This document shows positions 1 to 64,000 of a DNA stretch of 64,000 nt, one piece after another. Source of the stretch: Octopus sinensis. Its lineage: Eukaryota. Both the position numbers and the translations under genes were made by a program. The notes beneath the pieces were generated by a model that ran no database searches, was not told the origin of the DNA, and saw only the letters and a list, made by a program, of their open reading frames with translations. Position 1 is the stretch's first letter, and every line of letters begins with the position of its first letter. The DNA is taken from contig NC_043002.1 of NCBI RefSeq assembly GCF_006345805.1, forward strand, positions 70,928,001 to 70,992,000, read 5' to 3'.

Positions 1-824
1 GGAAAAGGGAGATGATTTGTGAGAAAAGGGCGAAAGAAAAGAAAAGAGCAGGTTTCATACAGAGAGAAGGAGAGAAAGAGGACGTAGAAATAAAGAAAAA
101 CAAAGAGAGGTGGCGAAATTTCTTAATTACGTCTATCTCAATAAAGCACAACGTATAAATTTGCCAATGGGGCCTATACTTGTTTACTCATCGTGCTAGA
201 AGTACTTGCGAAATCTCTCACAAAGCACCTTCTGAAGTTTTAAATAACGAAAGAATACAAGGATTACCATAGTTTTACATATACATCTGTAACCTCGATA
301 CAGTTACGGCTACATTAGTTGGGTTAACCTTGCACCAAACAACTAAATATTACATAAATATCAAGATGTTTAATAAAGGCAAGTAGTTTGATATTGTGTC
401 CTCTGCTTCTTTTCTGTCATGGTTTGTGTCATAATAACAATTTCATTTAGAAACTGTTCGTCACACCTATTTCTAATTAAATCATTAGTTTTGAAGAACA
501 CAACCTTATGAAAATACAGTGTTACCGACAAAAAGACAAAATTTTAACACCGAATTTAACACTCTACAAAACTATTAATTAGAAATAATAAAATGGGTGT
601 TAACACACTTAGCAAAGAAATGTTAGTTAATTAAAAATAGCTTGTCTCATTATATTATGTTAGCACTCACGTTTTATCATTTGCTTTTCATTCGGCTAAC
701 ATCGGTGCTAAGTTTTCCAAACTCAAATTATTCATGGGAAAATGTACGAAACTAGGGACTGTACTCACAATCTTTCTAAATCCGTTACAAACAGAAAATA
801 ATTTCTTTAATATTGCAGTCTAAC

Positions 825-1030
825 AAGGTGGCGGGTTGGTAGACTCGTTACCGCGCCAACCGAAAGTCTTAGCGGCATTTCGTGCATCTCTACGTTCTGA
901 GTTCAAATTCCACCGAAGTTGACTTTGCCTTTCATAATTTCACGCTTGATAAAATAATTACCAGCTAAGCACTGGGATCGATGTCATCGACTTTCTCACC
1001 GAAACCGCTGAACTTGTGCCAAAATTTGAA
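825..1030 (+). mobile_element. Diverged SINE, family A (Meta-domain-like)
   Basis: Matches the window's other copies (e.g. 38947-39178): CTACGTTCTGAGTTCAAATTCC...GACTTTGCCTTTCAT...GATAAA..TACCAG. Confidence 0.8.
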
Positions 1031-1109
1031 GTTAATGTCTCTATCTAACGGCTTGTAAAGGATTTATATTTTCAATTATCAAGTCATTGGTGCAGAGTAT
1101 GCGAATAAT

Positions 1110-1550
1110 TCTTTCTACTGCAGACACAAGGTTTTAAATTTCGAGGAGTGGGTTAGTGAATTATATTGACCTGGTACCTAATTTATAGAACCCCAAAGGA
1201 TAAAATGCAAGGTCGACTTTGTTGGAAATTGAACTTAGAACGTGATAACGGAAGAAATGCCGCTAAGCACTTTGCCCGGCAAGCAAACTATTCCTATTTC
1301 TTTATTTCCTACAAGGGGCTAAACATAGAGCGGACAAACAAGGACAGACAAATGTATTAATTAGATTACATCGACCCAGTGCGTAATTGGCACTTAATTT
1401 ATCGACCCCGAAAGCATGAAAGGCAAAGTCGACCTCGGCGGAATTTGAACTCAGAACGTAGCGGCAGAAGAAATACCGCTAAGCATTTGGCCCGGCGTAC
1501 TAACGATTCTGCCAGCTCACCGCAAACTATTCTGCCAGTTCGTTGCCTTA
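1110..1550 (-). mobile_element. Nested family A SINEs (younger copy 1294-1521 inside an older copy)
   Basis: Two bodies in the same orientation; the inner one is flanked by an 11-bp direct repeat GCAAACTATTC (1283-1293, 1522-1532). Confidence 0.8.
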
Positions 1551-3564
1551 GGGTAACTGCATATTAATAGGTTAGTCACAACTGGAAAAGAATACATATA
1601 ACCATAGATGTATTTAATTATTGATCACATTTGGCTTAACAAATACTTATAACAAAATTGCCATTAGTTGATAATTATTATCCGTTTACTATTATGATTT
1701 TCGTGCAGGGAACTAGGAAGAAAACAGGAATATTCGTAGCTGCCATGCTTCTGAGTTCAAGTATGTTTCATCGAGATTAATAGCAACAAATTTCGAGAAT
1801 GTTGTTTTAAAGGACGCTCAGATAATTCTAATATATATCTGACGTCATGACTAAATGTTCAAGAGAATGAACTGCGTAATATAAAGTATAATAAAGTTAG
1901 CCACCAGTCATAAATAACTATGATCCAGAAACTTGTTCTATGCTTTCCCTAATTTTTATTAGGCTCGTCTGTTGTTGCAAATATGAGTGCATGATGCTTT
2001 CAAGGCTTCATTAAAACTGAACTAACAAATCAGACAAGATGTGGACGTTGGATGGGGACAGGGCTGCACCAGATGATATTCATTAAACCTGATTAAATTA
2101 GAGTAATAAGAATTGCTTTTGCTCAAAGCCACAATATTCAAGAAATAAATCCGCGATCTTGTGAGTATGAGCTGAACACTACTATCTCCTAAGCCACGCA
2201 ACTTCACGCGTTGCAATACTGTTCGATATAATCAATAATTTTCCTCTGTTGCGGTCTGTGTATATACGAAGTCTAAATCATAATCAATAATAAATACCCC
2301 ATTTATATTAATTTTAACAATTGGTTGATAAATGAAATCTAAAATGTAATCTATAATAGGGACAACATTTATATTAATTATCCGTAAGGCAATTACCTGA
2401 CAAATTAATATTATAAATTAAGTGTTGTATATATTTTACTAATGATTCTTTTCTAAAATCCACAGCTCATTGGAACATTTCCTGTACATTATTTACTGTC
2501 ACTGTGACCTCCAGTTTAGTTAAATTCCCTTCCTCTATCACCCAAAACAGGAATGTAGTTCAGCGTATATGGTTTTATGAAAGCAGTGCCAAAGTATCAG
2601 ATCGGTGCATAATAAAATCATAGATTCTCCTTTCGAGTTTTTTACATATCGATACATGTTGGAAAACTTTTATAGATTCAATTTTTTTTTTCATAGCATA
2701 TTACAATGGTTTTGTTCTGGACAGTTTCACGTATTTTTTTCCTATAGTGTCTTTAATTCTTCATGTAAAGATGAAAATAATAGGAAACAATGCTAAAAGG
2801 TGAATGGGTGACAATGGTATAACATTGAAAATGTTTTTCCAAAATCTCCTCTTCTATGAATGTGCACACAATACTATTTGAAGCTTATACCAACTCCAGA
2901 ATCAACTACTCCAGAAGAGCATTTATGTAATTTCCTGGTAATTTGCAACAAGCTTAAAGCCTTCAAACTAACGTGGCATTGTTAATTAATATTATTAATA
3001 TTGACAAAATGACATTTCTCTTGACAATTTCGGAATATCTATGATGGGAGAACACGTTTACCAATTGCATCACGCGTATGTACTGAATTGATATATATTG
3101 GCCAGGATAATGCAGTGGGGAAGCAAGGAATTGATAATCCTTAATTTCAAATATATTGGACCAAAACCTCAGACTTTCAGATCGATTATTGGACTTATAA
3201 ATAATGTAATATAGCAGAGTAAGTTAGGATGAGTATATTACTCTGAATAAGTTGCAAAAATGTGAAAATATATTTTTTGCACATGTGAATAATTGCATAT
3301 ATTCGATTTTACGTACATCCTAAAATAAACAAGAACTCTGTTCAATAAATATATATTTTTACAACGTAGATTATATTATGTACAGATAGATCGTACAGCC
3401 GGTCCTGATGCATGCTAGCATACATGCGTACACACACATAAAAACACACATGTTCTTTATAGATATTCATATATAGTTCAAATTTACAGAAAACAATAGA
3501 TGCAATCAGGTGAGGAAACAACAAGCCAGTATATTAGTTTAGCGCTTGATAAGAATGGAAAAGA

Positions 3565-3600
3565 TTTTGATATTTCGAACCTACGCTCTTCGGCAGAAAG
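3565..3600 (-). ncRNA. Degenerate hammerhead-like motif in a PLE-type terminal repeat
   Basis: Minus strand CTTT CTGCCGA A GAGC-GTAG-GTTC GAAA TATC AAAA; homologous to 54148-54190 and 19588-19625. Confidence 0.4.
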
Positions 3601-3885
3601 GCTTGAGAGAGAAAAAACATTGAGAGAGGACGAAAAGACAAAAAAAAAAAAAAAAAAACAGAGAGAGGCGAAGATGTGTATGGATTAACGGTTCAACACG
3701 ATGAAATGATCGGAGGAAAGAGGCTGAGTCAAAGGAAGATAATAACGCTGGCTCGGCTGTATTAGGTTGTCGAGCACGTGTAAGTAAAAATGGCGTGTGT
3801 GAGTGCATATGTGCGAATAGGAGCGGGCGCGTGTAAATGCATGTGTCGGCGAGCTTAAAATCATGTGGGCCTGTGTTGTGTGCAT

Positions 3886-4057
3886 ATATATATATATATA
3901 CCTACCTACCTACCTACTTACCTATCTATCTTTCTATTTATCTATTCATCTATTTATTTACCTATCTATCCATCCCTCCATCCATCCATCCATGTATATA
4001 TCTATATTTCTATATTTCTATCTATCTATCAATCTATCTATCTATCTATCTATATAT

Positions 4058-4134
<77 letters not shown>

Positions 4135-4139
4135 TAGAT

Positions 4140-4175
<36 letters not shown>
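3886..4175. repeat. Compound microsatellite (TA)n/(CCTA)n/(TCTA)n/(CT)n
   Basis: Directly visible simple repeats; representative of dozens of similar tracts in the window. Confidence 0.95.
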
Positions 4176-4177
<2 letters not shown>

Positions 4178-4458
4178 TCAACAATTGAGGATAAAATTAA
4201 TTAATTAATCAATTTCACCAAGTATTCAGTATGCAAAGGGACCATTTAAGGCGAATTCAAATTATTACATTATATAAAAGGGCTTAGTAAAATAAATTAC
4301 TTTGCCGCATACTGAACTCATTAGAAATAGCAGCTAAAAAACTTTTTTTAAAACTTTTCCAATATTAAAGAAAACTCTCTCATATAGTGTTTGCTCAATT
4401 CAACTCACGAAAGTATGGGGGTAGAGACATTAAATAAAAAATCAAATGCAAGGTTATT

Positions 4459-4510
4459 TGAGAACGTACGTTTCAAGATTGTCAAAATCGACACTTCTAT
4501 CATCAGCTCA
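4459..4510 (-). ncRNA. Minimal type-I hammerhead ribozyme motif
   Basis: Minus strand TGAG CTGATGA [stem II including TGTC/GACA] GAAA CGTACG TT CTCA: stem I TGAG/CTCA, palindromic stem III, GUU cleavage triplet. Confidence 0.7.
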
Positions 4511-4667
4511 GAACTCCTGGTTGGATTTGAAACACTGAAAGTGGGAGCTACCCTTTCGGCTTGTTTATCGCTTCTGAAGATCTGCTCGAAACTAACAGTG
4601 CCAGCAAATTCAAATATGCAAGCGAAGAATTTCTGCTCTCCCCTATATATATATATATATATATATA

Positions 4668-4850
4668 GTCAATTAAAACCCACAAAGAGAAAAAATATGA
4701 GGCGGTAGTACAAGGAATGTATTGATAAGACGCCCAGAGAAGAAAGAGAGTAGTTGTTTTACGGTTCAAGCATAGCTCTTCTTGTGAAACAGGAAAAACA
4801 GGAAAGCGCAAACGGAAAGAAGAAAGAAGGAGGAAAAACATTGCCGGATC
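4668..4850 (-). mobile_element. PLE-type terminal repeat fragment ending at (TA)n
   Basis: Reverse complement aligns by eye with 19535-19735 and 20280-20470 (CCTGTTTC..GAAGAGCTATGCTTGAA..GTA..ACAAC..). Confidence 0.6.
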
Positions 4851-5080
4851 TAGTCTGTTTAGTTGCCAGCATCAATTCTGTTCGAATGGATTTCATATTC
4901 AATGTAATGATACACCTTTATAGGTTAAGTAATCATGGGAAGATCGTTTTCGATATAAAACAATAAACAAAAGTGTATTAGTATTTTAAGTTTGAAAATT
5001 CCGGTAATTGTCTGTTTCCATAGTAGCAAGGGAACATGAGAACATGAGAAATCGCGTGTCATTTTCCATACTAACAAGCG

Positions 5081-5340
5081 GAATCGGTTTTTTCAGGAAC
5101 CACAATTTTCAGCAATTTGTGGAGGGCAAGCTCTCATATTCCTGAAATTGATAGATACAATCTTGAGCATAGAAAGGTGAACCACTGGGTTGGGTCTCTT
5201 AACCCGAAAGATGGTACCTACACTAAACAAGTGGAGAGTGCGTGGGCCTCTTTTATGTGAGGTAATAAACCACGCTGTGGCACTCACCGTTCTGTGGTAG
5301 ATTCATATCTCTCTGAACTTGTGTGGCGCAGAAGATACAA
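5081..5340 (+). pseudogene. Merlin (IS1595/ISXO2-like) DDE transposase remnant
   Basis: Translates ESVFSGTTIFSNLWRAS...HRKVNHWVGSLNPKDGTYTKQVESAWASFM*GNKPRCGTHRSVVDSYLSELVWRRRY, matching the IS1595-family motifs GTTI.SD.W.AY, H..VNH, HTQ.IES.W and YL.EF.WR; one in-frame stop. Confidence 0.75.
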
Positions 5341-5555
5341 AAATTGTGATTTGCTTCAGAAATGGATTGAATTTATTTTTAACATTCGTTCTTAATTTTA
5401 ATATATATATATATAAGATGAAAATCCAAAGCTGTGAAAGATTTAAAAACTTATATCAATAGGTTTTACAGCGGTTTCCCGGATATTATATATCCCTTCA
5501 TTACCTGACACATTTGGGTCTTCTTGACACCATTACCTCTCATAACCACAATATA

Positions 5556-5603
<48 letters not shown>

Positions 5604-5695
5604 ATATATTATATATAATATATATATATATATCTATAATATTATATATATATACATATATATATTATTGTTTCCATATATAAAATATATGCATA

Positions 5696-5748
<53 letters not shown>

Positions 5749-5755
<7 letters not shown>

Positions 5756-6003
5756 AAGAAATGAGGTAATCAGAAGATCGGATGGTTTATATTTACAGAT
5801 ATTTATTTTATATTACATTTTTACATATATATCATATCACTTAGATCCTTAGATCATAATATTTGATTTGAAAACCCCACTAGAATGGGAGAGAAAGCGC
5901 TAATGATCTAAGTGATATGATATATATGTAAAAATGTAAATATAAATAAATATCTGTAAATATAAACCATCCGATCTTCTGATTACCTCATTTCTTCTAA
6001 TAT
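5749..6003. repeat. Inverted repeat, ~100-bp arms, flanked by (TA)n
   Basis: 5749-5847 (AGAAATGAGGTAATCAGAAGATCGGATGG...CACTTAGATC) is the near-perfect reverse complement of 5905-6003. Confidence 0.9.
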
Positions 6004-6035
6004 ATAATACCTGTACATCATCTCTAAACCTTCCA

Positions 6036-6093
<58 letters not shown>

Positions 6094-6330
6094 CATATAT
6101 CTAAATAAATAATATATATATATATATATATATAATATATATATACATACATTTCTATATCAGTCTATCTATCTATCTATATATTATATATATATTAGAA
6201 ATTTAATATATATATATATTAGAAATTTAATATTCTGATTTGGTAATCAGTGAATAAACTTCACTGAAAATTAGATATATATATTTACAAAGTCGGGACA
6301 GATATCTGCAGCTGGCGGGCTTCTGCTACT

Positions 6331-6375
6331 CTAGACCGATGATGGACAAAGATCCTGAAACATGCGTGTCTCTAG
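6331..6375 (+). ncRNA. Minimal type-I hammerhead motif with one core substitution
   Basis: CTAGA CCGATGA TGGA-CAAAGA-TCCT GAAA CA-TGCG-TG TC TCTAG: all three stems and a GUC site, but the core reads CCGAUGA instead of CUGAUGA. Confidence 0.65.
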
Positions 6376-6551
6376 GTGCAGGCCTGGCTGCTGGCGGTAT
6401 TTGCCTCCCCTTCGTAAATATATAAGGACACAGGAAAAAAATGTGTCGAAGCCATCAGGAGGCGTCGATGCTTCCTAGGGCTAAACAACGGTTAAATTGA
6501 CAGTATACAACTATTTCTCTCTCTCTCTTTCTCCTTCTTCTCTCTCTTTCT

Positions 6552-6602
<51 letters not shown>

Positions 6603-7632
6603 AATACATACATATATCTAAATAACATATATATTATATATATATATTATATATATATATATAATATATATATATATACATATATATACAAAATATATAT
6701 AATACAGAATATATCTATATAAAACATCTTTAATATATTCTTCTGCTTAATACTTGAGCACCTCCTTGAAAACAAAATATATCATCATCAATGATGAAAT
6801 ATGTGAAAGTTTATTATTTGTAAGTCTGTTGAAGCAACGGATGGCGATGATTTTTAAAACAGACCACCAATCTCCTCTGTATCGACCGTGATTTGTTTTC
6901 TCAAACAATATTTCATTGTGTTACATTTATTTTCTTTGGAAACCATATTACTCAACATAATATACTTCTCTGTCACTCTTTCGTTGCGCAGACGATTTTA
7001 TAGTTCTTAATGATTTATTTTGTATTGATTATCAATAGCTATTAAGAGGTAAATTTATCTAGCTATTTAAAAGAAACGTTATTCTAAGCCAGCCATTTTC
7101 TGCTGTAATATAATACACGGAGTAATTAATAGAAATATATAATAATCTCATCAGGGTGCGATAATTTACGTGTTATGTGCTACTACGGATTAGTTAAATG
7201 TTTCTCGTTTTGGTTTAGCACCTATTACAAATGCTTCCATGTTTCTTAGCTATTATATTATTTTGATTGTCACATTTCGTGTGTACAATTAAGCATTCTA
7301 TCATCTCAGCTTTGGTATAAAATCGAAGCTATGATAAAAAAACTTAACTAATAATAACACTATTGTGTAGCTCTCTGCATTTGTGGATCAAATAAAAATT
7401 TAAGAGATAAAATTCCGCTACTCTGTCTAGTCTATTATGATTTCATTATTGCAGGCTGCAATAATCATTATACCTTGTTACTCTAAAGTAAAATATAAAT
7501 TATTATGGCTCTATGGTGTGACTATCAGCATGAAGGCAGGAATAATCTAAGTATGAATTCTTTGAGGATATATTAAAAAATTGCGTAGCACAATAACCCC
7601 CCCACACACACACACAAGTTCTTCAATCTATT

Positions 7633-7669
<37 letters not shown>

Positions 7670-7984
7670 ATCTTTCTATCTATCCAGCATACAAACATAC
7701 ATATAACACAGTTGAAGTGAGTTATGTATATATTCACACACGCACACACACACACTCATACACGCTCGCGCGCACACACCTACATATATAAATAATAGTG
7801 ATGGCTTCATAGCAATCTTTCAACAAAACGTCAAAAATATATACGTCACTAAAGCGACTAGGGCTTTAGTTCAATACCAGAATTGCAAGTAATACAAGTC
7901 AAAACAAATCATAGCGAAAGTAACTCAGCGTCTCATTTACTGACAAAGGAGACAAGATCCTTAAGCGTCGGGCATAGCCAGATC

Positions 7985-8092
7985 ACCAATGGGTTCACGT
8001 TCACATCAACGCTCATCAGTGGCTTTGGCTGTTTAGCGCAAGTCGCCGCTCAGACCCACTGACGAGCGTTAATGTAAACGTGAAACCACTGA
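7985..8092. repeat. Inverted repeat formed by two back-to-back hammerhead cores
   Basis: 7994-8022 pairs with 8056-8084 (26/29); each arm reads CCA CTGA(T/C)GA GCGTT..AACGT GAA(A/C)CCA outward. Confidence 0.75.
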
Positions 8093-8104
8093 TATTTTGA
8101 TATA

Positions 8105-8406
8105 TAAATCAAAATAAACAACAAGGATATCTAGAGGTAATGCAGTACTATCGTTTCTTGTAACTCCATTTAATTTAAAGACTATGATGTTGTTGGTAAA
8201 ACATGTTCTTTGTCTATCTCCTTATCCTCTTGGAGATTTTGGGTACAATTATACTAATGTGTTCTAATATAAATTAGAAAATTGCTGAAAATTGCTCTGT
8301 ATATTAAATTGATGTAATGAAATGATTGCATTGTTCAATGAAATGGAGTCGCATGAAACGATCGTACTGCATTACCTCTGGATATCCTGTTGCTTATTTT
8401 GATTTT
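8105..8406. repeat. Inverted repeat, ~65-bp arms, ~170-bp spacer
   Basis: AAATCAAAATAAACAACAAGGATATCTAGAGGTAATGCAGTAC...CTCCATTT versus 8341-8406; the right arm carries GAAACGATCGTA, which resembles the 3' half of a hammerhead. Confidence 0.85.
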
Positions 8407-8609
8407 AATCACCTAATTTTGAAATTGTATGGATAATACCATACTAAATTCTGGTGCCTCAACTTAAGTACTATATTAATCTAAATCTAGCTATACACAC
8501 ACGCACACACACACACGCACACACACACGCACACACACACACACAAACACACACACACAAACACACACACAAACACACACACACACACACACACACCAAT
8601 ATATATATA

Positions 8610-8770
8610 TAGGCGCAGAAGTTGGTATATGATAAATTGCTTGCTTACCAACCACATAGTTCCGGGTTCAGTCCCACTGCGTGGCAACCTGGGCAACTGT
8701 CTTCTACTATAACCATGGGCTGACCAAATCCTTGTGAGTGGAATCCGTAGACGTAAACCGAAGGAGACCC

Positions 8771-8823
<53 letters not shown>

Positions 8824-9122
8824 CACCGCATTTAGTCGAGCATATATATATATAAATATATAATATAAATTATACTATATTATCTATATATATAATTTGT
8901 GTGTGTGTATATATTTTGTTTGTCTTAGTTTGCCTATCCACCACCGATTAACAACCGATGCTGGTGTGTTTACGTCCCCGAAACTAGAGGTTCGGCAAAT
9001 GAGACCAAAAGAATAATTACTAGATTTGCAAAGTAGAAGTCCTGAAGTTGATTTGTTGTACTAAAGGTAGTGCTCCAGCATGGCTGCAGTCAAATGATTG
9101 AAACAAATAAAAGAGTAAGAAA
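8610..9122 (+). mobile_element. SINE family B (tRNA-like head, CORE-like segment, internal microsatellite)
   Basis: GGTTCAGTCCC B-box-like motif, GGCAACCTGGGCAA, internal (TA)n, and tail CTCCAGCATGGC..CAGTCAAATGA.TGAAACAA shared with four other copies. Confidence 0.85.
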
Positions 9123-9396
9123 GAAGAGCAGCATATATATATATATTTGTATATTTTTATTTATATTATCTTAACTTTAATTTAAATATTTTAATTGGAT
9201 TTTTATATTTTATATTTTATATTTTTTATATTTTTTATTAATTTATTCTATGTATGGCTTATGATTTTCACTGTTTGCTTTGCCTAATAGTGGTTTTATC
9301 TCTAATTTATATGATATATATTTATACTATAAAATTAGATTTAATCCTAAATCTAATTTTTCCCTGTAAGTTTGGATTTACTCCCTAATATTCTAT

Positions 9397-9438
<42 letters not shown>

Positions 9439-9440
9439 GG

Positions 9441-9491
9441 AGCTTCTACAGGACTAGAACTGTTTCATTCAAGAGAAATCTTCAGGAAGCT
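9441..9491 (-). ncRNA. Type-I hammerhead ribozyme in the downstream pseudo-LTR
   Basis: Minus strand AGCTTC CTGAAGA TTTC-TCTT-GAAT GAAA CAG-TTCTAGTC-CTG TA GAAGCT: intact core, GUA site. Confidence 0.85.
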
Positions 9492-9653
9492 AGTTAACAA
9501 GAATTGTATTGGCATTTATACATTTAGGCAGGTTTAAAGGGGTGTTGGTGGGGGACTTTTTGGGGGTAGGCATAGCGCAAAAAATCATACTTGGGGGAGT
9601 GGTCAAGGAGTCAGTGTTAAATTAGATAGGAGAATAAATAAAAAATAAAAAAT

Positions 9654-9690
<37 letters not shown>

Positions 9691-9739
9691 AAAATAAAAA
9701 ATAAAAAATAATAAAAACAAATATAAAAAAATAAATATA

Positions 9740-9784
<45 letters not shown>

Positions 9785-10528
9785 ATAAAGGGGGGAATAG
9801 AGTTTTAGGTAAATAAGGAGATTCTCACTTATACTCTACCATACACACATATATACACTCACACATACATATAATATCTACACATACACATATATATGTA
9901 TACATACACACACTCACTTGCATACACGTATACACACATGTATATATACACACACGACCACACATACATATACACACAGAAAAATATATATATATATACA
10001 CATACACACACATACTCACATACAAGCATACACACACAAATCCATACACACACATGCACACACAGCACACTAGTCCCTATATACACATATATACACATAC
10101 ACACATATATATACACCCACACATACACATACATAGACATATATATACATACATACACATACACATACATATATATATACATACACATATATATATATAT
10201 ATATACACATATATATACATATGTGTACCCATGCATACCTACACATACACACATATATATATATATACATATACAAATACAGACCCATTCCCTAATTTTA
10301 TTTTATTATCTTCGTTTATTACTTTTGTTATCTTTGGCCGCTTGTCACAAACATCTTGGCTATGACAGCCAGACCATTTATCCGTCTACTGGAAAACATT
10401 ACTCATTCACTCACGACACTCATTAGCACGTACACTCACTCATTCGTACACTCATACGCATACACGCACGCACGCGTTATATTCATACATACGTACATCT
10501 ACATACATTCACGTATATACACATACGT

Positions 10529-10640
10529 ACGCGTACCTACAGATTCATGTCTACACTCTTAGAAGGCTAGTCTATACATATACACCAATAATATAAATAC
10601 ACACACATACATGTACACCTACATACAAATACATTACATG

Positions 10641-10679
<39 letters not shown>

Positions 10680-10788
10680 CGCGTACCTACAGATTCATGT
10701 CTACACTCTTAGAAGGCTAGTCTATACATATACACCAATAAATATAAATACACACACATACATGTACACCTACATACAAATACATACA

Positions 10789-10800
<12 letters not shown>
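10529..10800. repeat. ~150-bp tandem duplication inside the PLE 3' region
   Basis: ACGCGTACCTACAGATTCATGTCTACACTCTTAGAAGGCTAGTC occurs at 10529 and 10679. Confidence 0.85.
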
Positions 10801-10858
<58 letters not shown>

Positions 10859-11575
10859 TATATTCATACTAACATGCATACTCAAAAAATAAGTAAATAG
10901 TAAATATATACACGCAGTTATTCATACATGCATACTCAAAAAATAAATATTAAGTATATGTACGTGCAGTTACCTATTATATAGACGGATACATACATAT
11001 AATAAACTTACACACATAGATATATATATATAGATATATATACAGATATATAGCTATACATATATATACACATACACACATATATAGTATATATATATAT
11101 ATAATATATATACATACACACATACACCTAAATATACACATACACACATACATACATATACATATACCATACACATATATATATATACATACATATCATA
11201 CACATACATACAAACAGAACTACCACACTCACATACACTAGTATATACATACACATATACATACACATACATATATTATATATGTATACAATATACAATA
11301 TGATATATATATATATAACACACACATTATACATACACACACACATACACACACATATATATACACATGGTGCAAACATACATACATATCTCATAAAGCT
11401 CACACACACTTACATTGACATACACATATATACACACACTTACCACACATAATATACTACACACATACATATTCACATACATATGCATACACACAAATAT
11501 ACATATATACATACATACATCTATACATATATACACACACACACACACACCACACACGCACATAATAATATATAT

Positions 11576-11609
<34 letters not shown>

Positions 11610-11813
11610 CACTAGATATATATTTTTTTTACATAATACACGCACACACACACATAATACATGCGTATAATCCTACTATACCCATACATTTCTATACATA
11701 ATACGATACACATCTACAAGCGTGCACATACATGTGAAAGGTCTTAGGAGAAAAGGTAATCGGGGTGCTAGGGGAACGGTGGGATTGGGGGGGGGTTTGT
11801 GGGTGGGGTGTCA

Positions 11814-13953
11814 TCAATCTGGTTGCCGGGTAGGTCTATAGTTCTTGTAGTTCGCATACTTCATATGCATACAATTTGGGGAGTGTTCTGAGATTTTGTT
11901 AAGGAGAGGGCCTTGGCGAACAAGATCTCTAGGCTCTCCGATATGCAGAGGTCACAGCAGGTAGCCTCCTGTGTATGAGCGCGCCTTCTGTAGTAGTTTC
12001 CACTTGGTCTTGAAGGGGATGGAAATCCTTTTAAGGTACCAGATGTGGGCGGCGGAGGGTAGTTGGTTGGATTTATCCTGTCGCCGGAACGAGTGTGTGT
12101 GTGTGTGCGTACCAACGGGTCTTAAAGCTGTTTGACGTCATTCCTATGTAGGATTTTCTTTTATCGTCAGGGCCTGATCTTACCTCGCATGTATATACTA
12201 GGTCCCTCTGTAGGCAGTTGTTGTTGAGGGGGCAGGTAGTTTTATCAGGGCAGTTGCAATTGCTATCGGACGTTGGATGGGCCTCGGAAAAAGTAGGTAT
12301 GTTAAGTTTTTCACATTGTTGTTGGCTAGGTTCCTGGCTAGATTGGGCGTGGTAGAGTAGGAGAGTCTAATAGTGTTCTTATTTAGGATAGTGTAGTACT
12401 TATGTTGGGTGGGGGGGAAGTGTTCTGTAGGAGAGTGAAGAAGATTTTAGCTACAGGGTGTAGCGACCTCACGGTTGAAGGGGGGGTTGTACAGCTAAGT
12501 GTCTTCGTCTATTTTTCCTAGGTTGGCGTGGGGCTATACTAGTATAGGTAATCTTATCTTTGAAGCCACTGCGGGCCAGGGCTCGTTGTAATAGGGGGCT
12601 GCGGCCTTAAAGATATCTTCCGTGGCGGACAGGCTAGAAATTCTAATTGAGACACTTTTTACTAGGTTATCTAATATATTTTTGGGGTGGTTGGAATTAA
12701 TATCTATATATTTAAGGATTCATTCGGTTTGTGGTACGGGTAATAAAGTGAGGTTTTAAGTCGAGGGTGACATCAAGGCAAGGAAGTTAGCTTTAGTTAA
12801 GTTGGATTCTAGGTAATCCTAAGGCCTAAGTTTTTAAAGAAGGGTTGTAAAGATTTTTCCGGAACCCATCCGTGGTCCTGGGGTTTACTTGTGGAGGGCG
12901 ACGAAAAGGCCGTCATCGCGGGTAAAGACCACCGGGAGGCCTGTGAATAGGGTTTTCAGCCTATGGAGGATGAAAAGGCCCACTAGGTCACTTATTTTCA
13001 GCAGAGTCGTTAGCACCCATGCTGACGTCGAAGGGGTGGTCACAGATTTTTTGTTGATCCAGTGGGATCCGTCATAGAAAAAGAAAAGTCTTACGTGCGT
13101 GGAGTATCACATCTTGCTCGACCTCGGTGATGGAAGACCTCCTGGCGAAGTTAATCGCGTCGATCAGCAAGCTCTCCGATATGGAGGCGTAGTAATCCTC
13201 GATATCCAGTTGTAGGAATCGGGTGTTTGCTTTATCAGGTAAATCCTGGAACCAATTATTGCCTCGGAGGTCCTATTCCAGAGTGGAAGGGGTGAAGCTT
13301 CACGCATTTTGGTAAAATCCTGTCAGGATCTTCTTGCTGACGGATCCGATGTCAGACTTGGTTGGGGTAATCAAACGGACCGACGGTTTATTTTCGAAAT
13401 GGTTTTGGTCCTTCAGGGTGAAGTGTGGGGACTTCCCCCTCAGGGGGTTCGGTTCGGTCATCGATTTTAAGGGGGTGGCAATCACTTTCCCGGCTAAATT
13501 GGTTTCAGTTAGCGCTGCGTCGTCTACTTTCTTGTACTTAGCTGTGATGGCGTTATCGGCTAGTCTGTTGTAGGTGTCCGGAGTCACCGCGTAAATATTT
13601 TTGTCTTGTCGAAGGGACATGGAGGTTCTTGGAGCTTTTCATTTTCGAAAGTTCTCATTCAGTTCCGTTTGGAAAGGTAAGTTGACTCTCCTGAAATTGA
13701 TGTTTTTTATCATGAGGAAGAGGTCTTCTTCAAAACGGTTCAAGTAGGCTGTTGGTAGGAGGGGCCTTATTTGATTTGAAGCCGTACTTATCATTACTGG
13801 TAGATGCTACATCAGGATGGTCGAAGAAGAACGATCTCCATCGGATCTTTTGATGAACTCATCAGTCCGTTCTAATGAGGGCTTTTGGTACTGTTTCCTT
13901 GGTGGGATAGTAATGTTCTTCAGGAAGTGTCCGAGGTCAATTCTTGTCAGCAT
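11814..13953 (-). pseudogene. PLE ORF (reverse transcriptase + C-terminal GIY-YIG endonuclease), multiply frameshifted in this assembly
   Basis: Pieced minus-strand translation: N-terminal LKNITIPP...EFIKR.RW; RT motifs FLQLDIEDYYASI, FDVSMGANDSAE and (Y)RDDGL; linker CNCPDKTTCPLNNNCL; endonuclease LVYTC...SYIGMTSNSFKTRWYAH. Confidence 0.9.
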
Positions 13954-14085
13954 TTTTTCTTGGTGATGGTTATAAGGGCACTAGGGTGTGCTAGGATATG
14001 TAGGTCCGGGTTGATTCGGGGGTTAACCACAGTAAATAAGGTACTCAATACATAGCAGAGTAAAATTAATTTATTATATAGAAGG

Positions 14086-14136
14086 AGCTTCTACAGGACT
14101 AGAACTGTTTCATTCAAGAGAAATCTTCAGGAAGCT
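14086..14136 (-). ncRNA. Type-I hammerhead ribozyme in the upstream pseudo-LTR
   Basis: Identical to 9441-9491; lies ~130 nt upstream of the ORF ATG at 13953. Confidence 0.85.
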
Positions 14137-14284
14137 AGTTAACAGAATTGTATTGGCATTTTATACATTTAGCAGGTTTAAAAGGGGTGTTGGTGGGGGA
14201 CTTTTGGGGGTAGGCATAGCGCAAAAAATCATACTTGGGGGAGTGGTCAGGAGTCAGTGTTAAATTGATAGGAGATAAATAAAT

Positions 14285-14321
<37 letters not shown>

Positions 14322-14368
14322 AAAATATATAAAAAAAATATAAAAAAATAAAAATAAAAATAAAAAAA

Positions 14369-14417
<49 letters not shown>

Positions 14418-15165
14418 GGGGGGAATAGAGTTTTAGGTAAATAAGGAGATTCTCACTTATACCTCTACACATACACACATATATACACTCACACATACAT
14501 ATACATATCTACACATACACATATATAGTATACATACACAAACTCACTTGCATACACGTATACACACATGTATATATACACACACGACCACACATACATA
14601 TACACACAGAAAAAATATATATATATATACACATACACACACATACTCACATACAAGCATACACACACAAATCCATACACACACATGCGCACACAGCACA
14701 CTAGTCCCTATATACACATATATACACATACACACATATATATACACCCACACATACACATACATAGACATATATATACCATACATACACATACACATAC
14801 ATATATATATACATACATATATATATATATATATATACACATATAATATACATATGTGTACCCATGCATACCTACACATACACACAATATATATATATAT
14901 ACATATACAAATACAGACCCATTCCCTAATTTTAATTTTATTATCTTCGTTTATTACTTTGTTTATCTTGGCCGCTGGTCACAAACATCTTGGCTATGAC
15001 AGCCAGACCATTTATCCGTTCTACTGGAAAAAATTACTCATTCACTCACGCACCACTCATTAGCACGTACACTCACTCATTCGTACACTCATACGCATAC
15101 ACGCACGCACCGCGTTATATTCATACATACGTACATCTACATACATTCACGTATATACACATACG

Positions 15166-15265
15166 NNNNNNNNNNNNNNNNNNNNNNNNNNNNNNNNNNN
15201 NNNNNNNNNNNNNNNNNNNNNNNNNNNNNNNNNNNNNNNNNNNNNNNNNNNNNNNNNNNNNNNNN
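15166..15265. other. Assembly gap (100 N)
   Basis: Run of exactly 100 N, a typical scaffolding placeholder. Confidence 0.99.
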
Positions 15266-15389
15266 AGGAGGAACAGCTAAAATGTTAGCCCAAGAGCAAA
15301 GTAAAGAGAAAGAGATATGACTAGGATATACTATTTAGCAGAGGGTGGTGAAGTGAAGGAAAACAGAGAGAAATGAAGAGGGGATGCAG

Positions 15390-15424
<35 letters not shown>

Positions 15425-15515
15425 ATATATATATATATATATATAATAAATATAAATAAATATAGAATATATATATATATATATATATTAATATATAATA
15501 TAAAATATAGATTAT

Positions 15516-15549
<34 letters not shown>

Positions 15550-15695
15550 CTATTATATATTATATTATAAAATAATGATTATAATAACCCATTTGATTTA
15601 TATGGATCATACGATACCAAATCCTGGTGCCTTTAACTTAAGTACCATATTCATCTGAATCTATCTATATGTGTGTGTGTGAGTGCGTGTATATA

Positions 15696-15741
<46 letters not shown>

Positions 15742-16499
15742 GGGAGACCGACAGAAAGAGAGAGAGAGAGGCAGAGAACGTTTGTATCGTCAGAATAGAG
15801 ATACAACAACGGCAAAAAAGAACAAATAACTGTAACTGAAATGAAATGAGCTTTGTTACTGAAAACTGTTGATGTGTTGATAGTGAAAAATAATTTTTTA
15901 TTGAACAAAGTGTTTTTTTAGAGAGAGCATCGCGTAACGCATACGCTTAAGTGGAATTATTTATCGTTGCTTACTTGAAAATTGATATTTGTTTATAAGA
16001 GTTAATCTAGCGTAAATTATGGATTCATAAGAAAGATGTTTGCAAGCTGTCCGAGAAAGGATGCGCAGATAGAGAGCACACACATCAGAGAGGAATAAGG
16101 AGAAAATATAGTGAAAAAACACAAAGGACAACACCGACGGAGACGTGAGGAAATGTTTATAGACGAAAGTCAAATATATTTAAAGAAGGCTAAACTAAGA
16201 ATGCTATAAAAATGCAAATCACCCTTTCTTTCTTAAATAAGTCCCCATAAATTTTTTTCAGCCTGTGGAATTTACACGGGTCTCACTAGTAGGTGTATAA
16301 TATAAATGCGGACGTTTGTGTAACGTTAACCAGTGCTGTCGAACGATAATAGCTTGTAGTCTTCCTCTCAGCCATGCAATACAAATATCTCATTGCCAAG
16401 GTAAATGCAATGAAGTAATAATTTATTGCTCACATAACTTCGATGTTGAAATATATTAATAGTGAAATATTTCTTCATTATTATTATTATGGTTATTGA

Positions 16500-16670
16500 C
16501 AGGGCGGCGACCTGACAGAGCCGTTAACATACCCGTTAAATGCTTAGCAGTATTTCCTCCGTATTTATTTTCTATACATTCGAAAAACAAGTACCACTTG
16601 AGTATAATGGTTGATATTAACTACCCCGCTCCCACAAAATTTCAAGTCTTGTGCCTATAATAGAAGGGAC
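16500..16670 (+). mobile_element. Degenerate family A SINE
   Basis: AGGGCGGCGACCTGACAGAGCCGTTAAC..AAATGCTTAGC head and ..CTTGTGCCTATAATAGAA tail. Confidence 0.6.
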
Positions 16671-16748
16671 TAGTGTAACGTTTCTCGATTTTAATAGGTC
16701 TACAGATAGAAAGAATAAGTTCTTGCAATACTCAAATTTAAAGAAATG

Positions 16749-17042
16749 ACTATTTGCCAACATGTGCTAGTCCTCGATGGAAGGAATGTTACTGTTGTTT
16801 AGCCCCAGGAAATGTAATTTCCAGATGACTATACGATGCTATATCTGTGTCCTTATATTTAAAGCACCCCCATCCAGCACAAAGCAACATCAGTGGACTG
16901 GATGGGGGTGCTGAGCTCTCCTGTTCGAAAATATAAGTACACAGATTTTTGTCTTATAGCCAGCTGCAAGCGACGTTTCCTGGAGCTAAATAACACTAAC
17001 ATTCGTACCATCTAGGGTAGCCACATTATGTTAGCAAATAGT
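16749..17042. repeat. Imperfect ~290-bp palindrome with a perfect inner 15-bp stem
   Basis: Outer arms ACTATTTGCCAACAT...TTTAGCCCCAGGAAA / TTTCCTGGAGCTAAA...ATGTTAGCAAATAGT; inner AGCACCCCCATCCAG (16863-16877) / CTGGATGGGGGTGCT (16898-16912). Confidence 0.85.
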
Positions 17043-17289
17043 GCTGTTACTGAACATCTCTCTTTGAGGGATTTAGTTATAATAATGTTTCAGTATTCAG
17101 ATCTACTGCAAGAACCTGATATTTGGAACCTGTCTTAAGATAATTTCTCACCGCAATTGGAACCTGATACATTTCCCACCGTACTTAGTATCTGATATAA
17201 AGACATTTATAATAATTGTTGAGGATCATGCATTTGTCCATGACAAAATATAATCTTAAGACACAACTACAAAGGAATTTTTCAAAGAG

Positions 17290-19740
17290 GATCTATTGGT
17301 CCACAACACCCTCCCTCTATTCCAACCCAACCCAGATCCTTCCTTTGCTCCAAAACCTGTTGCCACACCTGTCTCGTAACATCTAACACCACCTCCATCA
17401 CCGGATCCAATCAGCACACTCTCTACATTAGAAACGCCTCCGGCACTTCTTCTAGCCTTATTTAATGCATCTCTGTAATAAACTTTATGTTGGTTAGACT
17501 GGCCGGAGACTAGCCGCCGGGTTCACCGAACATCTACGAGATGTTCGTCTACGTACGAACACTCCCGTCGCCTACCATTCTCGCTTGGCCAGCCAATCCA
17601 CCACAAATATCACCGTCTTCGGCCTTGCCCTACATAATGGATCCATCAACTCTCAACTCCGCCTCAAACAGCGTTACATCTTCATTCTACAACCACAAAC
17701 TCTTCCGGTCTCAACACAAACCCCTCCTCTCAATGACTATTCCTACACCTTCCTCAAAAAATACCTTCTACCCTATCTTATTTTTACTCATTTATGTATT
17801 ATTATTATTCATTTTTAAAACTTTTAACATTTATTGATATTTCACCGTTTATTCTTTTATTTTTTTATTCAGTTATAATTTATTAATTTTCTATTTGTTT
17901 CTAATTCATTTATTTCTGTTCAAGTTGCATTTGTTTATTTTATATATTTACTATTTTTCGATTTTTATCTTTTTATCTATTATTTTACTTTATTTTTTAT
18001 CTATTGTATTATTTTATTTTATTTAGTTTTTATTTAATTTTACATATTTTATTATTTTATTATTTATTATCTTTTATTTATTTCATTTATTTCTGTCACT
18101 GATTTGTTCATAAAATCTTTTCCCTTTATGGCTTTATTTTACCAATTTCAACTTATTATTTGTATTATTTATATTACCCATTATTGGTATTAACTTTTAT
18201 TCTCCTATTCCTATACCACACATCACACAACACCCTCCACACACGACCCACATATGCGCACGCATACGCACGCACGCATCCCTCCACACACACACACACA
18301 CACACACGAACGCACACATACCTCTACACACACAACTCTCTACACACAACACACATAACGCACAGACATACACACATATTCACGCACATACATCCACTTC
18401 CGCACACAAAGCAGCAGAGTGAAACAGAAATAGCTGCACACACACATTTGTACGGAAAGCGCGCCATTAAATGACACACAAAGATAAACATACACACACA
18501 TATCCATACATGTACACACATACATATACACGCACACATTCCCACTCCATCCAAGCATACACGCCAACACATACACACACCACCCTCACCCATCAACACA
18601 GCCAGGCTCACCCATTCGCACACTCTTCAGACAACGCAACCCCACCCCACACCACACTCTCTCTCACACATGTGTACGTGCATACACGTATTAACGCACA
18701 TATACCTCCACACTCAACCCACGCACATTCACACTCATACACACCCATACACACACGCACAGACATATACAGGCACACATATACATGAAGACACATACAT
18801 ACACTTCCACACTCACCAACACGGTCATACACACACACATCCCCACAGACACACACGAACGCATCCACATATACGTAGACAGAGACAGAGTGACACACAG
18901 AGAGTGGGGCACACACGCACCCATTCACATGTCCAAACACACATATACACATTCCCACTCCGTCTACATACACATGCCAACACACACACATCTACACCCA
19001 ACCATTTACACACCCTTTAAACTGTCTCTCAAACACCCTTCAAACTGCCCCCCCCCCCACTACTGACCATCACATTTGAGCACACATACAAAAATACACT
19101 TGCACATACTTCCACAACCAGCCATACATAGACCTGTTACCATTGCTTCTGATCTCTCACTACGACATTAACAGGTACACACAGACCACTTACACAAACA
19201 CATGTAAACACTTTATACCACACACACCATATACACATACACACAGTTACCACCACACACACATACTACCATGCACACACACATGGTACCGTACACATAC
19301 ACGGTATCAACACACACACATGCTCCCACCACTACACGTACAGGCACAGTTACTGCCACACACAGGCGCTACCATACACACTCACACACACACGCTATCA
19401 ACCACATACAAGCGCACACTCCCACATATACACAAAGATACCAACCATTCTTGACACTCCCCTGTCCCAGAAATCGCTTTCTCTTTGTCCATCTTCTTCC
19501 GGTCATTTCAAAAGTGTATTTACACGTGAGCTGTTGGCGATTTTTTTCCTCCTTCTTCCTCTTCTTTTGAACTTTCTTATGTTTCCTGTTTCTGACGAAG
19601 AGCTATGCTTGAAATGTATAACAACGACTCTTTCATTCTACGAGCGTCTCATTAATACGTTGTATGTACTACATCTTCGCGTTGTCATTTTTTTACTTTT
19701 TGCCTTTTCCTCCGTTTTTCTTTCTATTAATTACATACAC
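17290..19740 (+). mobile_element. 5'-truncated PLE: decayed GIY-YIG (~17340-17750), long CA-rich 3' region and terminal repeat
   Basis: Pieced translation CSKTCCHTC...LI*CIS..KLYVG*TGRRLAAGFTEHLRDVR...PVAYH...ITVFGL..LRLKQRYIF..LN; ends in the hammerhead-like terminal repeat at ~19535-19735. Confidence 0.75.
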
Positions 19741-20269
19741 ATATATATACACGAGTGAGTGGACAAACGTAAGAAAAGGGGGCTCAACACATTTAGTAGA
19801 AATTACATTAATTATTTAAAACTGTTTGATTCGGTCCCAAGCTATTTCAAGTTTCATATGCCCTTAATGGAAGCCCGGCTTCTTCAGATATCTGGTGGGT
19901 CTGCGAAACTTGAAGTAGCATGGAACGGGATCGAACTTTTTTAAAGATTTGATACATATATATAGTATATATATGTATTTTACACATCACCACCTCCTCA
20001 ACCCTTCACCTCCTTCACCTCCCCCATCCCATACATCCTCCCCTCCAGCTCCCCCGACTCCATCCAATCCCCCCTCCACCCTGCATCCTCCACGGATCCA
20101 CACACTCCACCCTAACCTTCCTACGCCTACCCCATCTTCACCCAACCATTCCTACTCTCCTCCCCACACCTCTGCACCCCCTCTTCCTGACCCCACTCAT
20201 CCCACCACCCCGCTTCCTCGCATTGTTGTCACTATACCCCCCAATCTCCCCCCTTTCAAAATGTGACCG

Positions 20270-20470
20270 CGTGTGTACCGTTGGCGATTTTTTTTCCTCT
20301 GTCTTCCCTTCTCTGGATCTTTCCTTCTCCTATGTTTCCGACAAAGAGCTCTGCTCGAAACGTTAAACCCTCCTTCTTTCCTTCTTTCCTGAGCGTTCAA
20401 TAATACTATATATGTTCCATGTCCACGCGTTGTTGTGTTTTTTTGTGCTTTCTTGTTTGGATTAACTATA
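20270..20470 (+). mobile_element. PLE-type terminal repeat with a hammerhead-like motif, ending at (TA)n
   Basis: GTTT CCGACAA A GAGC-TCT-GCTC GAAACGTT AAAC; homologous to 19535-19735. Confidence 0.6.
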
Positions 20471-20512
20471 TATATATATATGCATATATATATATACATA
20501 TATATATACATA

Positions 20513-20553
<41 letters not shown>

Positions 20554-20565
20554 TTTATACATATA

Positions 20566-20718
20566 TAGGCGTAGGAGTGGCTGTGTGGTAAGTAGCTTGC
20601 TTACGAGTCAGATGACTCCGAGTTCAGTCCCAATGCGTGGCACCTTGGGCAAGTGTCTTCTACTATACCTTCGGGCCGACCAAAGCCTTGTGAATGGATT
20701 TGGTAGACGGAAACTGAA

Positions 20719-20751
<33 letters not shown>

Positions 20752-20960
20752 GTGTGTGCGTGTGTTTGTCCCCCAACATCGCTTGACAAGAGATGCTGGT
20801 GTGTTTACGTCCCCGTAACATAGCTGTTCGGCAAAAGAGACTGATAGAATAAGTACTAGGCTTACAAAGAATAAGTCCTATGGTCGATATGCTCGACTAA
20901 AGCCAGTGCTCCAGCATAGCCACAGTCAAATGACTGAAACAAGTAAAAGAGAGTAAAGAG
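20566..20960 (+). mobile_element. SINE family B
   Basis: TAGGCGTAGGAGTGGCTGTGTGGTAAG head, GGCACCTTGGGCAAGTGTCTT, internal (GT)n, family tail. Confidence 0.9.
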
Positions 20961-21410
20961 TATATATAGTCAATTAAAAAACACCGAACAATAAAATTAA
21001 TAATAACAGACAAGAAGAAGACGTGTACAAGGAATGTATTAGTTTCACGCTGAGTAAAAAGAGAAACATACATACATACATTATGGCTGCCCCCTCGTTA
21101 TCGAGTATAGCCATTGCACCAAGCTTCACTGTTACTGGTGCTGTGATCGAATGTGACATTTTAGCCCAGCCAAAGATCTGCAATGTCTTGTACATACATA
21201 CATATACATACATACATACATACATACATACATACATACATACATACTAATATAAATACATACATGCATACTAATATAAATACGGACAGAATTTTAAGAA
21301 CGTTTTATTAGTGTCTAGCATAGGTGAAATAGACCTATTTAGGTACATTCATATATGTATATATATATATTTATAACAGTATAAAATACAATTATAATTA
21401 ATGGCACAGA

Positions 21411-21517
21411 AATTTCTCTGGAAATAGACGTTAAGTCCATCTATCCGCGTGTAAATTTTAGTGATGTTTTGAAGTGGTTAGACGGCATTAGCGTCTATTT
21501 TCAACATATAGGCAGAG

Positions 21518-21521
<4 letters not shown>
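21411..21521. repeat. Short imperfect inverted repeat before (TA)n
   Basis: AAATAGACGTTAAGTCCATCTA (21422-21443) versus TAGACGGCATTAGCGTCTATTT (21479-21500), 18/22. Confidence 0.65.
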
Positions 21522-21578
<57 letters not shown>

Positions 21579-21579
<1 letters not shown>

Positions 21580-21900
21580 TATTTATTTATGCGCCCTTTT
21601 CAAGCCTAGCCAGGCTCATGGGCCCAGTTTCCCGTTTCCCGGTTTCTATGGCGTATGTGTTCCCCCCAGCTGGAAGGGACGCCGGTACATCGCAGTGTTA
21701 CTCCAGAAACAGGAAGAAAGAGTGAGAGAATGTTGGGGCCAAAGAGTACAACAGGGGTCGCCACCACCCCTTGCCAGAGCCTCGTGGAACTTTTAGGTGT
21801 TTTCGCTCAATAAACACACACAGCGCTCGGTCTGGAAATCGAAACCGACATACTCCTACCGCGACTCCGCTGCTCTAACCACTGGGCCATTGCACCTCCA
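21579..21900 (-). mobile_element. tRNA-derived SINE, family C1 (V-domain-like body)
   Basis: Minus-strand head TGGAGGTGCAATGGCCCAGTGGTTAG (A box), GGTTTCGATTTCC (B box), body GTAACACTGCGATGTACCGGCGTCCCTTCCAG, (TAAA)n tail. Confidence 0.85.
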
Positions 21901-21982
21901 TACACTCACACACACACACACATATATTATATATATATATTATATATTATATATATATATATATATTATATATATATATAAT

Positions 21983-22027
<45 letters not shown>

Positions 22028-22308
22028 TAATTAATAAGGGTGAGAGAATTAAATACTAATTTAATAGCATATCTATTCAACACCAAGTGGCCCGGTGCTT
22101 CGAGAAACCTGGATTATTATAATATTTTATAATATATTACAATATTTATACAAAAATAAATATAAGAGAATGGTCACTATGTGGCTCATTCTAGCACTAG
22201 AAAATCCAAAAGGTTTCAACCACAAAAATACATGTTTCCTATGAAAGTCAGTACGATTGTTAGCTCACACGAACAGGGCAAATAAAAAAATAACAAAAAT
22301 ACAGATTA

Positions 22309-22390
22309 TTTTGGGACAATTGTTTCGCTATTAATGAATTAAATGTAATTTTACTTACAAAAAAACCCACTTGTAGCTCCTCAGCCAAAA
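22309..22390 (-). ncRNA. Type-I hammerhead ribozyme, unit 1
   Basis: Minus strand TTTTGG CTGAGGA GCTA-[43 nt]-TAGC GAAA CAATTG TC CCAAAA: intact core, GUC site, palindromic stem III. Confidence 0.88.
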
Positions 22391-22844
22391 CTATCTGGAT
22401 GAAATCCACTCAATCACACGCCAGATTTTACCATAACGATAAATACACGTGTGGTTCAATTTATTACATCCGACGTTATAATTCAAATGCCCTTACCAAC
22501 AGCGCGCCAAACTTTCACGGAAACAAATACTACATTTATAAATAAATGTAGCATAATTATAATTAATTAATAAGGGTGAGAGAATTAGATACTAATTTAA
22601 TAGCATATCTATTCAACACCAAGTGGCCCAGTGCCTCGAGAAACCTGGATTATTATAATATTTTATAATATATTACAATATTTATACAAAAATAAATATA
22701 AGAGAATGGTCACTATGTGACTCATTCTAGCACTAGAAAATCCAAAAGGTTTCAACCACAAAAATACATGTTTCCTATGAAAGTCAGTACGATTGTTAGC
22801 TCACACGAACAGGGCAAATAAAAAAATAACAAAAATACAGATTA

Positions 22845-22926
22845 TTTTGGGACAATTGTTTCGCTATTAATGAATTAAATGTAATTTTACTTACAAAAAA
22901 ACCCACTTGTAGCTCCTCAGCCAAAA
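22845..22926 (-). ncRNA. Type-I hammerhead ribozyme, unit 2
   Basis: Identical to 22309-22390, offset by 536 bp. Confidence 0.88.
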
Positions 22927-23156
22927 CTATCTGGATGAAATCCACTCAATCACACGCCAGATTTTACCATAACGATAAATACACGTGTGGTTCAATTTAT
23001 TACATCCGACGTTATAATTCAAATGCCCTTACCAACAGCGCGCCAAACTTTCACGGAAACAAATACTACATTTATAAATAAATGTAGCATAATTATAATT
23101 AATTAATAAGGATGAGAGAATTAGATACTAATTTAATAGCATATCTATTCAACATA

Positions 23157-23194
<38 letters not shown>

Positions 23195-24639
23195 TCCATA
23201 CATACATACCTACACTCACAGACTTTGATATAATATAATAATCTCAGAGCGTCTTCTCTGTGTATGATTTGTCACCTCGGGGTTGCGGAGTAAGACATTT
23301 GTCAATCATGGTATGTGATGGGATTAGATCAATAACCAGCCTTTGATGAAGCAAGTTGCTTATTTACATATCTATGTCTCCGCCTCGCTATATATACAGA
23401 CACGTATAAACATATACAGACACATATAAACATATAGTTTGTATTTCAAATATGTTTTTATTCATATCCTTTAAATTATCATATAGTTAACAATCGTTGG
23501 ATGAGCAGATTTGTTTTTGTTTTGCTTCTTGTTTTTTTTTAGTGTCTAGCAAATAATTTGAAACAGAGAGGGATTCTGATCTACAACAATCTTTACTGCC
23601 GACTTCTTGTTTGATAAGAAGACCTCAGATGTTGTATAAGAGAAAGTAATGATATTTGATAACGTTCATGAGATTGTCAAGTACATTAGTGATTGAATAA
23701 AGATGGAAATGAGTATGACCGTAAAATCGACCGTCGACATTTTACTCAGCTACGTTCAACAACAATGTTTTCTATTAGAAATATTTCTGTTTTGCCTCAA
23801 AGGAATAGTAAGATATTTGCATCACTTGAGAGCATTTCCTCTTACATTACTTAACGCATTCTATAACGACAATTCTTTTGACGTATTTCAAACTATCACT
23901 ACTATATATAATGGCATATTTCAGCATAAAATAATGAAGCTTTTACATATTCTATGGTATTTGACGTCAATATTTACTGACAGAATACATTTCACAAGAA
24001 TATCGCCATCCTATATCAGTTAGATTTGTTCACTATTACATCATACTCTCGTCACTGTTTATATTATTTCCTTTTACCCGGTCTCTATATTGTCTTCGAT
24101 TTCCAAAATTTTTATGACTTATGGATTTCAACATACCATTACATCTGCCGTTTTCCTTACATTCCGTTAATGCAACAGTTTGACCATTCGTAGGTCTTGA
24201 ACTTATTGTCCGTATACTAGTATGTTTAACTATCTGCTCACAGACAAACGAATAACTCTTAGATGTGTTTCAACGATTGGTATTCAATCAATGGAAATGC
24301 CGATACATAGAATTAGCATACTCGCGATTGAGAACTCTCCGTACGTTTGAAACCATTAACGTAAAAATGATTAGTAATATCAGTATGGCGTAGTGTGAGA
24401 GAAAGTTCGTTGTTTGGAATAGAAAGCCCGTTCACCGGCGTTCCACAAAGTGCTTTCCAACCACTTTCAATGTCAATGATATAATAATAGGCACTCGTTC
24501 AACAAGACACAATTGTGACGCAACGGGGGAAACATATTTGTGAAGAAAATTTCCTAATCTTTGGCACAGACAACGTGCACCACAAAACACACACATACAC
24601 ACGCACGCACATAAACACATACACACACACACACATATA

Positions 24640-24682
<43 letters not shown>

Positions 24683-24875
24683 GAGTGTGTTGGTTGGGTG
24701 TCTATGTGTGACCGTGAGAGAGAGAGAGAGAGAGAGGAGACAGATAGAGGGAATGTGTGTGTGTATATCTGTATATAAATGCATACATATATACATATTT
24801 ACACACGCATACGCAGCGCGCACGCAGACACACACACCTATGTATAGACAAATAGCAATAGATGGTTTGAGTGGA

Positions 24876-25176
24876 AAGAACAGCCTACAAGACTGGAATG
24901 TTCTCTCTACACACATATGCACAAGTATATGCACAACCGTTTCAAAGGTTACAAATCATAGCATAAAAACTACGCAGGTATCCTTCATATAGTCCCGAAA
25001 CATTCATATAAGAGCAATCTCACACACTCGCTCACCATATCCTACGCTCGTCTGGTTTGGAACTATGATATTTCTAAATCCGTTAGTCGATAGCCATTAT
25101 TACACATACAATGCATCACTCGTAAAATATAACACGAAATCTAACAAGATTTACAGTTCTTTTATATTAAATCCAT
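24876..25176 (+). repeat. Unclassified ~300-bp dispersed repeat (inverted copy at 33261-33560)
   Basis: ACGCTCGTCTGGTTTGGA and ACTCGTAAAATATAACACGAAATCTA occur as reverse complements at 33.3-33.4 kb. Confidence 0.85.
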
Positions 25177-25681
25177 CCGTTTCTATTTGTTTATTATTCA
25201 CCTTACTTGGAATCTGCAATTCGCGTAGATCTGCAATATATTGTGTGCAGTACAATTAGTGCAGTGTTTGTACCCATGTGTACCCTTGGGACTCATTGTA
25301 TATACAGTCCGTCGCTTGTGATTGTACACACAACCAAGATATAAATCCGTTTTTACTTTAAAAGCCACGTACCTATTCCTCAAACACTGCTTGTACGCGA
25401 CAGCGATTTCACTGTTCTGACCTTGGTGCTTTACTATATAAGGACCAGATTCGCTTGAATCCAGAATTTACGTACATACATACATACATACATACATACA
25501 TACATACATACATACAAAGGAAAAAACTGATTCGAAACCTACGGATCCAATCCAGCAATGGAACTATAAAAATCTGTAAAACTTTCCAGAAGTTTATCAT
25601 TTAAATATATATGATTATGTCTAGATATGGAACTATAAGCATGAGAATACATACACAAAGCAAAAATACAAATCTGCACAC

Positions 25682-26045
25682 ATACATACATACATACATA
25701 CATACATACATACATACATACATACATACATACATACATAATGTTCGTCCTTCGGGTTCGAAGATGACCATCGACATCATTTGGTGGAATTGCTGCTATG
25801 AGACCGGAGGTGGCTGGTGAGGCCAATCCGGGCAAGGAAGCCCCTCTCACAGGTGGTGCAGAAGTGGGTAGGGGCTGTGATATTGGTGCAGGTGGCTCTG
25901 GCTTTCCGCATCTGGCGTTTCTGTTCTGCTGACTGAATCCGTCTTTCCTCGGCTGTCTTTGCTCCTGTGGTGATTGCGCTGCGCCAGGATGAGCGGTCGG
26001 CAGCAAGTGTCTCCCAAGTCTCTGTGCCGATGGAGAAGTCTTTAT
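25682..26045 (-). mobile_element. RTE-clade LINE 3' end with (TATG)n tail
   Basis: ORF 25777-26238 contains WETLAADRSSWRSAITTG...CTTCERGFLARIGLTSHLRSH, the typical RTE C-terminus with C2H2 motif, followed by a short UTR and simple-repeat tail. Confidence 0.9.
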
Positions 26046-26223
26046 ACGTACGTATAAACAAACATACCTTGTTGCTGATGTTGAAATTCCAATGAAGGAA
26101 CCTTGGATCTAGGTTAGCAACCGGCTCATTCTCTATTGGGAAGACATCTTGAAATAGAACTGAACACTGATATACATACATGCATATATAAATATATATA
26201 TATATATATTCCCTCTTCAGTTC

Positions 26224-28119
26224 TATTCTTCTCAACATTGTCTTTGCCGTAACCTTCTTACGACCTATGTCTACCCATGCCTACTCATGACTAACACAAC
26301 TAATTATTATAAAATGATAACAAAATAAACTCACAAAACTAAAAGAAAAAAGCTGTGAACTGAGCGAGCAGAGGTTGTATTTGCTGGGAGAGCGCATGCG
26401 AGCTCAGCACCGTCTAGCAGTCATTTGTATGAAACTCGCTCGTACTACAGATATCCACTCGTACTTCAAGATACAATTTCGCACGAGACTCGACCCATAC
26501 AGCACATTACTTGTACAATGGTGCACTCGTGCTGCGAGGTTCTGCTATGTTATTTATTAATTATAACGGTATTTACATCACGAAAACCACAAAAGAGTCA
26601 CATATACAAAATACTTTTAAATTGTTGTCATTTCTGTTTGGTTTATCTATAATTCATTTGTAGCTATTAGTAGCAAGTAAGAAGCAAAGTTTATAATACA
26701 AGTGATATACACAATTATGAGTGCTGATACATGATCGAGCACAAAAAGAAAGAACGCGATTCGACTACCATAACATCTGTCGGTGCTATACGGTAAACAG
26801 TTTAAAAGTTTTCTCCAGTTCTCATTCTTATATCTCGGAATTACAAAAAATTGCAAATGGAATTTCATTTTAATCTCTTGACAATCAAATAAACTTGAAA
26901 ATGAAGTTTTATGATAAGACGATTTTGATTAAAGTTTCAGTAGGTTTTTACTTTTCTGTTCCAGATTATAGCAAAATGTTTGTTTTCTTATTCATTATAG
27001 TCTCACAAAGCAAATAGCTATGTATATATTATGCGTCATAAATAACATATTTGATGCCATTTCATTTTTAATTTTATCAGCTTTGTATCTTCCTCAATTC
27101 CGCACACGCAAATACAGATGTTGTAATTAATATTGCCGGAAATTTATTGTTATACATTTATGCAGCTATTTGCTATAAAATGTTAATAACCGCTATAAAA
27201 TACTTATGCCAACAAACGTTTATAGTTGCTAAACATTTTGCTTCATAATGATTAAGTTTAGTGCTGGCATAATTTAGGCAGTCTACTTTCTTTGTAAATC
27301 ACTAATTGTATAGCCAAACCTTTACAATGAGAAAATATTAGTTGTTGTCATAATTACTAGGCGACATCGTACACATCTAATCATTAAGCAAATCAATTAT
27401 TACAATAAACTCATTTATTAACTGAATATTGCACACTTCCAGTTATCTCATACATGGGAAACATTAATTTCAACACCTGTAACTAAAGTGGAACCAAATC
27501 CTTCTGATGGAAGCGTTTCTACTTCTTACAGATTTATATAAAAACCTTGAAGTGGATGAGAAAATTATAGGAAGACGAGCAATGAATAAAAGATGCAGTT
27601 CTATACTGGTTTACTTAACAATTATTGAACTGCATTATAGTAGCAATAACATATAATTTTTCTTTGTAAATCCCATACAGATTTTAATTAAGCTGCAGTT
27701 ATATCACTATTCACGTATCATAAGACTGCAGGTGAAAAGAGTAATTGGCAAAACGCTAAATAATGGTTTTAGAAAAGCATGAATATCGTTTCCTATATAA
27801 GTGGCCAATACACGAGTATACAAGAAAATCCGAAGACGCAATTACAAAATAATGATATCACAAGAAATTAAAATCCTTTCAACTGCAATATTTTGTTGAA
27901 AGCTTGCGTATAATCTTTTACTTGTTTCAGTCATTTGACTGCAGCCATGCTGGAGCACCACATTTAGTCGAGAAAATCGAGCCCAGGACTTATTATTTGT
28001 ATGCCTAGTACTTATTCTATCGGTCTCTTTTGCCGAACAGCTAAGTTACGGGGACATAAACACACCAGCATCGGTTGTCAAGCGATGTTGGGAAGGGAAG
28101 GACAAACACAGACACACAA

Positions 28120-28187
<68 letters not shown>

Positions 28188-28188
28188 T

Positions 28189-28259
<71 letters not shown>

Positions 28260-28528
28260 TGCCCCAGCATGGCCTCAGCCGGATGGCTGAAACAAGTAAA
28301 AGAGTAAAAGAGTAAATATACATATATACGACGGTCTTCTTTCAATTTCCGTCTACCAAATCCACTCACAAGGCTTTGGTCGGTCCGAGGTTATAGTAGA
28401 AAACACTTGCCCAAGTTGCCAGGTAGTGTTACTTATCATACAGCCAATAATTAGTTGTGTTAGCCATGGATAGTCATGGGTAGCCATGGGTCGTAAGAGA
28501 GTTACTGCAAAGAGTGCTGAGAAGAATA
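26224..28528. mobile_element. Putative non-autonomous DNA element bounded by ~85-bp inverted repeats
   Basis: 26224-26308 (TATTCTTCTCA...CTTACGACC.ATG.CTACCCATG...CTAACACAACTAATTATT) is the reverse complement of 28446-28528; no transposase seen inside. Confidence 0.6.
27914..28445 (-). mobile_element. SINE family B with an oppositely oriented tail fragment (28258-28315) in its microsatellite
   Basis: Family tail at 27914-28100, head side at 28328-28445; GGTGCCCCAGCATGGCC...GAAACAAGTAAAAGAGTAAAAGAG on the plus strand inside the (TA)n. Confidence 0.85.
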
Positions 28529-28589
28529 AAAAGCAATAATAACAACATTGTTTCAGTACGACATCGCAGTTAGGGAAAAGAACAATATA

Positions 28590-28875
28590 TATTTTGTTAC
28601 AAAGCCTTCAATTTCGAGGTTGGGGGTGATAAGTCGATTTTGTCAACCCCAGTGTTTAACCAGGATATTTTTTATCGACTCCGAAAGAATGAAAGGCAAT
28701 GTGGACCTCAGCGAAATATGAACTCAGAAGATAAAGTCGGACGAAATGTCCCTAAACATTTTGACTGGAGTGTTAACGATTCTTTTCTACTTTAGTCACA
28801 AGGCCAGAAATTTTGGGGGAGGAGGGGCTAGTCAATTAGATCAACCCCAGCACGCAACTGGTACTTAATTTATGG
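28590..28875 (-). mobile_element. Two family A SINE fragments
   Basis: TTTATCGACTCCGAAAGAATGAAAGGCAA and CCCCAGCACGCAACTGGTACTTAATTTAT. Confidence 0.75.
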
Positions 28876-28879
28876 ATCG

Positions 28880-29484
28880 TTAGCGTAAGCCAGTATCAAG
28901 AAATTCCCAACTAGAAACTACAGCCTAGGAGACAAGCTTCGTCCTGAAATGTTGTAGACCTCGACGAGGAGGTCCTGCAAAACCTGGTGGAACAAAATTC
29001 CAACGTAACTGTTGAGGAACTAGAAGCTTGAATTTGGTCATTTAACCATTCATCGACACCTGCGTGCTATCGGAAAGTCAGGAAATTGGGTTAATGTGTT
29101 CCTCAAAAACTTTCCGTGTCTATGCGCGCGCAGTGAATGAACGTGTGCCCTTCTTTACCTGTTACACGTCACGAATGATTATTTTTTGCTCCACCCACCA
29201 TATTCGCTGGACATTGCCCTATTTTATCATTTATTCCGCGTCTTCAAAATTATTCGGACTGGAAAATTTTGAACTCTGTAGACGAGGATAGAACAGTACT
29301 GGAGGATTATTTTTCGTCACGGACAAGTGAATTCTGGAAGAGGGGTTTTATAAGTCAACCAGATAGACTGAAGAGCATTGTATAAAATGAAGGAGAGTAT
29401 GTTTTCGATTTTAAAAAAAAATTCATAATTTAGATAAATTAAAAGAGTATAAGAAAACCGCATTACTTATGGGATGACCCAATA
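28880..29484 (+). mobile_element. Internally deleted mariner remnant with right TIR
   Basis: DEEVLQNLVEQNSNVTVEEL, TIHRHLRAIGK, CVPQKL (WVPHEL-like), HPPYSLDIA (YSPDLAP-like); ends AAAACCGCATTACTTATGGGATGACCCAA-TA. Confidence 0.85.
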
Positions 29485-30920
29485 CATATGAATACGCGTC
29501 AGAAGACAATGACCTTGTCAAGTATTCACCTAGTAGTAATATTATGTATTACATATCAATATCCTATAGCACCGTAAAATAACATGCATACGATGTATTT
29601 CTTCAGTTAATATTGATATATAATTTCAGAGAACAGAATTTAAGATCAAGTTCAATATTGTGAGAATTTCAAGATCACACATAATTCATATTTTATAATA
29701 TATTAGGGTTTTTTTTCCATAATATATTATTGTTGATACAACCGTTATATCAAGTACGTTATATTTTGTAGTAGTTAAGAATCATTAAGTATTTTCCTCT
29801 CTCTAAATATATGTTTCTTACTTAAGAATGAAACAAATGTAATTAAAATGCGTATTATGAAGTCGCAATAAACTGTGACGGAAGCTCCACATCTCTTAAA
29901 ACAAAACGTTCAATCGTTTGAAAATTCAATTAAGCCGTTGAATAAATTGCAAATCAATATCTTTCGGCAACTGTTTAATTTGAAAAATCCAAAGTAAACT
30001 GATGATGGATTACGACTGGTCGATAGGAAATTAAATTGGTATGATGCCTTTAGGTAAAAATGATACTCCCCCACCACCGTCAAGCAATATGAAGTGTAAC
30101 AACACGAAGAGCATATAGAAAGTGTATACATCAAATTATACATAATGGCATAAATTATCAAATTGGCAAGCTATGAAATAGAATTCTGCCGACATCGAAT
30201 CTTCTGATAAAGGAGAATAACATTCATCAAATGGAATTAATAATATAGCTGATAAATATTTTATCATTCTTTGTGTGTATGTTTGATAGAGAAATATCAA
30301 AAAATATCTAATCTTAAACCGGGAAGGTATTTCAAATAATCTCTAACTTTAAGTTAATTCGAAAACATTATTTATATATTGGACACCTTTCAAGTTTAAA
30401 ACAACATGGTTTCCTTTAGGCATTACTCTGTTATTTACGGAACAGAGCGGAACGAAATTGACTTTTACACCAGTTTACACCGGTGATAACCTCTTTCGGC
30501 CAATATATAAAATCTTCAACTGATCAAATATATTAATAGAAGTCATCAACACAAAAGAAGTCATATATATATAGTGCAGTCATAATAAATTATTACTTCC
30601 GCCAAACCAACAGTGATTGTTTTTGGACATTTTACACCAAATATTTATTCATTAGTACAACTGTACTAACGAACAACTATTACAGCATATATATATCATT
30701 TTTAGCTTTCTTTTCCTATCTCATTATATGCATCTCCAAACCGGTAAATACGAAGGAAATATCTCCGCCTATCTCCTTGACTATTTGTCTGCTTAAGTAT
30801 CTATAACCTATCTATCTATTTTCCCCAAAACACACACTTATAGTTACAAAAATATGTGCATGTATGTGTAACATATATGAGTATGTGAGTGTAATTATGT
30901 TTATATATATATGTGTGTGT

Positions 30921-31148
30921 GTTAAATAAAATGAGACAACAGAGCCATCAGAGACGATGCGAGATGGTTAAAAAGAGGGAAATATCAGAGTTGAGCTCTA
31001 ATATTTCTCTCTATTTAACAATCTCACATTGTCTCTGATGACGGGATATCCCTAATATCCCAGAATAAGCTGTAAGACTAATTTTCTCTTTAGAAATGTC
31101 ATTAAAATTCCACATACCCTTAGTTTTATTGTCTCATTATATTTAACT
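30921..31148. repeat. Nested inverted repeats with a degenerate hammerhead (31031-31078, +)
   Basis: Hairpin 30946-31040 (CATCAGAGAC...GTCTCTGATG); outer GTTAAATA.AATGAGACAA / TTGTCTCATT.TATTTAAC; GTCT CTGATGA CGGGATAT..ATATCCCA GAAT AAGCTG TA AGAC. Confidence 0.75.
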
Positions 31149-31651
31149 TTTAAACAAATACAAATAACAGGACATAACAACAGGTGTCTGTCCACTAGGG
31201 ACGAATTAAATTTACTTGGCGGCAGAGATACAAGATTTCACAGGCACAGGGAGGAATATGGTTGTTGCACGGACGGCGCCGAACCAAGAAAGAAAGGTAT
31301 GGTTTGGCTGAAAATCGGTCATATGGGGAGAGAAGAGAGAGTGGTACAGGCAGATGGACAGACAAAATAAGTGGGGCGAGAAAATATGACAGGGACACAG
31401 TGAAGTGAAAAGTGGAGGGAAAGTGAGTATGAAGAGAAGGCAAGGAAATATGAGAGAGGGAGAACGAAGAGTGGGGTGAACGAAGTAATCGTGAAAGGGC
31501 TGATAAAAAGAAGGAAACAATAAAAGAATAGAAGGAATAGAGTCGTAGAAGATTTAGATAAATATATACTTACATATAAGAAACCAATGTGTACGTTCGC
31601 CGCTATATGTTTTGCGTTCTTGTCCCATTTTGTATTATATATATATATATG

Positions 31652-32040
31652 TGGAGGCGCAATGGCCTAGTGGTTAGGGCAGCGGACTCGCAGTCATAGG
31701 ATCGCGGTTTCGATTCCCAGACCGGGCGTTGTGAGTGTTTATTGAGCGAAAACACCTAAAAGCTCCACGAGGCTCCGGCAGGGGATGGTGGTGATCCCTG
31801 CTGTACTCTTTCACCACAGCTTTCTCTCACTCTTACTTCCTGTTTCTCTTGTACCTGTATTTCAAGGGGCCGGCCTTGTCACTCTCTGTGTCACGCTGAA
31901 TATCCCCGAGAACTACATTAAGGGTGCACGTGTCTGTGGAGTGCTCAGCCACTTACACGTTAATTTCACGAACAGGCTGTTCCGTTGATTCGGATCAACC
32001 GGAACCTCATCGTCGTAACCGACGGAGTGCTTCCATCCAT
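31652..32040 (+). mobile_element. tRNA-derived SINE, family C2 (same head as C1, different 3' half)
   Basis: A box TGGCCTAGTGG, B box GGTTTCGATTCC; colinear with 21900-21700 for ~190 bp, then an unrelated tail shared with 40380-40570. Confidence 0.88.
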
Positions 32041-32073
32041 ATATATATACATAGCGAAAGAGAGAGAGAGAGA

Positions 32074-32112
<39 letters not shown>

Positions 32113-32185
32113 CAAAATGGGACAAGAACGCAAAATATCCAGACAGTTAGGGGATGCAAAAAAGGACAGCAAAACATCCAGATGT

Positions 32186-32434
32186 TTGGGTTGGCGCATA
32201 ATTATTGCGGCATTTTTACAACAAATTTTATTCAACAAAAACAATATCAAAATGTTACAAAAACATCTTTAAATGATTACTTCGGACCATGTTCACCATC
32301 TACTTCAATTAATGCTTCCAATTTGCTTGGCCGATAGTCGGACCATCATTTAAAGATGTTGTTGCTAAATATTGTTATTGCTTTTGTTTAGTAAAACTTG
32401 TTGAAAAAGCTGCAATAATTATGCACGAACCCAA
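32186..32434. mobile_element. Mariner-derived MITE with long inverted arms
   Basis: TTGGGTTGGCGCATAATTATTGCGGC / GCTGCAATAATTATGCACGAACCCAA followed by TA; inner ACATCTTTAAATGAT / ATCATTTAAAGATGT. Confidence 0.8.
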
Positions 32435-32504
32435 TATATATATACATATATATAACCTGCTTTCGACTCCATATATTTACTTATATATATATATATATAT
32501 ATAT

Positions 32505-32732
32505 ATTTCTTTATTGCCCACACGGGGTTAAACATAGAGGGGACAAACAAGGACAGACAAACGGATTAAGTCGATTACATCGACCCCAGTGCGTAACTGG
32601 TACTTAATTTATCGACCCCGAAAGGATGAAAGGCAAAGTCGACCTCGGCGGAATTTGAACTCACGACGTAACGACAGACGAAATACGGCTACGCATTTCG
32701 CCCAGCCTGCTAACGTTTCTGCCAGTTCGCCG
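32505..32732 (-). mobile_element. Family A SINE
   Basis: Well-preserved copy including CTGGTACTTAATTTATCGACCCCGAAAGGATGAAAGGC. Confidence 0.9.
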
Positions 32733-33260
32733 CTGAAATACGCACACGTGCTCGAACGTAGGTGTAAGGAAGTGAAAATTCAGTTTCGAATATATGAATA
32801 AATCAAAGTAAGTTATAGAGACGAAAAGGGTTAGTGACAAATATGGGGGAGGGATTACTGTAATATATAATTGTAATAATATAAAACTATTCATTCTAGA
32901 TCACATGTATATGCATTGAGTAATCTTTCCCCGTTCGTTTATTCAAATACACAAACACACAGAAATGTGCACGCACACACATATACGTGGATAGGAAGCT
33001 TATTTTCTTTCGTGGTACATTTAAGATACGATTATGTTCAGGTTTGATGTGTTTAATTAAGGTTTTTTGGGTTCTTCATATTTCCGTAGTTGCCTTTCAT
33101 GTTCATTTCGGAAAGATATACCTTACGTAAATGCATTAAGTCCATTAACACATTTCTATCTGCAAAATAAATTGATGGAAATAATGGCGTGTTTTATGCA
33201 CATTTTGCAATAAGTGGCAAAGAATACTAGGTATAATATTGTAAGTAATAAAAAAAAAAC

Positions 33261-33560
33261 TGGATTTTATATAAAAGAACTGTAAATCCTGGTAGATTTC
33301 GTGTTATATTTTACGAGTAATGCATTGTATGTGTATGGCAGTCGACTAACGGAATTACAAACGCCATAGCTCCAAACCAGACGAGCGTGGGATATGATGA
33401 GCGAGTTTGTGAGATTGATCTTGTATGAATGTTTCGGGACTATATAAAGGATACATATGTAGTTTTTATGCCGATATTTGTGACCTTTGAACCGGCTGTG
33501 CATATACTTGCACATGTGTGTGTGCGTAGAGAATTCCAGTGTTGCAAGACTGTTCTTTTT
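33261..33560 (-). repeat. Second copy of the unclassified ~300-bp repeat
   Basis: Reverse complement of 24876-25176. Confidence 0.85.
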
Positions 33561-35743
33561 TCTTGTAATAAGTCGTCTGTTTCAATAACACTCTATCAAA
33601 AAGATCCTACCATAAAACAGCATATAATTGCTAAATACCATCATGTTTTTCATATTTTCATATTATTTATACATACGAGAGTCTTTGTTATTCTTTTAAA
33701 GCTTTACAATTCAAAATATTTTTCTAGGCTATGATCGACTCAAAAAGATTTCAGGAAAAAGTTGAGAAAAATTGCTATTGATGTTACAAGAAAACGTTTT
33801 CGTTGAATATTATATTCTCTAGCCTTCTGTATCCTCAAAATATACATTCCCTATATAACTAAACATTACGCTAAACATTACAATATATGCAATGTATTAT
33901 AAAAACAAAATCATCTACGTTGAGCGAATATAATTCTGATACACATTATTTTGTTTTTATTGATTTTCAGTTACTTTACACAAGGCAAATGAATGTTGCT
34001 GATATTAAGAAAGTGCACAATAATTGTACGATATGTATAAAATATTTTATGCAGTTTAATCATTAAGTTCATCAATTCCTTGAAAATATATAAAGGAACT
34101 ATAAGTTTATGAATCGCTTATTCCTTGTTTACAATGGTTATAAATACAAGAAACAATATTTGCAAATTTCCTCGTTTAACACTTTCGTCGAAGCTGGATG
34201 AACACAATACAGTGTCCCGTATTACTGTTATGATATCCAGTGACACACATTCTTCAGTTTACAAGGTCATCAAAGTGTGAACAAGAACTTTTGTGGATTA
34301 CGTATGTTTCTGGTGGATGTCTGGATGTCTCTATATTGTTTCAATTTTATTTTTCATTTAAGTTTTATATTTCCTTTCCTTTAGCTGTGTTCCTTTAGAT
34401 TTTAAATATTAAACAATTTTGATCATATGCGAGTTAGTCTAAAGGTGTTGGGATATATATCCAGAAGATAATTCAGGAATGCATTTCCAAAGTTTATAAC
34501 TAAAGTATTTTATGAAACGTTGCAATTCGTTTCCCCAAGAAAGACAACTGATCTGCATTCTAAATACAATTATGAGTTCTCTACTGGAGATTTTTCTTTA
34601 CATTGTGATGTATACTTGTACTGGATATATAGCGAACACGAATCTGTACCGAAGCTCCAACTTCCTCTGTATATTACTTATAAATTTTTTTAAACATAAA
34701 TTCTGATTGGTTACATAATACGAAATGATTCAATTCTAGACGTAGCTTAACCTACAGTTAAAACTGTCTATCAAGGTTCCAAGTAGAATTACTTAAATAT
34801 CATTTCCTTTACCTTGTAAGAGATAACTTCCATTTAATATGTTTGGAAATAAAATGTTAGTATCTTGGTATTAATTTTGAATAGTAAATGTATTATTGAT
34901 AAACGGGATTTATGTCAATGAGACAGTTATCAGCTTTGATTAGTCATTCTTCCAGCCTATTACCAAATCTCTGATAAAATGACTTATCTGGGATTAGCAT
35001 GATCGGTTTAGTTCATTGCTGACATTTCGTTTCGTTTTAGAGTCTTTAACAATTGGCACGAATTATTATCAACGATTTATGATTTCAAGATTAGAAATGA
35101 AGTTAAATCTGTCTGTATCGATCGACTGTTCTTTAAAGCACTATATGATAAGACAACTAAACATTTGAATCATGACAAGAGTAAAGTACGGAATCCGAAG
35201 AAATTAGTCATATCTGCCTTAGTAATAACCAGTTCGGTTGATTCTGGGCATGAGTTCAATAAATTCAATCGGCTCTTGGTCTGAATCAGAAATATAATGT
35301 CTAAATAATGGACTTCACTCAGAGAAAGGGCGAGTGTCTTATCTACTTCACTCCAGCTGGTTACTATTTACCTCGGATTCTTTCTTGAACTCTTTCCTCA
35401 ATGTATTGTTTGCTATTTGGTAAAAAATATTTTCCACTTCTAATCATCTGAGCAGTAACGAGTCAGTTATAGATTAAATATAATGAGAAAATAAGACATA
35501 ACAAGACGCTCCGCCTGACAGAGATATCGAGCAAGTACCTATAAAAATGTTATTCTACTTTCTGAAATCACTAACGATAACATCTGGTGATGTAGACCTA
35601 GAGACCAATAAAGCAAGAAGATACTCCCTAGCTCAGGACTGATAATCCACGTTGATATATTTAGTGGGTGAAGAATGAGATTGTGTTTCCTTCATATGAG
35701 TTGCACTTGAGTTCGTTTTGTTTTTCCTTCTTATTTTTGTTAT

Positions 35744-36360
<617 letters not shown>

Positions 36361-36639
36361 CACTGGTTAGTACAAAAAGAAAACATAAAAACAAGATGAG
36401 CATCGACCCACTGCAGCGTTTCTGTAAACAGAATCATTCCTGTGTCTAAGACTGCTTTCAGTATTTTCTGAAAGAAACATTGTCGGGGTTTGTAGCCTTG
36501 TGGTTTAAAGTCAGCAAACGTATTTCTGCGCATGGCCGAGTGTATGAGTAGTGGGAAGCTTCATGGAGCGGAAAGGGACTTAGAGGAGAGTGTCCCAGAG
36601 TGTTTGGAAAAGCGTGTAAGCAGTATGTGTTATGCATGC

Positions 36640-36706
<67 letters not shown>

Positions 36707-37050
36707 CGTGCGAGAGTGTGTCTATGTATGTATTGGTCGCTGGATATATATATATATAAAATAAAGTGAAGTTGCAAGGTACCGCACGATTGACACGCAT
36801 GTACAAATATATGAAAGACTATAGAGTGAACATTTAGAAGCTTGAAGTACAAAACAGAATTTAATATCACTAGTCGAGAGCTGTTTATGGCCATTACTGG
36901 TAACGCCTTACATCAAATAACTGAAGTGCCCGTTCTCAGGTATCAGACCGGAAGCAATAAGCAATAAGAATCCAGTGGTACGATCGAATGTATAAAGTCT
37001 GAATAAATCAATCAGATGCTAAACGCAATACTTATACTTATATATATATA

Positions 37051-37325
37051 CTGTTGTGTCTGGGAAGAGTCATTCTCTTTTAATGCCTTATTATTTAACA
37101 CACTCACTGGTAAAATTTCCACTTATTTCTTATTTTTATTTTCTAAAACTTTCGTTGCGTCTTGAAAACTTTTCAATAGTCTTTTCAAGAGTCAAGACTA
37201 TTGAAAATGTTGCAAGACGCAACGAAAATTTTAGAAAATAAAAATAAGAAATAAGTGGAAATTTTACCGGTGAGTGTGTTAAATAATAAGGCACTAAAAG
37301 AAAATGAGTCTTCCAGACACAACAG
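37051..37325. repeat. ~275-bp near-perfect palindrome (10-nt loop)
   Basis: CTGTTGTGTCTGG...CAATAGTCTT [TTCAAGAGTC] AAGACTATTG...CCAGACACAACAG. Confidence 0.95.
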
Positions 37326-37382
37326 AATATGCTTCAACACACGAACTCATATAAAGAATCTTGCAAACCAAATCCCAAAACG

Positions 37383-37474
<92 letters not shown>

Positions 37475-37478
<4 letters not shown>

Positions 37479-37623
37479 GTACAAAATTATACCAGTATTG
37501 CTAGAGACAAGTAGCAAAAAACGACACAAAATGCCACAAAAGTACTAATTCAGTGCTTTTTGTGGACTTTTGAGTCGTTTTTGACTCTTGTTTCTAGCAA
37601 TACTGGTATTATTTTGCACCCTT
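37475..37623. repeat. ~150-bp palindrome
   Basis: AAGGGTACAAAATTATACCAGTATTGCTAGA...CCACAAAAG / CTTTTTGTGG...TCTAGCAATACTGGTATTATTTTGCACCCTT. Confidence 0.9.
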
Positions 37624-37680
37624 GATTAAAAATTTGCCTTTCATGTTTGAATTGCTAGCAGGCTACCTATACTATATATA

Positions 37681-38021
37681 TCTATTATATAAAATCCGTT
37701 CTGTCTGTCTGTGTATCTTCTAGGATCTCGGACATCCTTCGTCCGATTGCGCTCAAATGTGATATGTAGATACCGACGGTATCAGGGCATGTATAAATCG
37801 ATTCCAGGTGAGAATGCGATCGATAAAGCCAGGGAACGTGCATTTGTACGCGCGAGTACATCAGTCGAAATCTGTCTTTTGTGGGGGTTTCAAATTTAGG
37901 TTAAATCAGTGTTTCTCAGAGGGGAGGCCTATGGGACGGTCGGACAAGCTGTTTTGAGAAAATTTGGTTTAAATGTTTTTACAACTCAGCACCGTCCATT
38001 GGACGAGCGGCATTTTGCTCG
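37681..38021 (+). mobile_element. Non-autonomous Helitron-like element, copy 1
   Basis: A|TCTATTATATAAAA start, 3' ACGAGC..GCTCG|T end, no TSD; second copy at 41476-41808. Confidence 0.7.
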
Positions 38022-38474
38022 TGTATATATATATATATATATATATTAATGTATGTATATGTATGTATATATGTATATGGGTATATATGTATATTAATAC
38101 GTATGTATATCGTCGTACATATTAATACATGCTTATATATATATATATATATATACAAATACAACTAATCACCATTATCACAAACTAGTCACAAATGCAA
38201 CTAATCGCCAATTACGAAATCACTATTATAGAAAATTGAGAACATCGTGCGATTGTCTAAACAATTGATTTACTACAAAAATTACTTTAAATTATCATTA
38301 AAATAAAATACGTTTTCCCTGATACGTGAGAAAAATAATGATTTATTTTTCTAATTTCGAAATTACTAATATAGTAAAAGCTATTACTTTGCTTTGAAAT
38401 AAAACACTAATGGACATAGTGAAACCCCCAACCTCCCAATGTATACATACATATATGCATGCAACATATATGCA

Positions 38475-38529
<55 letters not shown>

Positions 38530-38946
38530 GTGTGTGTGTGTACGTATATAAGTGTATTTGTGTGTGTATGTCAGTGTCGTTGTTTTGTGTTGAAGTAAGT
38601 GTTTCCGATGTGTATTGAAAATTTTTTCCAATACATATCAACATATCTCATGTCTACGTTAATTATCTACGTTATTTAATCCATTTATATAAATATAACC
38701 GATGCTTCTCCGGTAATGTATTGGATGTGATATCGTCGACATCGATGATAATACAACACACACTGCTACGAAAGTTGATGACCAACGATGGAAATGGATG
38801 AAGATACGGAGTAGGATGTCAGTAGTGGTGGTGGTCATGGTGCTAGTGTTCATGGTGATGATGATGATGATGACGATGATGATGATGATGGCGTTGACAT
38901 TTCTATTTTTATGCTTCAACAATGCCTCTAATTTATAAGAGGAATA

Positions 38947-39343
38947 AGGCGTCGAGCTGGCAGAAACGTTAACATGCCGGGCGAAATGCTTAGCGGTGTT
39001 TCGTCTGCCGCTACGTTCCGAGTTCAAGTTGCGCTGAGGTCGACTTTGACTTTTATCCATTCGGGGTCGATTAAATAAGTACCAGTTACTCACTGGGGTC
39101 GATATAATCCACTTAATCCGTTTGTCTGGCCTTGTTTGTCCTCTCTGTGTTAGCCCCTTGTGGGTAGTAAAGAAATAGGTATTTCGTTTGCCGTTACATT
39201 CTGATTTCAAATTCCGTCGAGGTAGACTTTGCTTTTCATCCTTTCGGGGTCGATAAGTTAGGTACCAGTTGTGTACAGGGGTCGGTCTAATCGACTGGCT
39301 CCCCTCCCCCAAAATTTCGGGCTTTGTGCCTAGAGTAGAAAAG
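38947..39343 (+). mobile_element. Dimeric family A SINE with 17-bp target-site duplication
   Basis: AATTTATAAGAGGAATA at 38930-38946 and 39344-39360 flanks head-body-tail1-body-tail2. Confidence 0.92.
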
Positions 39344-40053
39344 AATTTATAAGAGGAATAGTACAAGTGCTCTCGCGTTTTATGTTGCTGATCTGTTTAT
39401 TTTCATCGAGATGTAGACTGTGATTGCCCTCAGCAGACACTGTACACAGAACTGTTTGTGAGAACGAATGAATTCTCATGTTGTGAGGAGAACTCTCCTT
39501 TAGTTTGGAAGTGAAAAGTTATCTAATTGATGAACAACGGGAAAAAGCACTTTATCTCTGTCAAAACGAGAGGCCATCTCTGAGCGATGAGATTCTCGTC
39601 TCTTCAAGTAGCATACGTTATTATTCATACTTAAGTATTTTACAGAAAGTCATTTGGTTTCTTTTTCTGTATGGTTTGTATTGTTTAATTGCGGTTTTCT
39701 CGTTTTTAACCAGGTGGTTTATGGAGAACTTTAATGAAGCTGCAATGACAGATTTTCCTTTAGAAATTCAATTCTAAACTTTTCTTAATCATGACAGGAT
39801 TTTTTTTTTTTATCGCAAATTGCTTGGTATTTAAATAACCATCACTTTATATGCACATATTCACATACGCACAAACGCAAACACACATACACACACACAC
39901 ACGCGCGCAGACACGCACGCACGTGCGCGCAAACACACACGCGCGCGCACAGTCACACGTCTACCTGTGTGTGTTTTTATTTATATGCAAAAATATATAC
40001 TTGCAAGTATAACAATATATATGTACATGTATATATATGTGTGTGTATGTATG

Positions 40054-40117
<64 letters not shown>

Positions 40118-40379
40118 TATGTGTGTGTGTGTGTGTGTGTTTGTATGTGTATACATATAGAAAGATAGATAGAGAGAGAGAGAGTAAGGAGCAGATAGAA
40201 GGCGACAAGCGTTGTGTGTACGTAAGCAGGGGGTGTATTAAATATATAATATGTACACACTTGTGCACATACATAAAACTCTTCCTACCACTATTGCAAT
40301 GGCCACCAGTTTTGTCTATTCTATACTTATAGCTCACACTCCACTCAGTTATGATCTTGTCTTGATTCTGAATAGCTAA

Positions 40380-40700
40380 ACTGGTACTCTATAGGTTACA
40401 ACGACGGCGAGTAATCTAGTCTATCCCATCAACAGAACAGCCAGCTCGTGAAATGAATGTGCAAGTGGCTGAGTACTCCACAGTTAAATGCACCCTTAAT
40501 GTAGTACTCAGGGAGATTCAGTATGATACAGAATGTGATAATTCTGGCCCTTTGAAATACAAGTACAACTCATTTTTGCCTGTTAAGTGGACAGCAACAA
40601 TGTGAATTAAAAATCTAATTCAAGGACAAATTGCACCGTTAGTTATGGAACGCACGACCTTATAATAGTGAGCGGAATAACCTAACCACTAAGTAACGAG
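40380..40700 (-). mobile_element. Old SINE sharing its 3' half with family C2
   Basis: GTGCAAGTGGCTGAGTACTCCACAG and CCCTTTGAAATACAAGTAC are reverse complements of 31850-31960; the head and middle differ. Confidence 0.7.
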
Positions 40701-40779
40701 TCATAGCTCTGAATAGTGTTCCTACAAAAACATCATATTTTGTTTCGTTCTGGCATGTTGAACTCTCTGTATCATTCTT

Positions 40780-41012
40780 ATTTCTTTATTGCCCACAAGG
40801 GGCTAAACACAGAAAGGACAAACAAGTACAGACAGACGAATTAAGTCGATTATATTGACCCCAGTGCGTAGTTGGTACTTAATTTATTGTCCCCGAGAGG
40901 ATGAAGGGCAAAGTCGACCTCGGCGGAATTTGAACTCAGAACGTAAAGCCAGACGAAATAGCTCTAAGCATTTCGCCCGGCGTGCTAACGTTTCTGCCAG
41001 CTCGCCGCCTTT
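40780..41012 (-). mobile_element. Family A SINE with 10-bp TSD
   Basis: TATCATTCTT at 40770-40779 and 41013-41022; full-length body. Confidence 0.9.
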
Positions 41013-41093
41013 TATCATTCTTGCTTTATTAGTCAGACTTTAGATGGGACCGACATACACCACCCAACAGTTAGCATCTACTCTTCTTCATCT

Positions 41094-41310
41094 AAAGGCG
41101 GTGATCTGGAAGAAGCGTTACTCCATCAAACAACATATTTGGTAGCATTTCGTCTGTCTTTACCATCTCAGTTTACATTCTGTCAAGGCTGAGCTTGCCC
41201 TTCATCCATTCAGGGTCGATTAAATTAGTACCTGTTGAAAACTGGTGACGACGTAATCGAATATACACTCTCGCAGAAAGTTCAGGATTTGTGCCTATAG
41301 TAGAAATGAT
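41094..41310 (+). mobile_element. Degenerate family A SINE
   Basis: AAAGGCGGTGATCTGG head; CCCTTCATCCATTCAGGGTCGATTAAATTAGTACC core. Confidence 0.7.
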
Positions 41311-41475
41311 TATTTCTTCAAGTCTGTATGATAGTTTCGTTATATCTCCACCCAATTCATTTCCACACAAAATCACCCTGCTATTTCATACCAAAATTCC
41401 ACGCAATACTTTATTTTCAAAATCTTTAAATCGTTTAGCTCAAGTTTTAGTTCGGCTCTTCTAAGTATTATAACA

Positions 41476-41808
41476 TCTATTATATAAAATCCGTTCCGTC
41501 TGTCTGTGTGTTTGTCTTCTAGGATCTCGGGCATCCTCCATCCGATTGCACACTCAAATTTGATATGTAGATACCGACGGTATCAGGGCGTGTATAAGTC
41601 TTGAAAAATATTAAACATTCGATTCCAGGTGAGAATGCGATCGATAAAGCCGTGGGAACGTGCATTTGTACGCGCAAGTACATCAGTCGAAATCCGTCTT
41701 TTGGTGGTGTCTCAAATTTAGGTTAAATCAATGTTTCTCACAGGGGAGGCCTATGGGACAGTCAGACAAGTTGTTTTGAAAAAATTTGGACGAGGGGCAT
41801 TTTGCTCG
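41476..41808 (+). mobile_element. Non-autonomous Helitron-like element, copy 2
   Basis: Direct repeat of 37681-38021 with the same A|TC and CTCG|T boundaries. Confidence 0.7.
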
Positions 41809-42299
41809 TTTCTTAATAATGACGTACATAGTTTAGATTTTCGTATGTATCACCAAAGTGATTCTAAATCATTTTAACTCACTCCTGTCACTCCATTTCT
41901 AAATATCCAATACTTTCAATAAACAGATCCAAAATATTCAAAGAAATTTAATTCTTATTCTTTCGGACCATTCCATGTCACAATTCTTCTATCTAAGGAT
42001 TGGTTTTCTTAGCTTAAATTTTATTTGATCCTTGTTTAATCTTTATCTTGAAGTTCACATCGCAGTTCATTTCTGAGACATGTATATAATCTTTTTAATT
42101 CTGAATGTTTCACTTCACATCAAAACAACGACATCCACTATGACTCAAATCCACCAAATATTTTCGCAAATCCGTTTTGTTTCTTTTCTTCCATCTCCAA
42201 CTTTTTTCTTTCGTGGCGTGACTCTTTAGAATAAGACAGCTGGTCGTCCATGTTTATTCAACATTCACGTTCAATGTTATATGGCATTCATTAGATTGA

Positions 42300-43390
42300 T
42301 GTAAAATTTACCGGCAAATCACAATGACGAAATACATTGGAAAATCTTATGTAAATGATCAAAAACCTTTACAATGTTTACAAGAGCCATTATCAAAAGC
42401 TGCCTGCAGTCAGCATGCTTTCGTACACTACGCCTGGGAAAAAGAGCATTATCATGGTCACCAGATGTTTGATTATTCATTCCTTAATATACTATTCTAT
42501 GTATTTCATATATTACACAACAGCATCCAATTTCTCGCATATTTTTGGAGCATTTCTGCAGAAATTGTTGCTAATCTAGGAGCCTTTCAGTTTCTAATAA
42601 CCAAGTGTTTGTTCCTTGAACACATTTTTTTCCTATATCCCTCAATTGTTCACGAATTATCAGCGTTTCTCCTTATTAAACGCATTCCTTACGACTGTAT
42701 TCAAATGTCCATTCCATTTTACTTGAGGGTTCACTTCAGAGGCAATTCCTTCCCCTACCAGTGTCATTCTGATTCCTTCATTTTTCACTATATTTTCATT
42801 CAAACGGCGGTGCATCAGCATGGCCGCAGCTCTGTGCTGAAACTACAGAAAAATATTCATTATTTTATAAGTATTTATGATTCTCTTACTAGTTCTTGCA
42901 TTTAGTTATTTATTTTCCTTAATACCTTTCAACTCAAAGGATTCTTCCACATTCTTTACTGAATCCCTTTTCCACGGATCTGTTGAGTCCCACTTTAGAG
43001 ACTACTCCCCTCCCTCTCAACTATTTCACAATGCATTTTTGCTCTGTTTGCTAAATTAATTCTCATATTTCATCTAAAATTCATTTCTCTTTCCTTTTCG
43101 GTTATCTTTATTCGGCCTGGAACAATTTTGGATATATTCTGCAATACTTGATGTTCATTCCTCTACGAGCCGTCCATGTCTGCATTTTCATCTATAGCTT
43201 AAAGCAGTAGAAATCGATTCCGACATTCAATTACAAATTCATCATTAAATCTATAACCCTTCAACTTTTATGTATCAAAACTGGTAATCTCTTCTTTCTA
43301 TATTTAGCCTTCAGCTTTAACTGAAACATCCCTATTGATAAATGATAGTTGCTTTCAATATCCGTGCCTTGCTATGTTCTAACGTCAAAG
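42300..43390 (-). pseudogene. Highly decayed RTE-like LINE ORF (endonuclease end to RT start)
   Basis: Pieced translation DVRT*QGTDIESNYHL..QLKLK, FDT*KLK..FVIECRNRF, KAPRLATISAEMLQK, KGFD. Confidence 0.65.
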
Positions 43391-45974
43391 GGCTATTTTC
43401 TAAGTAACCAATTTAAAAGTAGTAATACATGCATACACACATACATATATACATACATACATACATACATACATACATAAATGCATAAATACATACTTGA
43501 AGACGTATGTGCGTACATACATACATATATTCGTTCATACATACGAACGTACGGACGTACATACATATATACATTCATACGTATATACAAGCATATATGT
43601 ACATATGCATGAGTATGTATCTCTATGTGTTTGTGCTTACGTGTGTGTGTGCGTGTGTAAGTGCGTGCGTTTGTGATTGTGCGTGCGTGTGTGTGTGTGT
43701 GTGGTGTGTGTGTGCATGTAAAGACATTAAAGCATTATATTAGTTGTTTCGTTAGTTTCGTCGATGATTCATACAGAATAACTCCGCAGCAGAAAGACAT
43801 TTGAAATAATGGAAGGATAAGGTCACTGCAAATTCAAAATTGATAACACTTTCAATTTTTGCCTGTATACACACACACACACACATACACACACACACAT
43901 ATATATATTAATATATGTGTGCTTGTGTGTATATATATATATGTGTGTGTGTGTGTGTATGCATGTATATAAATATATATATACGTGTGTATATAAATGA
44001 ATATATATGCATATGTACATTCATATATATGTCTATGTGTATCTAATTATATATATATATATATATATATAATTAGATACACACTTATTTATATATATAT
44101 ATATATATACACATATATGCATCTATATATGAATATATATATGATATATGAATACACACACATATATATATGTATATATATATATATATATATAAGTGCG
44201 TATTCATTTCCCCGATCAGCAATGCACACGCTCTTCTAAATATACTGAAAAATTAACTTGAGCAACCATCGACCTGTAACCCTTGAAAATATTTATAGAA
44301 CACTAAAGTGATTTCCTGGATATTAACTATGAATGTGAAGAAGTTTAATTATCTGCCTTCCGTCTCGTGTCTTTTAATTTTATATATCTCTTATTCTCTC
44401 TATGATCCTTCTTTGCTCATAGGTGCTTTGTCACTATTGTATGTGTCTCTGTGTCTCTGTCTGTCTCTCTATTCCACCACTTGCTCTCTCTTCCTCTCTC
44501 CCCACTTTGTCTTCTGTCTAACCCTTTCTCTCATGCTGATACTTGATACCTGTCTTTGGCTGATCGCAGTTGGTATTATCTCTATTGGAACGCTTTTCTT
44601 CACATTAGGTCATGTGAACTGGGAACAATCTCCGGCAGATGCTTCCGTTTCCTATATTTCATGAGACACTGAAACCACATGCATTTCCAAACCAGATTCT
44701 ACCTATCATCTCCTAATCGCCTGTTCATACATCCGGTCGTCCCCACAAGCACCCCTTCCCTCGCTCCATACACATTGATCATCTCTGTTGCATAGGTTAA
44801 TATTCACACTTAAAATGCTGTGTGACAATAGTAACTGCTACATTCCACTCTCCTCTGCATTTACCTCTCACATCTGGATATCATCAACGAGGAATTCTAG
44901 TTGTTATGATTCAAAGTACCACTCTTCTATAAGTCTATAAAAATACATTTTCTTTCCTCTAATACCAAACAGCATTCCCTACACAGATTGATATTTTAGA
45001 ACTGAAAACAACATCCTCCATGACTTCAGTTCTCTCAACAGTTTTTTTCTCTAACTTAAACATATTGTACACAGACCCTGCCAGTGTAGAAATTTGCAGT
45101 GCTCACCTCCTTACACCAGTAAGTTTCATTGCTAGCATACAGACATGCTAGACACTACTTATCTCTTTCTGACTTCAAATCCTAACTTCTAACAAACTAT
45201 CAGTGTTTCTTCACCTCTCGTTTTCTCCAACCACTTCATAAACGCAACTTTAAATCACACGCATATTCTTGTTAACGTCTCCTACTTTCGGGAACACATG
45301 GCCTTCAATAATCGAAACTGAAGCATTTCAGTGCTATCAATCTCCAGAAGCTTGACACCTCATGTGCTTCACTCCTTAACCATCATTGAAAGGTAGGCTG
45401 CTGACTGAAAAAATCCTCTTAGGCATTTCAAACAAACCAGGACTGCAATTCTGTTAAGTGGCTTCCTCATAACGTCGGTACATTAGTTCAAGGAACCTGG
45501 CCTGCCATGCTTCTAGAAAAGCATTTTCCCCTATAGATGGATAAGTTTTGTCTATCTGAACCACTCTTGCAACTCAGAAACCGCAAGCAATCTCGACTCT
45601 CAAAAGACGAGTGATTCTTTAATTTCCTATCGAAAGGAGCATTTCAAGTTCTTAAAATTTCTCCTTTCTTCCCCTTCTCTATCATGATACCAGTATATGC
45701 AGTATTCCCTTGCAGAATGTCCATATATGTAGATATTCTGAAATTATATATACGCGTTACATACTACCTAGAAGGTACACAATGTGACTCAATACAGAAA
45801 AATAGCAAAAGCGAACACATCGACATTTGTGCCACTAACGAACAACCCAAATTCAGAATTTTTCCCCTCTATAATTCCAGGGACAATGCAACCTGCGTAT
45901 TAACAAACACTCATATTTTATCGCAGAACCCCTTTCTTCAATGCTTCCACTTCCAATACAGATGACTCTACTAC

Positions 45975-46023
45975 CAAGATCTTAGAATATACAAGATCTT
46001 AGAATATACAAGATCTTAGAATA
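45975..46023. repeat. 17-bp tandem repeat, ~3 copies
   Basis: CAAGATCTTAGAATATA at 45975, 45992 and 46009. Confidence 0.95.
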
Positions 46024-46840
46024 ATACCCACGCAAATATTAAAACGATCTTTTTCAGAATAGTCGCTACCCATGAATATATTTAGAACAATTCCAGTCAC
46101 TACTGCTACAACGACAACAGGTCACTTTTAGGTTACTTGACCATTATAGAAGATTCCACGAATAGTCTACTACTGTCATACCACTCACATCTTCTTCTTC
46201 TTCTTCTTCTTCTTCTTCTTCTTCTTCTTCTTCTTCTTCTTCTTCTTCTTCTTCTTCTTCTTTTTCTTCTTCTTCTTCTTTTTCATCTTCTTCTTCTCCT
46301 TCTTCTTCTTCACCGTCTCCTTCCTCAGCGGCTGCTGCCTCTGCTGCCTACGCAATCAAAATCCAAAACCAACATTTGTCTGCACCCATATTAACTATTT
46401 CTTTAGAACTGATACTACCGACTCACCTTCACAAAAGTAAAAGAAAGAGAGACAAAGAAAAGGAAAATGCGCTACCGATTTGAAGACTATGGAAATATTT
46501 AAGAAAACATTTCTTTTCATTTTTCTTCAATTTAATTGACTTCTTGCTTCACTCTAAGTCGAAAAAGTCTAAAAGCCTGAAACCGGTACTAAAATGTTCT
46601 TCTAGATAAAACCATTTAGCATTTTCTACATTGTCTTATTTTCTTTATACATATAAACTCGTGTGTTGCTTTTCAACAATACGCGATTGCTATGAACATT
46701 TTTACTCCCTTACTTTTTACTTCCTCCCCTTCGATTTTTCCCTTATTGAACGGTCATTCTAATAGCTCTTTTGTCTTAATAATGGTTAATTACAAAGTAA
46801 TTTCCCTTTGTTTAACGGTCATTTTCATAGCATATTTCGA

Positions 46841-46915
46841 TTGCCTCGATAACTGAAGAGATGCCTGTGCAGATTTCCGCCCCGACATCCGAAACTCGGA
46901 GTTTTATTATGGCAA
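46841..46915 (+). ncRNA. Type-I hammerhead motif
   Basis: TTGCC.. ATAA CTGAAGA GATG-[22 nt]-CATC C GAAA CTC-G-GAG TT TTAT ..GGCAA. Confidence 0.65.
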
Positions 46916-47010
46916 CCGAATTATTGTCAAATATTAAATTACAGACACACACACACACACACACCACACACACACACACACACACATATTATATATATAT
47001 ATATATATAG

Positions 47011-47045
<35 letters not shown>

Positions 47046-47054
47046 ATATATATA

Positions 47055-47124
<70 letters not shown>

Positions 47125-47499
47125 GTGTGTATAAACAATGTTTGGCATACGGATATATTTGATCTTAATTAAGATGTATTCTAGCAAACTTAAAGCAGGA
47201 TTAAACTGATTAGAAATGTATCATAAAAATACCGGATACATGAGCTAGTGGGATGTCTTCCGTTGATGTTCGTTTGGCCTCCTAGACATAGCAACCCATT
47301 TACTTTAGCTCTTGCCTTACACTTTAAAAAGTGAAAGACCTTGAGCAATGTGGTCCTTAATAAGCGAAAGGAAACTCTGATTGCAAATAACTGGTTATAG
47401 ATGGTCGTATCGCTGACTTTGGGAGAAAGAACGATATATATTAGATGTTGTAAATGAATTAAAAGGAGATCCTAGACCTTTCAGACGCTTGAAACATAT

Positions 47500-47535
47500 A
47501 AGTGTGAATGACTACTTGATTAGTCATTCACACTT
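47500..47535. other. Perfect 15-bp hairpin
   Basis: AAGTGTGAATGACTA CTTGAT TAGTCATTCACACTT. Confidence 0.9.
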
Positions 47536-49060
47536 CGTGATTACAAGAAGCAATGTACGAACATTTAACCTCATATTGTTTAGATACATTAACACTTGGA
47601 AATTTATAACGGAGAAAGAAGCAACGACAGACTTGTATAAATTGAAATAAGCGATGATTGACTCCTCTCGTTATAAAAATAAAATTGCCGAAAGAGAATA
47701 ATAATTATATTACAGTCTGGTACAAGGGTTTAAATGACTTCAGTTCTGCTGAGTCTGTTGATGTGTCTGTGGTCTGATGTCTGTTGCATTAACGATGAAA
47801 ACTGGAGGAGTCTGTTGGAAGAAAGCTGTGTGACAGGCTGGTGTCTGGTTCATCGACGCTGATCCAAAGAGACGTGTTGTGTGATCAATGGTTCTACCCA
47901 AGACAAAGCGAGGCAGAATACAAGAGTTTTTACATCACTGGATAGGCTCCAGAGACAAAGTGGTCTTTTCCGCGTTGAAAATAATGAAAACACGCTATTA
48001 GACAGTTAGTAGCCGAGTAATAATGCAACTAGTTTGGCAAGTCACTAAATCATGTAACTCGATAGAAAGAGGTCTGGTGAGCCCATTCTACTATATTTAA
48101 GCTTAAACAACCACACATATAAAATCATTACACACTTCTGCTACAACTATTTAAAAGCACTAAATATTACTCTGCTGTTCATAGTCTGATTCTCTTCTCT
48201 CAAACCTATCAAATACAATAAGGGAATGGCGATGCAAATACTGATTAAATTAGCAGCTAACGAAGCTTCTATTTAAACTCATCATCTTCATTCGTGATGT
48301 GTATTAGTTTCATGAATTTTTAATATATGAGCGAAATCATTCGTTTCATATAGAATAATAAACCAGAAATGCCTCAGACCTACTAATTGTTCAAACAGAC
48401 CTATTAATTGTACATTCGAATGCATTTAACCATTTGGTTCTGGGTCTGAATTATTAATGTTCCATATTTTCACTCAAGGAGAAATATTCAATATAAAGTT
48501 ATTACATGTTCGATCAGTGACTACGGTCATCACGCTTTTACTTCGTTAATATGAAGACAGAGGAGAGTGACAATAGCCTTTTAGACTGTCTTTAGAATAT
48601 TAGGGACTATCATGTAGTCAATAGTGTTATGTTGAGCAGACTGCAGCCGAATTCTGATTTTCTGAAGGAAAACTTGAAAGTAAAGTTTAGAACTAAGGGG
48701 TAAGAGAATGAAGGAAAAGGGGAAGAGGATGAAATTCATTAGAATATGTTTAATTGTAGATAGTGAAGGTCAATATTTTATAACAAAATAGCCAGTTCTG
48801 TTTCTCAAATATACAATGAAAATAATATGAAGGAAGGAAATTAGGATTATTTGTTAAATTTATAATTCGCAATTACGTTACAACAGTGTAGCACACCTGC
48901 ATATACATATACAAATACAAACATGTATACACGTATATGTATGTCTAGAAATATACATGCCTATATATATATGGCGGTTTTTCTGACTATTTATTAAATT
49001 TTATGTATTGATTAAGTCTTTCCTTGTTTGTTTTGCAAAATAGTGGTTTTGTCTCAAATA

Positions 49061-49108
<48 letters not shown>

Positions 49109-49109
<1 letters not shown>

Positions 49110-49407
49110 TAGCAGTATCACCCGGCGTTGCTCGGGTTTGTGAGGGAAATAACTATATAACCATTTTTAGAGAGTTACTTCCCTTATATAATAGCAAACA
49201 AATGCATTAAAAATGGGAAAAAATGATGGTAAATTGTTTTCTATATCGTAGACTCATCGTAGACGCGCGCTAATACCCAGAAGGGCTCGATATGAATCAC
49301 GACTATAAGATACCCGCTTTTGGTTAAACTGCACCGCAAAATGTGGGAGTAGTTAGGAATCTAAATCGTAGGAGACAGGCACACAACTTCACTTTTATAT
49401 ATAAAGA
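49109..49407 (-). mobile_element. Non-autonomous Helitron
   Basis: Minus strand A|TCTTTATATATAAAAG...ACCCGAGCAACGCCGGGT (hairpin) GATACTG CTAG|T; inserted in (TA)n without a TSD. Confidence 0.88.
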
Positions 49408-49432
49408 TATATATATATACATATATATATAC

Positions 49433-49496
<64 letters not shown>

Positions 49497-49775
49497 ATGT
49501 ATATATGTATGTATGTATATATACAATTATTGAGACAGTGTAAGGTACATATGTAATAGGGACGTATAAGAGACTTTGATGTAATTGTTATTTTTTCTTA
49601 TGGTAGCCTGTCCACTTTTTGTTCTCTTTTTCTTCTACCTGCTGCGAACGGCGTGTAGTTTACAAATTTCCTACACTCGAATCTCTAGATTTTATCCTTG
49701 TACACACATATATACATACATCCATACATCCATCCATACATACATATATACATACATACATACATATATATACAT

Positions 49776-49859
<84 letters not shown>

Positions 49860-49860
<1 letters not shown>

Positions 49861-50334
49861 AATATAGCCGGAATACACAAGCCCGAATACTCTCTTCAAC
49901 ACAGAAGCCGACAGTAAAAAATGTGGATATGCGATTATCTAATTGAGGGATCAGAGTTTTCCTTCAAACAGGGACAACGGTTTACAGTGAAAAGCAACTT
50001 CACATGTGCTTCGGAGAATCTGATATACACACTAACCTACTCTGGGTGTCAAGAGCAGTACATAGGCCAAACAAAAAATAGTTTGCGTAAAAAAATGGCC
50101 CTGCACAGATCCCAGATAAAACTTCTCCAAAACAGAAAAATAACATTCAGGCAACACATAGATACTTGCTCCAACAACAAAACACCAAACTTCAGGATTT
50201 TCCCCCTCTACCAATTCAGGGACGATACAACCTCGAACCAACGAATAAGTAAAGAAACTCTCTTTACAACAAAATATAAACCTCTTCTGAACGGGTCTAT
50301 GACAAACGAAATATACACCTCGGCTTTAGAATAA
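49860..50334 (+). pseudogene. PLE GIY-YIG endonuclease fragment (5'-truncated element)
   Basis: ORF 49921-50334: NFTCASENLIYTLTYSGCQEQYIGQTKNSLRKKMALH...HIDTC...KE...KYKPLLN; begins directly after (TA)n with no RT upstream. Confidence 0.88.
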
Positions 50335-52119
50335 CACAAATCCACATGCAAATATTACATTCCTAAGAATCCATTACAAATCAGCCCCAATCACAGCTAT
50401 AACCCACAACGTGCCAACTTTAAGTCATACAACACCTCACTACTTCCATTCATTCATATTCTCCCTCCTCTTTCTTCTTCTTCTTCTTCTTCTTCTTCTT
50501 CTTCTTCTTCTTCTTCTTTTCTTCTTCTTCTTCTTCTTTTCTTCTTCTTCTTCTTCTTCTTCTTCTTCTTCTTCTTCCCCCTCTTCATCATCTATATACA
50601 CACACATGCAGAGTAAGAGAGAGAGAGAGATAGGAAAACAGAGAGAGAGAGAGAGACGCGTGGCGCAGTGACTGGGTGTGTTGCACCCACGATCGATATA
50701 TCATGTTTTCGATTCCCACGGATGTGATTTTCAATGACGTATTCGCAATGAGAATAGTACATAAGAGGCTGTTTTTATTTAATGCTGCTTCTAGTGCAAA
50801 TAATGAATTTTTTTTTCAGCTGGGCGGCTGCACCCAATACCATTCAATACTTATTCACTAATTCTTACACACCGAATGGTATAAAACTATGTTTAACCAT
50901 GTGATTATACACCAGTGACCTAGCGAAATGAGGCTAAAAGGCATTAGCTGTTGTCCAGACGATTTCTGCCCCGCCCGTCCGATATATGTTGTGTTTTGAA
51001 TGTACACAATGTGTATAAAAGAGATATGTTCTCCGGACGATTAATAGAGCAAATTTTCTTCCAGCAACGTGTTTACATGAAATAGTTCATATTGATGGTT
51101 ATTTCATTTCCATATTGCATCTAATACCTCTGACGGATACATAAATATATATTTTTATACTTACAACAACTGTTTAAGTAAATTATATCGTAATGTCGTA
51201 GTAGAGAATACAGTAGAAAATTTCTCACATTCCTTCCACATTAAAATAAATATCTTAAATGTTTTAAGATATGTTTTAATAATTGCTGCAACGTTCATAC
51301 AGTCACCACGGGCGTAAGAAAAATAGGCCATATACGTTGCTTTTTGAAAGCTTGCTACAAACTCTCCAAAGATCTTATTCAGCTTTCTTGTAAGATTAAA
51401 TTTGCTCCAAAAATAATTAAAGACAAACGCCTGTGACGAATAATATAATACACAGATCTGTATGAAAAACTAAGTGACATGTAAGTTTTGTGTGTGTATT
51501 GAAAGTTTCCACGAAAACAAATTGATCAATGTGCACCATTGCACATTACTTCTAAGAAAAATCAAGATCACAGGCACATATAATATTCATCAAAAAGACA
51601 TCATGCCTTTTGATAGCGTATATGACACAAGGTTCACAGAGAAGTACATCATTTCTTTATAACTGGGCAATGTACATTTTATCACTTGGATTAAATCATG
51701 TGTTTGGGTGTGTATGTATGTAAGTGAGCAGGAATGTGTGTAAGCTAATATATATGCACACACAGCTATCGATCTTTTCCGCCCAAGAACTTTTTACCTC
51801 AATATTTACACATTATTATCTTTTTTTATCTGCTTCGAATTTTACTGTTAAAGACTACATACAGAGAAGAGTGGAGCCGTTTTGGTTCCTGACTTCGAAA
51901 TTGCAATATAGAACTAACCATCTATTTAAGTTTTGAATTTCATACCATGAAGCCCGCCGACAGCTTTATTGTGAAGAGATATATTATAAATAGTTATAGT
52001 AGATTTATAGCGGTATTGACTGCTATTTCTAGACATTTAAAGGCTTTTGCAACCCTCTCCGTTATAATTGTGATTTATTCACAATTGTACACACGCACAC
52101 ACACACACTCACACACACA

Positions 52120-52174
<55 letters not shown>

Positions 52175-52212
52175 CACACACACACACACCACACACACAC
52201 ACACACACACAC

Positions 52213-52254
<42 letters not shown>

Positions 52255-54099
52255 GTTGCTGAACATTGGAGTTACACTTACAATCCAGCCATCTTTTTAC
52301 TTATTTTCACTCACAATGCGTGGGCCAACCCGAAGCTAAGATAACAAATGTTTGTTAAAGTTTCCATGCAGTGTGACCGAACTTACGACCTTGTTATTGT
52401 AAAGCAAGATTCTTAACCACTTCACCCGGCTTCTTTCACAACTTCATTCATTTTAACTCACACATCTCTGCTTCGATTATTTGTTGACAACAAACTCCTT
52501 GCCGGTCTTCTCTATTTATTGATGATTCCCTTATCTCATGATAGGATATTTACTACACACTATTCGAAATTGGTATAATATAAAGTTTGAAGCTGAGTCA
52601 TCCTAGCAGATGATTTAATCCGAAGATAGTTTTCATCAATAATAGTGACAGGGGGCGTAAGAAAGTTCAAATTCAAAGAAAATTTTATCCACTAGACACA
52701 CATTAATTGACCTACAATGCTTTTGTATTGCACTTGCAATAAGCAGACACTGAACTGGTTTAAGACATAACAATAAGATAAAAGAAGCGATAAATACGAT
52801 TAATGATCCTACATTTATACATGGAAACTAAAAGAAGTTAGCGACATTGAGGAATATATGATGGCGCAATATATTTAATTAAACTCTTCCATCTGGCAAA
52901 TACTACTTGATTAAAATGGCACAAATAAAATACGTAATTACATTTTATATGTTCCACCAAGAGATAAATTGCAAGCATTAATGAAGTGATCAGTCTTTCA
53001 ATAGAATTTGCTGGTATGATGCCAAAGTATACGAGTGATACTAACAAAAATACACAAATCCAATAAAAATTGTCTGATGCAATTTAACGTTAAATCTTCA
53101 CCGTATAAACCGATTCCTGTCTTACTGAATCTCTTTCATGGCATTTAATAAATCTTTCATCTCGAACAGAAATGTCAATTCTGGGTAATATCTTTTATTT
53201 AAAAACAAACTTTGACCTTTTGTTTTCCGATTGCTCCTCGATATCTCTTTAAATATCCGACAAAGACCGATTAAATTTAATTACTCATCTTTAAATCTTT
53301 CTTATTTTGGTTTGTTGCCAAGTGAAACTGTGCTGTCTAAGACAAAAATAATCCAACATTTCTAGTATTTCTTCTGATTATAAACTTTGTCTTGATATTT
53401 AAAGAAACCTTATAACTCAGGTGAAGTTATTTAAGATTCGTTTAGAGAAGCATGATCTTTAAATCCCTTGCAAGTTAAAATAGCAGCATATTTTCAAATC
53501 GTATTTCAAAAATGCTGACTCCATTTCATCCTTGTATTCATTTCTTGTTGCAGTATCACCTCCAGAGTCAAAACCTAGTTAACTGAAACAGCAGTGCAGG
53601 TCCAAATCGTACTGAAAGTATTACAACTGCATTCCTTGTTTTATATAAATTCCTTTGAGAATATCCCTCCCAACGCTAAAATATCTGAATCTGAATTTGC
53701 GACACAATTTCAAATTGTACTTGAAAAGTTTTGAGTTCCTCTGGCTCATCGTAAAGTACTGCCTCAAACCGATTAAGTTGCATTTTAATCTCTTTAGGAG
53801 GAAAATTATTTCGGTGCCATAATATTTATTATAACACTTATAGTTCGATTTGCAAGTAATTCAGATATAAATGTAAGATGAAATAAATGTAAGATTAATT
53901 TGTGAAAAAGTAAGTAAAGTACAGCTTAGTTACAATCACAAAAACATATTTTATCATTTCTTTATCGTATAAGTTCAGATGGCGAAAGGAAAACATTGGT
54001 TTCTTCGTGAAAAAGTGGTTTGTCAGTGGTTCTTGTTTTACTAAGTTCTCTACCTCTGTATATATAGATGTGTATTTATATACATGTGTGTCTGTGTGA

Positions 54100-54236
54100 A
54101 ACCGTTACTCCGAACATATTTTCTCTCTCTATTTTATCCTCTCATCCCTTGTCGAAGGGCGTAGGCTCGAAACGTTAAAGAGTTTTCCATTCTTCCCTCA
54201 CCTATCTTTGTCCTTTATTTTCTGTAATTTTCAGCC
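54100..54236 (+). mobile_element. PLE-type terminal repeat with a hammerhead-like motif, ending at (TA)n
   Basis: CTTGTCGAA GGGC-GTAG-GCTC GAAACGTT AAAG; homologous to 3553-3600 (minus). Confidence 0.55.
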
Positions 54237-54377
54237 ATATATATATTTATATATACGTATATATATATATATTTATATATACGTATATATATATATACAT
54301 ACATATATATATAATATATATATATATATTATATATATATATATATGTATGTATATATATATATATATATATGTATG

Positions 54378-54413
<36 letters not shown>

Positions 54414-54526
54414 ATGTATATATATGTATGTATGTATATATATATATATATATTATATATATATATTATATATATATATATATGTATATCTATCTCTATA
54501 TATATATATGTACATATGTATGTATA

Positions 54527-55469
54527 CACGAGGCTGGGCCGGAAAGTCCTTAGTCTGATTATGAAGAAGTGATGCTAGAGCTATGAAATATTTCATGAAT
54601 TATTAATAACCTAATTGTCTCTCTCCAGGTAAACTGACATGCGACTGTTGAAAAAAAGAATCAAGTGTAACTGCTAAGAATTTCTCTTTAAAATGACGAA
54701 AATTTGCCATTGTGATGTTATCAAGAATCTGTAGGAAAATGCTTTTAACATCCAAAGATATTGATGCAGACATGGTTACTAGATTAGGAGATGACACTCC
54801 AAGTTTATCTTCAGTGCAAAAGTGAGGAGGTAAATTTAAGAGGGGCAGGGAAACGCTTGAAGATGATTCATGTTCTAGACTCCTGCAACTGCCACTACAG
54901 TCACTGTGTTCACCGTATGGTGATGGATGACAAGATACCAGAGTCGTTTCCGCTACAAGGAAGGTGATGGCCTCAGTGATTTGGGGCGCAAAACGTAGTG
55001 TCTATTGACTATCTTCAAAAGATCCACACCAACAATGGAGAACACTATGCCAACTTGCTGTGGCATTTACAAAAAACTAAACGTCTAAGAAATATGACTT
55101 GTTTTATCAGGATAATGGTTCACTACACAAATCCTTGGTCTCAACGGAGGATATGCGGGACTGCGACATTGAACTGGTTGATTGCTCTTCCTCTTCTCTT
55201 GATTTGGCCACATCTAGCCATCATCTGTTCCCTGCGTGATAAAATAACCGGCTGCGAACCAGTATTGTATTGCTGATAACGTCATGTCTACTATTGAAGA
55301 TATTTTTTGAGCAACAGGTTAAAAAACCTCTTCACCAATGGGAGCCAAGCCCCGCAGCAGTGATGCAAAGAGTGCGTGGACCGCTAGGGAGACTATGTTG
55401 TAAGGGAGACTGTTGGTTACATCCCATAGGAGAATCTTGGTCAGGCTATGAACTTTCAACCAATCCTCA
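54527..55469 (+). mobile_element. Degenerate mariner transposon
   Basis: TA-flanked diverged TIRs (CACGAGGCTGGGCCGGAAAGT / ACTTTCAACCAATCCTCA); remnants KFKRGRETLEDD, KVMASV.W, IDYLQK..TNNGEHYANLL, QDN, SLDLA...HLFP. Confidence 0.85.
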
Positions 55470-57561
55470 TAAATACACACACACACACACGCACACACAC
55501 ACACATATATATACGTATATATTTTAAAATTATAAGTATATGAAAGAATGGAGTTGAACGACTAGTTAACAAATATCCTTTATTCTCGTACTCAAATATT
55601 TATATACGCATATATGTATGTAGGTATGTGTGTGTATGTATGCGTGTATGTATCTATATCTATATTTATCTATCAATGTGCGTGGGCGTGTGTGTGCGTG
55701 TGCGTGTGTGTGTGCGTGTGTTTGTGTGTAAGAGTCTATATTTCTATGTGTATACCTATATATATATATTCATAAATCTTTAGAAAGTGAAGAGGCATGG
55801 ATGTAAGATTCAGTCTGCCATAAACAATATTCATATAATTGTCTACCACATGCAATAGTTGATTACATGTACTTATGGAATAAATCTAAATATAGTATTT
55901 ATTTGTCTTTCATCTAATATTTTAAAATTTCTTATATAAATAATAAATAGTCAAGAAATGCAAAAAAAATGTCTTACAAAGAATCATTTAGATTGATAGA
56001 CACATATGGTTGCATGTGAAAAATTATTGAAAGATAAATGAAATGTGTACCAATATTTCGTTTTCTTATTTTGATATCAAACTCCCCGAAAATACTTTTT
56101 ACTTTGTATGTTCGAAAATTTTTCATTCTTTGCAGTTTTATTCTTTGATTTGCGTCCATGAATCAACATCGTCATGAAGCATATTCTAAGTCGGTCATGT
56201 ATTTCCCAATACTTATTTACGGCAGGTAATAATTTTATCGATATCTATTCTTGGTATGGATAAATCACGTTTTGGCATGAAGTGACGCAGTTTAACACAA
56301 TAAAGACACCGAATATTGTTCTTATGCACTCATACACAAATAAATACGCGGCTACTCATATATTAAATATATTGCATCGGTTTCCTTAAATTGTCAACTT
56401 GATAATGCTATTCATAAGGCATTAATCTTGGCATGTGTACAGTAAGAGATATTTCCCAAAGTGTTATGAAGTAAGATCGTACCAGTAGCTACATCATTGC
56501 GAAATAAGATCTGTATGTGTACGTGTTTTGTTCATGTATCCTTTTCTTGCAGTCATGTACCTCCATCTATCCACTGAGAAGACATACCTCAACATAAAAT
56601 GACCTCCAATTTTCCGAAAGAAAATCCAATACTTATCATATAGAACGTGCTGAAAATTATCGAAATTGTCTAGAAAGCTATTATATTTAGATTTGTATAT
56701 CTAGATCGATACTTCACAATTGTGAGATCAAATCGCGCTGCTGTCTGTTGTTGCAGTTGTGTTCTACAGTAATGAGAATTTTTAGCATGTATAATGGAAG
56801 TGAGGATTGACTCAGTAGATTATTAACCTCTACTGAGTTAATAATCTACAGTCATTCAAACATGGCAGTAGATTTTTTTCTTCTGCCCTTCAAAAATTAT
56901 AGTAAGATATTAAAGATGATTTCAGTGCTCAATAGAAATTTTGCACAGGACATTGTTTTATGCATTCAGAAAAGAACACTTTGTTACCCCGACTTAGATA
57001 ATTAATAATTCTTTTTTTATATACATGTAAATGTTTAATGGGTGACAAGAAAATATAATGGTAGAAACGTTAAGTTGAGTGACTTTTATACTTTCCCCAG
57101 GACAATATTGTGGTTAATAATGTAGAAATGATTATAGAGGAGCTCCAATCCACCTCATTGTGTAGATGTAACTTACGTTTGAGCCGATTGTACAGTACTA
57201 CTCACACCTAGGAACTAGCTGAAGTTTTATAAAATTAATATAATCGGTGTTTGAAAAAAAAAAAAGAGAATAGATTTAAAGAGTGGCATCTTTTCAGTAA
57301 CAGAAATAATTATAGCCGAAATATGTAAGGTCTATTCTGATATCTTACTGTGCATTAATTTTTGATTTGTCTTTGTCATGAATCTTGGGATATTTTGTTT
57401 TAGCAAAAGGTCAATTTTGGATGAATAACAATGTTTTCTGGTGTTTGCTTCAAGGGCGCTCGGGGATAGGCACGTTACAAGCAATGATTACAGTTTATGT
57501 GAGGGTTTATATAAAGATGACGGAAAGAAAAAGAAAATAGGGGTAAAAATTAGACAGTGTA

Positions 57562-57730
57562 CAATAATCCCTCGACTATTGCTGGCGTTATGTTCCAAAA
57601 ACCTCCGAGATAAGTGAAAGTCCGCGAAGTAGAAATAGTACTGTACTGTATATTTTAATTTTTTATCTTCATAATTTATATATATTTACTTTATTATAAA
57701 TTCAAAGAACACCACAGAGGAATAGACGTA
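57562..57730 (+). mobile_element. pogo/Tigger-like terminal fragment
   Basis: CAATAATCCCTCGACTATTGC..GTTATGTTCCAAAAACCTCCG.GATAAGTGAAA.TCCGCGAAGTAGAAA resembles Tigger-type ends; no partner TIR seen. Confidence 0.5.
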
Positions 57731-58585
57731 AGCTTAAATAATAAACCACGATGATTGAACTGCGATATGATTTATACATCGATGCCATCCTGCCATTTGT
57801 TGTTTTCCAAAATACAGTCGTACGCGTAGATTGAGTTTCTTCACTTTCACCATTTTTCTCACAGTCCCCTACCTTGGACAAATTCACTACGAGTGCGCAC
57901 TTAAGAAACAATATACAATGTAAGAAGACTTGCGATGACAGGAAATGCTTTATTCAGCGAATCGAAAATATTAGCAACGCACTAAACGAGCATGAAATAA
58001 TTCAGCATAAGTCAGAAAAGTAGTATATCTTATAATGTCAGGAGAAAATATTTCTATATTTTCCAGAATAGTGGTTATTTTCTCTCTCAAAGCAGATTCT
58101 CAAAAAAATTTTTAATATAATATTCTTTGAAAGACAATGCAAAATAACTTTTCTCTTTGGAGACTATACTTACTTTTTTTACTGCAAAATCTAACAAGTT
58201 ATAACGTTTATGCATTGTTATGAGATAAAAGACGTATCTAAAGTTTTCTTTGTATTAGGTAAACAGCGCGAGATGATAGTTCACTCTTAAAAAAATCACG
58301 TCTGTTGTTTTCTGAATGATACGAAATATTTTCCAGTGCGTTGACATGGACGTCCGAGTTGGGTGTTCAGTCTATCTATTCATTGCAACAAACTGCGTAT
58401 CCTTTGGGGACGAAGGCAATTAATGAAACATTCCACATAGTAGAAAATATATATACCACGGGGTAGGTCAACTGGTTGCTCAAATCCAGCTCAATAATTG
58501 TGAGAAGTTGATCAATAGTAAATTCGTTAATGCCGCACGGAAGGAATTGTACTACACAAGTTAATTATTGCCCAGCTTCACTTAC

Positions 58586-58695
58586 TTCATACAAAGTCTT
58601 TGGTAATCTGGACTTAGGAACTGTGATTTAGCTTTCGCTTCCCTCCAACAAGAAGAGGAACCTGTGCAGGAATAGCACTTTAAGGGGTGAACATT
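58586..58695 (-). CDS. Candidate internal exon of a Ly6/three-finger (quiver-like) protein, possibly pseudogenic
   Basis: TTCTCCTCCAAG| NVHPLKCYSCTGSSSCWREAKAKSQFLSPDYQRLCM(K) |GTAAGT; LKCYxC is the typical start of an LU domain; matching neighbouring exons not established. Confidence 0.3.
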
Positions 58696-59028
58696 CTTGG
58701 AGGAGAATCGAACATAGAATTTGATAGCGTGTTTAGTGATGGTGCAGTTAGAAATGCTTTGCCGCATCAGTGGAATATACTCAGAAAGTAACATAAATAC
58801 ACATATTTATACAAACAACATACGAATATTTACATATAAGAAAGTATATATGAATGTATGCAACATAATATATGAATGTATGAATGTATGCAACACGACC
58901 AGTTTAAATTGCTTGCTTCGTAACTCCGCGTGCGATATGGCATAAACATCAACGCAGTAAATGCAATGATGAAATGAATTAAAAATTTATATAAATAAGG
59001 ATAAGATCGTAATTTATATTTATATATG

Positions 59029-59086
<58 letters not shown>

Positions 59087-60799
59087 ATATGCATGTACAT
59101 ATATATGTATATATATGTGCATATCTCCACTTATAGGAATCTAATGCAAAGCATAAATACACAAGGCGCTGCGTTGTGTGATTGATATCGAAATTGCGTG
59201 GTTGCGAAACCAAATATTTAGCTCCAGGGAAATACTATGCTGGCGTATACCACGTTTCCCGTTCTGAGAGCAGCTTGCTCTGATAAACATTTTCTGAGTG
59301 GACAATGGTCAATCTCTTCACGATCATTATAGGCTCCTATACTTTAAGTCTATGTTTTGCAGAGTACGTTAGCCAATTGACGTGGATTAATCTAAATCTC
59401 TATATCCATGTGACCAGATTCAGTTTAAATTTAGTAGCGGTTGAATTTAGCTACATGGTATTGTTCTTTCAATGCTTCCCTGTTCAGATGTGATGCCGTC
59501 AACATGTTTTCGGTCCAGTAATTATTTTCACGATCTGTTTGTAAAACGGATCGAAACCGGTTTACATCGGGAAATATAAACACAGACACGGTCGCAGTTA
59601 TGTTAACTTCGTACTTGTCTTAGAGTATTCAAATATATTGTGGTTTTTTCCCTTCTTGCAGAACATGATAATATGGAAACATAGACATTACAAATAATTA
59701 GTAAAAAAGCACCCGATAATGGAATTTTTCTAAGCTCTATGCCTCGTATATAGTTAACAGACACTTAACTACTAACCATGCCTTTAATTAGTTTTCTTAC
59801 TAGTTCCATATTTAAGTTCTTATATGAGCGTATGTCTGTGTGTGCATGTAGGTTCGAGCGCCTGTGTACATAAAAATGATATATAACATATAATAAAAGG
59901 TTTTGTTACGCTAATTATGGTAAAAAATATCATATAAAGACAATAAACTCTGAACTAGAGGTGTATAAATTGACAAGAGCAGTTGCGGTTATTCAATTGC
60001 TACTCGTGTGTTCAGGTAGCAATTAATTACGGAAGATTAACACAAAAAGAAGAAAAATCCGATATCCGAGTTGGACCACAAGGAGAAAAAAACAGAGTAA
60101 AGAGCAAAAATAAAATTATGTTGAGCAAAAAATATGATAATTAATGGTAATGGCAGAAGAGAATGAATAGCTTGTTTTTATTTTTATTACTTCATCTGTG
60201 AGACTGACAACCGTTTTGATTAACATGAAATATTGTTTCATTGAGAAATGTTAAAGTGGTCGAATGGCATATTTAGAATAAATTCTATCAAAGTAGGAAG
60301 AGAGGTAAATACCCAAACAAAAGTTTATTGATATATACATGTATAGTGATCTATATTTACGTAAAAATATATATGTAGGTACATAAGTACCTAAATACCA
60401 TACCGTTGGAATATCGATTGTATTAAGTTGCTAAGGGAGGAAAAGCGCCTTTGTTCCGTATCGGCAAAAGAAAACCAGTGAAAATTATACTTTTGAATTA
60501 ATTTCCCTGAAATTTGTATGCATATACTTTAATGGTGAAGGGGCTGAAATAACGAGCTATCATTTGCACCCCGCCTGCAACTACATACACAACTAGTAAA
60601 AAAAAAAACTTTTCCGATCACAGTTCGAAACGTGTATGATGTGTAAATATTGAAAGAATTTTTACTCCAATAGATGAGCTTAATAGTTCGAGAAAATCCG
60701 ATTACATAGAGATGTTTTTGTTTTACTATTGTAGCCACTGTTGTCTGATTGATTTGATTATCTCAAGGTCGAACAAGTTCATTGATGTTAATTTCGTTT

Positions 60800-61511
60800 A
60801 GAAAATGCGCATTTTTGACAAAATTGCCAAGAGGGTGTCTTGGCATCACCCACCAAGTACTTTGTGAGCCGCTCTCCGGCTATCTATCTGCGGCTTTATA
60901 TAGCTATGGTGCGACCTCACCTGGAATTTGCATCACCGGTCTGGAACCTCTATCTTGCCCAGGGTATTAATCGTCTGGAAACCGTTCAGCGACGTGCAAC
61001 CAAGAGTATACCCTCCATCAGGCATTTGCCATAATCTGAAAGCCTTACCTCCTTGGGCACGGATACATTGAAACTCCAACGTTTGGCAGCTGACTTGGCA
61101 GACACCCATAAAATTATTAACCACCATCTTACTAACAATAACTCTGAGCACCTTTTCAAACTCCATTTGTCTAACACCCGTGGACATGTTTACAAAGTCA
61201 GAAAACAGCATAGCTCCCGTGATTTTTCGGAAACATTTTTTCACGCTAAGAGTTGCTGAAGTATGGAACAAACTGCCGAATCAGTTGTTAGTTGTCAGAG
61301 TACTGCATCCTTCAAAACTTCCATGCTTCCTGAGATTCGCCAACACTACAACTGATTTTCTCCACTCCATACACACGCAAGCATGTATCTGACTCATACA
61401 CTGCTCAGTTTCCAGATATTTGTACATTACTGTATATTCTTTATACGCACTTTTGACGAGTTGTGGTGCACCTGAGCACTGTATACAATACTTTCATTAT
61501 TATTATTATTA

Positions 61512-61556
<45 letters not shown>
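60800..61556 (+). mobile_element. CR1/L2-group LINE 3' end with (ATT)n tail
   Basis: LYIAMVRPHLEFASPVWN...LETVQRRATK...RLAADL...TRGH.YK...FFTLRVAEVWNKLP across frameshifts; (ATT)n at ~61496-61556. Confidence 0.92.
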
Positions 61557-61557
<1 letters not shown>

Positions 61558-62102
61558 AACTGAAAAGTTGTGCTCTTGTTTGATTAAAGTCACTAGGTAA
61601 TACTCTAACGATAATAAAATGTAATTTTTCTACATTCGAATGTTTATTTCTCATTGATAAACTAACCAGCGAAACAACCTCATCGATGTCATCTCTCGTG
61701 CTATAAACAACAAAAAACATTCCTCAAATAAAACATGCACTTGAAAATAAGACGCTTTTGATGACGTAGTCCTTCAAATTGCAATATGTTCTCGCTTGTT
61801 TGAACGCCTTTTATCGCAACTCTGCTTGACCCAGAGATAATTTCGTCTGAAGAAATGTTACACCCCCACAAGCTTTCCGCTTTTTCCCCAATACTTTTTC
61901 CAACAGCAGGAAGTTATTGAACAAATTGCTTTGTAACCAACGCGATATTCTGTCATTTTATTTTTGAGACTATTTTTGTAATTAATATCGTAAATTCAGC
62001 AGAATTCGTGCCAACCAATTTTTTATTGAAGCAATCATTCTAAGTGCATGTTAATACAACTACTGAAGAAAATTGAGTGGGTTATTTTCTTTTTTCTTTT
62101 AT

Positions 62103-62301
62103 TCTTTTACTTGTTTCAGTCATTTGACAGCGGCTATGCTGGAGCACCGCCTTTAGTCGAGCAAATCAACCCCAGGACTTATTCTTTGTTCGCCTAGCTT
62201 ATTCTATCGGTCTCTTTTGCCGAAACGCTTGTTGTGAGGACGTAAACAGACCACCATCGGTTGTCAAGCGATGTTCACACACACACAGACACACACACAC
62301 A

Positions 62302-62383
<82 letters not shown>

Positions 62384-62485
62384 TACGACGGGCTTCTTTC
62401 AGTTTCCTTCTACCAAATCCACTCACAAGTCTTTGGTCGGCCTGAGGCAATAGTAGAAGACACTTACCCAAGGGACTGAGCCCCA
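62103..62485 (-). mobile_element. SINE family B, 5'-truncated
   Basis: Tail TCTTTTACTTGTTTCAGTCATTTGAC, internal (CA)n(TA)n, and TACCAAATCCACTCACAAG. Confidence 0.9.
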
Positions 62486-64000
62486 TTTTATATCTTAATT
62501 TTTAGTCCAATCTTCGATCAATGTATTTCAATAATGCTACACGTATTTGATAAAGTGAATGGCCTAAACTATAAATAGTTAAACTCGCACTCATAATGAG
62601 GTGGAAAATTATTGTTTGTAAGGATTCCTTGGTTGTAATATTATTGGTTGTAAGGATTCTACTTGTCAATGAGAAACACCAAAAATCCTTCTCAGTGAGA
62701 AACAACATAATGATCCCACTTAAGAATTAATTTGTAGTATGTAGAGAGAATGAGCCGAATGTCTGAAATATAAAATGACAATTACGATTTCGTTTCAGTT
62801 TTATTTTATATAAATATAGCGATATATATATGAGAATTTGAGTCACCACTTTATGGGCTACTTGATGAAATAGCAACCAGATGTGTAATAGTCAAGTGCG
62901 CTATTAATAAATGAGAAATGAGTTATGTTTTATAAGAAATCTTCAAAGTGTAAGTCTTACTTGTACTTACCATATTTAGATTAAAAAGCTTAGGTGAAGA
63001 CATTTCTCTTAATGTGTTAACTAAAAATAATGAAATGGAAACTATTTGACAGTAATACCTTCTGCTTCAAAAACATATCGTTAAGTGTAAGCTAACCAGC
63101 ATAATGCAGTGAATTCCAAATCATTTTAAATAATTAGATTTACATTCTTTATACAGAAAAAAATGCTTTCCTTTTAATCATTAATTTTCGTGAAGATACT
63201 ACTCAGAAATCGGTGTATATACTGATTAAAAGGCCGGTAATTGAAACGAACGTTGCTTAAAATGCTTTACATCAGAGTGACACTTGTAAAGAAGCGTAAA
63301 CGTTATGATGAAATTAGATAAGGCATAATTATTATATCATTGTTGTTCATTCGAATTTAAAATAGGGATTCTCTCAATAACTTAGTCTACTCTATTTTTA
63401 ATTCATTATTATATCCTAGCTGGGTGTCAGATCTATTGCAAACTGGTTGATTTTTACGAAGAGCTTTTCACTATTAGGTTGCTACGAATGCCTTGTTAGT
63501 TGGTTTAGGAGCATCGTTCAATCTTTGCAATTATATTAAAAAAGAAAGTAGAAATAATTTCAGACACGTGGTTTAACAGAACTTTATTGCAAATTTTCCC
63601 CAAGCCGTTTCTTCCGTGAACATATAATTTACCTAAACACTATATCAGTAATTATATATTCCCATATATGCTGCCATTTCGAAAGTCAGTAGTTTGTGTG
63701 TTGGCGGAATTTAGAATGTTATTTCTAGAAGATCGATGGTCATTGAAGAGATTGCTCCAGTTTTCCCGAGCGCTTTCCCCTGGTTATTCTCATAGCTTCT
63801 CTGCGTGTGACGGTGAAAAATGATTCCTAGTGGACTCTATCACTGAATGGTCCAGTGCCCTACATGGTGGTGAATATATATTTATGGTTGTTTTCCTATC
63901 AAGTAGCACATAAATTCAATTCGAATTCTCTTCTATTTCCTGACTGTATGTCTGCCCAAGTTGCCCAATCTTTCGAGAAGCTTATACTTCCAAATGTTGA

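Follow-up and report, generated by a model that had tools for sequence, protein, structure and literature searches.

A young non-LTR retrozyme copy in the Octopus sinensis genome, probably inserted by Penelope-like machinery from an RNA circle

The 64,000-nucleotide stretch of Octopus sinensis DNA analysed here (the window) contains one young copy of a non-LTR retrozyme, RZ1, which a Penelope-like element (PLE) has likely placed in (TA)n from a re-ligated 536-nt RNA circle. By the features examined, i.e. tandem type I hammerhead units that are non-coding and dispersed in a genome where PLEs coexist, RZ1 is a non-LTR retrozyme, and we consider it very probable that the family is mobilised by PLE machinery. 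The original prediction, of an ORF-free tandem family of the retrozyme type mobilised in trans by PLE-type machinery, is supported by the insertion anatomy. A link between retrozymes and PLEs has been proposed earlier (PMC7229834; 10.64898/2026.07.22.740005), and the copying mechanism of retrozymes has been described as remaining to be elucidated (10.64898/2026.07.22.740005). To this we add a large clade of long-stem hammerheads, a retrozyme whose insertion anatomy is of PLE type, the finding that its template was not the cut linear monomer, and a specific PLE family as candidate partner. A search of the literature on cephalopod retrozymes, octopus hammerheads, hammerhead-Penelope associations and Neptune/target-primed systems returned no paper on RZ1, which may already have an entry in Repbase, Dfam or supplementary files.

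The insertion in the window (Table 1) is a repeat of 1,129 bp, in which 565 of 570 positions match at a period of 536 bp, the sole period between 520 and 549 to exceed 300 matches. Four sites (22052, 22094, 22099 and 22184) distinguish unit 1 from unit 2, the third piece differs from unit 2 by one base, and (TA)n lies on both sides, where any target duplication would be masked by the TA tracts. The longest stop-free frame in the repeat is 83 aa, and a Pfam search of its unit-1 copy gave no match. The predicted layout of about 2.1 head-to-tail, ORF-free units with few substitutions, set in (TA)n, is thereby confirmed. This copy belongs to the youngest RZ1 subfamily, and the nearest other locus differs from it by 0.7%. 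Directly to the left of the insertion, at 21580-21900, lies a SINE-like repeat of very high copy number. No host gene or promoter for the insertion was found in the window, where a scan of 85 of the 95 frames returned one weak match. Parts of the stretch are contained in 20 of 22 sequencing-run records (9 studies, 7 organism labels), none registered as RNA, and contigs from four runs (three only guessed to be RNA) match pieces of the unit, being uninformative on strand, level and circle.

Table 1. Features of the RZ1 insertion, in window coordinates
Feature	Position	Strand	Remarks
Whole insertion, RZ1 family, 2.1 units	22026..23154	-	single arm, without inverted arm
Unit 1, 3'-most in RNA sense	22026..22561	-	period analysis
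Unit 2	22562..23097	-	period analysis
Partial third unit, 57 bp, variable 5' truncation end	23098..23154	-	
Fixed end, site 1: TCACCCTTAT then TAATTAAT, abutting (TA)n	22026..22045	-	
Site 2, ~22153, boundary blurred by AT-rich sequence	22142..22158	-	inverted arms of other copies start there
Type I hammerhead, unit 1, predicted cut 22315/22314	22304..22396	-	
Type I hammerhead, unit 2, identical to that of unit 1, predicted cut 22851/22850	22840..22932	-	
Monomer of 536 nt bounded by the predicted cuts, candidate circle	22315..22850	-	prediction only
(TA)n target tract, left	21922..22025	.	sequence
(TA)n target tract, right	23155..23191	.	sequence

On the minus strand each full unit reads UUUUGG-CUGAGGA-(51 nt)-GAAACAAUUGUC-CCAAAA, with CUGAGGA starting at 22384 and 22920, GAAA at 22326 and 22862, and C17 at 22315 and 22851, so that both the proposed type I hammerhead per unit and its predicted cuts fall where they had been placed. 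The parts are a stem I of 6-7 bp plus a distal helix, CUGAGGA, an extended stem II with G10.1-C11.1 present, GAAA, a 2-bp stem III with palindromic ACAAUUGU, and GUC. In a 121-base search the Rfam model Hammerhead_1 matched 22309-22390(-) with 28.5 bits and an E value of 1.3e-5, under its gathering score of 34, and a search over 20,000-25,000 returned no hammerhead, only microsatellite-driven miRNA matches. The fold of the hammerhead region has a z of -3.63, and none of 200 shuffles was as low. Two details of the original prediction were revised. The 43 nt within the 4-bp stem II, taken to be an unusually long loop II, are predicted to form further stacked helices, i.e. an extended stem II, and the assignment to the minimal PLE hammerheads is contradicted by the length of stem I, the G10.1-C11.1 pair and the long stem II. 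The account of min-HHR in PMC4209133 gives a stem I of 4-5 bp, a stem II of 7-8 bp and an unpaired base between 9 and 10.1, whereas RZ1 has longer stems I and II and no extra base at that place; what it shares with min-HHR is the type I topology and a palindromic stem III suited to dimer cleavage. A further hammerhead-like motif (CTGATGA...GAAACGTACGTT) is present on the minus strand at 4455-4516 of the window, within a (TA)n-flanked stretch.

By comparison of aligned copies, the hammerhead core and stems are under constraint. Among the RZ1 copies compared, 6 of 1,810 letters differ at the 11 core positions versus 1,725 of 62,462 (2.8%) elsewhere, counts that treat related copies as independent. 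The only core position differing between RZ1 subfamilies is N7 (G/C/U), which is free in hammerheads. Between RZ1 and its sister family RZ2, 9 of 24 stem pairs are changed on both sides (5 in stem I, 4 in stem II), as against 0-3 in slid controls, and 92.7% of cells pair across 12 sequences, a test that comprises essentially two lineages, and so few events, on a structure drawn from the window. Genome-wide, the pattern CTGANGA-N40-62-GAAACAATTGT occurs 4,973 times, versus 15 for the reversed pattern, and the motif is therefore not due to chance.

Throughout the genome (2.72 Gb searched, in 13,516 contigs), RZ1 is a dispersed, ORF-free, hammerhead-bearing multi-copy family with the marks of retrotransposition. 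Its terminal 28-mer has 1,820 exact matches, exact head-to-tail unit junctions number 983 and exact (TA)4-to-site-1 junctions 592, with controls of 0 in each case, and 129 matches were obtained among 39 scored of 1,197 candidate places. RZ2 (unit ~525 nt, 1,855 candidate places) is homologous to RZ1 round the whole unit, and long-stem-II hammerheads ending in GAAACAATTGT occur in at least 8 further ORF-free families, often with inverted arms in (TA)n (e.g. L176-L195); among 20 stretches examined, none had such a hammerhead joined to a PLE frame. Long arrays of 18 units (C1:95539400-95548800, L124-L125) and 13 units (C22:27624469-27631803, L073) each still end in an inverted site-2 arm. Single or 1.x-unit inserts might in principle have been multiplied later at the DNA level, by unequal crossing-over in the manner of satellites (a route discussed in 10.64898/2026.07.22.740005), or the tandem might be an artefact of assembly. 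Nested variants in long arrays and the duplication of some RZ1 loci themselves (L118, L122/L123) fit growth in DNA. However, even a 1.x-unit insert requires that more than one unit was read, inverted inserts often have several units in each arm, and the four differences between the window units, together with the 983 junctions genome-wide, make assembly duplication unlikely. We thus hold this explanation to be extremely improbable, and DNA-level growth may have added to the longest arrays without being their origin.

The ends of these insertions were surveyed at all places of the first 100 matches on contig C1, giving 43 stretches with 78 arms, a sample that was picked by the site-1 motif and hence misses inserts with only a short site-2 arm, and that includes the duplicated loci L122/L123 and two L118 copies. 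Site 1 (window-equivalent 22026) is the start of 43 arms and site 2 (~22153), about 127 nt away, of 31, the other 4 being pieces of interrupted arms. The expectation that other copies would be ORF-free tandem arrays is borne out by the junction count, but the permuted ends that had been expected with it are not seen, since 74 of 78 arms start at the two fixed sites. BLAST starts of site-2 arms scatter over 85-133 because the sequence is AT-rich. The usual arrangement is an inverted pair, in which the site-2 arm stands head to head with a site-1 arm and the outer ends each abut (TA)n; the window copy does not use site 2 as an end. Both starts are oriented alike relative to the hammerhead strand, so that, if the fixed ends are priming sites, the hammerhead strand would be the RNA. 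Readable target duplications of ~11-23 bp are found at L134, L136, L145 and L149. The homologous pair of sites is used in sister families too, and families more distant from RZ1 have their ends at two sites joined to TA, 100-140 nt from each other.

Two fixed sites, an inverted truncated copy and a (TA)n target are the PLE 'tail' signature. Two internal start sites bounding a 'tail' have been demonstrated in vitro for a PLE (PMC11167929), and inverted truncated copies with a one-end tail (PMC8557442; PMC3846280) and a (TA)n bias (PMC8557442) have been given as PLE marks. As in the PLE insertions of these accounts (PMC11167929; PMC8557442; PMC3846280), RZ1 has a one-end tail, a head-to-head inverted truncated copy, partial tandems and an AT-rich or (TA)n target; unlike them, it is without an ORF and its tail measures ~127 nt versus 30-40. 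The anole PLE began at a non-homologous AC-rich site (PMC11167929), but the start sites of RZ1 are similar to its (TA)n target.

In the 28 paired-arm loci on C1 (values taken by hand; without L123, L128, L145 and the second copy of L118), arm lengths correlate (Spearman 0.47, p 0.012), and the arms end in phase within 30 nt at 8 loci where 3.1 are expected (p 0.01), which suggests coupled synthesis or joining by local complementarity. Arm 2 reaches beyond arm 1 in 13 of the 28 and therefore needed its own reverse transcription; fold-back copying, considered as the sole origin of inverted arms, is impossible at these loci and was rejected.

The same arms bear on the nature of the template. From the 5' end of the cut monomer, site 1 lies at 289 nt and site 2 at ~162 nt, and a linear monomer would thus limit arms to these lengths. 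The predicted cut site is crossed by 49 of 74 arms, more than one unit is present in 31 of the 74, with up to 18 units, and the 20 nt surrounding the cut (q280-299) contain 3 ends, with 2.8 expected. Since the cut is crossed and ends do not pile up at it, the cut linear monomer was not the template. A cut monomer held by stem I, with the reverse transcriptase jumping the nick, is also very improbable. Stems I and II are predicted to be paired across the junction (probability 0.95-0.98), and other reverse transcriptases are known to jump from end to end, but ends do not accumulate at the cut, and ~175 unit copies contain no insertions at q288-291, while the 3 deletions that the CCC run shows are close to the 1% background.

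We lean towards an RNA circle as the template, which is the simplest account of the arms, the variants and the clean cut site. Units within a locus diverge by 1.6% in the same orientation (341 pairs) and 1.0% when inverted (151 pairs), as compared with 4.0% between loci (C1 sample plus 21 best-match loci). Of the 47 multi-segment loci, 13 have rare variants that are fixed in one arm and the other alike. Folding predictions give the 536-nt circle a stable structure (z -7.2, 40 shuffles) in which stems I and II are present. Unit variants are partly shared in arrays L011, L074 and L124, and the window and L015 have two within-locus variants in common in different unit arrangements, so that a single pass round a single molecule does not explain everything. 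Of 227 within-locus variants, 38 turn up again at other loci, and the most frequent of these stand at homopolymer edges.

The same PLE enzyme, starting at the same two sites, could instead have copied an uncut linear multimer, the hammerhead being slow, protein-assisted or used elsewhere. This would account for the read-through and the clean cut site as well as a circle does, and the variants of arrays are only partly shared among units. In vitro, uncut RNA was the main substrate of an anole PLE, and hammerhead mutants were inserted normally (PMC11167929), so that cleavage is not necessarily required for a PLE to insert. A linear multimer cannot give rise to daughters longer than itself, but different subfamilies contain arms of 5, 13 and 18 units; locus-specific variants fixed in all units and both arms point to repeated passage through a single-unit template; and the strong constraint on core and stems suggests that cleavage matters. 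We regard the uncut multimer as rather unlikely. The original prediction had read the layout of more than two units as rolling copying of a circle, and greater-than-unit inserts are indeed the rule, but an uncut multimer would explain most of them too.

The genome contains several PLE families with unbroken frames of 770-810 aa (RT + GIY-YIG), all ending in (TA)n, and the families read carry a CxxC linker of the Neptune/Nematis type; 60 of 29,673 candidates were scored, so other PLE families may exist. From its terminal sequence, a family with a 784-aa frame (RT + CxxC + GIY-YIG, e.g. L222) is a likely donor of the enzyme. Its tail terminates with TTTTCACCCTTATACATA(TA)n; in RZ1, RZ2 and RZ3 the end is formed by TCACCCTTAT together with 8-14 bases that vary. 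The resulting terminal match, of 10-13 nt, is equalled in length by 6, 0 and 3 of 1,000 shuffles for the three retrozymes, and among the six PLE family ends compared only this one matches over 10-13 nt (next best, 81 of 1,000 shuffles), for a decamer match that is short and was seen first and tested afterwards. The decamer TCACCCTTAT lies within 16 nt of (TA)6 1,059 times on the forward strand, with a control of 19 (overlaps inflate the figure for the reverse strand). Of 13 distinct decamer loci read, 8 belong to the 784-aa PLE family and the other 5 to the RZ clade. Ten copies of this PLE family are 98.3-100% alike, indicating an age similar to that of RZ1. Beyond the decamer, nhmmer detected no similarity of the retrozyme to any PLE locus compared, and the tail is ~127 nt long in RZ1 versus ~35 nt in the 784-aa family.

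The 781-aa, 775-aa, 811-aa, 782-aa and 'C' PLE families, also considered as partners, were rejected, having neither a significant terminal stretch nor nhmmer similarity, as was a family without the CxxC linker, which is old, broken and without similarity to the retrozyme. Some PLEs carry hammerhead-like motifs of their own. At L222:4444-4485 (784-aa family) and L062:5350-5385 (781-aa family) these read UUGAAAA and UUGAUAA, with a palindromic stem III and with core positions 3 and 8 occupied by U and A, a swapped C3-G8 pair, because of which descriptors requiring CUGANGA would miss both. The 3' UTR of L061, of the 775-aa family, holds a minimal hammerhead with a 2-nt loop III palindrome, and this family has two termini ~30-40 nt apart, i.e. 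a classic tail. The window itself contains decayed fragments related to the 784-aa PLE at 45790-46675 and 49874-50592 (72-79% DNA identity).

That the unit is simply what 5' truncation left of an autonomous PLE, its ordinary pseudo-LTR, is largely refuted, and we give it next to no credence. RZ1 does have PLE-type ends, and pLTR-derived retrozymes have been reported in Xenopus (10.64898/2026.07.22.740005). However, the units close on themselves head-to-tail with no ORF between, and tblastn with two PLE proteins located fragments of PLEs in just 5 of the examined stretches that bear a retrozyme; in the four of these that were read, the fragments lie outside the element, past a (TA)n tract. The unit is in the UTR of none of 50 PLE loci, two of which hold separate insertions, so copies of RZ1 are not all attached to a PLE ORF. 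Where a retrozyme stands beside an intact PLE (L063, also L251), it went into an adjoining TA tract by an insertion of its own, and no direct retrozyme-PLE chimera was present among the stretches examined.

RZ1 resembles the animal non-LTR retrozymes of two accounts (PMC7229834; 10.64898/2026.07.22.740005) in its non-coding, low-GC tandems with one type I hammerhead per unit, its range from dimers to long arrays, its thousands of motifs and the presence of PLEs in the same genome, and its short stem III with a palindromic loop is as in the axolotl retrozyme families described there. The unit of 536 nt is above the 170-400 nt of one account (PMC7229834) and within the 51-972 bp of the other (10.64898/2026.07.22.740005). 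In contrast to the retrozymes of both, stem II is extended to 51 nt, and the two fixed starts and inverted arms are absent from the accounts compared; moreover, the link of RZ1 to its partner is a terminal decamer, not pLTR homology, and its circle is a prediction only (PMC7229834; 10.64898/2026.07.22.740005). Another parallel is MRC1 of Chlamys (PMC8557442), a non-autonomous PLE passenger with head-to-tail multicopy inserts and 3'-end similarity to an autonomous family; MRC1, as described there, belongs to green algae and is without a canonical hammerhead, and the stretch shared by RZ1 with its candidate partner is only 10-13 nt.

The following course of events would be consistent with these findings. 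A tandem copy would be transcribed from the hammerhead strand, the hammerheads would cut, probably as dimers via the palindromic stem III, and the 536-nt monomer would be ligated into a circle, as in other retrozymes. The PLE endonuclease would then nick (TA)n, with a first reverse transcription priming internally on the RNA at site 1 and, in many cases, another at site 2 from the other target end, in keeping with the fixed ends observed. Synthesis would pass the cut site and go round the unit to differing extents, and a head-to-head junction would link the two cDNAs, giving the anatomy described above. Circles as templates of PLE copies longer than one unit were proposed in 2014 (PMC4209133); 8 of 9 Xenopus retrozyme dimers, for their part, failed to cleave in vitro (10.64898/2026.07.22.740005). 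A broader and more tentative proposal, which may well prove wrong, is that a whole clade of long-stem hammerheads (~5,000 motifs in at least 8 families) parasitises one PLE enzyme via the conserved UCACCCUUAU, by twin target-primed rolling reverse transcription that starts at two fixed sites of a circle.

Which enzyme copies animal retrozymes, and whether circles are its template, has hitherto been a matter of proposals and not of demonstration (PMC7229834). With a candidate partner whose frames are intact and which resides in the genome of RZ1 itself, the question is opened to the existing in vitro PLE assay. If the template is a circle, RZ1 would represent a route for circular RNA back into the genome, and if the broader proposal holds, the clade would provide a natural, defined case of a circular RNA templating retrotransposition.
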